Below, piece by piece: positions 1-64,000 of a DNA stretch of 64,000 nucleotides; within the stretch, counting starts at the first letter, position 1, and every line of letters starts with the position of its first letter. This DNA comes from Obrimoposthia wandeli (taxonomy: Eukaryota). A program made the position numbers and the translations under genes. The stretch spans positions 1-64,000 of the forward strand of contig CDROCS010005499.1 in assembly GCA_977020255.1 (NCBI GenBank), given 5' to 3'. Under the pieces are notes generated by a model, which saw only the letters and a list, made by a program, of their open reading frames with translations, made no database searches and had not been told where the DNA came from.

Positions 1-770
1 AAACATGCATTGTCGTATTTGAATATAATTTGTTCAACTCAAAATATCGATGATTAATTCATGCACAACAAATTTTCATAGTGTTATGGCAATGTCAAAT
101 CAAGCATTTTTCGTGCTTGGGTTTGATTAAACGTAGCGAGCTTGAATCACCTTCCTTTAATAGATACAGAACAACTAGTGACGCTCATCTAACTATTTGC
201 ATTCTATCACCACCAAAGAATTGTATAGTGGTTACTCAGAACTGATTGAACAATAATTGTCAGAGGCGATTACAGAGTCGTTTTCATGCTGACAAGCAGC
301 ACAGATAATGGCGATCATGAAGTTCATACGGCACACGCACTCACGTTCCCCGGCAGTGCAACCAGATCTGTTTCAGTTTTCACCCATAATTTCTACAAAA
401 ATTTCTGCAGGAATGCCGCTGAGCGAAATTCATCAAATCAATACGGTTATCATCAGGTTCATTTTGCTACACCTGAAGATAAGTAAGAATGATGAAGGGC
501 ATGTTCCAACACCGATGATTGTCTTTTTACCAACAACCGTATGTAATTTCACCTCTTTACATCTTTAATACCACAATAAGTTGTGACGCAGGCGCCCACC
601 ATTGCCAGTTGCACGTCGTTAACGCGCCTGAAACGCAAATAATCTAAGTTATTGTTTATAAATAGATTTAATATTTTTAGTTACTCTTTAATATGAATTA
701 ATACTTCGTGATGTATCGTAAATAATCACTTTAATTTATGGTTCGCTGCCTAATAATTAGGAGCTGAACC

Positions 771-1451
771 ATGCTTGCATTAAATGTTAACAAATACACA
801 CCACTACTTGCTGTTATTCTTGCAGCAACCTCTTTCAATACGAGTGCGAATTCTGATTATGATTTTATATCTGGCGGGTTCCAGTTATCATCTTTTGATG
901 AATATATTCCTACAGCCTTAGGTGAAAGTTACGACTACACGACTGGGTATTACTTGCGTGGTAGTTGGAATTTTTATAATAATTTCTTTGCTGAAGTTCG
1001 TCATGACTCTACATCTAAAGACAGCTTGTCGATAACACAGACTACTGCTGGATTAGGCTATTTTCATTCTTTCAACGACAATTTTTCATTATATGGGCTT
1101 GTCGGTGTTGATGAAATTGATGTTCAATTCGACGTCAATAAATTTGTACATCAAGCTGATATTAGTATCTCAAGCATGAATGGCTATGTTGGAGCTAAAG
1201 ACAATGCACTTACAGTGGAACTTGGTGCAAAATTCAATGTTCTAGATGCTTGGCAAATTGAACCTGCAATCAGAATAGCTGATTATGACGAAAAAATGTA
1301 TGAATTACGATTAGCAAATACTATTCGTATTACGAAAAATATAGGTCTAGAGGCAAACTTTGCTCACCGAGCATTAGGCGCGAATACATTTGGTCAAAAG
1401 CTTAATATAAGAGAGATGAATTACCAAGTGGGTATACGTTACACATTTTGA
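771..1451 (+). CDS. Outer-membrane beta-barrel protein
   Basis: N-terminal signal peptide (…NTSA-NSD), amphipathic beta-strands, C-terminal BAM-type motif YQVGIRYTF. Confidence 0.8.
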   Translation: MLALNVNKYTPLLAVILAATSFNTSANSDYDFISGGFQLSSFDEYIPTALGESYDYTTGYYLRGSWNFYNNFFAEVRHDSTSKDSLSITQTTAGLGYFHSFNDNFSLYGLVGVDEIDVQFDVNKFVHQADISISSMNGYVGAKDNALTVELGAKFNVLDAWQIEPAIRIADYDEKMYELRLANTIRITKNIGLEANFAHRALGANTFGQKLNIREMNYQVGIRYTF

Positions 1452-1616
1452 TATCGGAAACTGTTGAAAAGGTGATCTTAGTATTGCCTTCTCATTTCGT
1501 TATTCTTAATTCACATGAATTAAATGATTCAAGGCTTCTTATAAACGCTGACTCTGGTAGATTTCTTCTTGGCTCATCCTCTAATTAAATAAACGAGCCG
1601 ATAAGGAAGAAATCAA

Positions 1617-1961
1617 ATGAAAATACAATTATTAAGCCTATCACTACTCTGCTCTTCATCTGTTCTAGCCCAAGATATTACTTTAATTAACCCCTTTGAA
1701 GTACCAACGGTGCATGAAAAGGCAACCATTGAGCATTGGGAGAAAGCCCGTGATTTTCTTGAGACTCAACCTGGGTATGTTTCAACTCAACTGCATAAAT
1801 CATTACAGCCTAATAGTACTTTCTTCTTGATCAATATTGCTAAATGGGAATCTAAAGAAGATTTTCAACGTGCTATTTCAAACATGCAAAAAGTAATTCC
1901 AGCACTAGAACTTGATGGTGTGAAAAATTACCCCGCCTTGTATGAAGTCATTCGTAATTAA
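1617..1961 (+). CDS. Exported antibiotic-biosynthesis-monooxygenase (ABM) family protein
   Basis: Signal peptide (…SSVLA-QD); ABM-like core LINPFEV…QPGYVSTQLHKS…FFLINIAKWES; RBS AAGGAAG. Confidence 0.75.
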   Translation: MKIQLLSLSLLCSSSVLAQDITLINPFEVPTVHEKATIEHWEKARDFLETQPGYVSTQLHKSLQPNSTFFLINIAKWESKEDFQRAISNMQKVIPALELDGVKNYPALYEVIRN

Positions 1962-2005
1962 ACATCTCACGATTGCTGAATCATAATGTTAAAGAAGGAT
2001 ATACG

Positions 2006-2692
2006 ATGAAAGCTAAAACGATAATAAGATTAATTGCTGCCCCTTTATTACTAGTTAACGCTATGTCTGCCAATAGTGCAGCCTACGGTGTGAGTACCGA
2101 GTGGAAAACAGAAGATCCTCAGCAGATATTTGAGACGATGACTGCACAAAAAAGTGCTTTTTCTCAGCTAATAGATGCCGGTATTATTCACGATGTATTT
2201 GTTCGTAAAAGTGTTGTCGGTGATAAAGAGTTCCCTATGATTCGTTTCGTTATTGAAGCTGATAATGAAGAGTCGGTAAAGAATATCATTAGTCAACTTC
2301 CCTTTTCTAAAAAAGGCTTAGTCACAATTGTCGATGCAAAAGATCTTGGGAACAAGTGGCTAAATACAGAATTAGTTCAAGAAAACTATTCGATTGAATT
2401 AGAGTGGACAGATGCACATTCTCCCTATGTTGTTGACCAAATTTTAGGTAAAGATTTACAGCAAGTTGTTGACTGGAATACCAGCGGTAAAGTGACATCT
2501 TCTTATCTGAATATTCAAACAATAGAGGATGAAAATTCTGCCAACAATAAAAAGTTAAGACCTATTTACTCTATTGCGGTATTAGCGAAAGATGAGAAAA
2601 CAGCAAAAGAGATGGCCATGAATCTTGAAGCTGTAAAATCTGGTTTAGCGACTGTAAAGATAATGCACCTAGGCTTCAAAATGAACTTATAA
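2006..2692 (+). CDS. Exported protein with two muconolactone-isomerase-like (dimeric alpha+beta barrel) repeats
   Basis: ATG at 2006 after AAGGA RBS; signal peptide; two similar halves (…FVIEADNEESVKNIISQLPF… and …IAVLAKDEKTAKEMAMNLEA…) resembling the MIase fold. Confidence 0.55.
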   Translation: MKAKTIIRLIAAPLLLVNAMSANSAAYGVSTEWKTEDPQQIFETMTAQKSAFSQLIDAGIIHDVFVRKSVVGDKEFPMIRFVIEADNEESVKNIISQLPFSKKGLVTIVDAKDLGNKWLNTELVQENYSIELEWTDAHSPYVVDQILGKDLQQVVDWNTSGKVTSSYLNIQTIEDENSANNKKLRPIYSIAVLAKDEKTAKEMAMNLEAVKSGLATVKIMHLGFKMNL

Positions 2693-2793
2693 CACTGTAT
2701 TGATTGTTATAATACCAATAAGTTAAAATCACATTGCTTTCAGGTTTGTTCATTCAAACCTGTTTTTTTATACCTGTCGATGAGTTAAAAACA

Positions 2794-3561
2794 ATGTTCA
2801 ATGAACAACCTTTGGCCACATGTTCTACAATCGGTAATTATTATATTGATACTTTGACTCAAACTGTTACTCGTACAACCGATCAACAATCGATTAAATT
2901 ATCAAAGTCTGAAGTGCTTATTGTTTCATTATTAGCTTCTAATCATGGTGTTACAATTTGTAGAGAGCATTTACTTAAGTGTTGTTGGCCAGGGAAAGTC
3001 GTTACACATAGCTCTTTAACTGTTGCGATTAAAAATATACGTAATGCATTTTCGCTAATCGGCGAAAGTAATATTATTGTTACCGAACCCAAAAAAGGCT
3101 ATTCCATTCGTGTGCAAGAAATTGATTCGCCATTACATGCACCTAAGGGTTACTTAGAAAACAATGGTTCTTCTACGCTTGAAACGATATTACCACTGAA
3201 CATTGAACAAACAGCCCACTTTACAGTACATGAAAAAACAAACGTAAAATCAACGACTCTTCTTTTTGTTAAAAACCATTTTGTTTCCGTTGTTTTTTTT
3301 CTACTCACGTTAGTTGTTTTCAGTAAGTATTTTTTGTTTATCGAGCATACCAGCATGAATGGGATAAGTACTTTATACGATGGTGTAGATATTCCAGAAC
3401 GCATATCGTTATCTGTTAATAGTATTCCCAACGATATGTCCGAATTGATTGTGTATCCACTTGGTGGTCTTTGCTCATCTTTTCAAATTATCGGTTTCAA
3501 TGATGTAAGTATTGTCGATTTTACAGCAAAGATAGAACAAGGTGATTGCAACAATGAGTAA
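2794..3561 (+). CDS. ToxR/CadC-like membrane-anchored winged-helix transcriptional regulator
   Basis: Trans_reg_C-type wHTH (LSKSEVLIVSLL…CWPGKVVTHSSLTVAIKNIR…TEPKKGY), one TM helix, about 70-aa periplasmic tail with two Cys, one near the C-terminus. Confidence 0.85.
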   Translation: MFNEQPLATCSTIGNYYIDTLTQTVTRTTDQQSIKLSKSEVLIVSLLASNHGVTICREHLLKCCWPGKVVTHSSLTVAIKNIRNAFSLIGESNIIVTEPKKGYSIRVQEIDSPLHAPKGYLENNGSSTLETILPLNIEQTAHFTVHEKTNVKSTTLLFVKNHFVSVVFFLLTLVVFSKYFLFIEHTSMNGISTLYDGVDIPERISLSVNSIPNDMSELIVYPLGGLCSSFQIIGFNDVSIVDFTAKIEQGDCNNE

Positions 3562-4000
3562 ATTAGTTGGAAAAATAATAACGGGAGTTGTACTTGCCCT
3601 ATTGTTCATTGTTTTGTTCGGTTCAGCATCAGCCTTATTAACGAAGACTTCATACCGTTTTTCTAGTCAATATGATGACTATGGAAAAGAAACGCTTAAG
3701 ATTACTTATAATCGCGGGCGTATGAAAATGCAATTTATCGGTAAAGACACGAAAGACGCTATCGTTATATCGAAGCAGTTTTTTGGTTTTTTCCTGCGTT
3801 TTGGTTCACATTACTATTTATATGCAACGGAACAAGACGGTGCAGAGAAACATCAAAGTTTTACTGTCCGTAGTTACTATATAAAGAATGTAAATAAGAA
3901 CGATGCTTTTTTGATTTCAGATCAGAGAGGCGTTTTTGTCGCTAAAAATGGAACGTTAATTCATCTGAATAGTGTTCTTATTGGTACAAGTGGCTCATAA
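3554..4000 (+). CDS. ToxS/VtrC-like periplasmic partner (single N-terminal TM, beta-rich)
   Basis: ATG at 3554 overlaps the regulator stop by 8 nt; N-terminal hydrophobic anchor followed by short beta-strand-like segments. Confidence 0.6.
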   Translation: MSKLVGKIITGVVLALLFIVLFGSASALLTKTSYRFSSQYDDYGKETLKITYNRGRMKMQFIGKDTKDAIVISKQFFGFFLRFGSHYYLYATEQDGAEKHQSFTVRSYYIKNVNKNDAFLISDQRGVFVAKNGTLIHLNSVLIGTSGS

Positions 4001-4007
4001 ATTAATT

Positions 4008-4020
4008 GTTACAGCGTCAC
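4008..4020. promoter_or_regulatory. matS-like site (1 mismatch)
   Basis: GTTACAGCGTCAC versus consensus GTGACRNYGTCAC. Confidence 0.5.
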
Positions 4021-4171
4021 TATTGTAACAAACTTCTTCTTTGTTATGTATCGGTAAATTTATGGTTATTCATAACGGAGGTTTTTAATGATGTAACAGT
4101 ATAAAGTTATAGTGCATTAGGCTTTGTGTTTTTATACATTAACGGCAAACTTTTATTGGCGATCATTCAGC

Positions 4172-4184
4172 GTGACAGCGTCAC
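4172..4184. promoter_or_regulatory. matS site
   Basis: GTGACAGCGTCAC, perfect match to GTGACRNYGTCAC. Confidence 0.8.
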
Positions 4185-4226
4185 TATCGTGCCGGCTCTA
4201 TTTAATTGAATCTGTTAATACAGCAA

Positions 4227-4949
4227 TTAAGCTTTAAATGACAACCGAGAGCCATCAAAAATTAGCTGCGCTAATAACTGTTTAGTTATATCTTGTCCGT
4301 TGTTATCGAATAAAACACCACAGTTATTTGAACCACCCATTTTTTGCGCACTGCGTACGACTCCGGTAAGGTGGTAATTCTGCCCTGTTACGGGGTGTTT
4401 CACAATAATGGTTATTTGATTATCGATATCAAATGAAGGGCCATTCGCACCGTAAAAGAAACAGCACCCTTTTGATGATAAATCTTTAAATTCCACCAGC
4501 AAAAGGCGATTGGAGACTGAGACGTGACCTTGTAACTTCACTTCATAACGCGCCTCGCTACGAAGCTGTGTTAACCCCATCATTTGTGGAATTCTGAGCG
4601 TGATCATTCGCTCGGGTTTTTGGATAATATTATCTATTTGAGTTTTGAAGCGGACTATCGCCCCTTCGCCGCGATCGGAAATTGCCTTAATCGATACCCA
4701 GTACCCCTCACAAAAATAATCATCTAAATCATGTGGGCTGACTTCAGGTAAAGCCAAAATAAAATAATCGGTACCATTAGATCCAATGAATGTCGTTTCG
4801 CATTGAAACAAGCGTCCTAGCGGGGTTTTAATACTGATCGTAATACTACTACCATGGTTAATCATACATATACCGCGTATACCAGGCACTGATTCTTCAC
4901 TACGTTTAGATAAAAGCCGCTCTCTTAGCGCATTTCCATTTACATTCAA
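4227..4949 (-). CDS. PilZ-domain c-di-GMP receptor (YcgR/flagellar-brake-like)
   Basis: RxxxR (LRSEARY) and DxSxxG (DLSSKG) motifs after an N-terminal domain. Confidence 0.85.
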   Translation of the reverse strand: MNVNGNALRERLLSKRSEESVPGIRGICMINHGSSITISIKTPLGRLFQCETTFIGSNGTDYFILALPEVSPHDLDDYFCEGYWVSIKAISDRGEGAIVRFKTQIDNIIQKPERMITLRIPQMMGLTQLRSEARYEVKLQGHVSVSNRLLLVEFKDLSSKGCCFFYGANGPSFDIDNQITIIVKHPVTGQNYHLTGVVRSAQKMGGSNNCGVLFDNNGQDITKQLLAQLIFDGSRLSFKA

Positions 4950-5254
4950 AAGACAATCCTATCGCTTTCGACTATTTATAATCATCATTATATTTGTAAG
5001 CTATCAGAGTGTAGTGATGTGGCTTTGATTATCAAGCAGAGAGTGACCATATAAAGAAAAAAGTATTGATTGGCCTCGTGAAATCTAACCGAAATATTCA
5101 TTATTGGTATATCTATAGGGTTTCTAAAATACATTCATCTTAAATAATGCAATCAAAAGTACATATTCCTGATTATTCGACCCGAGAGGAATGCAATCAT
5201 TTTAAGTAATAAACATAATAATAAGGTAAAATGCTCCCTTAACAAGGAGTATTC

Positions 5255-5500
5255 ATGGCTATTACGATTCGCGACCTCGATCCGCATTATTATATGATCG
5301 AAGATTTAAAAAAATTAACTAAAAGTAACGTTACAACAAAAGCACTTATACAAGGCGGTTACCTTGCCGTTGATCTTGGCAAGCAGCTTGAGGCTGAAGT
5401 GGAATTACGGATAAAAGCAGAAGATGAATTGAAACAATTAAAAGAGAAATTAGCCAACTATATTGAAAGCCAACGAGCGCTTTTAGGAGCCATTAACTAA
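5255..5500 (+). CDS. Small hypothetical protein, possible ribbon-helix-helix plus coiled coil
   Basis: Strong RBS AAGGAG; N-terminal MAITIRDL strand then helices; heptad-like C-terminus. Confidence 0.6.
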   Translation: MAITIRDLDPHYYMIEDLKKLTKSNVTTKALIQGGYLAVDLGKQLEAEVELRIKAEDELKQLKEKLANYIESQRALLGAIN

Positions 5501-5588
5501 CCCGTTTTCCTTTTTATATTTCACACGGGTGTTATACCAATCTAAACAAGTATCTAATCATTTACTTATCCAGAATGGTATTACTATT

Positions 5589-5634
5589 TGGGTTTCTACT
5601 TTGAATGATTAACCAATCAAAGCATAGAAACCCA
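5589..5634. terminator. Long hairpin between convergent genes
   Basis: TGGGTTTCTA-CTTTGA…TCAAAG-CA-TAGAAACCCA. Confidence 0.6.
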
Positions 5635-5667
5635 CTTTTAGGTGGTTCAGTCTCTATACCTACTCCA

Positions 5668-6063
5668 TTAATTATCAACCACCAGCTCATCAAAACCCGT
5701 TGCTGCATCGAATTCACGAGAAAAGTGTTGCTCAGTAAAACTGAATAAACAAACCTCAGCAGTATAAGACACGATACTTCCCTCTATTAAATGACCACCA
5801 AATACCCTGCCTTCTTTATCTGCAACAGAAATATGAAGATGAACATGATCAGCGGTTAATGTGCCAGAAAGCGTTAGGATCTCTAAAGGCCCATCAAGCG
5901 TTAATGATTTAGACTCATCAGCAAGGCGTATACGCGCTGTCGTTAAACATCCCGCACAAGATAACAGTGAGCCTGCCTTAATGCTGCTTGCCTTCACATA
6001 GGCTAGAACAGAGGCTTTTAAGTCGGCACCTTGAGTTAATCGAAAGGCATGAGGTTGAATCAT
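5668..6063 (-). CDS. PPC/DUF296 domain protein
   Basis: GPLEILTLSGT and HLHISVAD…VFGGHL motifs. Confidence 0.85.
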   Translation of the reverse strand: MIQPHAFRLTQGADLKASVLAYVKASSIKAGSLLSCAGCLTTARIRLADESKSLTLDGPLEILTLSGTLTADHVHLHISVADKEGRVFGGHLIEGSIVSYTAEVCLFSFTEQHFSREFDAATGFDELVVDN

Positions 6064-6149
6064 AATATAAGCATTTCCATATTAAGCGGATACAAAAACG
6101 GCCTCATTAGAAGCCGTTGTCAGGTAACTTTATTTTTAAACGGTAAAGA

Positions 6150-6455
6150 TTAGGCGCGTCGGCCTTGTTTCTTATTCGTACCAGTATGCGGAAACACATT
6201 ATGTATACGTTGCTTTACCTTACTTGGCACGGTCTTAGAAAAGGTGAGCTTTGTTGTAAAGCGATTTTTGTAGACTTTAATTTGACCAGAGAACGGCTGC
6301 TTATGCGCTATCTCTTTACAACCGATCAAAAAACCATGGGGAATTTCCCCTTTTGAATGCGTCAGTTCACCGTCTTTGAATTTCATCGTCATTACAGGAC
6401 GGTCTTTAAAAACAAGAAAAATGACGGCAACGGCAAGTATGATGACATATTCCAT
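6150..6455 (-). CDS. DUF3634 family protein
   Basis: N-terminal TM, FSKTVPSKVKQRIHNVFP motif; usual position downstream of matP in Vibrionaceae. Confidence 0.75.
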   Translation of the reverse strand: MEYVIILAVAVIFLVFKDRPVMTMKFKDGELTHSKGEIPHGFLIGCKEIAHKQPFSGQIKVYKNRFTTKLTFSKTVPSKVKQRIHNVFPHTGTNKKQGRRA

Positions 6456-6549
6456 TCAATGATTCCTTCTTGTACGTTTAATGATAAGCCTATATCAAAT
6501 TGAACATTTTACTGTAACGAATCTAGTATTTACTGCAAATAGTTGATTC

Positions 6550-6996
6550 TCAATCTAATAGGTCTGATAAATCTTTACGGATGTCTGAAACCGTCTTAGT
6601 GACAGTTTCTGTGCGATTGCTCTCACTCAACAAGTATTCAATCGTATCTGATAGCGTAGAACCCAGTTCTTGTGACTTCTCTGCTAACTTTTCCCACACG
6701 CGATAGTCAAGATCGATCGATTTTTTACGCGTATGTACCTGCTCTGCATTAAAGTGACGCTTACGCTTAGCTCGAATCGCTTGTTTCAGCTTATTTTCAA
6801 GCGCAGCAGACATATGCTTACCAATCCACTCAATTACCTTGGTAGGTTCATGTTCTATGGTTAGTAACGATTGAATAGCAGCGTCGGCTTCACTCGAATC
6901 GATATGACATGTAATTGCCTCTCCTTCTTTCCATTTTTTAACTAGGTAAGTCCATTTCCAACCGGCTTCGAGGTTTTCAAGTTGCTGATATTTCAT
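6550..6996 (-). CDS. matP: Macrodomain Ter protein MatP
   Basis: MKYQQLENLEAGWKWTYL…QAIRAKRKRHFNAE…KKSIDLDYRVW. Confidence 0.97.
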   Translation of the reverse strand: MKYQQLENLEAGWKWTYLVKKWKEGEAITCHIDSSEADAAIQSLLTIEHEPTKVIEWIGKHMSAALENKLKQAIRAKRKRHFNAEQVHTRKKSIDLDYRVWEKLAEKSQELGSTLSDTIEYLLSESNRTETVTKTVSDIRKDLSDLLD

Positions 6997-7031
6997 AAAC
7001 GGTGATAATTCTCAAAAGTTCATAACAAACA

Positions 7032-7044
7032 GTGACAGTGTAAC
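7032..7044. promoter_or_regulatory. matS-like site upstream of matP
   Basis: GTGACAGTGTAAC (1 mismatch), 36 bp upstream of the matP start. Confidence 0.6.
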
Positions 7045-7190
7045 TGCTTCTAGATAAAAGCTCAATTACATCACGATATTAACTGTTTGTTTTCTCTCAA
7101 ACTCAATATCCTGCATATCTAACTATTATGAGGGCATTGATTCCTTTATACTGCAGTCCTTTTCACAGTAACGAAAGAAAGCACAAGTCT

Positions 7191-8939
7191 ATGCATGAAG
7201 AATCCTGGCGCACAATGATCCCAGATTACTCGAAGTACCAAACAATCATGGAAGATTATGAGAATCTTCAGCCTGCCCCTGTAGGTACTTTGCAAGACCG
7301 TCTTAGTGACGCCGTTCGCCGCTTCACCGCTATTGAACTGCAACCTCGTGTTCTTCGTATTACTGCGCCTGACAATAAAGTCTATCGCGATTACGTGATT
7401 GAACTGCTCGCTAAATATGACGCAGAGAACAAGAAAACAAAATCACAACAGGTTGATTCTGAGGAGCAAATCAATAACAAAAATCAGAATGCTGAATCGA
7501 CTGTTATTATTGCTGGCGAAAATGTGACTGAACTGAGCCTTTTTGGCGCGGTTTATCCCCCCACTGAAGATGGGAAAATTTCGAAAGTGCAGGTTAAGCA
7601 TGGTCTGGTTCATCAAGCGAACAATGGCTACCTTGTACTTTCTGTTACGAGTATTTTAAGTAACCCTTCATTATGGCCGCGATTGAAAAGCGTCTTAATG
7701 AATGGCGAGCTGGAATGGCAAGCAGCCTCTCATAAAACACTTTACCCGCTTCCTGTGCCTGAAAAGCTCAATGTAAAGCTTGTTGTGATGGGCGATCGCT
7801 ATTTAATGGGTGAATTTGATAATGGTGAGCCAGATTTCACATCTGGCTTTTCAATGTACTGTGAATTTGAGCAAGACTTACTTATTTCAGAGCAAAGTCT
7901 TCCTGACTATCTTGCTTATGTGAAAGCCATTATTAACAAAGCAGGTTTACCTGATCTTGCCGATGCAGACGCTATTAATGTGTTATTAGCAACGGGCGCT
8001 CGTCATGCAGAAGATCAAACGCGTGTTCCGCTTTGTCCTATTTGGCATCAAGGGTTAATATCTGAAGCTGCAATCGATGCTGACGGACACACAATTACAG
8101 CTGATAATTTAAAATCTTCGATAGCAGCACGTCATTACCGTGAATCGTACTTACCTGAGCGCGCTATTGAAGATATTCATCACGGTCAAGTGGTTATTGA
8201 TTGTAAAGGCGAGCAAATTGGTCAGGTTAATGCGTTAACCGTTATCGACGTACAAGGTCACCCTGTCTCTTACGGGGAACCCGCACGTATCTCTTGTGTT
8301 GTACACTTTGGTGATGGTGATATCTCTGATGTTGAGCGTAAAGCTGAGCTTGGTGGTAATATTCACGCTAAAGGCATGATGATAATGCAGGCATTTGTGA
8401 GTGCCGCGCTAAACTTAGATCAAGCGTTACCCTTCTCTGCCTCTATTGTATTTGAACAGTCTTACTGTGAAGTCGATGGCGACAGTGCGTCGTTAGCTGA
8501 ACTATGCACACTTGTTTCAGCATTAGCGATGCAGCCAATCAATCAACAAGTTGCCATTACAGGTGCAGTAGACCAATTTGGTCGTATACAAGCGGTAGGC
8601 GGTATTAACGAGAAAATTGAAGGCTTCTATAAGGTATGTCATCACCGCGGCCTAACCGGCACTCAGGGTGTCATATTGCCTAAAACAAACTTAAGTCACT
8701 TATGCTTAAATGACGATGTTCTCGAAGCAATAAAATCGGGACAATTCCATATTTGGGCTGTTGAAAACGTCGATGAAGCTGTTCCTTTAATTATGGGAAA
8801 AGCATTAAGAGGCGAAGAAGACGACAATGATACAATTCTTGCGAGAATTGCAATGCGAATAGATGCTTTCCATCATGATGATGAACATAATGATGTCAGT
8901 TGGTTATCTATAATTCGCAGCTGGTTTGTCCAGCACTGA
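7191..8939 (+). CDS. Lon-like protease (YcbZ family, S16 C-terminal domain)
   Basis: VDGDSAS catalytic Ser motif, GGINEKIEG Lys motif; lies between matP and fabA. Start codon uncertain (7128, 7191 or 7215). Confidence 0.9.
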   Translation: MHEESWRTMIPDYSKYQTIMEDYENLQPAPVGTLQDRLSDAVRRFTAIELQPRVLRITAPDNKVYRDYVIELLAKYDAENKKTKSQQVDSEEQINNKNQNAESTVIIAGENVTELSLFGAVYPPTEDGKISKVQVKHGLVHQANNGYLVLSVTSILSNPSLWPRLKSVLMNGELEWQAASHKTLYPLPVPEKLNVKLVVMGDRYLMGEFDNGEPDFTSGFSMYCEFEQDLLISEQSLPDYLAYVKAIINKAGLPDLADADAINVLLATGARHAEDQTRVPLCPIWHQGLISEAAIDADGHTITADNLKSSIAARHYRESYLPERAIEDIHHGQVVIDCKGEQIGQVNALTVIDVQGHPVSYGEPARISCVVHFGDGDISDVERKAELGGNIHAKGMMIMQAFVSAALNLDQALPFSASIVFEQSYCEVDGDSASLAELCTLVSALAMQPINQQVAITGAVDQFGRIQAVGGINEKIEGFYKVCHHRGLTGTQGVILPKTNLSHLCLNDDVLEAIKSGQFHIWAVENVDEAVPLIMGKALRGEEDDNDTILARIAMRIDAFHHDDEHNDVSWLSIIRSWFVQH

Positions 8940-8950
8940 TCCGAGTTGTT
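8934..8950. promoter_or_regulatory. FadR operator of fabA
   Basis: CACTGATCCGAGTTGTT resembles the E. coli fabA FadR site (AACTGATCGGACTTGTT, recalled) and abuts the FabR site. Confidence 0.65.
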
Positions 8951-8970
8951 TAGCGTACACGTGTACGCTA
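8951..8970. promoter_or_regulatory. FabR operator of fabA
   Basis: Perfect palindrome TAGCGTACACGTGTACGCTA matching the FabR consensus. Confidence 0.85.
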
Positions 8971-9007
8971 AATTACTCTCATACTTTCTTGGAGCAGTTA
9001 GAATCTG

Positions 9008-9523
9008 ATGAAACGCCAACAATCTTTTGAATACGATGAATTAGTAGCATGTGGTAAAGGTGAACTTTATGGTCCAGCTTTCCCTTCTTTACCTTCCGAC
9101 AATATGCTGATGATCGATCGCGTAATTGAAATTTCAAGCGAAGGTGGCGAGCACGGTAAAGGTTTCATTCATGCGGAACTAGACATTAACCCTGACCTAT
9201 GGTTTTTTGATTGTCACTTTAAAGGTGACCCTGTAATGCCTGGTTGTCTTGGCTTAGATGCAATGTGGCAACTCGTTGGCTTCTTCCTTGGCTGGCAAGG
9301 TGGTGAAGGCAAGGGTCGTGCTCTTGGTGTAGGTGAAGTTAAATTCACTGGTCAAATTCTACCAACAGCAAAGAAAGTGACGTACGATATTCAGCTTAAA
9401 CGTGTTATTAACCGTAAGCTTATCATGGGCGTTGCAGACGGCCGTGTATTAGTAGACGGTAAAGAAATCTACGTTGCTAAAGATTTAAAAGTAGGTCTCT
9501 TCTCTGACACTACAAACTTCTAA
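9008..9523 (+). CDS. fabA: 3-hydroxyacyl-ACP dehydratase/isomerase FabA
   Basis: [24 protein letters not shown] catalytic motif. Confidence 0.98.
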
Positions 9524-9553
9524 GTCATCCCCTTTGGGCTCACTTATAAGTAC

Positions 9554-9582
9554 AAAAAAGGCTGCTATTATGCGGCCTTTTT
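9554..9582 (+). terminator. Rho-independent terminator after fabA
   Basis: AAAAAAGGCTGC-tattat-GCGGCCTTTTT. Confidence 0.8.
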
Positions 9583-9650
9583 ACTATCTGTTATTTATCT
9601 GTCTGTTATTTAGTTAACACCAAATTCAGTTACCCCGTAACTACTAATAT

Positions 9651-9699
9651 ACTAGATACTAGATACTAGATACTAGATACTAGATACTAGATACTAGAT
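9651..9699. repeat. Heptanucleotide tandem repeat (ACTAGAT)x7
   Basis: Seven perfect units counted directly. Confidence 0.97.
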
Positions 9700-9807
9700 T
9701 TTTTAGTATAACTGCCCCGTCGTCTAACACACATTATTATACAATAACCAATCTAATCTATTGATTTTTAAGCCATACATGTTGGTATTGAGTAAATGGA
9801 AGGTAAT

Positions 9808-9832
9808 AAAAAGCCCCTTCTCCTATGGGGCT
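9808..9832 (-). terminator. Terminator after rmf
   Basis: AGCCCC…GGGGCT stem with a U-tract on the minus strand. Confidence 0.7.
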
Positions 9833-9859
9833 AAATAAGGGTTCTTTCTATGAGGGATA

Positions 9860-10033
9860 TTATTTATAGAGACCAGTTTGTATTTCCTCTCTTGCGTCTC
9901 GCCAACCACCAAGCCAATTAGTACGGGCGTCCACACCTTGGTACGGACACACTTCATTAGAACGGCCATTCAAACCTGCTTGATACCCGCGAGCTTGCGC
10001 ACGTTCTAATCGATCCCGCTTTTGTCTCTTCAT
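9860..10033 (-). CDS. rmf: Ribosome modulation factor (57 aa; absent from the ORF track)
   Basis: Hand translation MKRQKRDRLERAQARGYQAGLNGRSNEVCPYQGVDARTNWLGGWRDAREEIQTGLYK; RBS GAGGA. Confidence 0.97.
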   Translation of the reverse strand: MKRQKRDRLERAQARGYQAGLNGRSNEVCPYQGVDARTNWLGGWRDAREEIQTGLYK

Positions 10034-10147
10034 AGTTCGTCCTCAACCTTATTTATATTGTTTCATCACAGTTTCGTAATGATGGAGTTTTGGTAACTCC
10101 TAATATAAGAATTAGCGATCTTCACTATTTTTTCAACCTCAGAAACA

Positions 10148-10176
10148 ACTAAGGCTCACAAATTGTGAGCCTTAGT
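10148..10176. terminator. Perfect 13-bp stem terminator after the DUF3466 gene
   Basis: ACTAAGGCTCACA-aat-TGTGAGCCTTAGT. Confidence 0.8.
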
Positions 10177-10202
10177 GAAAAATAAATAATTATGACAAAA
10201 AT

Positions 10203-12279
10203 TTATTTTCTTCTTCTGAAACCAAACAGACCTAGCAGTGTCAAAGCAAACATGCCAAACGAAGCACCAGAACGTTCTATCGTTCCAGATGCTTCTGGAC
10301 GTGCTTGAATAGTACCATCTACAATTGGCACAAGTTTAACGGCAACGAGGCGCTCATCACCGCTACATTGCGATTCACTCGTTAGGTTGTCATAACCACC
10401 AGCACACTGTAGAGCTGTAGCAGAAATAACACCCGCATCATTAATCCCGGTTGCTTGTGCAATACGGAATTGATTATTATTAGCGACTATCGGATTTGAT
10501 TCATCTCCATATGTAAGGTCGTTGATCATCCAAGACCCACCAGCAGTCAACGGAGAGTTGGCAATCGCCGCACCGTCATTGAACAAGAATGCGCGTTGGC
10601 GACGTTCACGTCCATCAACTTGGTTAACGGTTTCAGAGTCTACCCAACCAACGACTACATCATGGTTGTTAATTGCTGCTGTATAACCATTGCTGCCGTC
10701 AAAGAAAATATTAGCATTCACACTTGAATCTAACATTTTTAATGAATCATTCTGGTTGTGTTCAGCATAAGAACGATTTTCAGCGCGATAGTTTTTCGCA
10801 ATACCAATAACTTTGTTGTTGTCATTGATACCTGTACCAGTCGAATAGCTGTACTGGCGATCACCATCGTTATTCTCTACTTCAGTTCCAGGAATAAACT
10901 TCATAGTCCAATTATCATCACAATACTGAACCATCTTCAAAAATTGCAGCTCTAGGCGCATAATAATCATCATCTCGGTATTTTGTGAGAATCCAACAGC
11001 AATGGTAAATTGGCTTTGCATCCACACCCACGCCCACAACAGCAACCGCTTTAGCCGATGCTTGGAATGAACGATCTCGGTTATCAGGATCAAGTACTAA
11101 TTCATCAGGCGTTGTTATAATACCTGGTGTAGGTTGACCAGAGCTATCAACCGTCCAGAAAGCCGCTTGATTGGCAAAGGTACTAAACTGACATTCAAAT
11201 TTTGAATACACATTACTTGCCGATTCATCGACTACACAGCTCTGAAAATTCGCGTTATTTAAGCTAAGACTAAGATTATCATCACCTTTAATATCATTGA
11301 TATTAGGTAACTTATCTTCATCATATTCCCAAGTAGGATTCGTTGATGTGCCTCTATTATAATAAAAGCTAGGCGCATAAGAGGCAGAGCCAACCACTAA
11401 TAACTGGCTGTTATATATAACAGCATCATTTGCCAGCGTTTGACCCATTTGTGTAGCTAACTTATCCTCATTAACACCAGAGCGAACCACTGGAGGTGTT
11501 AATTCGGTTTTAATTGCACCTGCATTAACAAAACCACGCTTATCAAACGCGCGCGCATTTCTAACACCATTTGAGAAGTAAGCTGAGCTCGTAATACCGT
11601 AAACGTAATCAGTGCCTGCATCTGCAACAGTACCATTAACAACAGAGTTAGTTGTTACAACCTTATCACCATCATCAATAATCGTACCTAAGGCCGCTTT
11701 ATCAGCATCACTATACCCATCAGCGGAATTAGCAAATGTTCTAATTAACTGACCTTCAACAATGGCTGACGCATTTGAGTAATAACCAAGAGACCAAGCA
11801 GCCTGTTCGCGTTGAAGTCCACCTAAGCCTGTACGATCCTTAGGATTGTCTCGGTTATAAGCAAGACCATAGTACTGCTCTTCAGACCACACATTGCAAG
11901 TGTTGAACCCGAGATTATCATTACAATAACGTTCGAATTCGTTGCGATCATTAAGGTGTTGATAATTGTCCGTTAAAAAAGCAATGGTATCTCTGTAATT
12001 GATACCATCTGTACCTCTACGGCTTTCCCCTACAACCTTGTATTCATCTGCATCGCCACAGTCCCTGGTAAAACAGTTTTGTGCTGTTGAAGAGGCTTCA
12101 ATTCCTTGCCCATAAAACTCAACAGAATTATTGCTCATATTTGCAGTCGAAAAATAATCCAGTGATTTAACACCACTTATATCTGTAACCTCAACCACTT
12201 TATACACAGCAGCGTTGGCACCAGTAGCACCGGCGATAAGTATCGCCAGTGTAGAAAGCTTTAACATCTTATGTTGCAT
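10203..12279 (-). pseudogene. DUF3466-family secreted protein with GlyGly-CTERM-like anchor, frameshifted near 10920-11010
   Basis: ORF halves 10918-12315 and 10203-11093; signal peptide from ATG 12279 (TAATG overlap with uup); C-terminus SGASFGMFALTLLGLFGFRRRK; homolog-like text alternates between frames. Confidence 0.8.
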
Positions 12280-14207
12280 TAGGATTCCTTTTGCATTGCC
12301 TCTAATTCTTCCCAACGCTCAAATGCTACTTCAAACTCTTGCTCTAATTCTGCAAGGCGAGCTAATGTCGCTTCAGTATCATTTTTTACGTCTTGGAAGA
12401 ATGCAGGATCATTAACTTGTTCCTGCAGTTGTGCAATTTCATTTTCCAATTTTTCAATGATAAGCGGTAGACCTTCTAGCTCTTTTTGAAACTTATAAGA
12501 AAGCTTCTTTTTTGGCGTAGAACGAGTAGCCTCTCGCGGCTTATTATTTTCTTGTTTTTTCTTTGCCAGCTCAAATTCAGCAGCCTGATTTTTCGCAATA
12601 TTTGTTAGAGAGTTAGCACGCTGCTCTTGAGCATCATGATAACCGCCTACGTATTCGTCGATAACCCCATTGCCTTCAAAAATCCAGCTTGTCATCACAG
12701 TATTATCAACAAATTGACGATCGTGGCTTACTAAAAGTAAAGTACCCTGATAGTTGGCAAGTATTTCTTCTAAAAGTTCCAATGTTTCGATATCTAGATC
12801 GTTTGTTGGTTCATCGAGAATCAATAAGTTATTTGGTTTTAAGAACAATTTAGCCAGTAATAGACGGTTTTTCTCACCACCAGAAAGTGCTTTAACGGGT
12901 GTACGTGCACGACGAGGGTGGAATAAGAAATCTTGTAAATAGCCTAACGCGTGACGAGTCACACCATTAACGGTCACTTCTTGCTTACCATCAGCAAGGT
13001 TCTCCATTACGGTTTTTTCAGGGTCTAATATTTCACGGTATTGGTCGAAGTATGCTGCATCAATCTTAGTACCACAGTGGAACTTACCCGATGTAGGTGT
13101 AAGTTTCTCTAGCATTACTTTTAGTAATGTACTCTTACCACAACCATTTGGTCCGATAAGTGCAATACGGTCGCCACGCATAACAGTGAAGCTGAAGTCT
13201 TTGATGAGTGGTGTGTCACCATAGCTGTATGAGATATTCTCAGCTTCAAATACAATCTTACCAGAGCGGTTCGCTTCTTGAAGTTTCATGTCGGCTTTAC
13301 CAACCACTTCACGGCGTTCACTGCGCTCATTACGTAATGCTTTTAGTGCACGAACACGCCCTTCGTTACGGGTACGTCGAGCCTTAACGCCTTGACGAAT
13401 CCATACTTCTTCTTGTGCTAGCTTTTTATCAAACTCTGCGTTTTGTTCCGCTTCTACTCGTAGCATCTCTTCTTTACTTTCAAGATACAGTTCATAGTCA
13501 CCAGGGAAAGAAACAAGTTTACCGCGGTCTAAATCAAGAATACGTGTCGCCATCGAGCGAATGAAAGCACGGTCGTGAGAGATAAAGATAATTGAACCAC
13601 GGAAGTTCTTAAGGAAACCTTCAAGCCATTCGATAGTTGCAACATCTAAGTGGTTAGTTGGCTCATCAAGAAGTAAGATATCAGGGTTACATACCAATGC
13701 ACGAGCCAGCGCCGCTTTACGTTGCCAACCACCCGATAAATCGCTAAGCATTGTGTGCGGATCAAGATGTAGGCTTTCCAACACAGCAGCAATTTGACTA
13801 TCAAACTGCCACGCATTCGCATGGTCAATTTTTTCTTGTGCTTTCATTAATTTGTTAAGATTAGATTCACTAGGATCAACGCCGATTAAATCTAATAAGT
13901 GGTGATACTCTTTAAGTACCTTACCCACTTCAGCCAAACCTTCAGCAACATAATCAAACACGTTGCCTTCAGCGTTACGCGGTGGATCTTGTTCAAGGCG
14001 AGAAATTGTAAGCTCTGTCTGACGCTGAATGCTGCCATCATCAAGCAATACATCGCCTGTAATCACTTTCATGAACGTTGATTTACCTGCGCCATTACGG
14101 CCCACCAAACAAACACGTTCATTAGGCTGAAGAACGAACTCTGCCTTATCAAGTAAAGCGTGATCACCATACGCAAGTTGCGCGTTACTAATATTAATTA
14201 AAGCCAT
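12279..14207 (-). CDS. uup: ABC-F family ATPase Uup
   Basis: Two ABC cassettes (GRNGAGKST, GPNGCGKST), LSGGW/LSGGE, DEPTN, C-terminal coiled coil. Confidence 0.95.
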   Translation of the reverse strand: MALINISNAQLAYGDHALLDKAEFVLQPNERVCLVGRNGAGKSTFMKVITGDVLLDDGSIQRQTELTISRLEQDPPRNAEGNVFDYVAEGLAEVGKVLKEYHHLLDLIGVDPSESNLNKLMKAQEKIDHANAWQFDSQIAAVLESLHLDPHTMLSDLSGGWQRKAALARALVCNPDILLLDEPTNHLDVATIEWLEGFLKNFRGSIIFISHDRAFIRSMATRILDLDRGKLVSFPGDYELYLESKEEMLRVEAEQNAEFDKKLAQEEVWIRQGVKARRTRNEGRVRALKALRNERSERREVVGKADMKLQEANRSGKIVFEAENISYSYGDTPLIKDFSFTVMRGDRIALIGPNGCGKSTLLKVMLEKLTPTSGKFHCGTKIDAAYFDQYREILDPEKTVMENLADGKQEVTVNGVTRHALGYLQDFLFHPRRARTPVKALSGGEKNRLLLAKLFLKPNNLLILDEPTNDLDIETLELLEEILANYQGTLLLVSHDRQFVDNTVMTSWIFEGNGVIDEYVGGYHDAQEQRANSLTNIAKNQAAEFELAKKKQENNKPREATRSTPKKKLSYKFQKELEGLPLIIEKLENEIAQLQEQVNDPAFFQDVKNDTEATLARLAELEQEFEVAFERWEELEAMQKES

Positions 14208-14517
14208 TGTTTTTTAACCATGCTGCAAGGTCGGCACGATTAAACGGCCAACCAAGTTCAGAAATTGAGTGTGTAGATTCATCAGAAACAGTGTTTGCTA
14301 TTGCAGAACATGCAGTTACAGAACAAGCCTCTGAAGACGTTGATGTTACAGGTTGTGTGGACACAACTGGTATTGTGACGCCGTAACGTGAAAAGAGCAC
14401 GTCATCAAAGGCAATATCTATTACCTGAACGTGCTCTTGTACCCCTGCCTCTACGAGCAAGCTATAAGCCTGCTCGCAAAGATGGCATCCTTCCGTGCTA
14501 TAAAGGGTTATCAGCAC
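14194..14517 (-). CDS. Glutaredoxin-like (DUF836-type) protein
   Basis: LYSTEGCHLCEQA CxxC; RYGVTIPV; GWPF. Confidence 0.85.
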   Translation of the reverse strand: MLITLYSTEGCHLCEQAYSLLVEAGVQEHVQVIDIAFDDVLFSRYGVTIPVVSTQPVTSTSSEACSVTACSAIANTVSDESTHSISELGWPFNRADLAAWLKNNGFN

Positions 14518-16656
14518 TTAGTCTTCCTTGTGAGTGATAATCCAGCAGTTATGAATATGCTTATTTTTTGCAAAATCCATTGGCAATGTTTTATCAGAAA
14601 TGTTCTTAGCATCCAAACCAAGTTCATTCAATTTTTCTAAATCCATTTTGAACTGACGTTTGTTGTTTGAGAAAACAATTTGACCATCAGTACGTAGCAT
14701 GCGCTTCAAGTTTTCCATTAGCATGATGTGATCACGCTGAATATCAAACGTCTGCTTCATACGCTTAGAGTTAGAGAACGTTGGCGGATCAATGAAGATA
14801 AGGTCAAACGTGTCATCAACTTCTTGAAGCCATTGCAAGCAATCTGCTTGAATAAATTCATGTTGATCACCTACTTGATTGTTAAGCTCCATGTTTTCTT
14901 GAGCCCAACCAAGGTATGTGTTTGACATATCAATCGTTGTAGTCGATTTAGCGCCACCGCAAGCTGCGTGTACAGAGGCAGAGCCTGTGTAAGCAAATAA
15001 GTTAAGGAAATCTTTCCCTTTCGCCATGCCACCTAACATTTTACGCGTTATACGGTGATCTAAGAACAAACCTGTATCAAGGTAATCGTAAAGATTAACT
15101 TTAAGATCTACACCGTATTCATTAACGATGATGTGACGCTCTGCATTGGAAAGCTTCTGGTACTGATTTTTACCCTTCTGGCGCTCACGCACTTTTAGAA
15201 TAACTTTATCATTTTGAACGCCAGTAACTTCAATCGTTGCACGTAAAACGTCCATAATACGACGGCGAGCAATTTCTTCAGGTACAGTTTTAGGTGCGGC
15301 GTACTCTTGAATGATCAGGTAGTCGTTGTACTTATCGATAGCTGCGTTGTAGTTTGGCAAATCAGCGTCATAAATGCGGTAGCAGTCAATGCCTTCTTTC
15401 TTTGCCCATTTGTTCAGCTTAGTCAGGTTCTTTTTAAGACGGTTGGCAAAATCAGGCGCCACGTTTTCTTGCTCAACGTGACCTTCAGCTTCACCTTCTT
15501 CTTTCTTAACACTACCAGCTGTAATCAAATACGTTTTAAGTACACAATCTAGCGCACCGTTTGGTAGCTTAAATTGCTTGTCAGCACGCATACGTAAACA
15601 GCTAAGCAGTTCGTTAGAACCAGAATAGATAGACGCCGATGAACCAGCGAATGCTAATTTAAGGCGATTACCAAGTTCTGTGTATAACGTAATTAATTCA
15701 GGTGTTGTACCTAAACGCTCACCATATGGTGGGTTACAGATAACAATACCAGTATCAAAGTCTTCAGGTGCTTTAAGCTCTGTCGCATCGCCCTGTTGAA
15801 AATTAATCAGTTCTTTAACGCCAGCACGACCAGCGTTATCACGCGCAATGGCTAATACACGGTGCTCTAATTCAAAACCAAAGAACTTAGTCTGAACTTT
15901 TGCAGGACCACGGCGTGCTTTAACAGACGCTTCAGCATGAATTTCAAGCCATGCGTCTTTATCGAAATCTTTAATTGACTCAAAGCCCCAGCGCTTACGC
16001 TTAAGGCCCGGTGCAATATCAGCCGCCATCATCGCAGCTTCAATCAACAATGTACCTGAACCACACATTGGGTCGAGCAATGGTTGACCTGGCGTCCAGC
16101 CACTTTTCAGTACTAATGCAGCAGCGTGCGTTTCACGTAATGGCGCACGACCAGCTTCAGTTCGGTAACCACGCTGGTGAAGACCACTACCCGCCATATC
16201 AAGACCTAACACGCCTTTTTCGCCAGATAAACGCATGTGAATACGTAGATCAGGTTGTTCACGGTCGATATTAGGACGGCGAAGGTCTGCTTTCGTGAAA
16301 CGGTCGACGATAGCATCTTTAACTTTCATTGCGCCGTATTGGCTATTACGGATTTCACGGTTTGTACCGTTAAAATCAACGACAATACGTGTAGCGTTGC
16401 TGAAATACTCAGTCCAATTGATCGCCGCAGCGCCAAGGTACAGATCCATGTCGTCACGAACGGTAAATTCGCTAAGAACTTGGATGATACGAGACGATAT
16501 ACGTGTCCATAGGCAACAACGGTAAGCGGTTGACTGATCGGCTTTAAAACGTACACCGGCATGAACAACTTGAATGCTCTGAGCACCAAGTTGTTCTAAT
16601 TCTTCTGCAAGGAGGTTTTCAAGACCTCGAGATGTGATAGCTAGATATTGATTCAT
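14518..16656 (-). CDS. rlmKL: Bifunctional 23S rRNA m2G2445/m7G2069 methyltransferase
   Basis: THUMP domain, [13 protein letters not shown], second MTase LNLFAYTGS and [10 protein letters not shown]. Confidence 0.97.
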
Positions 16657-17742
16657 GGAATTCTTTTCGCACTTATGTTGCCGGGAATTATAACGTAAAA
16701 CAGACTAAATGCCTCTCTATTCCCCCTTGCATACGCATTATTTGGTTAAATAATAATGAAATAATGATTACTCAGGGCTGAAATTGATCATTCTGAGCTG
16801 CTGCCTCTCAAAAAGTGCCGTTATTCGTTAATTACACCGATTTTAAAACCTTCAATTTTCCGCACTCATCAATCAAAGCACCGCAACAATAGCTCATCCA
16901 ACATCACCACATCATTATCCACCGATGGAAACAATGCTTTTTATCTTTATGGGGGGCAATTCAGACCAAGACATCCAGATGATTGTGCACGGATGGAAAC
17001 GTGATTCATAACATATTGATTTAATGGCAATATAAAAGAAAATCCCCACCGCGACAGCTGGGTATATGTGTATTTACCGCATAGTAAAGCAATACCACAC
17101 ACCGGAATTCACCTTAAACAGGAACTTAAATATTCAGACTTTCCACTTGGGAAAGTATTGATTTGCGGCTCGTTTTCTTTGTGTAATTAACTTACGTTAA
17201 TGAGGAAATTGAGGAAATTTTATTGTTTACCAGTGCTAAGTTAACCGAGAAATATCAATAATTTGACATGATTTCCGTCTAAAAGAGGCAAAAAAAAATA
17301 CCATTTATTAGCCAAGAATTAGATTAGCCTCACCAAATATGTATATTTTTCATACAAAAAATATGTTCACCTGTACCTGTTATCAGATTCTTACATTCAT
17401 TAAACGCCACTTTCATCAGACGCTTAACGCTTTTAAATTGTAAATAATAAGATTGGATTGTAATAATAAGATTGAAGTCTGGGGTTAAAATGGAGGTGGT
17501 AGAAGAAGGTGGAGCTGGATACGATGATGGTGTGGCGACAAAATATAGCCCCCTAACCTCTCAAACAATGATGAACATTAATAAGAGCGAATAGATTGGG
17601 TTCTATGTGTGGCAGAGATTAGATGTACAGAAGGCTTACAGATAAGAATGGCGATAGTCTAGATATATGGATAGGGTCAGATGGGTAGATAGATAGCTTT
17701 ATATGATGCGTTCTAGAGCGACACGATTAATCAACTTACTTA

Positions 17743-18282
17743 TTAACCTACGAGTGCTAGGTTTAGCATCACGTCTTCTTCGTACGCAGTTATACGATCA
17801 TTCATAACCTTTATAGTGTCGCAGAAACGCATTTCCTTAGTGCTAGACAGCGCTAAAGGCTCTATATCGACCATCATACACAGGCTTGCACAGCCGCTAT
17901 TCTCAATAACAATGAATTTTGCCATACCTATAGGTGTTTGAAGGGTTACTACATCACCATTTTCAGGTTCACAGCTTATTGATTGAGTGTCAAAAAACCA
18001 ACTTTTGGGCATCATTGGTTTATGGAATCGACTTGCAGCAACCGCATTTAATGCCAGCTCTGCTTTACGCGGTTCAGATATCTCTAGATGTGAAATGTTT
18101 TCTTTGTAGCTCTGGAAAATCGAGGCGTCATCAACAGTAAATTCACACTGTTCGCTTGCCGAAGGGATAAGGTGTTTTGCTGGAATGCCTACACGAAAAA
18201 CCATATCACTTCCCAAATCTAACATTAGGGAATTATCCTTGAGATCGAAATACCACATCCATGAATTATTTGGTTTTAACAC
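17743..18282 (-). CDS. zapC: Cell division protein ZapC
   Basis: LKPNNSWMWYFD…RFHKPMMPKSWFF; downstream of pyrD. Confidence 0.9.
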   Translation of the reverse strand: MLKPNNSWMWYFDLKDNSLMLDLGSDMVFRVGIPAKHLIPSASEQCEFTVDDASIFQSYKENISHLEISEPRKAELALNAVAASRFHKPMMPKSWFFDTQSISCEPENGDVVTLQTPIGMAKFIVIENSGCASLCMMVDIEPLALSSTKEMRFCDTIKVMNDRITAYEEDVMLNLALVG

Positions 18283-18494
18283 GTAAACGCTCCTGAAACA
18301 GTTCTTTGTACTATGTATCTAACAATATATAAAAAACTTTAAGAGAATTTTACGATGGTTGAGATAAAAAAAAAGGGGAAAATATATCCCCTTTTTGTTG
18401 CGACAAAATGTAATTTTGACAATTTTCGATGATATTTTTAATGACTGAAAACTAAAAAGGTCGCTCTCTTTTAAAAACGACCATCAATACTCAA

Positions 18495-19505
18495 TTAAGA
18501 GTTTGTCACGATGTCTTTTACTAATTTTGGTCCGTGATAAATGAAACCAGAATAAATCTGTACAAGCTGAGCGCCAGCATTCATTTTTTCACGTGCTGAA
18601 ATAGCTGAATCAATACCACCTACACCAATGATTGGTAAAGCGCCATCCAAATCTTCTGCTAGACGGCGAATAACCTCTGTACTACGATTTTGTAACGGAC
18701 GACCACTTAGCCCTCCCATTTCATCGCAATGCGGCATGTCTTTAACCAATGTACGGTCTAATGTTGTATTGGTAGCAATCACACCATCGATTTTATTTTT
18801 GATCAAAGATTGTGCAATTTGCACAATTTCATGATCTTCTAGATCGGGAGCGATCTTCAATGCTAACGGTACATATTTACCGTGTTTATCTGCTAACTCT
18901 TTTTGTTTTTCTTTTAACTGAAACAAAAGATCATCAAGCGCTTCTCCATATTGAAGAGAACGAAGCCCTGGGGTATTAGGTGACGAGATATTTACAGCAA
19001 TATAGCCAGCATGCTCATAAACTTTATCCATACAGATTAAGTAATCTTCTGCGCCCTTTTCGATTGGCGTGTCTTTATTCTTACCAATGTTAATACCGAT
19101 AACACCGTCGTATTTGGCTTTTTTTACATTTTCAACCAGATTATCAACGCCAAGGTTATTAAAGCCAAAGCGATTAATAAGACCTTCAGCTGGAAGTACG
19201 CGGAAAAGACGTGGCTTCTCATTGCCTGATTGTGGACGTGGCGTTACTGTACCCACTTCTACAAAACCAAAACCCATAGCGCCAAAGGCTTCAATACATT
19301 CACCATTTTTGTCTAGGCCTGCTGCTAATCCAACGGGGTTTTTAAATGTGATACCCATTACTTCAACGGGACGATCGGGTACATGTTGACGATAGAAGAG
19401 ATCAAACGGAGTGCCGGTAAAACGAGAAAAGTTCTGAATAGCAAGATCATGTGCCTTTTCAGGATCTAACTGGAAAAAAACGGATCGTGCGAGGCGATAA
19501 AGCAT
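18495..19505 (-). CDS. pyrD: Quinone-dependent dihydroorotate dehydrogenase
   Basis: [27 protein letters not shown] motifs. Confidence 0.98.
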
Positions 19506-19743
19506 TGTCTCTCCTTAAAAAAGCTCCAAATAAACGGGCTTATTATTCACAGTTATCCCCTCTACTTCAATGACTATTTACGCCATTTGTATCAATAAAA
19601 CAATTACTTACATTTAGCTGTTTATTTACAATGAGTTACAGATTCAAATTTATCATTAATTTATCAAAAATAACGCAAACGATTCCGTTTCACCCGTAAG
19701 ATGTAACGGTTATGTTTATACATCGTTATATAAACAATAAAAA

Positions 19744-19772
19744 AAGCCATTACATTGGTTATGTAATGGCTT
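19744..19772 (-). terminator. Terminator after the NAD-GDH gene
   Basis: 12-bp stem AAGCCATTACAT/ATGTAATGGCTT with a U-tract on the minus strand. Confidence 0.8.
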
Positions 19773-19825
19773 GTTAATCAGAACCAAATTTATATCATAG
19801 ACTTATGATAGTTATCTCTGACTCC

Positions 19826-22800
19826 TCACGTATTGGGACGACAGTTTAGGTTTAGCAGCATTAATTCTCGTAACGCGACAGAGAACTTCGCAAATTCATG
19901 GGCTGTTCCCACTTTAAATTCTGCTAGTACACTGTTCCAGCGATGAATTGCAGCTTTGTGCGTCTCCATCCATCTCTCTATACTTTCTTCCGCAGTCTCA
20001 CCATTTTGATTACTGGTAATAACGGCAGAAGTTAGCTGGCGTTGTTGCCAATCGAGATCTTCTCTAAATGAAGCGCGTGCTAAGGCTTGCCAATGGTTTT
20101 CTACTGGCTGATTGTGTACTTGTTGTAAGAACCAATGCAAAGACAATTTAGAGCCAACAACAAAGTAAACGCGCGAGATATGATCAATATCTTTATCTAG
20201 CTCTTTCGCTATCTGAGCAATATCCATTGCAGAATACAGGCTGGTTAAACGAGCAATATTGTGTGCCAGTTCAGCAGGTACGCCCTGCTCAATCATCACA
20301 TTAGCTTGATCGTCATGCTCTTCAACCTCACCTGTTACAAGGTAACTTTCAAGGTTTTCTTGTAACGTATTCAAGATAGGTTGATACAATGCAATCTGTT
20401 GTTCTATTGCGAGTTTGCGTTCGCGATTACGTAATATCCAGCGAGTGGCGCGGCGTAACATACGGCGACAGCGATAAAGCATCTCGTACTGCACTTCTGC
20501 TGCTACTTTATTGTCTAATTCACGAATTTGACTAAAGAACGTATCAAATCGGAAGACTTCACGCCCGACAGAATAAGCAGATGAAATTTCAACAACTGTT
20601 GCACCCGTTTCTTCTTGTAAACGTGTGACAAAATTGCAGCCCATTTCGTTAGACATTTGATTTGCGAGCGATGTTGCAATCAGTTCTTTTCTTAGTGGGT
20701 GTTGTTCCATCTGGGCGCGGTATTTTTCTTTCAGTTGCTTAGGAAAATACGCAGGTAGCAAACGGGCATGGTAAGGGTCATTTGCAATCTCATCGCTAAC
20801 AAGATCTTCTTTCAGCACCATTTTTCCGTAAGCGACTAGTACCGCAAGTTCAGGGCGAGTTAGACCCATGCCTGATTTTTCACGCTCTGCTAACGTCTCG
20901 TCGTCAGGTAAATACTCTAATGCACGATCCAATTTACCTACACGCTCTAGGTGATGAATAAAACGAATTTGTTCTTTCAGCAGCTGTACATGTTGTTGTT
21001 GCGTTACCGAAATAGATTCACTCTGGCAATACGCATCATCCAATACAATCTCTCCTACTTCGTCTTCCATGCTTTCAAGCACTTCATTACGCTGTTTGTA
21101 AGTAAGATCACCACCAGCAACAAGGCTATTGAGCAATATTTTAATGTTTACTTCATTATCTGAGCAATCTACGCCACCCACATTATCAACGAAATCGGTG
21201 TTAACTAAGCCACCCGTTTTAGCGAATTCAACACGGCCAAGCTGAGTCATACCCAGATTACCGCCTTCACCAATCACTTTCGCACGTAGCTCACCGCCAT
21301 TGATACGTAAACCATCATTCGCACGATCGCCCACATCAGTATGTGTTTCTGTGCTTGCTTTCACATAGGTGCCAATACCCCCGTTCCACAGAAGATCCAC
21401 TTCCATGCGCAAGATAAGACCAATCAGCTCATTAGGCGGTACGCTTTGCTTACGTGTACCTAAGAGTTTTTGGATCGGCGGGGTCAGTTTGATCGACTTA
21501 CTACGACGAGAGAAGATCGCGCCACCTTCAGAGATCAAACTTTTATCGTAATCTTCCCAGCTTGAACGCGGAAGATTAAATAGACGATCACGCTCTTCCC
21601 ACGTTTTCGCAGCATCCGGATTAGGATCCAAGAAGATATGCATGTGGTTAAAGGCAGCCACTAAGCGCGTGTGTTTTGATAACAACATACCGTTACCAAA
21701 CACATCACCCGCCATATCACCGATACCCACACACGTGAAATCGGTAGATTGGCAATCAATACCTAGTTCACGGAAATGACGCTTAACCGATTCCCAGCCA
21801 CCTTTCGCCGTAATACCCATTTGTTTATGATCGTAACCGTTAGAACCACCTGATGCGAATGCATCACCTAGCCAGAAGTTATAATCATCAGATACTGAGT
21901 TAGCTAAATCAGAGAACGTTGCGGTACCTTTATCGGCAGCAACAACCAAATACGGGTCATCTTCATCATGACGTACAACATTGACTGGCGGCATTAGTTC
22001 GCCATCAACAATGTTATCTGTCACATCCAGCAAGGCACGTATGAAGCGTTTATAACAACGTTGTCCTTCATTCCAAATTTCTTCACGTGTTGTCATCTGT
22101 GGTTGACGCTTACAGATGAAACCGCCCTTCGCGCCTACAGGTACAATAACGGTGTTTTTAACTTGTTGTGCTTTTACCAGACCAAGAATTTCAGTACGGA
22201 AATCTTCCTGACGATCTGACCAGCGTAAACCACCACGAGCGACTTTACCGCCACGTAGGTGAACACCTTCTATATCAGGTGCGTAGACAAAAATTTCAAA
22301 GAAAGGAACGGGTGCTGGAATCTCGGGGATTTCAGAAGGACGAAGCTTCAGGGATAGCCAAGGCTTTGCATTGCCATTTTCGTCTGTTTGGTAATAGTTA
22401 GTACGTTGCGTTGCAAGGATCATATCCATGTAACGACGAATGATCCTGTCATCATCAAGGCTTTCTACACGATCCAATTTATCATGCAGCTTCTTAATCA
22501 GATCTTGCTTAGCTTTTGGTGAGTATTTTTTCTTTGGTTCAAAACGCAGCGTAAACAGCTTCACTAAATCACGAGCAAGATCACTATGGCTCGATAATGT
22601 TTCTTCAATGTAGTGTTGGCTAAATGGGAAACCCACTTGACGCATGTAACGTGCGTAACTACGAATCACGGTAATTTCGCGACCCGTTAAGCCTGCGCAA
22701 AGTACCAGACGGTTGAAACCATCACTTTCTAAGTTACCGTGCCAAATTGACGAGAATGCATCTTGGAAACGATCGCGCGCTTCACTTAAATCGATTCCTG

Positions 22801-24655
22801 TACATGCGTTATGCAGCATAGAGAAATCAAGAATCCAATACACTGTGCCATTGGCTTTAACGACTTGGTAAGGTGATTCACCAATTACACGCAAGCCAAG
22901 GTTTTCCAGCATTGGCATAACGTCAGACAAGTGAATGGGCTCGTCACGGTGGAAAAGCTTCAACTTAACAAAGTGTGAATCGTTCGCTTCTTCTTGAGGG
23001 CGATAAAACAACATGCCTAGCTTGTTGTCTTCACTTAGGCTTTCTAGCTGTTCGATATCAGCCACGGCAGAACCTGGCAGCATTTCTTCTTTGTATGAAC
23101 GTGGGAAAGCACGTGAATAGCTCTTACCAAGTGGAATACCTTTACTTTCACCGAAATTAGCAATTAACGAGTTGCTTAAACGATCTTCCCAAGAAGCCGC
23201 AGCCTCAACAAGGTTGTGTTCAATGGCTTTCGCATCGATATTGAAATTATTATTTTTAACTCGCACGATATAATGGGTTCTCGCTAATGAACTTTCAGAG
23301 AAGAACGTTGTAAATTCAACAGTCTGCTCAGAGCCAAAGTAGTCTTTAAGAATTTCCTGTGTTTTACTGCGAAGTTCGGTGTTATAGCGCTCTTTTGTTA
23401 CGTAAACCATACACGAGAAGAAACGACCGAATGGGTCACGTCGTACGAATAATCGTAGCAAATCACGATCTTGCATTTGAACAACACCACAACCCACATC
23501 TAGCATTTCTTTTTCATTTGCTTGAATGAGTTCATCGCGAGGATAGGTTTCGAGTAAATTATTTAACGCCTTCCACGAATGTGAACCTTCGGTATAGCCG
23601 CTCGCCTCAAGAATACGTGAAACGCGATCTCGAATCAGTGGAATATTCAGTGCACTCTGGTGGTAAGCCGTTGACGCGTAAAGCCCCACAAAGCGATGTT
23701 CACCAATAACATTGCCTTTATCATCAAAGCGTTTAATTCCAATATAATCAACATAAGCAGGACGGTGGATTTTTGATTTACCGTTGCTTTTGGTTAGAAT
23801 CAAAATGTCGTGCTTACGGGCTTCGATACGGGCTGATTCTGGTAAATCAGATAATAGTAAGCAATGCTCTTTATCTGTCTTATTTAATAGCCCTAAACCA
23901 CTTTCATCACTTGGACAAAGCTTGTAATCCCCTTCTATAGGGTTTAAATCATATTGGTGATAACCCATGAACATGAAGTTATGGCGGGTTAACCAATTAA
24001 TAAATTCGACAGCTTCTTCACGATGAACATTGTTTACTGGTAAATCTGCAGTTTTAAGATCCTGAGCAATGCCTTGCATCTTATCTTGCATTGCCTGCCA
24101 ATCGTTCACAACCAGATCAATATCGCTTAGCACTTGTTTTAATTCTTTTTTGAGTGCTTGCATTTCTTCTTTGCTGGTTAGGCGATCCACTTCAATATGG
24201 AAAAGTGTTTGGTAATCTCCCTGCTTACCGCATGCTTCTACAATATTGCCGTCTTCATCACGCTTGAAGAAGTACGGACCATTGAGCATAAGGTGGCTAG
24301 TAATATCTAGACGGTTCAATGTCATTCGCACTGAATCAACAAGGAACGGACAATCAGGCGTGACAATTTCAACCACAGTATGTGTTGACTGCCATCCGTA
24401 TCGACTAAGTGTTGGGTTATATACTCGAACAGAGCTTTGTTCAGGTTTGTTTTGCATCAAATGGTGCCATAAGCTAAGTACAGCACCATATAAATCAGAT
24501 TCATTCCGTTGAAGCAGATCATCATCTGCCAGTTGCCCTAACAATCGTTGAGCAAAAACATCCACTAATGACTGCTGAGGGGCTTCTATCTTATTCTGGA
24601 TTAAGCCATATACCTTCTCAAGCAGTACCGGCACTATCGGATCGGGTGCGGTCAT
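19826..24655 (-). CDS. gdhB: Large NAD-specific glutamate dehydrogenase (GDH2 family)
   Basis: 1609 aa; GGKVARGGLRWSDR, VPVGAKGGF, DDPYLVVAADKGTATFSD, GIGDMAGDVFGNG. Confidence 0.95.
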   Translation of the reverse strand: MTAPDPIVPVLLEKVYGLIQNKIEAPQQSLVDVFAQRLLGQLADDDLLQRNESDLYGAVLSLWHHLMQNKPEQSSVRVYNPTLSRYGWQSTHTVVEIVTPDCPFLVDSVRMTLNRLDITSHLMLNGPYFFKRDEDGNIVEACGKQGDYQTLFHIEVDRLTSKEEMQALKKELKQVLSDIDLVVNDWQAMQDKMQGIAQDLKTADLPVNNVHREEAVEFINWLTRHNFMFMGYHQYDLNPIEGDYKLCPSDESGLGLLNKTDKEHCLLLSDLPESARIEARKHDILILTKSNGKSKIHRPAYVDYIGIKRFDDKGNVIGEHRFVGLYASTAYHQSALNIPLIRDRVSRILEASGYTEGSHSWKALNNLLETYPRDELIQANEKEMLDVGCGVVQMQDRDLLRLFVRRDPFGRFFSCMVYVTKERYNTELRSKTQEILKDYFGSEQTVEFTTFFSESSLARTHYIVRVKNNNFNIDAKAIEHNLVEAAASWEDRLSNSLIANFGESKGIPLGKSYSRAFPRSYKEEMLPGSAVADIEQLESLSEDNKLGMLFYRPQEEANDSHFVKLKLFHRDEPIHLSDVMPMLENLGLRVIGESPYQVVKANGTVYWILDFSMLHNACTGIDLSEARDRFQDAFSSIWHGNLESDGFNRLVLCAGLTGREITVIRSYARYMRQVGFPFSQHYIEETLSSHSDLARDLVKLFTLRFEPKKKYSPKAKQDLIKKLHDKLDRVESLDDDRIIRRYMDMILATQRTNYYQTDENGNAKPWLSLKLRPSEIPEIPAPVPFFEIFVYAPDIEGVHLRGGKVARGGLRWSDRQEDFRTEILGLVKAQQVKNTVIVPVGAKGGFICKRQPQMTTREEIWNEGQRCYKRFIRALLDVTDNIVDGELMPPVNVVRHDEDDPYLVVAADKGTATFSDLANSVSDDYNFWLGDAFASGGSNGYDHKQMGITAKGGWESVKRHFRELGIDCQSTDFTCVGIGDMAGDVFGNGMLLSKHTRLVAAFNHMHIFLDPNPDAAKTWEERDRLFNLPRSSWEDYDKSLISEGGAIFSRRSKSIKLTPPIQKLLGTRKQSVPPNELIGLILRMEVDLLWNGGIGTYVKASTETHTDVGDRANDGLRINGGELRAKVIGEGGNLGMTQLGRVEFAKTGGLVNTDFVDNVGGVDCSDNEVNIKILLNSLVAGGDLTYKQRNEVLESMEDEVGEIVLDDAYCQSESISVTQQQHVQLLKEQIRFIHHLERVGKLDRALEYLPDDETLAEREKSGMGLTRPELAVLVAYGKMVLKEDLVSDEIANDPYHARLLPAYFPKQLKEKYRAQMEQHPLRKELIATSLANQMSNEMGCNFVTRLQEETGATVVEISSAYSVGREVFRFDTFFSQIRELDNKVAAEVQYEMLYRCRRMLRRATRWILRNRERKLAIEQQIALYQPILNTLQENLESYLVTGEVEEHDDQANVMIEQGVPAELAHNIARLTSLYSAMDIAQIAKELDKDIDHISRVYFVVGSKLSLHWFLQQVHNQPVENHWQALARASFREDLDWQQRQLTSAVITSNQNGETAEESIERWMETHKAAIHRWNSVLAEFKVGTAHEFAKFSVALRELMLLNLNCRPNT

Positions 24656-25039
24656 AGCAATTGCTCCATCATTATTATGTTTATAGTTCAGTATAGGGGG
24701 TTTAAACGCTTTAGCGTGATAGCTATTGTAGGGGGTTTTGTTGCGAAATGGTTACGTTAATTGCACTATAAAGAGAAGAAAGAATCGAATATGTGACTAA
24801 GGTTAAGATTTTGACTGGCGGTTCTATCTAGCTGAATGCATATAAGCAGTAAGCCACTTTTTTTACCTTAGCCATTGGTCTAACCATTTATTTCATATAT
24901 CAATTTTTCTAATGGCGAGAATGAATTTTTTGAGGGAAACCTCTACACGACATAAATAAATAGACAATCACAATGGGTGAATACTTATTTAAATGTTAAT
25001 AAGTTGATGTTACGAAACAGGCAATGAAGAATACTTAAT

Positions 25040-25270
25040 TTAGATCTGTTCTATCTTTTCAAATTTATTTTGTGTGTTCACTACAATTCTAAAACGGCCT
25101 CTTACACCTAATTGGCTCAAGAATGGACGAAAGCGCGAGGCTGGCAGTTGAAGTTTCAGTCCACTATCTGTTACGACCAGTACCGTACTAGCTGCACCAG
25201 AATAATGGTTAAGATAAGACTGGTAGCTAATGTTCATCGAAAATGTATACGTCGTCATGGCACCATACAA
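25040..25270 (-). CDS. DUF2835 family protein
   Basis: LQLPASRFRPFLSQLGVRGRF motif; between pepN and gdh. Confidence 0.8.
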   Translation of the reverse strand: MYGAMTTYTFSMNISYQSYLNHYSGAASTVLVVTDSGLKLQLPASRFRPFLSQLGVRGRFRIVVNTQNKFEKIEQI

Positions 25271-25426
25271 AAATAAAAGAAAGATAAAAAAGAAACAAAC
25301 AAAAAGATCATACCTATCTGGATAAGTAGATGATCATAAAATAAGAGCCTCTTAGTTAGAGGCCCTCATTAGATCGTTATTATGTAAACGTTACTATTAT
25401 ACAAACACGATTAAGGCACCAGGTGC

Positions 25427-28054
25427 TTATTGATCCAACGCCTTCTGCACTTTTTCGAATAGATCGTTAGCGAGGTTTTCAAGCTTCGCTAATTTTTCTA
25501 ATTCTGCGCGCATTAATCCCTGACGCTGCTCATCATATACACGGTATTTCAAGAATGGTTCAATCAAGCGAGAAGCAAGCTGTGGGTTACTTGCGTTCAA
25601 TGCCGTTAGAATCTCGGTCAAGAACGCATAACCTAAGCCGTTCTTTGCATGGAAGCTAACTGGGTTATTAGCACAAAAGCTTGCAACCAAGTTACGGGTT
25701 CGATTCGGGTTTTTCAAATCGAATGCTGGATGAGACATTGTTTTACGCACATTAGCCAGTGAATCTGCCGCAGGGTTTGCACCTTGTAACATGAACCACT
25801 TATCCATTACCAAGCCATCATGTGTCCATTTATCACTGAAGTCTGTCATTTGCTCTGCACGGCATGGTAATTCTGCATTATTTGCAGCAGCCATTGATGC
25901 CATGGTATCTGTCATATTATCTGAAGACACATATTGCTCGGCAACTAACTTGTTACCTTCTTCAGTATGAGCAAGATAAGAAAGGCAACGGTTACGCAGT
26001 GCGCGTTTAGCCATTGCTTCATGAGCTAAATTATACTCGCCTTGAGGAAGAGAGCGATAAATGGCAGTAAGTTCATCTTCCAATGCCAGCGCTAAGATCG
26101 CAGTGATCTTTCCTGAAACCACATTGATCGCATCAACATCAACGATCTTATACCAACCAGCAATCTCATTTTCACTTGGTAATGCCAGCATTTCGGCAAT
26201 GAATGCAGGATCCAGATTTTCATCCAATAACGCACCACGGAAAGCATCAATTACAGATTCAGGAAGTTCAACGTCTTTACCCTGCTGCACATTGGCAATA
26301 TTTGCACGAATGTACTTAGCAAGTAGCATTTGACCCGCATCCCAACGTGCAAACTCGTTACGCGCATGCACCATCAAGAACACTAACTCTTCATCAGAAT
26401 AACCGTATTCCAATACAACGGGCGCAGAAAATTCACGGAGTAATGAAATAACGGGTTTTTCATTTACATTATCGAATTCAAAGACTTGCTTAGCTTCAGT
26501 AACATTAAGTACGTGATTAATTGGCTCGCCATTACACTGTAACGCAATAACATTACCTACGCTGTCATATAATTCAATGTCCATTGGGATATGAAGCGGT
26601 AGTTTGTCGTCTTGCCCAGCTGTTGGTGCTGTATTTTGCTCGATCGTGACAAGGTAACGTTTCTGTTCTGCGTTATAATCGGTTGTCACCGTTACGATAG
26701 GTGTACCCGCTTGGCTGTACCAACGACGGAATAGAGTAAGATCAACACCCGATGCATCTTCCATTGCTTGTGCAAAATCATCACATGTTGCCGCTGTACC
26801 ATCATGGCGCTCAAAGTACAGTGTGATACCTGCTTGGAATTTCTCTTCACCCAATAAAGTATGCATCATTCGAATGACTTCACTGCCCTTCTCATACACG
26901 GTTAACGTATAGAAGTTATTCATCTCAATCACTTTTTCAGGGCGAATGGGATGAGACATAGGGCCACGATCTTCAGCAAATTGAGGACCACGCATAATAC
27001 GGACATTTTGAATACGATTAACGGCACGAGAACCAAGATCAGAAGAGAATTCTTGATCGCGGAAAACCGTTAGCCCTTCTTTTAAACTTAACTGGAACCA
27101 GTCACGACAAGTAACACGGTTACCCGTCCAGTTGTGGAAATACTCATGACCGATTACCGCTTCAATACCTTGATAGTCTGTATCTGTTGCTGTTTTTGAA
27201 TTGGCTAAAACAAACTTAGAGTTAAAGACGTTTAAGCCTTTGTTCTCCATTGCGCCCATGTTGAAGAAATCAACAGCGACAATCATGTAGATATCAAGAT
27301 CATATTCTAAGCCGAAACGTTCTTCGTCCCACTTCATTGAATTGATCAGTGAAGCCATCGCGTAATCTGCACGATCAAGATTACCTTTATCAACGAATAT
27401 TTCTAACTCAACATCACGACCGCTCATGGTTGTGAATTTATCACGCAGTACATCGAAGTCACCGGCAACAAGTGCAAACAGGTAAGAAGGTTTTGGGAAT
27501 GGGTCTTGCCACTGTACCCAATGTCGGCCATTGTCTAAATCACCTTCAGCAACACGGTTACCGTTACTTAATAAGTATGGGAAGTTTACTTTATCGGCAA
27601 TCACTTTTGTCGTGAAACGAGCAAGTACATCAGGACGATCAAGATAATAAGTAATTCGACGGAAACCCTCAGCTTCACACTGAGTACAAAAACCACCACC
27701 CGACTTATACAAACCTTCAAGCAATGTATTAGCTTCTGGGTTTACTAAGGTTTCGATTGTAAGATCAAAACTTGCAGGTAAACCGCGTAACGTGAGTAAT
27801 GAATCTGACACATCATAATCAGACCATGCTGTGCCATTTACTTCTACGCGAACTAACTCTAACCCATCACCATTTAAGACTAACGCCGCATCGGTTTCGA
27901 CTTGGCGAACAACCTTGCTGACTGCAACAATGTGTGTTGCTGTATCATGCAGATCAAATTCAAAATCAATATCGGTAATTGTATAGTCTGGCTTTATGTA
28001 ATCTGCACGGTACTTTGCTTTAGGGCTTGCTGTTTGTGTCGATAATTCGCTCAT
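25427..28054 (-). CDS. pepN: Aminopeptidase N
   Basis: GAMENK and HEYFH…LSLKEG M1 peptidase motifs. Confidence 0.98.
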   Translation of the reverse strand: MSELSTQTASPKAKYRADYIKPDYTITDIDFEFDLHDTATHIVAVSKVVRQVETDAALVLNGDGLELVRVEVNGTAWSDYDVSDSLLTLRGLPASFDLTIETLVNPEANTLLEGLYKSGGGFCTQCEAEGFRRITYYLDRPDVLARFTTKVIADKVNFPYLLSNGNRVAEGDLDNGRHWVQWQDPFPKPSYLFALVAGDFDVLRDKFTTMSGRDVELEIFVDKGNLDRADYAMASLINSMKWDEERFGLEYDLDIYMIVAVDFFNMGAMENKGLNVFNSKFVLANSKTATDTDYQGIEAVIGHEYFHNWTGNRVTCRDWFQLSLKEGLTVFRDQEFSSDLGSRAVNRIQNVRIMRGPQFAEDRGPMSHPIRPEKVIEMNNFYTLTVYEKGSEVIRMMHTLLGEEKFQAGITLYFERHDGTAATCDDFAQAMEDASGVDLTLFRRWYSQAGTPIVTVTTDYNAEQKRYLVTIEQNTAPTAGQDDKLPLHIPMDIELYDSVGNVIALQCNGEPINHVLNVTEAKQVFEFDNVNEKPVISLLREFSAPVVLEYGYSDEELVFLMVHARNEFARWDAGQMLLAKYIRANIANVQQGKDVELPESVIDAFRGALLDENLDPAFIAEMLALPSENEIAGWYKIVDVDAINVVSGKITAILALALEDELTAIYRSLPQGEYNLAHEAMAKRALRNRCLSYLAHTEEGNKLVAEQYVSSDNMTDTMASMAAANNAELPCRAEQMTDFSDKWTHDGLVMDKWFMLQGANPAADSLANVRKTMSHPAFDLKNPNRTRNLVASFCANNPVSFHAKNGLGYAFLTEILTALNASNPQLASRLIEPFLKYRVYDEQRQGLMRAELEKLAKLENLANDLFEKVQKALDQ

Positions 28055-28375
28055 TCTTTTTTATTCCTTTGTTATCCGCTAGAACAAGAAGTCCTCATTC
28101 TAAACGACTGACGCCTGTCATTATTATTCTGCCTTTATGGCACTCAAACAAGAATTAATGTCAACTATACTCGTAAACCCATGCTTTTGTCGCTTCAGTG
28201 CGTAATAAATCAGCTAAAAATAAAGACTTAGTTCAGCTTATTGTTAAACGCACCGTTGAAATAGCTCTTTCTCGTTCAATATGAACTGAGATTGCATTTA
28301 TTTTTCATATTTCTTATCAAATCAGGCTCAAAATAATGTAAAATTTCCGGATTGCATTAAACAGCAGCATTAGAT

Positions 28376-29593
28376 ATGAATCACACAAAACTCATTGGGA
28401 TTATTGACTCCCTACTTGATACCGATGCGTATAAGCTGCACATGCAGCAAGCGATTTATCATCAATATCCACACGTAGAAGCCGTTGCTGAATTCCATTG
28501 CCGAAGTAAGGAAGACCTGCGTCCTTACGCTAAGGCAGTTCAAGCACAGATTCAGCACATCTCGACATTGTCATTTGCGCAAGAAGAATTAGATTACCTT
28601 GCGTCACTCTCTTTCTTCAAGAAAGATTACCTTACTTATTTAAAAGACTTTTCACTCAACAGTGAACAAGTAACGGTAGATGATTCAGGCGATCAACTTT
28701 CAATCAAAATTAAAGGCAAATGGATTGATATCATTTTATGGGAAGTTCCACTACTTGCTATCATTTGCGAAATTCGTTCATCCCTTTGTTACCCAGACTC
28801 AACAGCAGATGACGCGATTGCACAGCTTAAAACTAAAATTGAACGCTTTTACCAAAATGCTAAAACGTTAGATAATGAAACACAAACAGTCACAGATTTA
28901 AGTCAATTTGACCTCATTGATTTTGGTAGCCGTCGACGTTTCTCTAAAGAGGTACATCATAAAGTTGTCGATTATTTAGCAGAAAACGTACCTGAGTTTA
29001 AAGGCACATCGAATTACCACTTGGCTCGCACTCGTGGTTTAACGCCTTTTGGTACACAAGCACATGAATGGTTTCAAGCTCACCAACAATTAACCGGTGA
29101 ACTTGCTGATTCACAACAGTTAGCATTAAATCGTTGGCTAGAAGAATACCCTGATTCATTGGGTATTGCCCTTACCGATTGCATTAATACCGACGCGTTT
29201 TTACGTGACTTTAACCTAGTGTTATCTGAACGTTTCGTCGGTTTACGCCACGATAGCGGTGACCCAATTGCTTGGGGTGAAAAAGCCATTAAGCATTATG
29301 AATCTTTGGGCATTGATTTAAAGACAAAGTCTTTAATATTTTCAGATAGCTTAACATTGGATAAAGCACTTTGTATTTACAAACACTTTGCTCATCGTAT
29401 TTCTGTTAGCTTTGGTATTGGTACACAACTAACGTGTGATTTACCGGGTGTTGAAACATTGAATGTTGTGCTAAAGCTGACGCAATGTGAAGGGCGACCT
29501 GTGGCTAAAATATCTGATGAGCCAGGTAAAATTATGTGTCGTGATGAAAATTATTTAGCACAGCTTCGCCAAGCATTTAAAATAGCGAACTAA
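28376..29593 (+). CDS. pncB: Nicotinate phosphoribosyltransferase
   Basis: [32 protein letters not shown]. Confidence 0.96.
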
Positions 29594-29624
29594 ACTCGAC
29601 TTAGTTTTTAACGGGATCAGACAT

Positions 29625-29654
29625 AAAAAACTCGTCATAAAGACGAGTTTTTTT
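29625..29654. terminator. Bidirectional terminator
   Basis: AAAAAACTCGTC-ataaa-GACGAGTTTTTTT. Confidence 0.85.
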
Positions 29655-29680
29655 ATCTGCATGGTATTTTATCTATAACA

Positions 29681-30343
29681 CTATTCTCGCTGCATAACGG
29701 CTTCCATACCAAATTGCTGATTGGATAATGTTAACGTGTCTGAACCTAATAAAAACTGGCTGTCTTGCTGGCCACCTTCATAAATTAAAACAATATGATC
29801 ATCTTCCAAATAATAAATTCCACGGTGCTCTTTCTTTTTGCCCTCATTGTTCGATACTTCAGCCGAAAATAAGAAGTCAGGCCGTAATGAAATAGATAAT
29901 TCAGAAATACCTTCTGCAACGTCTTTCCCTGAAATTTTCGATGAACGCCATTCACCCGGTAAATTTTCAGGCGCTAATTTAGTGAATCGAGCACCATCTA
30001 AAATAAACTGATTATAGGTAAGCATATAATTATGATTTTGTTCTAGCTGACCTTCAGAAGAAAAAACAATATTCGTTTCATCAACATCGTATTTACCCGC
30101 CCACTCATCAACCGAGCCATCAACACGCAATAACCGAATAACAAAATTATAAGACGACTTAAATTTAATATTCATCGCCCGATAACTTTCTCCCTCACTT
30201 TCAATACCATCATCACTGGTGCTAAACCAATACCAATCACCTAATAATAACGGGTAATCAAATTCAGTCAGATCATCGGCAACAGAGTGAACACTGAAGC
30301 TGCTAAACAAAAGTATAAAAGCTATCATATACGATTTATACAT
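29681..30343 (-). CDS. Exported hypothetical protein with an internal duplication (lipocalin-like halves)
   Basis: Signal peptide; halves LLGDW… and LPGEW… with parallel G-x-Y-x-x-D motifs. Confidence 0.6.
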   Translation of the reverse strand: MYKSYMIAFILLFSSFSVHSVADDLTEFDYPLLLGDWYWFSTSDDGIESEGESYRAMNIKFKSSYNFVIRLLRVDGSVDEWAGKYDVDETNIVFSSEGQLEQNHNYMLTYNQFILDGARFTKLAPENLPGEWRSSKISGKDVAEGISELSISLRPDFLFSAEVSNNEGKKKEHRGIYYLEDDHIVLIYEGGQQDSQFLLGSDTLTLSNQQFGMEAVMQRE

Positions 30344-30526
30344 GTCTCACTCCCGAAAAAAAGACCTATATAAACTTTAGATGCCAATGCCCTTTTTTGC
30401 TTAAAAATATGATTTTCATCGCAGAATAAACTTGGGGTTTCTCAGTTATAAGACAACCATTATCGATAGAAAGAAGAAGGGGAAAATGTTACATAATCAG
30501 CAGGCTGTCAGCTATTGGCACAAATA

Positions 30527-30558
30527 AAAACGGCACTGCTTTTAAACAGTGCCGTTTT
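30527..30558 (-). terminator. Terminator after prc
   Basis: AAAACGGCACTG…CAGTGCCGTTTT. Confidence 0.8.
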
Positions 30559-30575
30559 ATAATGTATTACTGACG

Positions 30576-32576
30576 TTAGCTTTGGACGTTAACTAAATCT
30601 GCTGTTATATCGACAGCTTCATCAAGGTAAGCATCTGGTGACTCATAATCTTTCGGCACATCTTCCAGTGTAGCAAAAGGTTTTTTACCTAACACTTTCT
30701 GGCGCTTATTCAAACGTGCTAATCGTTTACTGTCTGCTTTATCTTGTTCATCAATACGCGTTTTCTCATTCAAAGAAATGGTATTAATATCTTTATCCTT
30801 TTTATATTCTTGAATGTCATCAAGAATATAACCGAATTCCATATCTTTACTTATGCGTTGCTCATGCTTCGCTTTTAAAGAAGGCAATATTGGGGAATAG
30901 TTTGTTAGCTTTTGGTAGCTTGCAGGTTTAATGCTATCCCAAGGTAAAGCGTTATCTTCAACGCTCTCACCCGTTTCAGCAGGATCTACCGCCGTTGGGA
31001 AAGCAATGTCAGGCACAACACCTAAATTCTGAGTACTACCACCGTTGATACGGTAGAATTTCTGAATGGTATATTGGACATGACCTAAAGGCTTATCAAA
31101 TAAATCATAAATATGATTCAGTGAACGATGCTGCTGAACAGTCCCCTTACCAAAAGATTGCTCGCCAAGTACAACAGCTCGACCATAGTCTTGTGTTGCG
31201 GCTGCAAAAATTTCAGAAGCCGATGCACTGTATCGATTTTGCAATACGGTTAATGGACCATCAAAATAAACGCGATCATCAGAATCACCATTTACTTTTA
31301 CACGACCATAACTGTCACGAACTTGAACAACCGGACCACTGTTTATAAATAAACCGGTTAATGCTGTTGCCTCTGTAAGCGCACCACCACCATTATTACG
31401 AAGATCAATAACCACACCATCAACTTGAGATTCGTTTAGTTTTGCGATCTCTTTTTTCGTGTCTTCAGCCAAACCAACGTAGAAACTAGGCACTTCAATG
31501 ACACCTATTTTCTTACTGCCGACTGTTTTCACTTCAGATTTCACAGCTCTATCTTCTAAACGGATTTTATCACGCACAATAGTTACATCGTAACTTTTGG
31601 CATTTTTTCCTTCTGGAAGAACCTCAAGCTTAACCTTGCTGCCTTTAGGGCCTTTAATCAACTGAACAACATCATCAAGACGCCAGCCGATTACATCGAC
31701 AACGCTTTTTCCATCTTGCGCAACACCAATAATTCGGTCGCCTGCAGCAAGTTTTTTAGATGATGATGCAGGGCCACCAGCAACAAGTGAACGAATAACA
31801 GTATAATCATCAACAACTTGAAGTACAGCACCGATCCCTTCCAAAGATAGGTTCATCTCTGATTGGAATTGTTCTGCATTACGAGGAGATAAATAACTGG
31901 TATGCGGATCAACTTCGCGTGCAAATGCATTCATGTAAATTTGAAATACATCTTCACTATGAGTTTGTGTGAGACGTTTTAACGCATTGTTATAACGCTT
32001 GCTCAAAGTTTCTTTAATTTCTTTCCAATCTTTATCTGCAAGTTTCAAATTTAACGCATCGTATTTTACACGTTGACGCCAAATTTCATTCAATGCATTA
32101 CGATCTGCAGCCCAATCCAATTCTGAACGATCGACAACAAAGTCATCATTAGTATCGAATTTGATTTCGTTATCGAGCAGTGTTAATGCATATTGATAGC
32201 GATCATAACGACGTTGAAGCACTTTATTGAAAATTTCAAAAGCCCCCGATGTATCACCGACTTTAAGTTGGTCATCGAGTTGGTTTTGCCATTTTTCAAG
32301 TAGCCTAACATCAGCCGCAGTAAGGAAGCTTTTGTTGAAGTCCAACATTTCGACATAACGATCGAACATGTCAGAAGAAAATTGATCATCAAGAGAGAAT
32401 TGCTTGTAGTGCGAACGTGTAAACCGCGAAGCAACTCTTTTACTTGCCGTTGCATGCTGCTTTTCAGGCGCAAGTTGTGGCAAATCACTTAATAAATACT
32501 TAGCCTCTAGGGCTTGCGCTGAGGCTGCCAGCATCATGCCAGCAGCGATCAGGGAAAAACGGAATCGACAGTTCAT
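30576..32576 (-). CDS. prc: Tail-specific protease Prc
   Basis: PDZ domain, DLRNNGGG, SASASEIFA, SFGKGTVQ. Confidence 0.97.
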   Translation of the reverse strand: MNCRFRFSLIAAGMMLAASAQALEAKYLLSDLPQLAPEKQHATASKRVASRFTRSHYKQFSLDDQFSSDMFDRYVEMLDFNKSFLTAADVRLLEKWQNQLDDQLKVGDTSGAFEIFNKVLQRRYDRYQYALTLLDNEIKFDTNDDFVVDRSELDWAADRNALNEIWRQRVKYDALNLKLADKDWKEIKETLSKRYNNALKRLTQTHSEDVFQIYMNAFAREVDPHTSYLSPRNAEQFQSEMNLSLEGIGAVLQVVDDYTVIRSLVAGGPASSSKKLAAGDRIIGVAQDGKSVVDVIGWRLDDVVQLIKGPKGSKVKLEVLPEGKNAKSYDVTIVRDKIRLEDRAVKSEVKTVGSKKIGVIEVPSFYVGLAEDTKKEIAKLNESQVDGVVIDLRNNGGGALTEATALTGLFINSGPVVQVRDSYGRVKVNGDSDDRVYFDGPLTVLQNRYSASASEIFAAATQDYGRAVVLGEQSFGKGTVQQHRSLNHIYDLFDKPLGHVQYTIQKFYRINGGSTQNLGVVPDIAFPTAVDPAETGESVEDNALPWDSIKPASYQKLTNYSPILPSLKAKHEQRISKDMEFGYILDDIQEYKKDKDINTISLNEKTRIDEQDKADSKRLARLNKRQKVLGKKPFATLEDVPKDYESPDAYLDEAVDITADLVNVQS

Positions 32577-32593
32577 GCGTCGAGCATTCTCCT

Positions 32594-33238
32594 TTACGAA
32601 CGCAGGTGCTCCATTTTTACAACCATGGTCAAACCATTGGTTAAACGAACACGCACATCGTCCTTGTTAAATTCAACGATAGATGCCGGCATATTACCAG
32701 AGCCCATATTCACTAAAACATCGTTGCCAACTTTTACTTCATCAGCTGTTAAAGCACGGGATGTATCTGCAGGCTTTTTATCTAGCTTAGACGTTTTTGG
32801 CTTACTGTTCTTAGGTTTAGCTGATTTAACGTGATTTTTATTTGTTTTCACTTCGCCATCTTTGCTTGCAGCTGCTTTAGCAACTGCTTGCTCTTTACGA
32901 CGAGCACGAACTTTAGCTTTGCTTTCTTCAAGGGCTTTTTGTGCGTGTTCTACGTGTTCTTGCTCTAGAACGCCACATTCATTGCCATCAAGGTCAACAC
33001 GGTTTACACCGGCTTTTACTCCATGAAGATAACGCCAAGAAGATGTGTATTGACGTAGTGCAGTACGTAATTGTGTTTTACTTACTTTTTCATCTTCATT
33101 TAAGCGTTCAGCTAAATCTTGGAAGATACCAATCTTAAGTGGCTTAGCTTCACCTTCAATAGTAAAACATTTTGGGAAACGCTCAGCAATGTATGCAATA
33201 ACTTCTTTACTGTTCGTTAACTTTTCAGAGTTTTCCAT
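32594..33238 (-). CDS. proQ: RNA chaperone ProQ
   Basis: [11 protein letters not shown]…[11 protein letters not shown] FinO domain plus C-terminal Tudor-like domain. Confidence 0.97.
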
Positions 33239-33347
33239 GGAGTTTCCTGACATAAAACGAGAGATCTCGCTGTGTGTACTGTGATCAAAAAGAAATAGTG
33301 TCGCTATTATAGTTACCTAACGATGAAAAACCACCGAAAGCATGCAA

Positions 33348-33806
33348 TTAGAGGATTTTTTGTAGTTCTTTCACAAAAGACACTAGTCCTTCTTCATCAT
33401 TTTGGTCAAATCTTGACATACTTGGGCTATCAATATCCAAAACGCCAATTAATTCTCCTTTAACAGTTAATGGTATTACAATTTCAGAATTGCTTTCTGC
33501 ATCACAAGCAATGTGTCCTGGGAAGTCATGTACATCAGAAACACGTTGTACCTTGTTTTCTGAGATAGCCGTTCCACATACTCCTCGCCCAACAGGAATA
33601 CGTACACATGCGACTTTCCCTTGAAATGGACCAAGTACTAACTGGTCGCCTTTAAGTAAATAAAAGCCTACCCAGTTAATATCTTCTAACTCCATATTCA
33701 GTAACGCACTAATATTAGAGATATTAGCAATAAAATCAGGCTCACCTTCAGTCAGTGCAATGGCCTGCTGAGTTAATCTTTTATAGAACGCGCTCTTCTT
33801 TTCCAT
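33348..33806 (-). CDS. msrC: GAF-domain free Met-(R)-sulfoxide reductase (YebR/MsrC)
   Basis: NWVGFY, GPFQGKVACVRI, GRGVCG, HIACD, DIDSP. Confidence 0.9.
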   Translation of the reverse strand: MEKKSAFYKRLTQQAIALTEGEPDFIANISNISALLNMELEDINWVGFYLLKGDQLVLGPFQGKVACVRIPVGRGVCGTAISENKVQRVSDVHDFPGHIACDAESNSEIVIPLTVKGELIGVLDIDSPSMSRFDQNDEEGLVSFVKELQKIL

Positions 33807-33868
33807 GGCTTACTCCTTATATAGCCGTTAATATAGCCATCCAACTAATAATAGGAATCATTATCACC

Positions 33869-35821
33869 GTGGAAGATTCTGTAAATCAAGCAATTAACTG
33901 GTCTTGGCTTCTGAAGCAAGCAAAACATCACCGCCCAAGACTTGTCGCTGCAAATATTATCGCTCTCATAGCAACTCTGGTTAGCGTGCCAATCCCACTC
34001 CTAATGCCATTAATGGTTGATGAAGTATTACTTGATAAACCGGCTGATGGGGTCAAATTCTTAAATTTATTACTGCCAGAGTCATTTCATGACGCAACAG
34101 GGTACATCTTAATGGTGTTATTCCTCGTGGTATTGATGCGCATAGCTGGCCAAGCACTTAATATACTGCAAAGTCGACAGTTTACCCTCGTCGCAAAAGA
34201 TATAACTTATAACTTACGTGCTCACCTTCTCGATAAACTGGGGCGCATCAGTATGCGTCAATATGAAGAACGCGGCAGTGGCGGTATTACTTCACATTTG
34301 ATTACAGATGTCGAAACCATCGATAAATTTGTAGGTGACACCTTAAGCCGCTTTTTAATCGGTCTATTAACGGTAATAGGTACAGCCGTTATTTTGCTTT
34401 GGTTAAATTGGCAACTTGGTTTACTCATTCTACTTGTTAACCCTACGGTCGTTTATGCTTCTCGGTTAATGGGCAATCGTGTAAAAAACCTGAAGAAGCA
34501 AGAAAACCAAGCCTTTGAAAAATTCCAACAGCGTCTTGTTGAAACGCTTGAGGGTATATACCAGTTACGCGCATCTAATCGTGAACGTGAATTTCTAACC
34601 CAATTAAAATCGAACGCGAATGACATACGTCACAATGCAGATAAATACGCTTGGCAATCAGAAGCTGCGGGGCGCGTTTCTTTTCTACTCTTCTTATTAG
34701 GCTTTGAGCTATTCCGCGCTGCTGCAATGTTGATGGTGCTATTCAGTGATTTGTCTATTGGCCAGATGTTTGCTGTGTTTGGCTACCTATGGTTTATGTT
34801 GGGTCCCGTACAAGAGTTACTCGGTATTCAGTTTGCTTGGTACAGTGCTTCAGCCGCGATGCAACGTTTAAACAACTTATTGGTGCTAGAAGAAGAAGTG
34901 CGCCCAACACCAAAAGTGAATCCCTTCGTCGACGGTGAAACCTTGCAAATAGAAGTGAAGAACCTACATTTCGCCTACGATGAAGATAAGGAAGTATTAC
35001 GCGACCTGAATTTAGTTATCCCTGCTGGAAAAAGAGTGGCGTTAGTCGGTTCTTCAGGCGGCGGTAAATCAACGTTAATCCAATTGCTATTGGGCATATA
35101 TCAAAAAAACACTGGGGATATCTTAATTAATAACCACCCTATTGAAGATGTTGGTTATGATAACCTTCGAAACAAGATGGCGGTGGTATTACAACACCCT
35201 GTTTTATTTAATGATACGTTAAGGCAGAATTTAACCTTAGGTGCTAATTATACTGATGAACAATTGTGGGTAGCATTAGAAATAGCCCAATTAACCGATG
35301 TTACTGAGCGCCTAACCAAGGGTTTAGATACCGAAATCGGTCGTCAGGGTATTCGCTTATCAGGCGGGCAACGACAACGTCTTGCTATTGCGCGTATGGT
35401 CTTGTCTGATCCTGAATTTGTCATACTTGATGAAGCAACGTCAGCGTTAGATACCGCAACAGAAGCAGCATTACATACAGCTTTAAATGGATTTTTAGCC
35501 GACAAGACAACACTTATTGTTGCGCACCGTTTATCTGCGGTTAAGCAAGCTGATTTAATATACGTGCTTGAAGATGGACAAGTGAGCCAGACAGGTACGC
35601 ATAAAGAGCTTGTTAATGAGAAAGGCTTATACCAAACTTTATATGGTTCAGTGCAATCGCCTGATGAAAAACAACAATCAGAGCGGGTATCAGATACTAG
35701 CAATGACAGTACCAATAAAAGCGGTCAAGAAACGTACAGCTCACAAGTTACTGATCATAAAACGCTTGATGGTAATACCAGTGAAGATAACTTGGCAGTA
35801 GCCAGAGTGAACACAAAATAA
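33869..35821 (+). CDS. ABC exporter, fused permease and ATPase
   Basis: TMD plus GSSGGGKST, LSGGQRQR, LDEATSALD. Start uncertain (GTG 33869 chosen). Confidence 0.9.
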   Translation: MEDSVNQAINWSWLLKQAKHHRPRLVAANIIALIATLVSVPIPLLMPLMVDEVLLDKPADGVKFLNLLLPESFHDATGYILMVLFLVVLMRIAGQALNILQSRQFTLVAKDITYNLRAHLLDKLGRISMRQYEERGSGGITSHLITDVETIDKFVGDTLSRFLIGLLTVIGTAVILLWLNWQLGLLILLVNPTVVYASRLMGNRVKNLKKQENQAFEKFQQRLVETLEGIYQLRASNREREFLTQLKSNANDIRHNADKYAWQSEAAGRVSFLLFLLGFELFRAAAMLMVLFSDLSIGQMFAVFGYLWFMLGPVQELLGIQFAWYSASAAMQRLNNLLVLEEEVRPTPKVNPFVDGETLQIEVKNLHFAYDEDKEVLRDLNLVIPAGKRVALVGSSGGGKSTLIQLLLGIYQKNTGDILINNHPIEDVGYDNLRNKMAVVLQHPVLFNDTLRQNLTLGANYTDEQLWVALEIAQLTDVTERLTKGLDTEIGRQGIRLSGGQRQRLAIARMVLSDPEFVILDEATSALDTATEAALHTALNGFLADKTTLIVAHRLSAVKQADLIYVLEDGQVSQTGTHKELVNEKGLYQTLYGSVQSPDEKQQSERVSDTSNDSTNKSGQETYSSQVTDHKTLDGNTSEDNLAVARVNTK

Positions 35822-35922
35822 TATAGTGTTCGTTTACAATTGAATAATGGCCTTTAAATAAGGCCATTATCATATACAGTTTAAACCGATCCATTTGGTT
35901 TGATATTAAGGATGACATCAAC

Positions 35923-37185
35923 ATGTCGATGGCTCGACGTTGCCCAGGCTGCGACTTATCTATAATGCCCCATGCAGCACCTCGTGGTAAAAGTGCATAT
36001 TGCCCACGTTGTAGCACGCGCCTTTACCGTGGTGGCAAATGTCGATTCAATGGCGAACTCGCCATCGCTTTAGCTTGCCTCATCCTTTTTGTTCCAACCC
36101 ATATTTTCCCGTTAATCACGATACGCTTATTTGGGGTTATGATTCCAGCAACGCTCCCGTCTGGTACATTTAGCCTTGCTTCAGAGTTTCCTGCCGTTGC
36201 GTTTCTTATTTTATTTTGTAGTTCTATCGCGCCTTTACTCGTTAGTCTTTCAGTACTGGGCGCTCAACTAGCATTAAAATTGAAACGCTTTCGTTTATTG
36301 AAATCGTCTTTATGGATACTCACCCACCTTAAGCATTGGGCAATGTACGATGTATTCTTAGTTAGCTTGGCCATATCATGTTTCAAAGTACAAGATTATG
36401 CCGATATCTACGTAGGACCCGGTTTATATTGCTTGGTTATCTTGCAGGTATTGATGTCTTTACTTATTACTCGTATTAGCCCCAATCGTTATTGGGAATC
36501 ATGGCAGCCAGAAAGAGATCACCCTACCTTTAACGCTATTCGCCCTTTAGCAGGCGAGCTGGCTAAAAGTGATAATCAATGTCCGAACCCAATAAACACG
36601 TCGGAAGAGATTCATTGTGAAACATGCCACATGACGCAAGCTTATTCTTCACACTGCATTCGCTGTGATTCGCTCTTGCATCACCGTAAACCAATGTCAA
36701 TTCAAAGAACGTGGGCCTTTTTAATTGCGGCGACAGTTTTTATTTTTCCTGCAAACTTGTACCCTATTTCGATATTTTTGAATAACGGGAAAAGAGCAGA
36801 AGACACTATCTTTTCAGGTGTTGCTCATTTAGTGCAAACAGATATGACGGGTATAGCGATTATTATATTTGTCGCCAGTATTGTTGTGCCCGTCGCTAAA
36901 ATTTTAGGCATGGCTTACATTCTGGTTTGTATTCAATTTAAGCGCCGTCTATATCACAAGCAACGCATGCATGCTTTTCGTGTTATTCAATGGGTCGGTA
37001 AATGGTCAGTGATGGATTTATTTGTTATTTCCATCATGGTAACGCTAATCGATCGTGGACAAATTCTGGATTTCACTCCTGGGCCAGGCGCTATTGCGTT
37101 TGGGGTGGTAGTGGTATTAACAATGTTAGCAGCAGAAAACTTAGATTCTCGTCTGATATGGGACAACTATGAACAACGGACATAA
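35923..37185 (+). CDS. letA: PqiA-family inner-membrane protein (YebS/LetA-like)
   Basis: CPxC zinc-finger motifs, two PqiA domains (HWAMYDVF, GKWSVMDLF). Confidence 0.85.
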   Translation: MSMARRCPGCDLSIMPHAAPRGKSAYCPRCSTRLYRGGKCRFNGELAIALACLILFVPTHIFPLITIRLFGVMIPATLPSGTFSLASEFPAVAFLILFCSSIAPLLVSLSVLGAQLALKLKRFRLLKSSLWILTHLKHWAMYDVFLVSLAISCFKVQDYADIYVGPGLYCLVILQVLMSLLITRISPNRYWESWQPERDHPTFNAIRPLAGELAKSDNQCPNPINTSEEIHCETCHMTQAYSSHCIRCDSLLHHRKPMSIQRTWAFLIAATVFIFPANLYPISIFLNNGKRAEDTIFSGVAHLVQTDMTGIAIIIFVASIVVPVAKILGMAYILVCIQFKRRLYHKQRMHAFRVIQWVGKWSVMDLFVISIMVTLIDRGQILDFTPGPGAIAFGVVVVLTMLAAENLDSRLIWDNYEQRT

Positions 37186-39796
37186 TAATCAACAACCCGA
37201 AGCAGTAGATATACGCCGTGACCGTGGATTATCCCCTTTATGGCTACTGCCCCTACTCGCACTCGTGCTGGCGGGATGGCTCGTATTTCAAGCGGTGAAT
37301 GACGCAGGTGAACGTATTCAAATCCACTTTAACGATGCTGCTGGCTTGATTGCTGGTAGAACAACCATTCGTTATCAAGGCCTTGAAGTCGGTATTGTTC
37401 GTGATGTGAACTTATCAGAAGATCTCCAAAGTATTTATGTCGATGCAGATATATACCCAAAAGCCGTACAAACATTAAAAGAAAATACCCGTTTTTGGTT
37501 AGTCAAACCTAAAGCATCAATCACAGGTATTTCGGGGTTAGATGCTTTGGTGTCAGGTAATTACATTGCCTTGCAACCAGGGGAAGGCAAAACCACCAAT
37601 AAATTTACCGCGCTTGATACCCAACCAGCCGATACACCGTTGGGAGAAGGGTTAACCCTGCAATTGCGCTCACCTGACCTTGCCTCTGTCAGTATTGGCT
37701 CGCAAGTCTTTTATAAAAAAATCCCTGTGGGTGAAGTCTATAACTACACGTTAAGTGAGAACCGAAAGCAGGTATTAATCGATGTGACCATCAAGCCACA
37801 ATATTCTGAATTGATAACAGATAAGAGTCGATTCTGGAATGTTAGCGGTATGAGTGCCAACATTGGCTTTAACGGTGTTGATGTTCAATTTGAGAGCCTG
37901 TCGGCTATGATTGGTGGTGCAATTGCCTTTGATTCACCAGATGAAGGCGTTGCGATAGAACCCAACCACTTATTCCGCTTGTACCCAGACTTGAATACGG
38001 CAGGTCGTGGTATTGCCATTAAAGTTGAATTACCTGATGGCAACAACATCAGCACAAGTGGCGCACCTATTATCTATCGTGGGTTAGAAATAGGTAAAAT
38101 TTCGAGCCTTCGGCTTGATAAAGAAACCAATAAAATTATTGCTAACGCGGCAATCGAGCCAAGCATGAGTGACTTGCTAAATACAGGTTCACGTTTGCTA
38201 TTAGAAGAAGCGGAAGTGTCTTTAAATGGTGTTAAAAATATTGGTAACCTTATTCGCGGTAACTTCTTAACCTTAATTCCAGGTGAAGGTAAGAAAGCTC
38301 GGATGTTCAAAGCAATAACTCAAGACCAATTACAAGAACAGCAACCGGGCACTGTTAGCTTTGCATTGTATGCCAATAACAGCTATGGCATAGAACGAGG
38401 CTCTAAACTTCGTCACCGAGGTTTAGATGTAGGCCGTGTGAAGAAAGTCTCTTTCGAAGGCAATAGAGTGCGCTTCGATGTTATTATTCGCCCTCAATAC
38501 ACATCACTTGTTCGATCTAACAGTCGTTTCTTTATAGACGGTGGCATTCAAGCGAGCATCAGTGCTAAAGGTATCGACGTATCAATGCCCCCCGCCGATC
38601 AGCTGATCAGTAACGGGATTAGTTTTACCTCATCTGGCTCTAAAAGCATTCAAAACAATTACCCGCTTTACGAAAATAAGCGTCTGTCTAACCTTGCAGC
38701 TGATAACCAACGTGGATTTGCTAAATACTCGCTGTTTGCCGATGAATTGCCGCCCGTTTCAGAAGGCAGCCCTATTCTTTATCGTAACCTACAGGTTGGT
38801 GAAGTGACTGGGTATGCCTTGGTACGTGACGGTGTCACTGTTTCGTTTAAAATAGAAAATAAGTATCGTTATTTAATCACTTCAAGTACGGTTTTTTGGA
38901 ATCGTTCAGGTGTTGAAATCGAAGCTGGCTTAGATGGCGTTAAAGTTAAAGTCGACCCTATTAGCACGCTTATTAAAGGGGGGATCGCATTTGATGATAT
39001 CGTCGGAGTCACAAATAAGGCGGGCTCGAAATTCAAATTATATCCAAGTTTAAGTGACGCTCAGAATTTTGGTTTATTGGTTACCCTAACAGCACCAGAT
39101 GCACGTTCTGTCTCGAAAAATGCAGACATTCGTTATCAAGGCATTACTGTGGGCAAGGTTGTTAGTATCGAGCCTAATTTTGAACTGGCGAATGTGCAGA
39201 TAAAAGCGCGCCTATTTCCGAAATATGCCAAGACTCTGGCAAAATCAGAGAGTTACTTCTGGACAGTCACACCGAAATTAAGCCTATCAGGTGCTAAGAA
39301 CTTAGATTCACTATTAAACAGCTATATTGCAGTGCAACCCGGTAATGGCGCTTATTCCCAAACGTTTAAGTTGGGTACAGCAGAGCTGATTTCATCAGGT
39401 TTAACCTTGATTCTGGAAAGTGAAGACCGAGGTTCTGTGAGTGAAGGCACCCCACTTCTTCACCGCGATATTCAAGTCGGTCAAGTCATCGAAGTTTCTC
39501 TGGGTGATTTATCTGACCGCGTATTGATTAAAATTCAAATTGAAAAGGAATACAGCCACCTTATTCGTACTGATACCGTATTCTGGAATGCTTCAGGCGT
39601 TAATTTTACCGTCGGCTTAACGGGCGCCAAAGTACAAACAGGTACTGTTGATAGTTTACTGCGTGGTGGTATTTCTTTTGCCACACCAGAAGAACAACCT
39701 TTGTCGCCGCTTGCTAAACAAGAAGAGCATTTCTTGCTGCATAAAGAACCTGACGAAAAATGGAAAACATGGCGTACTGCTATTCCTCGTGACTAG
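37169..39796 (+). CDS. letB: Multi-MCE-domain lipid transport protein (YebT/LetB-like)
   Basis: 875 aa with repeated MCE motifs (YQGLEVG, YKKIPVG, YRGLEIG, HRGLDVG, YRNLQVG, YQGITVG, HRDIQVG). Confidence 0.88.
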   Translation: MNNGHNNQQPEAVDIRRDRGLSPLWLLPLLALVLAGWLVFQAVNDAGERIQIHFNDAAGLIAGRTTIRYQGLEVGIVRDVNLSEDLQSIYVDADIYPKAVQTLKENTRFWLVKPKASITGISGLDALVSGNYIALQPGEGKTTNKFTALDTQPADTPLGEGLTLQLRSPDLASVSIGSQVFYKKIPVGEVYNYTLSENRKQVLIDVTIKPQYSELITDKSRFWNVSGMSANIGFNGVDVQFESLSAMIGGAIAFDSPDEGVAIEPNHLFRLYPDLNTAGRGIAIKVELPDGNNISTSGAPIIYRGLEIGKISSLRLDKETNKIIANAAIEPSMSDLLNTGSRLLLEEAEVSLNGVKNIGNLIRGNFLTLIPGEGKKARMFKAITQDQLQEQQPGTVSFALYANNSYGIERGSKLRHRGLDVGRVKKVSFEGNRVRFDVIIRPQYTSLVRSNSRFFIDGGIQASISAKGIDVSMPPADQLISNGISFTSSGSKSIQNNYPLYENKRLSNLAADNQRGFAKYSLFADELPPVSEGSPILYRNLQVGEVTGYALVRDGVTVSFKIENKYRYLITSSTVFWNRSGVEIEAGLDGVKVKVDPISTLIKGGIAFDDIVGVTNKAGSKFKLYPSLSDAQNFGLLVTLTAPDARSVSKNADIRYQGITVGKVVSIEPNFELANVQIKARLFPKYAKTLAKSESYFWTVTPKLSLSGAKNLDSLLNSYIAVQPGNGAYSQTFKLGTAELISSGLTLILESEDRGSVSEGTPLLHRDIQVGQVIEVSLGDLSDRVLIKIQIEKEYSHLIRTDTVFWNASGVNFTVGLTGAKVQTGTVDSLLRGGISFATPEEQPLSPLAKQEEHFLLHKEPDEKWKTWRTAIPRD

Positions 39797-39827
39797 CACC
39801 TAACCATTTATCACAATTCTTTGATTT

Positions 39828-39855
39828 AAGGAGCGCTTTTGCGCTCCTTTTTTTT
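39828..39855 (+). terminator. Terminator after letB
   Basis: AAGGAGCGC-tttt-GCGCTCCTT followed by a T-run. Confidence 0.85.
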
Positions 39856-39936
39856 AGAATCGTGATAACAAAAAACCTCTTCAATCAAGCTTGAACGTTC
39901 GATTATTCCTAGTATTTGGTATAGAATCTCGCCCCA

Positions 39937-41391
39937 TTGCTAGTTAATCGAGATAGTCTCTTGAACCCTAAAATCTATATCCCCGACACCTTTATTGAAA
40001 TGATCCGTGAAATCATGCCTGAGCACCTAAGCATGGATGAATTTATCGCATCGTGTAGAACACCTTTACGCCGTAGTATTCGCGTGAATACATTAAAAAT
40101 CAGCGTTGAAGATTTTCTTGTTCGTGTGTCTGATAAAGATTGGACGTTAACACCGGTACCATGGTGTGACACAGGGTTTTGGATTGAACGAGAAGATGAA
40201 AAATCAGTATCGCTAGGCAATACAGCAGAACACATGGCTGGCTTGTTCTATATTCAAGAAGCTAGCTCTATGATGCCTGTCACTGCATTATTAAAAGATA
40301 ACGATGCGCTCGATTGTGTACTTGATATGGCAGCGGCTCCTGGTTCAAAAACAACGCAAATTGCTTGTGCAATGCAAAACCGTGGCGCATTAGTCGCAAA
40401 TGAATTAGCCGCAAGCCGTATTAAAGTACTTCATGCAAACTTACAACGTTGTGGCGTTTACAATGCAGCACTCACCCACTTTGACGGCTGTGTGTTTGGT
40501 GGTTGGGCACCAGAGTCATTTGATACTATTTTGCTTGATGCACCTTGTTCAGGTGAAGGCGCTATTCGTAAAGACGATGATGCAATGGCGAACTGGAGCT
40601 TAAGTTCTATTGAAGATATCGCTGCCATTCAGCGAAACCTTATTATTAGTGCCTTTCAGGCACTGAAAACAGGCGGCATGATGGTGTATTCGACGTGTAC
40701 GCTTAACCTTAGCGAAAATCAGCACGTCTGCCACTTTCTGAAAGAAACATTTGGTGATGCTGTAGAATTTGAGCCATTAGGCGATCTATTTGAAGGCGCT
40801 GAAAAATCCTTAACAAAGGAAGGTTTCTTACACGTTTATCCTCAAGTTTTCGACAGTGAAGGCTTCTTTGTTGCCCGTATTCGTAAACATGCAGCCGTTG
40901 AAACACCTAAAGTTAAAAAGCGTATGGGTAAATTCCCATTCACTATTGCTACAGACGCCGATAAAGCCATCATTGCAGAACAGCTGCAAACAACACTGAG
41001 TATTACTCTACCGGCAAAAAGTGATGTCTGGATACGAGAGAGAGAAGTATGGCTATTCCCTGCTAACCTTCGTCCACTTATCGGTGAAATTCGATTCCAA
41101 CGTATGGGTGTTAAGTTAGCAGAGCAGCACAAGAAAGGTTATCGCTGGCAACATGAAGCCGTTATGACACTTGCAACTGGGAAAGAAGACGTTGCTATCG
41201 ATTTGGCCCCAGAGCAAGCTAAAGAATGGTTCATGGGAAGGGATATTCGCCCAGAGAACCTTTTAGGTAAAGGTGAAGTTGTTGTGACTTACCGTGATTA
41301 CCCTATCGGTATCGGTAAGTGGGTGGGTAACCGAATTAAAAACGGTCTACCACGTGAATTGGTCCGTGATACCAACTTATTCGATATTTAA
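39937..41391 (+). CDS. rsmF: 16S rRNA m5C1407 methyltransferase
   Basis: LDMAAAPGSKT, DAPCSGEG, YSTCT; start (TTG) uncertain. Confidence 0.95.
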   Translation: MLVNRDSLLNPKIYIPDTFIEMIREIMPEHLSMDEFIASCRTPLRRSIRVNTLKISVEDFLVRVSDKDWTLTPVPWCDTGFWIEREDEKSVSLGNTAEHMAGLFYIQEASSMMPVTALLKDNDALDCVLDMAAAPGSKTTQIACAMQNRGALVANELAASRIKVLHANLQRCGVYNAALTHFDGCVFGGWAPESFDTILLDAPCSGEGAIRKDDDAMANWSLSSIEDIAAIQRNLIISAFQALKTGGMMVYSTCTLNLSENQHVCHFLKETFGDAVEFEPLGDLFEGAEKSLTKEGFLHVYPQVFDSEGFFVARIRKHAAVETPKVKKRMGKFPFTIATDADKAIIAEQLQTTLSITLPAKSDVWIREREVWLFPANLRPLIGEIRFQRMGVKLAEQHKKGYRWQHEAVMTLATGKEDVAIDLAPEQAKEWFMGRDIRPENLLGKGEVVVTYRDYPIGIGKWVGNRIKNGLPRELVRDTNLFDI

Positions 41392-41517
41392 TGCCATCTA
41401 GATACGCCTCAGGCCATCAACCAATCTAGAAGGCAACAAACGGGAAGTAATGTGCAGCTAATCTACATTCTCATTAGTTAAACTGGCAAATTGTAATGTG
41501 TGAGCTAACATTATTAG

Positions 41518-41608
41518 TAATCGATAATTATATATTAACCAGTTAGCGCAAGGCTCTCACGAGCCATTCCCCTAAGCCCGAGACAGGAGTCGTTTCGGGC
41601 TATTTTTT
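41518..41608 (+). ncRNA. Candidate SdsR/RyeB-like Hfq-type sRNA
   Basis: TTAGCGCAAGGCTCTCACGAGCCATTCCCCT…CCGAGACAGGAGTCGTTTCGG plus U-tract resembles the E. coli SdsR 3' part as recalled; syntenic downstream of rsmF; sigmaS-like -10 CTAACAT at 41505-41511. The 5' end is estimated. Confidence 0.7.
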
Positions 41609-41985
41609 GTCTTTTTTTCACCCTACTCATTGTTATCAACATCAGCAGTCGATCAGGTAAAGCCCTCACATTCTTAATTATCGTTTTTACACCTTTCATG
41701 AATATCCCCTTCAATTTTGTTGCAAAACGATCTGCATCGCGTTAATGGATACGGCTTAGTATTTTTTGACCAAACTTGTATTATTAAGCGTTAATCTTCA
41801 ATATTTTTCATTTCACCATCACGAAATAATGCATTAAGCAACTGATTATCAATCACATTATTAATCCCAGCTTGATGTTCTATTTTTTTGAACAAGACAC
41901 ACGAATTTTTCCACTATCTTCTGCTGCCCCTCCCTTTTATAGTTAACCCCATAGCAAACGGCTAATACCGAATAAGGAATACAAC

Positions 41986-42579
41986 ATGTCTAATGTACTC
42001 GTACTTAAATCAAGCATTCTTGGTGACTACTCGCAATCAAATGGTCTTATCGAACACCTCGTTTCTTCATGGGGGAACAGTGTCAGCTCTGTGATTGAAC
42101 GTGATTTAGTCGCAACACCGATTCCTGTATTAGATGGTGAAATTGCTGGTGGTTTGCGTGGTGGTGATACACTAAGTGCTCGTCAAGAAGAAGCCCTTGC
42201 ACTATCTGATATGCTTATCAACGAATTAAAAAACAGCGATACAATCGTTATTGCTGCGCCAATGTATAATTTCTCTGTGCCGACTCAACTTAAAAACTGG
42301 TTCGATATTATTGCACGTGCGGGGGTTACCTTCTCATATACTGAGAATGGTCCTGTAGGGCTAATTACAGGTAAGAAAGTGATTGTTGTTACAACACGTG
42401 GCGGCATGCATAAAGATGGTCCTAGCGATACAATGGTGCCATACCTTAAAACAATCCTTGGTTTCATTGGACTAACAGATGTTGAATTTGTTTACGGTGA
42501 AGCACTCGCTATGGGTGATGAGATGGCAGCTAAAGGCATTACAGACGCTAAATCTGCATTAGAGAAAATCAGTGCATAA
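41986..42579 (+). CDS. azoR: FMN-dependent NADH-azoreductase
   Basis: [41 protein letters not shown]. Confidence 0.93.
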
Positions 42580-42657
42580 GCATTGATACTATCATGACTA
42601 ATTTAACTGCCTGCTAATAAGCATTATACTCTTGGGGTAACTTGGGTATAGCTATTT

Positions 42658-42693
42658 GCCTTATCAAATCACATTGTTTGATAAGGCTTTTTT
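42658..42693 (+). terminator. Terminator after azoR
   Basis: GCCTTATCAAA…TTTGATAAGGC followed by a T-run. Confidence 0.8.
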
Positions 42694-42849
42694 ATTTTAT
42701 GGTGTGATATCTCAACTTTTGCTTTCTCTGCTTTTCTTCTGCAGTCAACCTACTTAATTTGTTTAAATAATAAATATCAATTTAGATGTTTATTTTAGCA
42801 AATATGAAACTGCATTGATGTAGTCAGAATATAATAAGAGAGCAATAAA

Positions 42850-43326
42850 GTGATAAAAACAAACCCCTTCATTGGAAATGATACTGCTCGTGAACAGATC
42901 TGGCATATGCTTGTCAGCCGCGATATTAAAGCATACTGCGATGCCGATTGGTCGCAGGTGGCTGATGATTTTATCGAAGAAGAATTTTATGCGGTGAACG
43001 GTAATAAGAACCCAGATCCAGGCACATGGAATTTAGCATTCTCGACTCTCGGTCATTACCGTGATGAATGGCTGAAACAAGCCGAACTTGCTCAGCGAAC
43101 AGAATATGCAGAGCCATTAGAAGCTGCTGTTCACGCGGCCACAACACTGAATCATATCAGCATAGAAAACGGCCGAGCAATTGCACGTAAACAGTTTAAA
43201 GGTACGATTAAGCGAGCTGATGGACAGTCTGATGAATTATTATGGCAAACGCTATACTACTTAAAAAACACAGACGCTGGTTGGAAAATCTGCGGGTTTA
43301 CAGGGTATCTTCCCTATACTGAATAA
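42850..43326 (+). CDS. Hypothetical NTF2/SnoaL-like protein
   Basis: Helix then strands ending in a WKIxG motif typical of NTF2-like folds. Confidence 0.55.
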   Translation: MIKTNPFIGNDTAREQIWHMLVSRDIKAYCDADWSQVADDFIEEEFYAVNGNKNPDPGTWNLAFSTLGHYRDEWLKQAELAQRTEYAEPLEAAVHAATTLNHISIENGRAIARKQFKGTIKRADGQSDELLWQTLYYLKNTDAGWKICGFTGYLPYTE

Positions 43327-43494
43327 CACTTTCTGCGCGTGTTGAACAAAAGTACGTGTTGATCAAAAAAGCCATGCTACATCCGCTTATTGTATTACTC
43401 CAGCCGTAAGTAATCGATGTTTTGCATGGCTTGTTATGAAAGCGACCTACTCTGGCACCCTATAGCCAAGTTACCTCAAGATGCTCGTTTCACA

Positions 43495-44859
43495 TTAAAA
43501 ACCGAACTGTACGTAAACAGTATTGTAATTACTGCCACCTTTGATTCTTCCAAACTGGGAAGCTGATTCAAAAATTGCTGAACGGTGGTGCAAGCTATAC
43601 CCCACCCAGACATTATCCATCGACTTCTGATTAAAGATATCGCCAAGGTTTACGTCAAAAGAAAAATCGAGGTAGTTTAATAAATTACTAGGCTCATAGC
43701 CTTTATTTTCCATTTCACTGCCTTCGATATAGGTAATCTTACTTGCATACGATAAACCTTCAGCTAAGCCGAAACGCCATTGTATCGGCCAATCAAAGGT
43801 GTAATAGGCTTTAATCGCGACAACGTATTCTTGCGATGAACTTTGTACATCAGAGTCCCAATGCCACACTACACCTGGCGTTAAATAAATGTCTAACGGC
43901 AAGCCAAACAATTCATCGGTAAGTGGATGCCCATAAAAAACAGACGTGAGCTTATTATCAAATTCGTCTTTTTCACGGTTAAGCTTAAAGATATCGCCGA
44001 TATTAGACGGCGTTGCCCAACCCTGTGCTATACGCCAGTAGGATTTATTTGAGATTGATGACTTTACAGGCTTACTGTCATCACGGAAGAAGCCAAAGCC
44101 AGCATACAATTCACCTTGCCAATCAGCATCAATAGTCACAGAATCACTGACATTACTATCGAAACGTCTGGCGTATGCGCCACCCAATAAATATAAATTA
44201 GACGTAATGTGATAACGCGCAGTCGTACCAAGTTTTACATCTATACCACCACTTATAGATTCTTTATTCAGACCATAATAATACGAGTTATAATCTGACT
44301 CTTTCCATATTAATGAAGCACTTGGCTGCACTAACCAATTCCCTTCTTTATAGCGTGCTCCAACCGTAGCCACAGAATGAAATCGCATACTTGGGTCGAA
44401 CATCACATCCACTTTAGAGTAGATATTCTCATCAATATTATATTTAAACTGCAGCCCACCATCGCCACTGTCACCCCCTATTTCATTTTGGAATGATGAA
44501 GGAAGGTCAATAAAATGCATTCGAATAAGTGCATTCACTTCCCAATCATCTTCTCGATATAGATTTAACCCGCCCTCGGTGCCATGAACAAAGAATCGAT
44601 CACCTTGATAAAACATCATGGGTACGAACGTGTTAACAGTACTATCTTCCACAGCACTGCTCGTCGCATACGGAATAGACGCCACTCGAACAGCAGCAGC
44701 AATACCCCAATCTCGTTCTTCATCTCGCGTTTCACGTAGCTCTTGCAATGATACAAAGCCTGTTTTATTTGCGTCTTTTTGCTCTTCGTTAGATCCCTCA
44801 ACACCCGCGAATGCAAATACGGGTAATGACAGTACGAAACAAGCCCAGTGTTTTATCAA
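43495..44859 (-). CDS. MipA/OmpV-family outer-membrane protein (long form)
   Basis: Signal peptide, FVPMMFYQGDRFFVHG MipA motif, C-terminal VYVQFGF. Confidence 0.8.
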   Translation of the reverse strand: MIKHWACFVLSLPVFAFAGVEGSNEEQKDANKTGFVSLQELRETRDEERDWGIAAAVRVASIPYATSSAVEDSTVNTFVPMMFYQGDRFFVHGTEGGLNLYREDDWEVNALIRMHFIDLPSSFQNEIGGDSGDGGLQFKYNIDENIYSKVDVMFDPSMRFHSVATVGARYKEGNWLVQPSASLIWKESDYNSYYYGLNKESISGGIDVKLGTTARYHITSNLYLLGGAYARRFDSNVSDSVTIDADWQGELYAGFGFFRDDSKPVKSSISNKSYWRIAQGWATPSNIGDIFKLNREKDEFDNKLTSVFYGHPLTDELFGLPLDIYLTPGVVWHWDSDVQSSSQEYVVAIKAYYTFDWPIQWRFGLAEGLSYASKITYIEGSEMENKGYEPSNLLNYLDFSFDVNLGDIFNQKSMDNVWVGYSLHHRSAIFESASQFGRIKGGSNYNTVYVQFGF

Positions 44860-45054
44860 ATTTACATCCCCACAAATGCTACAAATTTACTTCTTATTTA
44901 ATGCAATGATTACTAACTCACTACTTTATTGTGTAAGTTTAACTGCTTAACCTTAAAAAAAGCGAAAAAAAAAGCCTGATCATGATCAGGCTTATATATC
45001 TCATTCATTTTTCACTACTCAGTTTCTATACGGTTGCCGAGTACTAAGCATCAA

Positions 45055-45360
45055 TTATTTATGTGCAATTTCCGCTTTTTTAAGATCTTTTACGTTCTTG
45101 CTTACTTCACGGCGTTCTTTAGACAGTTCTGCGCTAACGATGATGTGATCGTCAACACGGTCTTCATAATCACCCTTCATGTTTTCAACAATCTCTAGAA
45201 TCGCGTCTTGGCTCATATCTGGGCGAATGTAGTCCAATAGGTTTTCTAGCAATTCAACACGCTTACGGTTGTCACGAATTTTACGGTCGTTATCAAGAAT
45301 TTCACGCTTTAATTTGTTTTTACGGCGGGTTTGGCGTACTAGCTCAAGGATGTTGTTCAT
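45055..45360 (-). CDS. DUF496 family protein
   Basis: [31 protein letters not shown]. Confidence 0.9.
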
Positions 45361-45925
45361 GTTTGTCCCTTAATAAAAATATAAATCTATCTGAACTGAC
45401 TTAATGCAAGATCTTATTCGATGGTTATAACACACCAACAGACCACTTAATCACTCAGTTCATTATCACTGAAATTGTTATAACAGAAATTCGTATAAAA
45501 CCTCAAGCAATACCAACGGCATTATGCTTTTTACAGAGAAATATTCGAATTTTACTTAATTAGTGCCCACTAGAATCTACTGATTCTTAAATACCGTCCT
45601 TGATTTCGTTCAAGATAATCGAACTATTGTAACAAATGATTGTGACAAACATAGGCACCCCTAAAATTTAGACATTCATGCCTACCGATATGTGAATTAA
45701 CCCACAAAATCTTCATCTAATTATTTGCATTTGGCATATGAGTGCCTATTCTTCTAGTAGGTTAATATGTTTTTGACAGAAATATCGCAATCTGAACAAT
45801 GAAAACTTCGCGTAACATTTCTACCAGTAGATAAGTTGTCTTGAAGGTATTCAACGTTTCAATTTGCATTCTCCGTTGAATGGCTATTGCCTATAACAGT
45901 TGATGTAGAAAAATCAGGAGACAAC

Positions 45926-46135
45926 ATGTCTAAAGCAACAGGTACCGTTAAGTGGTTCAATGAAGAAAAAGGTTTCGGTTTCATCACGCAGGATAACGGC
46001 GGTGCTGACGTATTCGTTCATTTTCGTGCCATTACGGGTGACGGCTTTAAAACACTAGCCGAAGGCCAAAAGGTTTCTTATGAAACTGAACAAGGACCAA
46101 AAGGTTTACAAGCTGCAAATGTAGAAGCCATCTAA
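45926..46135 (+). CDS. Cold-shock protein, CspA family, copy 1
   Basis: [12 protein letters not shown] and VFVHF RNP motifs; ATG 45926 after CAGGAG. Confidence 0.97.
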
Positions 46136-46561
46136 TTGTAGATACACTCTATATAACAGTTTATAAAATAGGGCTTTTTAGCCCTTTTTTGATTATTTAT
46201 CTTAAATTATTAACAATTCACACCCAACGCATCATTTTTATCACATTTCTGGTCTAACCTCATAAATTTATACGATATTTATAATGACTAACTGTTATTT
46301 TTGTCACATTTCTGATGATAAGTTATTTAAACCATTTGTAACCCCTTGCCCCTATTCTTAGCCTATGGCTTAATGGAGTTCGGCTTGTAATGCAGAAATA
46401 TTTATGCCGCAAATTGAAATAGAAAACTTCGTTCCGCTACTTAGTAATAAGTGTTGTTGTCCTGAAGAGCTTCAAACTTCTTTTGTCCATAAGTAATACA
46501 TTATGTTGGCTTAAGTGCGCAATAATGCGTAATAACACAATACAATTTCAGGAGACATAAA

Positions 46562-46771
46562 ATGTCTAAAACAACAGGTATCGTAAAGTGGTTTAACGAC
46601 GAGAAAGGTTTCGGTTTTATCACTCAAGATAACGGCGGAGCTGACGTATTCGTTCACTTCCGTGCAATCGCTGGTGACGGATTCAAATCTCTTGCTGAAG
46701 GTCAGAAAGTATCTTTTGACGTTGAGCAAGGCCAGAAAGGTCCTCAAGCTGCAAACGTTGAAATCGCATAA
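46562..46771 (+). CDS. Cold-shock protein, CspA family, copy 2
   Basis: [17 protein letters not shown]; terminator at about 46796-46823. Confidence 0.97.
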
Positions 46772-46867
46772 TTCGCTAATTCATTAGTGATCTTAAAAGG
46801 GTATCGTTAGATACCCTTTTTGTTTAATAGCAATCAGCATTTAGTGATATACCGCACGAAGAATCAC

Positions 46868-47794
46868 TTAACAAATATCATCATACTTTGCGGAATCGAG
46901 CAGCATTGAAATAACCTGTTCAAAGCTTATCCCTGCTTCTTTCGCAGCCATTGGAAATACGCTTCTCGTTGTCATTCCAGGAATAGTGTTCATTTCTATC
47001 AAGAAAACCTCGCCAGATTCATCCAACATAGTATCTACCCGCCCCCAACCACGGCATCCAAGGGCATTGTATGCTTTTAACGCTAATGCTTGCATATCGC
47101 GCTCTTGCTCGCTCGTTAAATCAGATGGGCAATGATAAGTCGCACTCTGACTGCCAAACTTCGCATCATAATCAAAAAACTGTTCAGACCGAATTTGAAC
47201 AATGGGTAATGTTTTGCCATTAAGCACTGCACACGTATATTCACGACCAGCTATGAATGATTCAATCAAAATATCATCATCATATTCAAAGGCAGTGATC
47301 ACCGCCTCTAAGAGGTCAGCATTATTGTCTACCTTTGACACACCAATGCTGCATCCTTGAGATATAGGTTTAACCACGACAGGGCAAACAACACTCGACA
47401 GCTGTGCTTTAATGTATTCCATTGATGCGTGCTTATGAAGGGTGAGCCAATCTGCGCTCTTCAAGCTGTTACTTTGCCAAATTTCTTTACTACTGAGTTT
47501 ATTTAAAGACATTGCAGAGGCTAAAGTGCTACTGCCGGTATAAGGTATTTTAAGCAAATCTAACAATGCCTGAATATGCCCGCTTTCCCCTATTCCGCCA
47601 TGTAACGCAATGAACACTTTATCTAGTTTGAAAAATCCCATTAGGGTTATATCAATGTGCTTAGGGTCAATTGAAATTGCTTCATGACCCAACGATTCAA
47701 TCGCTTTGACTACACACTCACCTGATTTTAAAGAGACAGCTCTTTCGCTAGACTCTCCGCCGAGTAATACTCCAATACGCATTTGACTAAACAA
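46868..47794 (-). CDS. ddl: D-Ala-D-Ala ligase-like ATP-grasp enzyme (DdlB-like, atypical active site)
   Basis: GGESSERAVSLKSG, ALHGG, RGWGRVD, EMNTIPG; S150 and Y216 equivalents are Cys and Phe. Confidence 0.9.
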   Translation of the reverse strand: MFSQMRIGVLLGGESSERAVSLKSGECVVKAIESLGHEAISIDPKHIDITLMGFFKLDKVFIALHGGIGESGHIQALLDLLKIPYTGSSTLASAMSLNKLSSKEIWQSNSLKSADWLTLHKHASMEYIKAQLSSVVCPVVVKPISQGCSIGVSKVDNNADLLEAVITAFEYDDDILIESFIAGREYTCAVLNGKTLPIVQIRSEQFFDYDAKFGSQSATYHCPSDLTSEQERDMQALALKAYNALGCRGWGRVDTMLDESGEVFLIEMNTIPGMTTRSVFPMAAKEAGISFEQVISMLLDSAKYDDIC

Positions 47795-47978
47795 CCTTGT
47801 AACACATTATATTCACTGCCGCTAATAATATACCAATCAATAGATATGCACATTGGTCAGTATGCGAAAAGTGAATGTATGCATGATTTATTAGACAATT
47901 CTTTGATTAAAAACATGTGATTGTTCAATTAACAAGCACTTAGTAGGTAAACTCGTGCATCGTTACAGCACTAAACAG

Positions 47979-47991
47979 GTGACGCCGTCAC
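47979..47991. promoter_or_regulatory. matS site
   Basis: GTGACGCCGTCAC, perfect match. Confidence 0.8.
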
Positions 47992-48072
47992 TTACATACA
48001 GGGCTCCATTCAACTACCATCTGTAATAAGTGCCGCTATTTATTAGCCTAAATATCGCTTAATAATTATTTT

Positions 48073-48456
48073 TTATACGGCTGTTTCGTCGCGAGATTCA
48101 AACACTTCCTTCGCTACTGTCATTCCATTTATTGCAGCTGGAAAACCCGCATACACAGACATTTGCAGGATAACTTCTGTAATTTCTTTTTGAGTACAAC
48201 CTATATTCAAAGCGCCATTAATATGCCCATTTAGCTGTGGCTGACAATTTCCAAGCGCTGTTAAAGCAGCAATGGTAACGAGTTCACGGGTACGGTAATC
48301 CAGCCCATCTCGCTGCAATATATCGCCAAAAGGATACTCAATTGTATACTTCGCAAGATCAGGGCAAACTTCACTAAAAGCCTCTATTAAATCATTAGCG
48401 CCGTTAGGCTCTAATTCATTCAGCTTTTCGGCACCTTTTAAGTATCTTTCATTCAT
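48073..48456 (-). CDS. Carboxymuconolactone decarboxylase family protein
   Basis: GLDYRTRELVTIAALTALG…HINGALNIG…MSVYAGFPAA. Confidence 0.88.
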   Translation of the reverse strand: MNERYLKGAEKLNELEPNGANDLIEAFSEVCPDLAKYTIEYPFGDILQRDGLDYRTRELVTIAALTALGNCQPQLNGHINGALNIGCTQKEITEVILQMSVYAGFPAAINGMTVAKEVFESRDETAV

Positions 48457-48781
48457 TTTTCATCAACTTAGACAGACATATTGTAGAGTAATTAAAATAT
48501 CATTTTTTATACCAATAACCTATAAAGATTCAAGAAGAAAATATCCAGAATAATGCATGTGGCTATATCTCAAGCCAAACCGTTTTACCACCAGCACCTT
48601 AGTACTATTTACTCAACTATAATTAATTATTTGACAAATAGACTGCCAATATAATGTTTAGCCGTTACTTTTTTGATAATCCGCATTTGAATCATTTCCG
48701 TCGAGAATGTATTCTCTCCCCCCAATCATCTAGGAAGTAAAAAAGCGCATTTATGATAACGATTATTCTGGCCGACTACTT

Positions 48782-50644
48782 ATGCTGACATTTTTCACCA
48801 AAAATCTTGGCTGGCGAATTCAGTTTACGTTATCTCTGTTTGTCTTTATCACAGCAATACCGATTGGCTTGATTTGGTATAACAGCTCTGAGCAAGTACT
48901 GATCAAAACCATAGAAAAACTCTACCATCATTCTAGCGAGGTGATTAAAGGTCAGTTAGACGATTTTTTCACCGAAGCCAATACCGTCTATAAACATCAG
49001 TCTCGGTTAGACATAAACTTGGTTGAAACCATTAATGATCGTGACAACTTATTGGCACACATAGCCAACATTCTGAATCACCACCATGATATTGATTATT
49101 ATTATTTTGCCAATAACCAAGGTGCTTTGCTTTCATTGGGGAAGATTCAAGATACACAATATATTCGCTTTGAGTCCGATCAACCCAATGCAGGGCCAAT
49201 TAGCAGTTATAACGTTGACTTCAATGGTAACGGCGAACATATTTTAGATCAAAAAGCCTTTTTTGACCCCCGCGAACGCGAATGGTATCAAAGGGCACTA
49301 GAACACGATCAACCGGTATGGAGTAATGTCTACTCTGGGGCCATCGAAAATATCTTAGGTATCAGTCTTTCTAAGGTGTTAAAAGACACAGACGGCAACG
49401 TACTTGGCGTATGGGGGTTAGATTTAACGCTCGACAGTGTCACCAAGCAATTACAAAAGAGTAAATTGAGCCCAAACAGTACAGTGCTATTAATGAACAC
49501 AAGTGGCGAGATTATTGCGAGCACGAATAACAAACATGCCCCAAAAGATAGACAACTGCTCAATGTAGCATCCGGCCAAACCCCGCTTTTACAAACCATT
49601 TGGCCAACAGTCTCGCCCGCAGAATATTACAAGAACAACTCAGCATATCAATTCCGCTATGACGGTGAACAATGGGTCTGTTTTACTTCCTATTATCCGC
49701 TCAGTGCTAGTCGGGACATTTTAGTCTTATTTCTAACGCCCGTTTCCGATTTCACATCTGAGTTCATCGAAGCCAAGCATTTCGCCATCATCATTACTGT
49801 GCTATTGGTTGGCATCGCAATATATTACGGCTCATACGGCACTAAATACATCCTCACACCAATTAAACGGCTCACACACAGTGCAGAAGCGATTAGCCAA
49901 GGAAAGTGGGAGCACCAAATCCACCTTGAACGCCAAGATGAACTCGGTCAACTTGCTCGTTCGTTCAATAAGATGATTAATCACTTAAAATCTTACATCG
50001 ACCAACTCAATGCACATCAAGAAGAAACCGTACGTTTAAATGCCTTACTTGAAAAACAAAACCAGAAGTTGGAAGAACGTGTTCAAGCACGTACTCTCTC
50101 CCTTACCGAAGCCAATCAGAAGCTTCAAAAATTAGCTTATTATGACCCTCTTACTGAGGTAGCAAACCGCCGTTATTTTTGGGATAAATTTGAACGGCAA
50201 TTACATCAGCCAACAGGCCCCACAGAGGCACCATCACATCGTGGCTGGTTGTTTATTATCGATATTGATAATTTTAAACAATTTAATGATCGGTACGGTC
50301 ATATTGTAGGTGACAATGCCCTCAAATATTTCTCACAGGTGTGCACGGCCTGCCTTCGTGATCAAGATATGATCGGGCGTATCGGTGGTGAAGAGTTTGC
50401 AATTTGGTCTGACGTTATTCATCAATCTGAAGCGCAGGCTATTGCCGATGCCATTTTATCTGCACTTTCATCACGACCACTCTTTATAACTGATAATCAT
50501 GAAGCCATTTTCATCAGCGCCAGTATCGGTGTTACCTCCTGCCAGTATGGGGATAAGAATTGTTATGCTCATGCAGATAAAGAGCTATATAAAGCTAAAG
50601 CCGCAGGGAAAAACCAAGTGTGTATAAACACACACAGATGCTAA
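48782..50644 (+). CDS. Sensor diguanylate cyclase (Cache-HAMP-GGDEF)
   Basis: Two TM helices, dCache (FDPREREWYQ), HAMP, DPLT, GGEEF A-site with RxxD I-site (RDQD). Confidence 0.9.
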   Translation: MLTFFTKNLGWRIQFTLSLFVFITAIPIGLIWYNSSEQVLIKTIEKLYHHSSEVIKGQLDDFFTEANTVYKHQSRLDINLVETINDRDNLLAHIANILNHHHDIDYYYFANNQGALLSLGKIQDTQYIRFESDQPNAGPISSYNVDFNGNGEHILDQKAFFDPREREWYQRALEHDQPVWSNVYSGAIENILGISLSKVLKDTDGNVLGVWGLDLTLDSVTKQLQKSKLSPNSTVLLMNTSGEIIASTNNKHAPKDRQLLNVASGQTPLLQTIWPTVSPAEYYKNNSAYQFRYDGEQWVCFTSYYPLSASRDILVLFLTPVSDFTSEFIEAKHFAIIITVLLVGIAIYYGSYGTKYILTPIKRLTHSAEAISQGKWEHQIHLERQDELGQLARSFNKMINHLKSYIDQLNAHQEETVRLNALLEKQNQKLEERVQARTLSLTEANQKLQKLAYYDPLTEVANRRYFWDKFERQLHQPTGPTEAPSHRGWLFIIDIDNFKQFNDRYGHIVGDNALKYFSQVCTACLRDQDMIGRIGGEEFAIWSDVIHQSEAQAIADAILSALSSRPLFITDNHEAIFISASIGVTSCQYGDKNCYAHADKELYKAKAAGKNQVCINTHRC

Positions 50645-50732
50645 TGAATTGTAAAATGCAGACATCTGTCACACGACCTTCCCCCGCTTTTTGTTAAAAA
50701 GACTTCACTCATTTAACTTAAGGAGGATAAAG

Positions 50733-51005
50733 ATGGCGTTTCGCCCTACAGTTTATGCAGGATGTTGGATATGGGTAAACCCTCACGACTGCTTAATTAC
50801 ACGAGTTCGTTCAGCCAGTAATCCCTTTGGTGATTGTGAAGTAGTTTTTGACCCATTAAATCCAACATGCAGAAATGTCTATTGGAACGAAGAGCGTTGG
50901 GCATTTACTGATAATGAATATTTTAGTACTGCGGCTGAATCAGTCCGTTTATCTCGTTTTGTAAGAGAACTAAAAAAGCAAATCATTGAAGAAGAACAAA
51001 AATAA
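50733..51005 (+). CDS. Small hypothetical protein
   Basis: ATG 50733 after AGGAGG RBS; followed by a terminator. Confidence 0.6.
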   Translation: MAFRPTVYAGCWIWVNPHDCLITRVRSASNPFGDCEVVFDPLNPTCRNVYWNEERWAFTDNEYFSTAAESVRLSRFVRELKKQIIEEEQK

Positions 51006-51010
51006 CCTTC

Positions 51011-51038
51011 AGATGCTTTCACGTTGAAAGCATCTTTT
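51011..51038. terminator. Terminator at the edge of the cassette region
   Basis: AGATGCTTTCA-cgt-TGAAAGCATCT-TTT. Confidence 0.8.
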
Positions 51039-51103
51039 ATTTTCAATATGATGCCTAATTACTCACTACGGAATGTAGGTAAGTCAGGGCTCTAGCTGTT
51101 TTT

Positions 51104-51583
51104 TCATAAAGCCTTTGTCATATACAGTAATGTCCAGTTTTGATCATTAAATATTCGTAAATCTGTCTCTTCATTTGTCACTTTAAAGCCAAGTGATTGG
51201 TAACAATTAATTGCTCTTTTGTTATGCCCAAAGACAGCTAAATTTACCTTTTTTGCATCTAGAACTGTTTTTGCATAATCAATCGCTAATTCAACAAGTA
51301 CTTTTCCATAACCTTTTCCTCGTTGAGCTTTATCACCAATCAAAACTCGGCATAATCGGTAAGTTGTTTGAGATTCTTGGAGTAACTCAATATAACCGAT
51401 ATTTTTATCCCCATGCCTCAAAATGAATGGCGCAACCTCTGGTCTTGTAACATGAGTTATAATTTGCTGTTCAGTTAATGGGTACTCGTATATAGACCCA
51501 CCCCAGAGATAGTTGAACTCTTCCGTTGGTATCCAATTTACCAACAACGCATAATCCATAATTATAAATTTTTCTAAATGCAT
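51104..51583 (-). CDS. GNAT acetyltransferase
   Basis: QRGKGYG acetyl-CoA motif, NKRAINCYQSLGF; probable start MHLEK. Confidence 0.85.
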   Translation of the reverse strand: MHLEKFIIMDYALLVNWIPTEEFNYLWGGSIYEYPLTEQQIITHVTRPEVAPFILRHGDKNIGYIELLQESQTTYRLCRVLIGDKAQRGKGYGKVLVELAIDYAKTVLDAKKVNLAVFGHNKRAINCYQSLGFKVTNEETDLRIFNDQNWTLLYMTKAL

Positions 51584-51654
51584 CCACCTCTCCTTGGCGT
51601 TATATGCTTCACAACATTTCCAAATCAGCAACTAGGATTCTTAGAGGATAAACC

Positions 51655-51854
51655 CGACAGCCGAAAGCGGATTACTCTTGTCCTTGTTGTCACCATTGAA
51701 TACGATGTCTGGTGTATTTCGAACGGGGTAAAATAGCGTTATATAAGGATAACGGTTCAGCTTTCCCTTCTGCGTAACATTTACCTATATAAGAGAACTC
51801 GGGCTTATTCAAGACGTCGGATAGGTGTCGGCTTCGCGATACATATCCTTATCT
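51655..51854 (+). mobile_element. IS91-like element right-end remnant 1
   Basis: CPCCH transposase C-terminus, then shared end …GGATAGGTGTCGGCTTCGCGATACATATCCTTATCT|GTTA. Confidence 0.7.
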
Positions 51855-51930
51855 GTTAAGGCGAGAACACACTAAACGCCATCGCAAAACTGCGAAGTAA
51901 AACGCGTCAACTCAATATTATCATAGGGCG
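51855..51930 (-). repeat. Degenerate attC remnant
   Basis: ACACTAAACG…AAAACTGCGAAGTAAAACGCGTCAACT shared with the sites at 58120, 60290 and 63040. Confidence 0.55.
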
Positions 51931-51959
51931 GCTCTACGAGAGTTCTATCATTTATTTCA

Positions 51960-52343
51960 CTAGTTCAAACGCCTGAAGACCATCACTTGAAAGTTTGTCC
52001 AGTAACCTACGTTTAAAAATGAAAGCCAATAAAAACATAGAGCGAGTGCTACTGAAGATAGAGGACCACAAAGCAGAATCAAGACTTGCCTGTTTTTACC
52101 CTCTCTAGAACTGATGCTACAAAAACCGTTGAACATCGAGAACGGAGCTACATAAATATAGAGTTTCCCTAGTTTGAGTTTTACTGAATGTTCAAGGTTA
52201 CCCATTTTAATTACTACGCGGTAACCTCTTATAAGCTGAGGTATCGCATGCCCTAACTCGTGCAGTAAAGTTACGAGAGGCATTGTAATCAGAAAGCCCA
52301 CAGCATAACTTGCCGCTTCATATATAATGATTTTGAACTCCAT
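51960..52343 (-). CDS. M50-family (site-2) metallopeptidase-like cassette gene, possibly truncated
   Basis: LLHELGHA HExxH within a TM segment; LLCGPL motif; short. Confidence 0.7.
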   Translation of the reverse strand: MEFKIIIYEAASYAVGFLITMPLVTLLHELGHAIPQLIRGYRVVIKMGNLEHSVKLKLGKLYIYVAPFSMFNGFCSISSREGKNRQVLILLCGPLSSVALALCFYWLSFLNVGYWTNFQVMVFRRLN

Positions 52344-52520
52344 TTCGCTTTAGCGTCTAAGGTAAACGCCCTGTGCGGATCCGCATGCAGGGTGTTCACG
52401 ATTATAACCCTGATGAAGTTCACAGCAATCAGGCATAGATAGGATTGATTAACAAAACAAGGTAATAATGGTTGAATGATGTACCACCATTTTTCTCGGT
52501 TGATGTAAGCAGGATGCTTT

Positions 52521-53492
52521 ATGAATCAAATGGACGCTTTCCGATGCGCTAGTATTGGAATTTTACTTGGCTTAGTTGGTTGTACTTCACCCCCTTCAAA
52601 CGGGGTCGATGCGATTGTTATAGAGACCACCTCAACAACCCAATCCTTACAAATTGATGGCTTAAAGCATTGTAATAATGCTAACGATAACACCATTAAC
52701 ATAAACCCAAATGAGCCATTAACGATTATAGTACATGGTTGTTTTTCATCGGCGGGTCGGTTTCGAACCCTTGCGGATGTATATGCTTTGTACGATCAAC
52801 AAGCCATCTGTTTTGAGTACGATGATAGAAAAAGCCTTGAAGTAACGTCAGGCGAATTAGTTTCCGCATTGAATCAACTGAGTAAACAGAATCCACAACA
52901 ATCGCTGCACGTTATTGCACACAGCCAAGGTGGCTTGATTGCTCGAAGAGCGTTAACGTCAGATAGACACGACCAAAAAACCGTGAATACAGAACAGTTG
53001 CAACTCACCACGGTATCTTCTCCTTTCAATGGTATTAATGCTTCTTCTCACTGTGGAATAACATCACTTCGCATTGTGTCGTTAGGCGTTGTTGATCTGA
53101 TTTGCTATGCCGTGACGGGTGAAAAATATCTACAAATTCCACCGAATGTTGAGTTTATACAACAGCCGGGCAACCTGCTGCCTTCCGTCTCACAGCATTT
53201 AGTCATTAAAACCGATGAGCGTGATAAGTGTCGCCGTGAAGATGGTAATGGAGGGTGTGCAGAAGATGATTATGTATTTAGTGTTAATGAACAATCAAAT
53301 CAAAGTGTTGATGGTGTAGTGCAAGCCAATGCTGTTACCGTAGCCGCAGGGCATGTGGAAATAGTAGGAAATGGGAACTCAGTACCAACGGATCTGATTG
53401 CTATTTTAAAAGAGAAAAATCTTCTGTTGGATAAGAAAGGCGTTAATGAACTAGAGCAAGCTAACCAAATTGAAGCGCTTTACTTTCATTAA
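52521..53492 (+). CDS. Lipoprotein alpha/beta-hydrolase (lipase/esterase-like)
   Basis: Lipobox LVGC, HSQGG nucleophile elbow, SSPFNG; opposite strand to most cassettes. Confidence 0.8.
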   Translation: MNQMDAFRCASIGILLGLVGCTSPPSNGVDAIVIETTSTTQSLQIDGLKHCNNANDNTININPNEPLTIIVHGCFSSAGRFRTLADVYALYDQQAICFEYDDRKSLEVTSGELVSALNQLSKQNPQQSLHVIAHSQGGLIARRALTSDRHDQKTVNTEQLQLTTVSSPFNGINASSHCGITSLRIVSLGVVDLICYAVTGEKYLQIPPNVEFIQQPGNLLPSVSQHLVIKTDERDKCRREDGNGGCAEDDYVFSVNEQSNQSVDGVVQANAVTVAAGHVEIVGNGNSVPTDLIAILKEKNLLLDKKGVNELEQANQIEALYFH

Positions 53493-53555
53493 TTTCCAAA
53501 AATAATGATAATGCTCGCATTCAGTGGAGCGATATTCGCTTGAGTACATGATGAA

Positions 53556-53785
53556 TCATGCCTCAACTGCCTCCTTTTTCTCTGGTATGAAAACAAACAG
53601 TACCGAAGTAGTAATAAGCAATACACCGCACATTACCCAGTTAATCGTTATGCCATATTGCTCAGATATATAACCTAAAAGTAATGACGCAACGACCGCA
53701 CCACTAGTAACAATACACGAACTGACAGACAACATAGTTGAGCGATAACTTTTTTTTGGATTAGCGTTTAGTGAAACCACTTCAG
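53556..53785 (-). pseudogene. 3' fragment of an MFS transporter gene
   Basis: YRSTMLSVSS…LLGYISEQYGITINWVMCGVLL C-terminal TMs; the 5' part of the track ORF is antisense IS sequence. Confidence 0.65.
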
Positions 53786-54002
53786 AGGCGTGTGCGTGAT
53801 TACGGTTGAAAAGCGGATTACTTGTGTACTTATTATAACTATTTAATGCGGTGTCTGGCGTATTTCGACCGAGATAAGATAGTGTCATATAAGGATAATG
53901 GTTCAGCTTTTACTTCTTCGTAAGATTTTTTTATATATAAAATAACTAGGGCTTGTTCAATACTTCGGATAGGTGCCGGCTTCGCGACACATATCCTTAT
54001 CT
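53785..54002 (+). mobile_element. IS91-like element right-end remnant 2
   Basis: RRVRDYG motif plus the shared hairpin end, CCTTATCT|GTTA at 54003. Confidence 0.75.
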
Positions 54003-54011
54003 GTTATGTAT

Positions 54012-54358
54012 CTACGACGAAACCTTTGCAGCAAGATTTGATACAAGCCTTCCCCACTTATCTCTTTGTACTTGTGTTGAGTTCATCACTGGGCCTATAT
54101 AAGTTGCCGATATCTGCTTAAAGCCACAAAACTCAAGAATTGTACCTTTAAACTGTTTATATACTGGATTACCTTGAAACCAACGATAATAAAATGGTGG
54201 AGTGTCCATCGTTAATATAATATCCGCAGTTCTACCTTGAAGTAACTTCTCAGGAATTGCCCCTTTTCCTTTATACTTAAATGCGAAGCCTGGTAAAAAA
54301 GTTCGATCAATTAACCCTTTTTACTTCGCTGGCATGCCACCCCACCAAACAGGAACAA
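54012..54358 (-). pseudogene. Flavodoxin-fold NAD(P)H oxidoreductase remnant
   Basis: Hand translation PVWW/GMPAK*KGLIDRTFLPGFAFKY…TMDTPPFYY: 5' truncation, a frameshift and an in-frame stop. Confidence 0.75.
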
Positions 54359-54361
54359 CAG

Positions 54362-54769
54362 TTATGTGATCTTTCGTTTAAGCGCAATTTCTTGTTCCTT
54401 GAACAGTGCATAATCACTGGGTTTTCTACTTTTTGCTGCTGTGAACCATTGAATACCTGTGTCATCTAAATGGTTAAATTCCAATCGAAACTCATACTTA
54501 CTACTTGTGACAAGGCCTAAAATTGCTCCGAAAATAAAACCCACAACTGGGAGGTATGAAGAAAATGCCAATCCGTATTCCTGATTTTCAGACGGGATAA
54601 ATATAAACAATAAGCTCGAAGCTACTACTCCAAGTAATACCATCTTAAGTAAATGGTCTTTCCAACAGAGTACATTCACTTGCACACCAACAACTTTACT
54701 TAGATCGTATGTATCCGAATTTACACGCAATTTATTATCTAATTGCTGAATTAATACTGAACTAGCCAT
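54362..54769 (-). CDS. Cassette-encoded membrane protein (DUF6232-like, tentative)
   Basis: Two TM helices; core GTTATGT (54803-54809) upstream; stop overlaps R'' ACATAAC. Confidence 0.65.
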   Translation of the reverse strand: MASSVLIQQLDNKLRVNSDTYDLSKVVGVQVNVLCWKDHLLKMVLLGVVASSLLFIFIPSENQEYGLAFSSYLPVVGFIFGAILGLVTSSKYEFRLEFNHLDDTGIQWFTAAKSRKPSDYALFKEQEIALKRKIT

Positions 54770-54810
54770 TAAAATCTCCTCATGTAGTAAATTTTCAACA
54801 TCACATAACG

Positions 54811-54997
54811 TCGATTCCTTTTATTAACAACAGCTTACTAACTTAAAACGGCAAGGTAAACGCCCTACAACCATTGAAGTCTATTCACGTGCGGTGTGTC
54901 GCATTACACATCACTTGATAAAGCACCCGATACCCTTTTAACCGACATTCTTACCCAGCAATAAGTAGGCCTATTGTATCAATACATATCCTTACCT
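54811..54997 (+). mobile_element. Tyrosine-recombinase N-terminal (SAM-like) remnant fused to an IS91-like right end
   Basis: QLTNLKRQGKRPTTIEVYSRAV reading; ends CATATCCTTACCT|GTTA at 54998. Confidence 0.7.
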
Positions 54998-55021
54998 GTT
55001 AGCTGTTGGAATTTTCAGGAG

Positions 55022-55534
55022 TCAATTCCAAGCTCTTTCATACGCGTCAATCAGATTAAATGGTTTTTTTAGCAATTCAATAGAGCGTAATTCATACTTA
55101 ATACTTTTTGGTAATTCATGGTATTTTTTCTCAATATTTAGGTCTACTACTGAAAACATAAGTTTCTTCATCGTAAGAATTTGTTTTGAGATATGATTTG
55201 GTTTCTTCGTCGTTTCATTTGAAACTTCCAGCACTAGCAATATTCTCATTAACTCACTGTATTCAGGCTGAGAGCACTCTCTAATAGCACTTTGATTCAA
55301 ATAACCTAACCCTTCCGCTGCAACGTTAGGTAACTGTTTCAATTTACCGATCAGTGACTTTGAGAGCGTCTCACTCTGGCTTTTAGAAATACACTCTGAA
55401 TGTTTACTTTCATACTCAACGAACTTTTGTTGAAGAATAGCTGAACCGAAATTGAGATTATCATCTACAACTGCATAACTAAATGAAGAGCAGAACAAGA
55501 AAAAAGCCACAATTAATAAATAGTTAAACTTCAT
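55022..55534 (-). CDS. Exported hypothetical protein (second gene of a two-gene cassette)
   Basis: Signal peptide MKFNYLL…SYA; ATGA overlap with the upstream gene. Confidence 0.6.
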   Translation of the reverse strand: MKFNYLLIVAFFLFCSSFSYAVVDDNLNFGSAILQQKFVEYESKHSECISKSQSETLSKSLIGKLKQLPNVAAEGLGYLNQSAIRECSQPEYSELMRILLVLEVSNETTKKPNHISKQILTMKKLMFSVVDLNIEKKYHELPKSIKYELRSIELLKKPFNLIDAYERAWN

Positions 55535-55941
55535 TTTATTTTGCACCCATAATGAACAGATTTCCAAAATGACCTTTCTTTGGGGCTAATTTTACTTCTG
55601 ATCATCTGAAGGCCTGCAATAGTACTTATTTGATTACTAGCATACCTATCTAAAGATGACAGAGACTTAAAAAAGTACTCCCAATTTACTGAGTAGATAC
55701 TATATGACGTTTGACTTATATCACTTGATAAAGTTTTAGATGTAAAACTTTTCTCAATAAAATTTGAAGGTCCCTTTGTTTTTACAGCCAAACCGCCAAA
55801 AATCAACGCAAGTTGACCAATAACAATTGCTACCCACCCTTCTTTAAAATTCTGATTCATATCATTTATTGCATTAATAGCGTCTTGGCTTTCTTTATCG
55901 AAAGTCAGGTTAATAATAGGCGGACATATACTTTTACTCAT
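55531..55941 (-). CDS. Hypothetical protein with one hydrophobic segment
   Basis: ORF with 4-nt overlap to the next gene; cassette core GTTAGCG at 56108-56114. Confidence 0.5.
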   Translation of the reverse strand: MSKSICPPIINLTFDKESQDAINAINDMNQNFKEGWVAIVIGQLALIFGGLAVKTKGPSNFIEKSFTSKTLSSDISQTSYSIYSVNWEYFFKSLSSLDRYASNQISTIAGLQMIRSKISPKERSFWKSVHYGCKIK

Positions 55942-56145
55942 TTTACATCCCAATCTAGAACGAATATTTCTTCAGAATACATTGGTTACTTCAACCACAA
56001 TGTGAAGATATCTGTCCTCGAGAGCGACTTAGCTCAAATTCATCCCCTTCTAAATATCAATTACAATATTTTTGGAAGACTATCACATACACCCTTTTAT
56101 TGAGTGCCGCTAACGCCTAACATTTACTGCACATTAAAATTAAGG

Positions 56146-56346
56146 TTACCTCGTCCGCCCCCCAAATGGGTCGTGGATTGTCGTCATATTAGGCGGGGAA
56201 TATCAATTTTCGCTACCTCAATAGCCACACTAAAACGACTCAAATTCAAACATCACCTGCTGTGATATTTCTCAGGCTAATATTGCAGCATTTATTAACA
56301 AACGAGTACGTGATTACGGTTTACTTCGTGGTTCACACCCTTATCT
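56146..56346 (+). mobile_element. IS91-family (Y2) transposase remnant with right end
   Basis: KWVVDCRH, FRYLNS…LILQHLL and RVRDYGLLRG fragments; ends CCCTTATCT|GCTA. Confidence 0.75.
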
Positions 56347-56364
56347 GCTAGGCGCTGTTCACAA

Positions 56365-57354
56365 CTACTTAATCGCTTTTTTTATCCATGGGCCAATAAG
56401 GTCGGAAGCATTCAGAATTATTGAAAAATGATTTTCTTTATCAACTATTTCAATTTCCTTTTTTGCCTTTTTATCACTGTTTTTTTGTGCAAACATGGTT
56501 ACTTTTAATGGGTCAAACGCCTCATCTTGCTTTCCTATCCACAACCCAAACTGTTGTACATCAGATAATTGAATATCAGGCGAATGAGGCGTAACAGCGT
56601 TTGACATATTAACGGTGTTAAATGGAACAATTTCAGGGTTATCCCTTAACACTGCGTCTGGAAAGTTGAACCTCACCGCCTTTGAATGCCCTAAAAACAA
56701 ACCACCACTCATAGTATTTATGACAAAGTCTGACGTTTTTACTGTAGAAAACTCAAAGCCTTTATTTTCACCCTCATCGTAATTCGTCTCTGAACGAAAA
56801 CCAAAATATGGCGAGAGGAATACATACCCATCAACTTCAGCTTTTTGAGCCCAACTAGAATAATTAAGTACTAGGCCTGCACCAGCTGAGTGCCCCCCGA
56901 CAAAGATAGGAAGATTAGGATATTTATCACGAGCAATTTCAACCATTGTATTAGTGTCTGACCACACTTGTTCAACATTTGGAGTGTCCCCTCGATCTCC
57001 CCCAGATCTGCCATGCCCACGAATATCTGGCATATATACGGCTATATTAAAACCATCACGTAAACCAGCGCCGATGTGATTATAGGTAAGCCCACTATGA
57101 GCACCCGCTCCATGATAAAAAATTAGAATTGCTTGTGCATGTTGTGGAAGATAAGAGCGATACGCCAAAGAAACATCATCTGTTGCCTGTATATATTGAA
57201 GAGGTTCCATCGTTTTTTTAGGCGCATTTTTTATCTCAACAAGCGAGAAAAACTCTTCAGTATTTTGCTCATCTGAACTCGCGTATAAATTATTAGTCAG
57301 AGAAATAGATAACAACATTATCCCTGCATTCATAATCATAGATTTTAATTTCAT
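56365..57354 (-). CDS. Exported alpha/beta hydrolase (lysophospholipase-like)
   Basis: YHGAG, DIRGHGRS, GHSAG nucleophile, C-terminal ENH; signal peptide. Confidence 0.85.
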   Translation of the reverse strand: MKLKSMIMNAGIMLLSISLTNNLYASSDEQNTEEFFSLVEIKNAPKKTMEPLQYIQATDDVSLAYRSYLPQHAQAILIFYHGAGAHSGLTYNHIGAGLRDGFNIAVYMPDIRGHGRSGGDRGDTPNVEQVWSDTNTMVEIARDKYPNLPIFVGGHSAGAGLVLNYSSWAQKAEVDGYVFLSPYFGFRSETNYDEGENKGFEFSTVKTSDFVINTMSGGLFLGHSKAVRFNFPDAVLRDNPEIVPFNTVNMSNAVTPHSPDIQLSDVQQFGLWIGKQDEAFDPLKVTMFAQKNSDKKAKKEIEIVDKENHFSIILNASDLIGPWIKKAIK

Positions 57355-57469
57355 TAACAGTTCCTTTATTAAATAACTATCCAAAATTGGACTTTATTCC
57401 ATTAGCTCTGCCACATTAAAATATACAATATGACTACAAAGGTGGCGCACGGATGCGTATTCATGCGCT

Positions 57470-57525
57470 TAACACTTCACATCCCTACAAAACCCTTTTT
57501 CAATTCAATAAGTAGACACGTTAGT
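57470..57525 (+). mobile_element. Degenerate IS4 (IS10-like) left-end fragment
   Basis: CACATCCCTACAAA…TTCAATAAGTAGACAC shared with the 62316 and 63588 copies. Confidence 0.5.
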
Positions 57526-57635
57526 CACCTAAAAATCTTATGGTTTCATCACATATACCCAGATAAATAAAACAATACGAGTAGGATTCAAATACGGTAC
57601 AATGCGGTTTTGCAAACCCTGCTAATTGGCGAATT

Positions 57636-58037
57636 ATGAAAGATTGTAATCAATGCGGTAAATGTTGCATCAAATACGGAGGAGGTGACATTTCGGCGGC
57701 AAAAGATGAAATTGACCTATGGGAAATATTTAACCCAGAAATCTTCAAATTCGTTAAAAATGGTGAGATATGGTTCGATCCTGAATCTGGAACAATACTT
57801 ACAGAATGCCCTTTTCTTGAACTTGCACCCAAAATAAACGCTCTCGCCCCCAATAAATATACATGCAGCATTTACTTAAATAGACCTGAAGACTGCCGTC
57901 ATTACCCTAGTCTCATACCAGAAATGATTAGAGATGAATGTGAAATGATTGAAGTAATAGACTTGGAAAAACCGAAACAAGCTCAAAGAAGGCTAGATTT
58001 ATTGATGAAAGGTAGTCGCCCTCCAAGCTACTCGTAG
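57636..58037 (+). CDS. YkgJ-family cysteine-cluster protein
   Basis: CNQCGKCC, CPFL, CSIYLNRPEDCRHYP. Confidence 0.88.
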   Translation: MKDCNQCGKCCIKYGGGDISAAKDEIDLWEIFNPEIFKFVKNGEIWFDPESGTILTECPFLELAPKINALAPNKYTCSIYLNRPEDCRHYPSLIPEMIRDECEMIEVIDLEKPKQAQRRLDLLMKGSRPPSYS

Positions 58038-58071
58038 AACAAATCAACGATGGCATGTAATGACTTAACCT

Positions 58072-58178
58072 AAAACACAAAAGATTGAAAGCAAGATGCG
58101 TGTCACGACCTACACCAAACGCACTAAACCCCACACCAAAAATGTGGAGTAAAATGCGTCAACTTGTTATTTTTATCT
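58072..58178. repeat. IS4 left-end fragment fused to an attC left arm
   Basis: AAAAGATTGAAAGCAAGATGCGTG (transposase start) followed by …GCGTCAACTTGTTATTTTTATCT. Confidence 0.55.
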
Positions 58179-58185
58179 TGTGATA

Positions 58186-58545
58186 TCAAAAAGCAGCTTT
58201 CCACTGTTCAGTGTCAACAAACCACCTTTCCTCGTGAATTTTTCCGTCAATAAACTTGAATAACACTGAAAACTGAGAGCCAGATATTTTCTCAGACTTC
58301 CAATCAACAATCGAGATGACTTCATTTTCACCTTCAATTTGTCGCAACTCTGTTATTTCAAAACCAGGAGGAAGGAGCTCGCCAAGGCAATCCAAAGCAG
58401 AGCGGAACGCAGCTCGTCCTTCTAAAACATCTGTTTGCCCCGGCATGATGAAAACCATTTTCTCTGCGTAGTCAGCCACTAGCGTATCAAAATCTCCAGC
58501 ACCTACTGCTTCCCAACCTCTCTGTACAATATCAGCTAAATTCAT
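58186..58545 (-). CDS. SnoaL/NTF2-like protein
   Basis: GDFDTLVADYAE…LEGRAAF…FKFIDGKIHEER. Confidence 0.8.
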   Translation of the reverse strand: MNLADIVQRGWEAVGAGDFDTLVADYAEKMVFIMPGQTDVLEGRAAFRSALDCLGELLPPGFEITELRQIEGENEVISIVDWKSEKISGSQFSVLFKFIDGKIHEERWFVDTEQWKAAF

Positions 58546-58664
58546 AGCCCTTACCCTCATAATTGATTATTCATCCACAAAACACTCGGATTACTTGTTC
58601 CTACGGATGTGTGTTTTTTGAACAATTTAATTATAGAAGATACATAATTATTAGTTCACTAGAA

Positions 58665-58867
58665 AACACTACATACTGAAGTGGCATACCTAAAGGATTA
58701 AGACGTGTACGTGATTACCTGCATTAGATGATAAATCCGTAAGTCGAAAAGCTGATTACTTTTGTCCTTAGTGTATTCCGACCAAGATTAGATAGCGTTA
58801 TATAAAGTAGCTCGGGCTTGTTCAACACTTCGGATAGGTGTCGGCTTCACGACACATATCCTTATCT
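58665..58867 (+). mobile_element. IS91-like element right-end remnant
   Basis: IPKGLRRVRDY motif plus shared hairpin end, CCTTATCT|GTTA at 58868. Confidence 0.78.
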
Positions 58868-58882
58868 GTTAGGTTTAGTCGT

Positions 58883-59233
58883 TTAACCTAAATTTTCCCA
58901 TTTCGATAACTTACAACGTGAAGATTTCCATTTGTAGTAATGTGCTACTGCAAAGCCAAAGACTCCACCTATGGTTGATGCGGAGACAAACGATTGAAGT
59001 ATAGAAAATTCCATGTCTTGCCAACTGATAAACCACATTAACGTTCCGTAAATGAAGGTAAAAAAGATATATGATGTTAACCAGTTAATCCAAAAACTTC
59101 GATAAAATGGTGGAGGTGATTGAAAACCTAATTTCCTAAGAATTCTGATATAAATAGGGTTAGAACTGGATTCTCTAATTCCAGCTTTATTGAGCTCGGC
59201 ATGAGCTGCCTTCAACTTATTCTCATATGACAT
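58883..59233 (-). CDS. Cassette membrane protein (DUF6404-like)
   Basis: LRKLGFQSPPPFY…; C-terminal CKLSKWENL; bounded by GTTAGGT/ACCTAAC. Confidence 0.7.
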   Translation of the reverse strand: MSYENKLKAAHAELNKAGIRESSSNPIYIRILRKLGFQSPPPFYRSFWINWLTSYIFFTFIYGTLMWFISWQDMEFSILQSFVSASTIGGVFGFAVAHYYKWKSSRCKLSKWENLG

Positions 59234-59339
59234 GTATACTTCCTTCGGAAAACTCGAGCTAAACTGTTAATTTTACAGTAAGATCTTGATGACATGCTGC
59301 GAGGCAATTCAAATGTAAGTTGATTAGTTTCAGAAAAGA

Positions 59340-59447
59340 ACCTAACGCCTGCAATGTGGCCAGCTTTACACCACACTAAACTTGAACACCGTTACCACAA
59401 ATACCATGGGAGCTGAAGGTAAAAGGTCCTCGGCTATCCGATTATGT
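59340..59447 (-). repeat. Degenerate VCR-like attC
   Basis: R' GTTAGGT; interior ACACTAAACTTGAACACCGTTACCAC…ATGGGA resembles the bottom strand of Vibrio repeats; R'' ACATAAT overlaps a stop codon. Confidence 0.65.
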
Positions 59448-60209
59448 ACTTTTTTCGACGATTTTATCAAATCGAGTGTCCATACAAACACTTATATCTG
59501 TAGTAATGAACTCTCCGTCAATGTACAGACTGAAAATGGTCGCTGGAGTTGGTACTGACTGAGCTTGTTCCATAGTTTCAATTTTGATGATTTCCAGAGA
59601 CAAACCACGCTTTTCACATGACGCCACTAAAGACTCATTAACATGGTACTCAGAATACGGGCAGCGATTAGAAAAAAACACTACACACCCTTTGCGATTA
59701 GAAAGGATCCCTTCTTTGGTACATAGATTAAAGCTAGGGCGAAGACCATTAGTGCCAAAGTTTAGTGAGACAAGAGTAAAGCCCGATGAGAGAGTGTCAC
59801 ATACTTCAAATCCTTGCTTTAAATACCATTTTACATCACTCATAAAATGAAACTTTTTCGCCCCAACAACAGCAACCAAACCATTTTTCCCTTGCCTTTT
59901 GGCGGCTTCAATTGCGTCTTGTAATAGTGCTTTACCATGACCTTGTTTTTTGTACTTACCGGAAACCCAAAAGCAACCAAGCATCATGTAATTGGGCGCG
60001 GTTACTGGAACCCATGCCCTTTCAGCTGGACCATACTCAATAAATACTTTTGCACGCTCATCAAGACGACGAAATACATAGTCGCTTTCAAATTCCTTTG
60101 CAAGCCAGAGCTTCTTTAACTCATAACTATGAGCACACTTCTTATCTGAGATTGCACAACAGATATGTTCAGAATCGATATTATTTTTGGTAAGTGTAAT
60201 GTATTCCAT
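59442..60209 (-). CDS. GNAT acetyltransferase with YoaP-like domain
   Basis: EHICCAISDKK, CFWVSGKYKKQGHG, RCPYSE, PTPATIFSLY. Confidence 0.85.
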   Translation of the reverse strand: MEYITLTKNNIDSEHICCAISDKKCAHSYELKKLWLAKEFESDYVFRRLDERAKVFIEYGPAERAWVPVTAPNYMMLGCFWVSGKYKKQGHGKALLQDAIEAAKRQGKNGLVAVVGAKKFHFMSDVKWYLKQGFEVCDTLSSGFTLVSLNFGTNGLRPSFNLCTKEGILSNRKGCVVFFSNRCPYSEYHVNESLVASCEKRGLSLEIIKIETMEQAQSVPTPATIFSLYIDGEFITTDISVCMDTRFDKIVEKST

Positions 60210-60231
60210 AAATCACCTTCGCTATCCTTGC

Positions 60232-60347
60232 GCATAACGGCTGTATAACACGTTTATTACTATGCAAACATACTTGAACTTGACGCCTTAAAACGAGAAA
60301 CATTCGGAAAACTGCGAAGTAAACGCGTCAACTTGATGTTTTTATAG
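60232..60347 (-). repeat. Degenerate attC (116 bp)
   Basis: Top strand CTATAAA-A-ACATCAAG…AAACGTGTTATACAGCC-GTTATGC. Confidence 0.7.
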
Positions 60348-60352
60348 CAGGC

Positions 60353-60907
60353 TTAATCCCAAGGCTCTACAGAAATAGATGGCCAACGTTCCTTAAAGCT
60401 TTTGGTCATCTTCAAGTAACTCGTTTCAGTCATTGCTATTTTGTTGGGTCTTACTTTCATATTGAACGCATCTTCCAAACCATTCGCAGAGAAAATTTCA
60501 GGCTCTCCATGTTTGTTAAGCTTGAACCCAATAGCAAAAGCAGAAAGCCAAGAAGAAATGCCTTGTTCTACTGCTTCATAGGGTGGAATGACTTGACCAA
60601 ACTTTTGAGGATACCACTCATGCACTTTAGCCTGATTTTTTACATCAATGGCTATTCTATGACTCAGTTTAGAAGCGACTGTAGTTTCATACCATTGCTC
60701 TGACCTAGCATTCGTATTATCAAAATACACAATATCGAAGTCTTTAACCTTATCGAGTGGTTTACAACTAAGTAAATCATTCCATATTAATTGGGTAATA
60801 GCACCGCCTGCGACATAGTAATTTGGCAGTCTAATATCACTACATACTTGCGCTGTATCCATCAACTCAGGAACAGATTTTATTAATTCAATTAGTCGTT
60901 GTTCCAT
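60353..60907 (-). CDS. Nucleotidyltransferase family protein (DUF925-like)
   Basis: YVAGGAITQLIWN, KDFDIVYFD, DVKNQAKVH. Confidence 0.82.
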   Translation of the reverse strand: MEQRLIELIKSVPELMDTAQVCSDIRLPNYYVAGGAITQLIWNDLLSCKPLDKVKDFDIVYFDNTNARSEQWYETTVASKLSHRIAIDVKNQAKVHEWYPQKFGQVIPPYEAVEQGISSWLSAFAIGFKLNKHGEPEIFSANGLEDAFNMKVRPNKIAMTETSYLKMTKSFKERWPSISVEPWD

Positions 60908-60919
60908 ATTTTCTTGGTC

Positions 60920-60951
60920 TTCTTACGCTGTCAGAACACGTTTATTACTAT
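60920..60951 (-). repeat. attC right-arm remnant
   Basis: CATAGTAATAAACGTGTT shared with the 60232 site. Confidence 0.55.
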
Positions 60952-60973
60952 GGTAAATGGAATAGATAGCGCC

Positions 60974-61633
60974 TTAATTTTCGCAAAGCCTGTTTCTGAA
61001 GTGCTCGTGAGCAGCATCTGAAATGTCGTTTCCCATGTACCTGCGATCTAAATTTTTTGCCGCAATCAAAGTCGCCCCAGAGCCAAAAAATGGATCAACA
61101 ACTAACTCATTGTTAGCACTACTTTGAGAAATAAGCGTCTGGATGAGACCTACTGGCTTTTCAGTCGGATAGCCACGATAAACACGCTTAAATTCCAGAA
61201 TATCAGGTATACCTAAATCGTTTAACTTACGTTTACCTTTTTCAAAGAACAAAATGTACTCATGTCGAGCTCGATAGTGGTATCCCATACCAATGCTAAC
61301 CTTGTCCCAAATAATGGGTTTCCAGAACTTAAAACCAACCTTTTCGGCAATTGGTTTAATAAAAAACATAGTTTCTTGGTCACAAAATAAGTAAAAGTGA
61401 GCGTCTTTCTTTAAAACTCGGTAAACCTGATGCAAAAATTCTTCAAACCGATTATTTGGGAAGATTTCAAACCACTGATTACTCGATGACTTACTGACTT
61501 TTAGCCTAGTTGTTGTCCCTATTTTTCTGTGCTTCTCCAATGATTCATATGGAGGATCAGTCACAATAAGATCAACGCTCGCATCAGCGAGCGTTGAAAG
61601 CCAAGTTACAGCATCTTCTTTAAAAACTTGCAT
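60974..61633 (-). CDS. Solitary N6/N4 DNA methyltransferase (beta class)
   Basis: Motif IV DPPY precedes motif I DPFFGSGAT; TEKP. Confidence 0.88.
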   Translation of the reverse strand: MQVFKEDAVTWLSTLADASVDLIVTDPPYESLEKHRKIGTTTRLKVSKSSSNQWFEIFPNNRFEEFLHQVYRVLKKDAHFYLFCDQETMFFIKPIAEKVGFKFWKPIIWDKVSIGMGYHYRARHEYILFFEKGKRKLNDLGIPDILEFKRVYRGYPTEKPVGLIQTLISQSSANNELVVDPFFGSGATLIAAKNLDRRYMGNDISDAAHEHFRNRLCEN

Positions 61634-61749
61634 TTAACCCCTAAACTAAACCGCTACACGGACGTCCATTTTTATATACCCGAGAGGCTACACCTTTAGA
61701 TAGTTTACGACAATCTATGCAATAGCTTTGATAGCCATCAGGATTACGA

Positions 61750-62271
61750 CTAGTCTGGCAAGCTAAAATATTGATTTTGAAGCAAACTATCAAAACCAGT
61801 GTTATCTTTGATTATGACTTTTTCACATTGTGCCGACTCAAATAGACTACGATGATATGAGCATGAATTTTGAGTATCTCGACTGTAGTAATCTTCAGCC
61901 CAAACGAGCAGTTTTTCAAAGTTAATTTCAGCTTGCGCTGGTTCTAATTGCCTAGAACTTTCTGATCCACGAGACAGTAAATTTTCATGACAAACCACCC
62001 AAGGTAAATCTAAATAGATAAGTAATGTTGCTTGAGATAAAAATTGCTCGACCAGACTCCCAAAAACACCTTCAACGACCCATTCTTGTTTATTTTTGAT
62101 TGATTCAACTAGAGATGAGAGATTTTCTTCTGAACGTTTATGGTTGTAGCCACCAGGAAGCCAAAAAAGGTTATCAAGAGAAATCGGAGGTACGCCTACT
62201 TTATTACCAATTAAATTTGATAAATACGTTTTGCCTGAACCTGAATTACCATATATTAATATTCGAGACAT
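61750..62271 (-). CDS. P-loop kinase (FlaR/adenylate-kinase-like)
   Basis: GNSGSGKT, LDNLFWLPG, WVVEG. Confidence 0.82.
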   Translation of the reverse strand: MSRILIYGNSGSGKTYLSNLIGNKVGVPPISLDNLFWLPGGYNHKRSEENLSSLVESIKNKQEWVVEGVFGSLVEQFLSQATLLIYLDLPWVVCHENLLSRGSESSRQLEPAQAEINFEKLLVWAEDYYSRDTQNSCSYHRSLFESAQCEKVIIKDNTGFDSLLQNQYFSLPD

Positions 62272-62300
62272 ATCCGACCTTGATTGATGAACTTAATTTC

Positions 62301-63086
62301 ATTTAACGCTGAACACTTACGAATCCCCACAAAGTACCTTTGCAGTTCAATAAGTAGACACATATTACCTTCAGATCTAATAAATTCATCATAAACACAA
62401 AAGATTGAAAGCAGGATGCGTGACATTAAAAGATTACACGAATAGCTGGAAAACCAATGCCCTAACATTCACAAAAAGAGACTAAATTAACTCATGAATT
62501 CTGTGTAAACTTGCTTATCAAGAATGTACTTACGCTTACTTTTCGAAGACGTTCGCTTCCTTCTAGGGCTAAAACGAAGCACTGTATTAAGCGCGTTAAT
62601 CGTTTATTAGGTAACAATCACCTGCACCACGACAGACTCGATATTTATCGTTGGCACTATCATCAATTTTGTTAGGTCAACCCACTACCTATTGTCTTAG
62701 TCGATTGGGCTGATATTCACGAATACGAACGACTCATGGTACTAAGAGCTTCTATTGCTGTAGAAGGACGTTCTGTTACGCTTTTCGAGCAAACTTTTAC
62801 CTTCGCATGTCATCCTCATCGCTATAAAAAAACACCTAAAAAACGTAAAAATCGACGATTTATATCCTTTGTTAGGCTAGAAAAATAGGCCTTCCGACGG
62901 CTGGAATATCACATCAACGAACCCGTAATACGTTGGGCGCAATGCACCCTTATTCTAATGGCGAGGAAGAGTTATCGTGCGTAAATTATGTGGGGATTCC
63001 CCAGCGCCGAACATAAGTTGCGCCAGACTAACTAAACAAGCGCACAAAACTGCGGAGTAAAACGTGTCAACTTGATGTTTTTAAAT
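62301..63086 (-). repeat. attC interrupted by IS4 (88 bp when reconstructed)
   Basis: After removing the IS and one TSD: R'' ATTTAAA, L'' ACATCAAG, L' CTTATGT, 5-nt spacer, R' GTTAAAT; extrahelical base in L''. Confidence 0.8.
62316..63004 (+). mobile_element. Internally deleted IS10-like (IS4 family) element
   Basis: IRs CT(TAC/GGG)GAATCCCCACA; 9-bp TSD CGCTGAACA/CGCCGAACA; transposase fragments MRDI…LENQCPNIHKKRL, KTKHCIKRVNRLLGN, PIVLVDWADI with stops. Confidence 0.88.
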
Positions 63087-63091
63087 GCGAT

Positions 63092-63544
63092 TCAACGTAA
63101 TCTACACACTAACCGCAACATATCTTTATGCTGAATACCATTTTCAAAGATTGGTTCATCGTAATTATCGAGAAAAAAATCCTGTAAAATAGAATCTACT
63201 CTAAAACCGTACCGTTGATAAAACGATAATTGATACCCAAAAGCACCCGTTCCAAGTTCAACTTTACTGTAGCCAGTTGTAGATAATTCTTTTAATACAA
63301 ATTGAAGTAACTTTGAACCAATACCCTTTTTCTGATACTCCAGTTCTGTTGCAACATTATAGATTTCGGAAGTTGATTCGTTCAGCGGCTTAGTTATGCA
63401 AATACTCACTATTACGTCACCATCAAATGCAGCAAAACAATCTGAGCCGTCTAAATATTTTTTGATGCATGTTTCAGAAGGGTCAGCTTCAAGTAGTAAT
63501 TCCATTGGAGCTAACTTTGCTGATATTCGTTTAAACTGAATCAA
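63092..63544 (-). CDS. GNAT acetyltransferase cassette
   Basis: LLLEADPS, YQKKGIGSKL, LSFYQRYGFR, GIQHKDM; bounded by GTTAAAT and ATTTAAA. Confidence 0.85.
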   Translation of the reverse strand: MIQFKRISAKLAPMELLLEADPSETCIKKYLDGSDCFAAFDGDVIVSICITKPLNESTSEIYNVATELEYQKKGIGSKLLQFVLKELSTTGYSKVELGTGAFGYQLSFYQRYGFRVDSILQDFFLDNYDEPIFENGIQHKDMLRLVCRLR

Positions 63545-63587
63545 GCCATTTCCCTCTTAGAGCCCTTGAAGCATTTAACGCCGAACA

Positions 63588-63760
63588 CTTACGAATTCCC
63601 ACAAAATACCTTTGCAGTTCAATAAGTAGACATGCACCTTCTGATCTAATGAATTCACCTAAATTAAAAAAGATTGAAAACAAGATACGTGATATTCAAA
63701 CACTACACGAGTCGCTGGAAAATCAATGCCCTAACATACACAAAAATAGACTCAAAATGT
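63588..63760 (+). mobile_element. IS10-like left end, second copy
   Basis: Same junction TAACGCCGAACA|CTTACGAAT; MRDIQTLHESLENQCPNIHKNRLK. Confidence 0.8.
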
Positions 63761-64000
63761 TAACAGGTGATGTAAATAAAAATTGGAGGGCTCTCATATT
63801 AAATAGTATTGGGTATACTAATCAAACACTCGGTCGTCGCCTTCCACCGGGTACAAACGCATTTGAAGAAGCTATAAAATCTTACAATAAAGCGTTACTT
63901 ATAATAGACAGTTCAGAGGAATCTAAAGACTGGGCAAATATTCATAATAACTTAGGCATGGTTTACTCATATAGTACAGAGTTTAAGTATGATAAAGAAA
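63757..64000 (+). CDS. TPR-like protein fragment (runs off the window)
   Basis: Open frame MLTGDVNKNW…AFEEAIKSYNKAL…WANIHNNLGMVY; the ATG lies inside the IS remnant. Confidence 0.5.
   Translation, partial: MLTGDVNKNWRALILNSIGYTNQTLGRRLPPGTNAFEEAIKSYNKALLIIDSSEESKDWANIHNNLGMVYSYSTEFKYDKE

Follow-up and report, generated by a model that had tools for sequence, protein, structure and literature searches.

The cassette at 771-4000 lies in a window of 64 kb (the whole stretch of 64,000 nt that we analyzed, with no N among its bases), and its carrier is a marine Photobacterium. An ORF check recovered five co-oriented genes at the coordinates claimed, all intact and with good ribosome-binding sites. 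The genes had also been described as AT-rich, and this holds, as the region 560-4220 has a GC fraction of 0.349 vs. 0.399 in the remainder and ranks lowest of 302 windows of 3.66 kb, i.e. it is the most AT-rich segment of that size in the window. The genes, the two operator-like boxes and a stem-loop are listed in Table 1. None of the five proteins matched the PADLOC defence models and all NCBIfam matches were far below threshold. An exact-sequence look-up gave no match for the regulator and two metagenome contigs for the ABM protein. Literature searches for the five-gene cassette found no description, which does not prove that none exists.

Table 1. Features of the cassette and its promoters (window coordinates).
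Feature	Position	Strand	Basis
Operator-like box, barrel promoter	684..701	-	Conserved box match; 686-701 reads TTAATTCATATTAAAG
Small outer-membrane beta-barrel protein, 226 aa, predicted signal peptide	771..1451	+	PF13505
Operator-like palindrome TTAATTCACATGAATTAA	1506..1523	.	Conserved promoter block, 94 nt upstream of the ABM ATG
Exported ABM-domain protein, 114 aa, predicted signal peptide (...SSVLA/QD)	1617..1961	+	PF03992, PDB 2RIL
Exported 228-aa protein, tandem ferredoxin-like halves, no Pfam family	2006..2692	+	AF2, Foldseek, hhalign
Stem-loop, 8-bp stem, 6-nt loop, then U7	2741..2769	+	Between 228-aa gene and regulator
ToxR-type membrane regulator, 255 aa	2794..3561	+	PF00486, PDB sequence matches, alignment A2
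ToxS/VtrC-like partner, 148 aa	3554..4000	+	AF2 model, Foldseek

The regulator and its membrane-anchored partner

The sequence-only reading saw a wHTH regulator with a membrane segment and two cysteines in a periplasmic tail, overlapping by 8 nt with a partner gene in a ToxRS/VtrAC-type pair, and on these points our results agree with it. The regulator matches PF00486 (Trans_reg_C) with 41 bits (cutoff 26.2) and can be divided into a wHTH domain (residues ~12-108), a membrane helix (~158-183) and a periplasmic tail of 72 residues. When the wHTH was compared with PDB sequences, the DNA-binding domains of Vibrio cholerae ToxR were the best matches (E 4e-9 to 6.5e-9), followed by CadC. Among the intact orthologues, each regulator has one hydrophobic 19-mer, as judged by hydropathy only, followed by a tail of 71-94 residues that holds exactly two cysteines, spaced by 25 residues in 19 proteins, 26 in two and 30 in one. 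Here these are C227 and C252, which are invariant in alignment A2. The regulator is the least conserved of the five cassette genes. Judged on sequence, the protein is a ToxR-type winged-helix regulator with a single predicted membrane-helix anchor.

The codon for C252 (3547-3549) lies 5 nt ahead of the partner ATG (3554-3556), which is placed inside the end of the regulator gene (...TGC AAC AAT GAG TAA). Through this 8-nt overlap translation of the partner is predicted to be coupled to that of the regulator. Among orthologues whose ORF start is clear, the spacing of the two genes ranges from about -11 to +5 nt; a single locus (L011) has +21 nt. The two genes are adjacent in all of the 24 species that carry them.

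The AF2 model of the partner is confident (pLDDT 92.1, pTM 0.82) and shows an N-terminal membrane helix (residues 2-28) and a beta-barrel. In a Foldseek search of 350,542 PDB chains the first three ranks were taken by ToxS (8alo_B, 8u2f_A and 8u2f_B) and the next two by VtrC (5kev_B and 8dml_B); lipocalins followed after the top five, and a further VtrC chain (5kew_D) was found at rank 14. The top five matches have probabilities of 0.99-1.0, but with E-values of 3e-3 to 2e-2, none of which reaches 1e-3, they are weak, and the TM-scores are 0.40-0.53. As modelled, the partner is a membrane-anchored barrel of the ToxS/VtrC lipocalin-like fold. None of the 18 family members compared with Pfam gave a family above cutoff or a ToxS-family match, a search of PDB sequences with the partner profile returned nothing at E up to 10, and neither ToxS, VtrC nor PsaF showed significant similarity in sequence. 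A sub-threshold match to PF17550 (PsaF; E 0.025, 14.5 bits, cutoff 25) covers partner residues 37-147 over profile positions 31-151 and was seen in two of the 18 members. A whole-library profile search with the partner gave only 13 representatives; the family is truly small and not an offshoot that has diverged from some annotated family.

Exported proteins encoded upstream

The three upstream products all carry signal peptides as judged by eye, with a positive N-terminus, a hydrophobic core and cleavage sites of the A-x-A/S type, and these features recur in the orthologues. The first of them matches PF13505 (OMP_b-brl) with 34.8 bits (cutoff 28.7) and ends in ...RYTF; no relative was found among PDB sequences. 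We consider this barrel more likely to be a co-regulated target than an importer.

The ABM protein matches PF03992 with 28.3 bits (cutoff 23.1), is 48% identical to the copy in the V. splendidus cassette and aligns over 95 residues of the mature protein with PDB 2RIL (E 1.5e-26). The latter was deposited as 'Antibiotic biosynthesis monooxygenase', a depositor's name that gives no specific function; unlike the cassette protein it is a 99-residue chain that lacks a signal peptide and is not known from any cassette. The wider ABM subfamily includes forms without a signal peptide. A heme-related role was considered for the ABM protein and set aside, as the heme-degrading HmuQ equivalog scored 20.8 bits vs. 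a cutoff of 130.

The 228-aa protein had been read as double MIase-like, which stands at the level of the fold only. Its AF2 model (pLDDT 78, with residues 1-22 below 50) consists of two b-a-b-b-a-b halves, and these align with each other end to end (hhalign E 0.0034). Foldseek returned tandem ACT/ferredoxin-like and HemQ/Cld/DyP proteins with low TM-scores, so that the tandem ferredoxin-like topology was recovered, but no isomerase was found among the 50 matches listed and no MIase family was matched in Pfam by the whole protein or its halves. No other Pfam family scored above cutoff either, and a weak YCII match was the sole sequence hint. Comparison of the halves with the ABM family by hhalign showed no relation. 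The HemQ/Cld/DyP matches (TM 0.24-0.32, rmsd ~17 A) reflect a generic tandem ferredoxin-like topology, and a heme role was set aside for this protein as well. Homologues of the 228-aa protein were found only in Vibrio and Photobacterium, the same narrow range as for the partner.

Linkage of the genes and a conserved promoter box

The partner family was found in 24 species, all of them Vibrio or Photobacterium; the loci were gathered with an alignment narrower than the full 18-sequence partner set. They sort into five groups by the context of their flanking genes. The ABM and 228-aa genes had been claimed to be linked to the regulator pair, and this is borne out, as both lie upstream of it in 19 of the 24 species and in several genome contexts. 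At protein identities of 38-52% the genes still have the same order and orientation in different genera and contexts. In three species (L015, L017 and L018) none of the upstream genes accompanies the pair, P. minamisatsumaniensis has the pair but not the ABM, 228-aa or barrel gene, and truncated or interrupted copies are seen in eight loci (L015, L018, L020, L023, L024, L025, L029 and L033). The linkage is thus strong but not obligate, since the pair stands alone in three species and one gene is broken in several others.

The outer-membrane barrel had been counted as part of the same module. A barrel gene is indeed present here, but among the 24 species only four have one beside the pair, and the barrel is therefore accessory and outside the conserved core. 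Orthologues adjoining the pair were seen only in P. indicum, P. profundum, P. frigidiphilum, Vibrio sp. Of7-15 and a metagenome locus (L004). The complete set of five genes was seen in three Photobacterium species and, with only 47-64% identity, in Vibrio sp. Of7-15.

Alignment of 12 promoter regions showed a single conserved block, a box of the form TTAAT-N5-TKAAW. Within the window it occurs only ahead of the ABM and barrel genes, ~70-94 nt from their start codons. The end of the barrel box lies 70 nt from the ATG, and the box shares bases with a -35-like hexamer in a promoter-like site at 698-726; a box 69-70 nt upstream of the barrel gene is also present in two further loci (L004 and L016). 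The ABM box overlaps the -35 position that belongs to a TATAAA -10-like hexamer at 1540-1545, and its palindrome is the sole match to that sequence in the 64 kb when up to 3 mismatches are allowed. A degenerate 16-mer gave three matches in the window, confined to the two promoters, vs. 0.23 expected, and none of 100 shuffles reached three. In most of the ABM-carrying Vibrio loci the 16-mer is invariant, with at most one mismatch in the others, and its distance is ~70 nt in loci where the ORF begins at the annotated start. The variant of the box follows the regulator clade, and in V. mediterranei and V. barjaei an additional, almost identical box precedes an unrelated gene of 838 aa. With its half-site periodicity the box resembles the published ToxR box, TNAAA-N5-TNAAA (PMC4829181, PMC8517210).

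The sequence-only reading proposed that the module regulates itself. The sequence gave no support for this: it is the barrel and ABM genes that have the box in front of them, whereas the regulator gene has a terminator-like hairpin before it. The further proposal, that a small molecule is imported, modified or bound, is conjectural. A stable hairpin, differing in sequence, is found at the same place in all sampled loci, and the stem-loop at 2741-2769 is probably an intrinsic terminator that divides the ABM-228 unit from the regulator.

A proposed sensory cassette and its alternatives

The co-component sensors ToxRS, VtrAC, TcpPH and PsaEF are central virulence switches, and as these pairs mostly stand at the head of large cascades, it is difficult to determine what they bind and which genes they control directly. 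Taken together, our results make it probable that the locus represents a new sensor family of the ToxR/ToxS-VtrA/VtrC class, carried on an AT-rich, horizontally mobile Vibrionaceae cassette and activating adjacent genes for exported proteins. The regulator tail and the partner barrel would form a periplasmic heterodimer whose stimulus is either a small hydrophobic molecule or a state of the envelope that affects the cysteine pair, and perception would stabilize or activate the regulator. Its wHTH could then bind the boxes overlapping the -35 regions and switch on the barrel gene and the ABM-228 operon, probably by counteracting silencing of the AT-rich DNA; that the regulator activates rather than represses we infer from the position of the box alone. 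The barrel, ABM and 228-aa products, exported to the periplasm and outer membrane, may bind or chemically process the inducer, and the regulator pair would be a separate transcription unit downstream of the terminator-like hairpin.

Hallmarks of the co-component class are a lipocalin-like partner, a C-terminal cysteine near the gene overlap and a mobile cassette (Kinch et al. 2022, PMC9214523), and the cassette family is absent from the families listed there. One close comparison is ToxR/ToxS of V. cholerae and V. parahaemolyticus (PDB 8ALO and 8U2F; DNA-binding domain 7NMB and 8B4B). The regulator resembles ToxR in its cytoplasmic wHTH, its single membrane helix and its small domain in the periplasm, which has two cysteines, one of them near the C-terminus, and as with ToxS the downstream partner is N-terminally anchored and has the same barrel fold (Foldseek ranks 1-3). 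The target boxes are likewise AT-rich, with half-sites repeated at 10 bp, and just as ToxR targets ompU and ompT, the cassette probably has a gene for an outer-membrane protein among its targets. Nevertheless, the cassette is not an orthologue of ToxR/ToxS: the partner and ToxS are not detectably similar in sequence, the regulator tail is shorter (72 aa) with its cysteines 25 residues apart, the box is TTAAT-N5-TKAAW instead of TNAAA-N5-TNAAA, and, unlike the core toxRS gene pair, the cassette is accessory, AT-rich and present in a few Vibrionaceae.

VtrA/VtrC, the bile-salt receptor of V. parahaemolyticus (PDB 5KEV, 5KEW and 8DML), also combines a membrane-bound wHTH regulator with an overlapping gene for a lipocalin-like barrel on a mobile cassette. 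[quoted passage not shown] However, VtrA has no disulfide whereas the cassette regulator has the tail cysteine pair, and VtrA/VtrC belong to an enteric pathogen, where they control a regulator of type III secretion, whereas the neighbors here are two exported alpha+beta-barrel proteins and a small outer-membrane barrel, in marine or deep-sea bacteria. With PsaE/PsaF of Yersinia a regulator that ends in a cysteine close to the gene overlap is a shared trait, and PsaF is the only sequence-level hint for the partner, which echoes the borderline VtrC-PsaF link of PMC9214523; the score is below the cutoff and the match limited to the two members, and the target of PsaEF, a fimbrial adhesin operon, is unlike the cassette neighbors.

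The step from the local pair to the box can be questioned, as the box is AT-rich and similar to the ToxR box and could be bound by another factor, such as housekeeping ToxR or a nucleoid protein, with the pair controlling other genes or having a modulating role only. The P. minamisatsumaniensis locus, where the pair stands without the three upstream genes, and the additional box before the 838-aa gene in V. mediterranei and V. barjaei both fit such a factor. On the other hand, the box accompanies the cassette in five different genome contexts, always beside the pair, it precedes two unrelated types of gene and its variant changes with the regulator clade, and we consider control by another factor unlikely. 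Equally improbable in our view is that the ABM and 228-aa proteins are inputs, which would capture or convert the signal in the periplasm and pass it to the ToxS-like barrel in a four-protein sensor. Co-inheritance of the four genes, the range that the 228-aa family shares with the partner and the small folds of ligand-binding type speak for it; yet the ABM-228 unit has its own promoter with an operator-like box and a hairpin before the pair, the layout of a regulated target, and the pair survives without these two genes in three species. That the genes are mere neighbors on a decaying, silent, horizontally acquired islet, without functional coupling, would agree with the AT-richness of the segment and the eight damaged loci, but is very improbable given the order and orientation kept at such low protein identity across genera and contexts, the intact ORFs of the window with their good ribosome-binding sites and the conserved cis box.

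Within the favored reading of a sensor that activates adjacent genes, a more specific but rather unlikely version is that the unit is self-contained: the ToxS-like barrel and the regulator tail would sense a compound, hydrophobic or aromatic, that derives from a host, alga or competitor, and would induce an exported cofactor-free ABM oxygenase and the 228-aa protein, which modify the same compound chemically in the periplasm. A dedicated outer-membrane barrel would, in this same speculative scheme, have been added to the sense-and-respond unit in some lineages. If true, a co-component sensor would here for the first time be linked to small-molecule chemistry in the periplasm and not to virulence regulators, adhesins or porins.

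The cassette family offers a tractable model, as it is compact, with a single regulator and partner beside one or two promoters. Every promoter has a sharply conserved box whose position is fixed, and the cargo is small, namely two exported proteins to which an outer-membrane protein may be added. Sensor, box and target genes can now be tested together. The class also reaches beyond enteric pathogens to marine and deep-sea Vibrionaceae, including oyster-associated vibrios of the Splendidus clade, and the 228-aa tandem ferredoxin-like protein represents an unannotated exported family whose distribution follows that of the sensor.

The regulator-partner pair

The five + strand open reading frames of the sequence-only reading were all recovered at their positions (see table), as was the 8-nt overlap of regulator and partner, where the partner ATG lies inside the regulator's final codons TGC AAC AAT GAG TAA. 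The cassette is also AT-rich as described, with a GC content of 34.9% in 560-4220 vs 39.9% in the remaining window, and this segment is the AT-richest of 302 windows of 3.66 kb. Signal peptides were assigned to the barrel, ABM and 228-aa proteins by inspection and by their recurrence among orthologues.

Features of the cassette and of the remaining window (N count 0)
Feature	Position	Strand	Remark
Barrel	771-1451	+	above cutoff for Pfam OMP_b-brl
ABM protein	1617-1961	+	above cutoff for PF03992
228-aa protein	2006-2692	+	no family match above cutoff
Regulator	2794-3561	+	above cutoff for Trans_reg_C
Partner	3554-4000	+	no family match above cutoff
AT-rich block (T)TTAATATTAA	667-681		barrel promoter
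Box variant TTAATTCATATTAAAG	686-701	-	70 nt upstream of barrel ATG
-10-like hexamer AATAAT	721-726
Palindrome TTAATTCA-NN-TGAATTAA	1506-1523		94 nt upstream of ABM ATG; sole match in 64 kb at <=3 mismatches
-10-like hexamer TATAAA	1540-1545		by reading
Extended -10-like TGTTATAAT	2705-2713		by reading; upstream of the hairpin
Terminator-like hairpin	2741-2769		8-bp stem, 6-nt loop, U7; between 228-aa gene and regulator
Largest ORF	19826-24655	-	1609 aa
SdsR/RyeB with antisense SraC/RyeA sRNA pair, and cspA thermoregulator leader	41480-41612 and 46379-46824		Rfam

When the regulator was profiled together with three orthologues, the best solved-structure matches were the V. cholerae ToxR DNA-binding domains (E 4e-9), with CadC next. 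All regulators contain a single strongly hydrophobic segment, and the tail is 71-94 residues long in intact copies. Exactly two cysteines were found in every intact tail, spaced by 25 residues in most orthologues, with the last one 2-18 residues from the C-terminus. Of the five genes, the regulator varies most among the close Photobacterium relatives (87-90% identity vs 92-97% for the others).

The partner family is small, with four clusters found among 5.8 billion proteins by a word-based search and 13 members among 1.84 billion representatives by a full HMMER profile search. No significant sequence link to ToxS, VtrC or PsaF was detected (PsaF gave a sub-cutoff match, E 0.025, in two of the 18 family members), and the partner profile had no matches among PDB sequences. 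The AlphaFold2 model, built from an 18-sequence alignment (pLDDT 92.1, pTM 0.82), shows about nine strands after a helix spanning residues 2-28. Compared by Foldseek with 350,542 PDB chains, the ranking opens with V. cholerae ToxS (8alo_B), followed by V. parahaemolyticus ToxS (8u2f_A, 8u2f_B) and then VtrC (5kev_B and 8dml_B, with 5kew_D at rank 14), and true lipocalins (crustacyanin, an engineered lipocalin) come behind. The top five have probabilities of 0.99-1.0, but E-values of only 3e-3 to 2e-2 and TM-scores of 0.40-0.53; the modelled likeness to ToxS/VtrC is specific in its ranking and modest in its scores, partly because the membrane helix is missing from the crystal constructs.

Kinch et al. 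defined the co-component class by a CadC/ToxR-like wHTH, a rapidly evolving periplasmic domain, a lipocalin-like partner and a Cys close to the C-terminus where the two genes overlap, in a survey that covers enteric pathogens and mentions neither Photobacterium nor V. splendidus (PMC9214523). The pair described here shows these hallmarks. Taken together, the architecture, the partner fold with its modest scores and the conserved Cys pair bear out the main identification of the sequence-only reading, a ToxRS-like co-component pair, which adds a new, unannotated family to a known class.

Gene linkage and genome contexts

The first 10 kb of the window share 89-94% DNA identity with Photobacterium indicum, P. 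profundum, P. frigidiphilum and one metagenome contig, and all these relatives have in common the downstream PilZ/YcgR-like gene, PCC-domain gene, DUF3634, MatP, Lon-like gene and FabA. From this identity and these neighbours we assign the window to a Photobacterium of the P. indicum/P. profundum/P. frigidiphilum clade. DNA homology among the close relatives starts only at about window position 119-165. A second small OMP_b-brl gene, encoding 187 aa, is found in the closest metagenome relative (L001:978-1541). It precedes the cassette barrel gene by about 1.3 kb, at a position beyond the window's left end, and no box was seen in front of it.

With one genome scanned per species, the partner turned up in 24 species of Vibrio and Photobacterium and in no other genus, and ORFs at each locus (L-numbers) were compared with the five window proteins. 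Regulator and partner are adjacent in 24/24 species (broken in L015, L018 and L033). ABM is present in 20 of the 24 (degraded in L023 and L025) and so is the 228-aa gene (split in L020, interrupted in L024); both occur together in 19, always directly upstream and in the same orientation. The barrel is found in 4/24 (P. indicum, P. profundum, P. frigidiphilum and Vibrio sp. Of7-15) and in metagenome locus L004, and three species have the pair alone (L015, L017, L018). The regulator-partner pair thus forms the conserved core, with ABM-228 as a tightly associated two-gene module and the barrel as an accessory. All five genes are present in Of7-15 at only 47-64% identity to the window, and L004 has barrel and pair without ABM or the 228-aa gene at the same PilZ/PCC site. 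Matches to the 228-aa family were confined to the partner's taxa.

Grouping the loci by common flanking genes gave five genome contexts. The Splendidus clade has HSP70-like/GGDEF and TerB/PhoD as neighbours of the cassette, V. mediterranei has a DEAD helicase together with a MacAB-type efflux operon, and P. minamisatsumaniensis has a LysR gene and RHS, with an integrase about 7.5 kb away. Mobile-element traces were seen beside the cassette in the latter (phage-type integrase and RHS-repeat gene, L003:551-1726 and 10544-13165), and HTH_23/HTH_28 transposase-like fragments lie left of it in P. indicum (L007:1-534). The cassette is decaying in several species (L015:6633-7336, L018:483-1041, L033:6172-6810, L020, L023, L024:2265-4534, L025, L029): regulator and partner are truncated in P. 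sagamiensis, V. atlanticus has a truncated regulator and P. sanctipauli a split one, and the 228-aa gene has an interruption of about 2.2 kb in L024 and is absent from L029.

The exported ABM and 228-aa proteins

The ABM protein matches PDB 2RIL (E 1.5e-26), whose depositor's name gives no specific function, and more distantly anthrone-type and SnoaB oxygenases. Its subfamily is broader than the cassette, including Shewanella, Flavobacteriaceae and Deltaproteobacteria, with and without signal peptide. In Shewanella psychropiezotolerans (L036:3721-5348) a signal-peptide homologue (55% identity) directly follows a cytochrome c' gene, with a divergent cytochrome b561-type (Ni_hydr_CYTB) gene upstream of the latter; the ToxR-like pair is absent from this locus, which may represent a separate periplasmic role for the subfamily.

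The 228-aa protein is modelled (pLDDT 78) as two b-a-b-b-a-b units, and its two halves can be aligned with each other over their full length (hhalign E 0.0034, 19% identity); neither is related to the ABM family. The MIase assignment was not borne out, as no MIase match was obtained; Foldseek gave tandem ferredoxin-like proteins (tandem ACT, HemQ/Cld/DyP; TM 0.24-0.38), a likeness of the model in topology only. Many polar residues, among them H62, D63, E84, D86, E131, D144, D150, Q152, D156, R185 and Y188, are invariant in 15 orthologues, which suggests a specific site.

The shared box and the hairpin

Reading of the upstream regions revealed the palindrome. Its degenerate form TTAATTMAYRTKAAWT matches only at the barrel and ABM promoters within 64 kb (3 matches, the palindrome counted on both strands, vs 0.23 expected; >=3 in 0/100 shuffles). 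L004 has the perfect palindrome 70 nt upstream of its barrel gene, and Of7-15 near-perfect copies 69 nt (barrel) and 73 nt (ABM) upstream. TTAATTAATATTAAAT occurs in every ABM-carrying Vibrio locus, mostly as an exact copy and otherwise with a single mismatch, 70-71 nt upstream of ABM where the ORF start is the annotated start. In a 12-sequence promoter alignment the box is the only conserved block besides the ribosome-binding site. It can be read as TTAAT-N5-TKAAW, which shares its 10-bp half-site periodicity with the published ToxR box TNAAA-N5-TNAAA (PMC4829181, PMC8517210).

Both window boxes overlap the -35 position of the -10-like hexamers. Since this is the usual site for an activator of the regulator's family, the position suggests an activator site. 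The box variant tracks the regulator clade (Photobacterium type vs Vibrio type), which fits the local regulator as binder; shared descent would give the same pattern, and binding by another factor is a main rival. Building on the established architecture, partner fold (modest scores), Cys pair, linkage, box and hairpin, we propose that a regulator-partner heterodimer would sense in the periplasm, the wHTH would bind the boxes, the barrel gene and ABM-228 would be activated, and the exported products would act on the inducing compound. The other main rival makes the exported proteins inputs rather than outputs. The family stands out by its unusual cargo and by a predicted operator that can be read directly from the sequence.

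A further box that is nearly identical, TTAATTAATATTAATT, was seen in V. mediterranei and V. barjaei (L011:1797-1812, L032:1217-1232). The L011 copy precedes by about 270 nt a gene for an 838-aa protein with no Pfam domain (2085-4601), a few kb upstream of the cassette; this gene may be another regulon member. In most Vibrio ABM promoters the (T)TTAATATTAA block reappears, some 25-30 nt ahead of the main box (alignment A6), and it may be a second binding site.

A stable hairpin is found at the same place in every sampled locus, with differing sequences (z -2.2 to -5.4), and the ABM-228 unit thus probably ends before the regulator. Self-regulation, as earlier proposed, found no sequence support, and a degenerate-form scan gave no box upstream of the regulator in the window. 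The import role suggested by the sequence-only reading likewise gained no support. The extended -10-like sequence is poorly kept in P. frigidiphilum; if active, the regulator leader would include the terminator-like hairpin. In several Vibrio loci (L019:5995-6030, L026, L027, L022) the hairpin arms AAGGTGAG / CTCACCTT resemble Shine-Dalgarno and anti-Shine-Dalgarno sequences, and the regulator's likely ATG lies at the base of the 3' arm (ccttATGaa), so that this stem-loop might also limit regulator translation.

What the first reader, a model, noticed from the sequence alone, without database searches (positions are those of the whole stretch)
51655..58874. IS91-like (Y2 transposase plus tyrosine recombinase) element ends precisely at attC GTTA boxes five times
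Seen: five same-orientation remnants end at CC(T/C)TA(T/C)CT-like termini immediately before GTTA (51855, 54003, 54998, 58868) or GCTA (56347). In four of them that tetramer is the bottom strand of the R'' box just after a cassette stop codon; in the first it resembles an L-box. They carry Y2-transposase motifs (WVVDC, LQH, PKGLRRVRDY, CPCC) and, in three copies, the subterminal hairpin GGATAGGTG(T/C)CG-GCTT-C(G/A)CGA(C/T)ACATATCC; one carries an integrase SAM-domain start. Known: IS91-family elements insert oriIS next to a fixed tetranucleotide without a TSD and can transpose one-ended; attC-targeting is known for group IIC introns and IS1111-attC. Inference: an attC-targeting rolling-circle element, antisense to the cassettes, that decapitates attC sites and deletes adjacent DNA. 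It could be an under-described parasite or mobiliser of integron arrays.
Basis: partly seen in the sequence, partly recalled or inferred. Interest (0 to 1): 0.76.

Follow-up and report, generated by a model that had tools for sequence, protein, structure and literature searches.

The report
IS91-type element that targets attC
The window holds five decayed copies of a small jumping gene (rolling-circle transposase plus a Xer/IntI-like recombinase) that inserts, always backwards, at one exact base of integron recombination sites; this barely described third kind of integron parasite is common in marine bacteria and occurs once in a clinical resistance integron.

Summary
A 12-nt terminus occurs exactly five times in the window, all on the + strand, each followed by GTTA (once GCTA).

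Four termini abut the R'' box of a minus-strand cassette, 8-24 nt from its stop codon. The fifth lies inside an attC.

The fragments belong to an IS91-family element. A full 2.3-kb copy, with a Xer/IntI-like recombinase and an HUH-Y2 transposase, lies on another contig of the same assembly, in the same context.

In 66 loci from about 25 marine gammaproteobacterial genomes the same end abuts GTTA (45) or ATTA (15).
- An antisense ORF ends within 40 nt in 35/56 sites, against 7% of control GTTA sites (P = 4e-25).
- Rejoined flanks fold as attC in 22/37, against 4.6% of controls.

An E. coli IncC plasmid carries a copy inside attC of aadA1. The empty site in R100 shows a clean insertion.

Refinements:
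- The crossover is TTG|TTA, that is G|TT of the bottom-strand R''.
- Intact insertions delete nothing, so the window's truncations are secondary.
- The joined ends fold into an attC-like hairpin.

Which enzyme carries out integration is open. This scan reached the same reading earlier on other contigs of this assembly. The literature holds only one passing remark.

The parts
51655..51855 (+). Remnant r1: transposase C-terminus (ADYSCPCCHH-stop, 51667-51699), 3' untranslated region, oriIS hairpin and terminus. The junction G51855|TTAAGG lies inside an attC body, not at R''.
53750..54003 (+). Remnant r2: transposase fragment (…LQRRVRDYG, 53780-53805), an internal deletion, then the 3' region with hairpin and terminus. 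Junction G54003|TTATGT.
54810..54998 (+). Remnant r3: start of the recombinase gene (about residues 9-48, SAM-like domain) joined by an internal deletion to the last ~14 nt of the element. Its left edge touches the R' half-site ACATAAC (54803-54809). Junction G54998|TTAGCT.
56122..56347 (+). Remnant r4: transposase fragment (about residues 205-300, WVVDC at 56164-56183, RVRDYG at 56303-56319) joined to the last ~11 nt of the element. Its left edge follows CGCTAAC-GCCTAAC (56108-56121). Junction G56347|CTAGGC (mutated R'').
58579..58660 (+). Fragment r5a: a second, older piece of the same transposase-C-terminus/3' region, lying upstream of r5. It is either a tandem or repeated insertion at one site, or an internal duplication.
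   Evidence: (alignment A4)
58684..58868 (+). Remnant r5: transposase fragment (IPKGLRRVRDY, 58689-58718) and the 3' region with two internal deletions. It keeps the 5' box GTTCAAC (58820-58826), the hairpin and the terminus. Junction G58868|TTAGGT.
54003..54809 (-). Cassette whose R'' (GTTATGT, bottom strand) carries r2 and whose start half-site is ACATAAC (7/7 complementary). Its coding region is broken.
54998..56114 (-). Cassette (ORFs 55022-55567 and 55531-55953) whose R'' GTTAGCT carries r3. Start half-site CGCTAAC (6/7).
56347..57473 (-). Cassette (alpha/beta-hydrolase-like ORF 56365-57384) whose R'' GCTAGGC carries r4. Start half-site GCTTAAC (5/7).
58868..59346 (-). Cassette (ORF 58883-59233) whose R'' GTTAGGT carries r5. 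Start half-site ACCTAAC (7/7).

Best explanation
The five stretches are fossils of an IS91-family rolling-circle insertion sequence.

Anatomy: the element is about 2.3 kb. It runs from a terIS end, through a Xer/IntI-like tyrosine recombinase gene and an overlapping HUH-Y2 transposase gene, to about 250 nt of non-coding DNA and an oriIS end with a subterminal hairpin.

Target: the preferred target is the junction between the unpaired spacer and the R'' box on the bottom strand of integron attC sites. The crossover is (T/C)(T/A)G|TTA(G/T). This places the oriIS end a few bases from the stop codon of the upstream cassette, with the element's genes antisense to the cassettes. Insertion is clean: no duplication and no loss.

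Mechanism, inferred by analogy with IS91: the transposase makes a single-stranded circle of the antisense strand. It inserts the circle at a tetranucleotide (GTTA) related to its own terIS cleavage site (GTTG). Three things together make integron arrays the main landing place:
- attC sites carry TTGTTA at this spot.
- attC sites are often single-stranded or folded.
- Cassette arrays tolerate insertions.

In this window: the lineage has no intact copy on the parts of contig C5499 that I could read (4 of 16 ten-kb stretches). After insertion the copies lost their terIS side and the inner part of the attC by later deletions. Only oriIS-proximal pieces remain, fused to R''. The affected cassettes therefore no longer have a normal attC.
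For: Family:
- Pfam Y2_Tnp and Zn_Tnp_IS91, Phage_integrase and SAM_4.
- NCBIfam IS91 transposase at 361 bits against a cut-off of 125.

A full copy in the same context:
- On contig C321 the rest of the attC lies on the terIS side.
- In this assembly, 15 of 15 oriIS ends are followed by GTTA or GCTA.

Survey of 66 loci:
- GTTA at 45 ends and ATTA at 15.
- Left flanks are attC remainders.
- An antisense ORF of at least 60 codons ends within 40 nt in 35/56 sites, against 152/2157 control GTTA sites (P = 4e-25).
- The TAA stop codon is itself the TTA of GTTA in 15/56.
- Rejoined flanks pass a constrained attC fold test in 22/37, against 23/500 controls.

Empty-site proof: attC of aadA1 in R100 compared with both junctions in E. 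coli plasmid RCS41_p.

Crossover point:
- All 15 ATTA junctions have an A, whereas 14/14 uninterrupted attC-like sites in the same genome have a G.
- The three bases before the left end vary with the target: TAG and CTG.

Ends:
- oriIS hairpin with compensatory changes in 4 of 6 pairs.
- terIS palindrome.

The IS91 paradigm is taken from PMC13181058: a tetranucleotide next to oriIS, a related terIS cleavage site, a bottom-strand single-stranded circle as the active intermediate, and one-ended transposition.
Against: - No transposition was observed. All mechanism is inferred from static sequence.
- At least 8 of 36 complete copies are not in attC. Examples are 5 of 7 in a Nitrincola MAG, one in a group II intron ORF and one in a CRISPR spacer. 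Part of the enrichment could therefore reflect survival in a tolerant region.
- The automated attC test passes only 59% of sites. My estimate of about 28/36 rests on reading the flanks by eye.
- The one-base shift of the crossover rests on one sub-lineage.
- The role of the recombinase is unknown.
- No intact copy of the window's own lineage was found, and no integron integrase was found on this contig.
Confidence: 0.75

Rival explanations
1. Integration is done by a tyrosine recombinase, not by the HUH transposase. The transposase only peels off a single-stranded circle. The joined ends fold into an attC look-alike. The element's own Xer/IntI-like recombinase (or the host IntI) then exchanges one strand at AA|C with the folded top strand of an attC.
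For: - The predicted junction folds into a 55-58 nt hairpin with a 7-bp terminal box, unpaired spacers and a bulged inner stem (z = -3.3 to -6.2).
- The joining point falls at AA|C of a GTTCAAC box, the step that IntI cleaves.
- The common variant GTCCAAC is a G-T wobble on the antisense strand only.
- A distant relative shows a compensatory pair, GTTGGAC/GTCCAAC.
- The recombinase has intact catalytic motifs. Its nearest solved relatives are XerA (4a8e, 5hxy), then IntI4 and XerD.
- A group II intron has inserted at GT|TGAAC of the element's box, as if it were an attC.
Against: - For IS91 the transposase alone inserts the single-stranded circle (PMC13181058).
- GTTNAAC boxes are near-palindromes that contain the family's usual tetranucleotides, so the pairing may be incidental.
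- Non-attC insertions share only TTG|TTA.
- A distant IS91 clade with a similar recombinase shows no attC association.
- Standard IntI geometry would put the element at R' in the cassette orientation, which is not what is seen.
Confidence: 0.15
2. There is no real attC targeting. The element needs only the tetranucleotide or hexamer, and copies accumulate in cassette arrays because insertions there are harmless and arrays are rich in TTGTTA.
For: - Uninterrupted attC sites in these genomes carry (C/T)TT-GTTA at the spot.
- Non-attC insertions exist.
- Canonical IS91 members need only a tetranucleotide.
Against: - From base composition, a 4-5 Mb AT-rich genome should hold several thousand TTGTTA sites but only tens to hundreds of attC. 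Yet at least 60% of complete copies are in attC.
- Even within array-rich flanks, control GTTA sites pass the tests 9 to 13 times less often.
- One clinical class 1 integron with few attC sites was hit at exactly this position.
Confidence: 0.08
3. The shared end is an attC family or another repeat unrelated to any transposase, and the coding fragments are coincidental.
For: The right end together with the adjoining R'' passes a crude attC fold test.
Against: - The same end is continuous with intact transposase and recombinase genes in 40 or more complete copies across many genera.
- The window fragments carry transposase and recombinase codons in the right order and strand.
Confidence: 0.02

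Closest known systems
IS91 family (IS91, IS801, IS1294) and the ISfinder entries with an upstream integrase gene such as ISShvi3
   Same: - HUH-Y2 transposase with an N-terminal zinc-binding domain.
- Unlike ends (terIS and oriIS) with subterminal palindromes.
- oriIS abuts a target tetranucleotide, with no target duplication.
- The terIS cleavage site is related to the target.
- Signs of one-ended transposition.

ISShvi3 was seen 'adjacent to an attC site' in a Shewanella integron (PMC9229058).
   Different: - The target is GTTA (TTG|TTA), not GTTC/CTTG. It coincides with the attC R'' box, which gives site, strand and orientation specificity for integrons.
- It carries a Xer/IntI-like recombinase instead of orf121.
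- The joined ends fold like a short attC.
- Nobody has described attC targeting for this family in the papers I could search.
IS1111-attC group (IS110/IS1111 family, DEDD transposase guided by a seeker/bridge RNA)
   Same: Insertion sequences that insert orientation-specifically into attC sites of gene cassettes.
   Different: The transposase is unrelated, target choice is RNA-guided, and the position in attC is different. The present element has no DEDD enzyme.
Group IIC-attC introns
   Same: [quoted passage not shown] This is the same region, strand and orientation as this element.
   Different: They are retroelements (a ribozyme plus a reverse transcriptase), not DNA transposons. One such intron has itself inserted into this element's end on the same contig.
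ISCR1 in complex class 1 integrons
   Same: An IS91-like rolling-circle element associated with integrons. Its oriIS end is kept, its terIS end is lost, and it mobilises adjacent DNA.
   Different: ISCR1 sits beyond the 3' conserved segment, not in attC. It has no recombinase gene. Its transposase is only distantly related (27 bits against the ISCR model).

Membership tests
IS91 family | HUH-Y2 rolling-circle transposase with a zinc-binding N-terminus | tested here: met
   Pfam Y2_Tnp E = 2e-42 and Zn_Tnp_IS91 E = 4e-27. NCBIfam NF033538 at 361 bits against a cut-off of 125. The window fragments match by tblastn.
IS91 family | Two unlike ends with subterminal palindromes and no terminal inverted repeats | tested here: met
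   The right-end hairpin is conserved, with compensatory changes in 4 of 6 pairs. The left end is TTGTTGAACGAA followed by the palindrome GCCGC-N4-GCGGC.
IS91 family | oriIS end abuts a fixed target tetranucleotide, with no target-site duplication | tested here: met
   GTTA at 45 and ATTA at 15 of 66 ends. Comparing the empty and occupied attC of aadA1 shows no gain or loss; the only shared stretch is 5 nt of identity between the element ends and the target.
IS91 family | Rolling-circle transposition through a single-stranded circle; one-ended transposition | not testable with these tools
   Only indirect evidence: a 4041-nt block (two cassettes, the attC remainder and the element) is 99.8% identical at two sites 2 Mb apart. 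It ends exactly at the oriIS end.
Integron integrase (IntI) | The recombinase scores above the IntI family cut-off and carries the IntI-specific insertion | tested here: not met
   TIGR02249 scores 162 bits against a cut-off of 265, in two stretches. It scores equally well against XerA and XerD. The nearest solved structures are XerA-like. True intI genes elsewhere in the assembly score 395-470 bits.
IS1111-attC group | DEDD (IS110-type) transposase | tested here: not met
   Only Y2_Tnp and tyrosine-recombinase domains were found.
Integron gene cassette | Bounded by attC crossover points and mobilised by IntI | tested here: inconclusive
   The joined ends fold like a short attC. Each junction keeps a GTT/AAC-closed hairpin. 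However, the element sits at R'' in reverse orientation, and copies do not carry a constant attC with them.

The most novel reading that the evidence does not exclude
The element is a hybrid of a rolling-circle transposon and an integron cassette.

1. Its transposase releases a single-stranded circle.
2. The joined ends of the circle form a working attC mimic.
3. A tyrosine recombinase (its own, or the host IntI acting on the unusual strand) integrates it at AA|C of the top-strand R'' box.

The insertion rebuilds an attC-like hairpin on each side. The element and its neighbouring cassettes would then stay recombinogenic and could be moved together.
Probability: 0.18. Interest if true: 0.85.

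Novelty: new variant of a known kind. Interest (0 to 1): 0.66.

Why it matters
Only two kinds of mobile element were known to home in on attC sites: IS1111-attC elements and group IIC-attC introns. This would be a third, with unrelated enzymes, converging on the same strand and nearly the same base.

It is common in the large chromosomal integrons of cold-marine Gammaproteobacteria: Moritella, Colwellia, Psychromonas, Motilimonas, Pseudoalteromonas and Vibrionaceae.

It has also reached a class 1 resistance integron on a conjugative IncC plasmid in E. coli.

Effects on integrons:
- It splits attC sites. This can freeze cassettes in place or fuse them, and it puts antisense genes in the path of cassette transcription.
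- In at least one case it appears to have carried two cassettes to a new place.

It also offers a natural system in which an HUH nuclease and a Xer/IntI-like recombinase are encoded together, next to DNA that folds like an integron site.

Tried and rejected
1. A first attC test required R' and R'' of the rejoined site to be complementary. It was wrong in principle, because in an array the R' half belongs to the next cassette. I replaced it with fold-based tests.
2. Tests based on the unconstrained minimum-energy fold miss degenerate or long attC sites. They also cannot tell the top strand from the bottom strand. Orientation was settled by ORF ends instead.
3. The same scan finds almost no canonical attC in the window's own array. 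These sites are long and degenerate, so I did not map the whole array.
4. A 5-bp target duplication (TTGTT) was considered and rejected. At sites where the left bases differ (TAG, CTG) the right junction keeps TTTG.
5. Termination of one-ended transposition at the left edge of the shared Psychromonas block was considered. That edge is an ordinary cassette boundary in both copies, so later IntI-mediated change is equally likely.
6. Reading the whole contig failed.
7. No close full-length relative of the window's lineage was found.
8. No intI was found on C5499.


Full report
**What is in the window**

From about 50.6 kb to the end, the window is a cassette array. Most ORFs lie on the minus strand.

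A 12-nt terminus, C[CT]TTA[CT]CT[GA][CT]TA, occurs five times and nowhere else, always on the + strand. The G of GTTA/GCTA is at 51855, 54003, 54998, 56347 and 58868.

Three copies (r1, r2, r5) keep about 80 nt of a conserved end with a hairpin (alignment A4). Two copies (r3, r4) keep only the last 11-14 nt, joined to coding fragments.

The coding fragments are real (and direct reading):
- Recombinase residues 1-48 at 54792-54929.
- Transposase residues about 217-300 at 56158-56319.
- Shorter stretches: RVRDY and a CPCC C-terminus.

Four junction heptamers lie 8-24 nt beyond the stop codon of a minus-strand ORF. Each is complementary (7/7, 6/7, 5/7 and 7/7) to the half-site at the far boundary of the same cassette. 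That is the signature of a cassette's own R'' box.

The first junction lies inside the body of an attC of the array's own repeat family.

**What the fragments come from**

The assembly has 1.35 Gb in 6912 contigs, many of them bacterial.

Contig C321 carries a full copy in the same setting. Between two cassettes, and antisense to them, it has:
- A 295-aa tyrosine recombinase (Phage_integrase plus SAM_4).
- An overlapping 357-aa transposase (Y2_Tnp plus Zn_Tnp_IS91; NCBIfam IS91 family at 361 bits).
- About 250 nt of non-coding DNA.
- The same hairpin and terminus, followed by GTTA, whose TTA is the cassette's stop codon.

On the other side, the element starts with TTGTTGAACGAA plus a short palindrome. 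It is preceded by the rest of the attC, from R' through the stem to the unpaired spacer.

All 15 right ends that I read in this assembly are followed by GTTA, or GCTA once.

Several copies lie a few kb from true integron integrase genes on C253 and C2866. No integron integrase gene was found on the window's contig.

**Is attC targeting general?**

A scan of one genome per species returned 66 loci. The genera include Moritella, Colwellia, Pseudocolwellia, Psychromonas, Motilimonas, Pseudoalteromonas, Vibrio, Aliivibrio, Photobacterium and Nitrincola.

Profile searches placed the right end in 66 places. The flank starts with GTTA in 45 and ATTA in 15.

| Test | Element sites | Control GTTA sites, same loci |
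|---|---|---|
| Antisense ORF of at least 60 codons ends within 40 nt of the junction | 35/56 | 152/2157 (odds ratio 22, P = 4e-25) |
| The stop codon is the TTA of GTTA itself | 15/56 | 73/2157 |
| Rejoined flanks fold as an attC-like hairpin with the AAC/GTT pairs enforced | 22/37 | 23/500 |

For the 37 elements with both ends and enough flank, reading the flanks by eye suggests about 28 of 36 distinct sites are attC or attC remnants.

Clear exceptions exist:
- Five of seven copies in a Nitrincola MAG.
- One copy in a group II intron reverse-transcriptase ORF.
- One copy in a spacer of a repeat array that I read from memory as a type I-F CRISPR array.

All exceptions sit at (T/C)(T/A)G|TTA.

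**An empty site**

A protein search of plasmids found a 56%-identical copy in E. coli IncC plasmid RCS41_p.

It lies in a class 1 integron, between aadA1 and qacEdelta1 and antisense to the cassettes. The order is intI1, aac(6')-Ib3, aadA2, cmlA1, aadA1, the element, qacEdelta1, sul1.

I aligned the uninterrupted attC of aadA1 from plasmid R100 with both junctions. The insertion is clean. The only ambiguity is 5 nt (TTGTT) that the target shares with both ends of the element.

This copy is the only complete one in about 72,000 plasmids. Shewanella ANA-3 holds a 252-nt remnant. The element is absent from 5,426 complete E. coli genomes.

**The exact crossover**

In one sub-lineage, the base after the terminus is A in 15 of 15 junctions. 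The following bases are typical R'' boxes, and the TAA stop codons are in place. In loci of the same genome (the Psychromonas MAG that holds most ATTA junctions), 14/14 uninterrupted attC-like sites found by my fold scan have G, about half of them clear CTT-GTTA sites. That base therefore travels with the element.

Conversely, the three bases before the left end vary with the site: TAG and CTG.

The consistent reading is as follows. The element runs from TTGAAC… to …TTATTTG, and it enters between G and TT of TTG|TTA. On the other strand this is AA|C of R''. It is the same step that IntI cuts in R', but in the other box.

This inference rests on one sub-lineage.

**Mechanism**

The anatomy matches the IS91 paradigm as set out in PMC13181058:
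- A tetranucleotide next to oriIS.
- A related cleavage site at terIS (here GTTG against GTTA).
- Subterminal palindromes.
- A bottom-strand single-stranded circle as the active form.
- Frequent one-ended transposition.

The oriIS hairpin is supported by compensatory changes in 4 of 6 pairs.

I therefore favour transposase-driven insertion. Three things together would favour attC: it carries the hexamer, it is often single-stranded or folded, and arrays tolerate insertions.

Two observations keep another reading open.

1. The predicted circle junction folds into a 55-58 nt hairpin. It has a 7-bp terminal box (GTTCAAC/GTTGAAC), unpaired spacers and a bulged stem, so it is built like a short attC. 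The joining point lies at AA|C. The frequent variant GTCCAAC is a wobble pair only on the antisense strand, the strand expected to be displaced.
2. The recombinase is an intact Xer/IntI-like enzyme.

Against a recombinase-driven step:
- The boxes are near-palindromes made of the family's usual tetranucleotides.
- Non-attC sites share only the hexamer.
- A distant IS91 clade with a similar recombinase shows no attC link.

**Consequences for the array**

Intact insertions delete nothing. The window's remnants have lost the terIS side and the inner attC.

In r3 and r4, what remains between the R' half-site and R'' is element debris instead of the attC stem. The left edges of r3 and r4 lie at or within 7 nt of an R' box and next to AAC in the element. 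This hints at integrase-mediated deletion with a secondary site, but two cases prove nothing.

Upstream of r5 lies a second fragment of the same region. It suggests repeated insertion at the same GTTA, which survives each insertion.

In a Psychromonas MAG, a 4041-nt block (two cassettes, the attC remainder and the element) is 99.8% identical at two places 2 Mb apart. It ends exactly at the oriIS end. This fits one-ended transposition carrying cassettes.

**Novelty**

Full-text searches found no description of attC targeting by IS91-family elements. One paper on Shewanella integrons saw ISShvi3 'adjacent to an attC site' and explicitly did not count it as interrupting attC.

Group IIC-attC introns use the same strand and region.

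Two earlier notes of this scan, on other contigs of this assembly, reached the same reading. I saw them after my own analysis, and my results agree with them.

**Limits**

- There is no experimental evidence.
- The attC classifier is home-made.
- Only a quarter of the contig could be read.
- The host organism of the contig was not identified.

Noticed in passing
L028 6537-8427 (contig C5499, about 140.5-142.4 kb): A group II intron (Rfam D1-D4 models, 121 and 66 bits) lies on the minus strand inside another remnant of the element. It splits the box GTTCAAC from the hairpin (exon junction GT|TGAAC on the intron strand), as if the element's end were an attC. The last 43 nt of the element and GTTAGGC follow.
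   Followed up: partly
L116 (E. coli IncC plasmid RCS41_p, NZ_LT985243.1): A complete copy of a related element sits in attC of aadA1 in a class 1 integron (intI1, aac(6')-Ib3, aadA2, cmlA1, aadA1, element, qacEdelta1, sul1). It is the only complete copy in the plasmid collection.
   Followed up: yes
L090 (Nitrincola MAG OZ251574.1): One copy is inserted in a spacer of an array whose 28-nt repeats (GTTAGCTGCCGCACACGCAGCTTAGAAA) look like type I-F CRISPR repeats.
   Followed up: no
L057 4777-4861 (Pseudoalteromonas MAG) and the right end in L101: The last ~42 nt of the right end are duplicated in tandem in L057. In the distant Oxalobacteraceae copy (L101) a 22-nt terminal unit is repeated three times. 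Both may be traces of repeated initiation or abortive events at oriIS.
   Followed up: no
L118 2450-2752 (Shewanella sp. ANA-3 plasmid): A 252-nt remnant (3' non-coding region plus oriIS) is joined directly to an almost complete attC remainder. It looks as if both genes were removed precisely.
   Followed up: no
window 62300-63755: Two copies of another repeat (families D3-D5, about 120 nt at 83% identity) follow cassette starts. Another note of the scan calls it an IS10-like element in attC.
   Followed up: no
window 52521-53492 and 57636-58037: Two ORFs inside the array lie on the + strand, opposite to the other cassettes: a lipase-like protein of 323 aa and a cysteine-rich protein of 133 aa.
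   Followed up: no
L039/L040 (contigs C1143, C3914) and L038 (C253 at 1.62 Mb): A distant IS91 clade (31% identity) also has a recombinase gene upstream of the transposase. It ends in CCTAAACA, with unrelated flanks and no sign of attC.
   Followed up: partly
L119 (Photobacterium damselae plasmid pPHDD1): A related copy on a large conjugative plasmid lies next to a group II intron. Its left flank resembles an attC remainder.
   Followed up: partly
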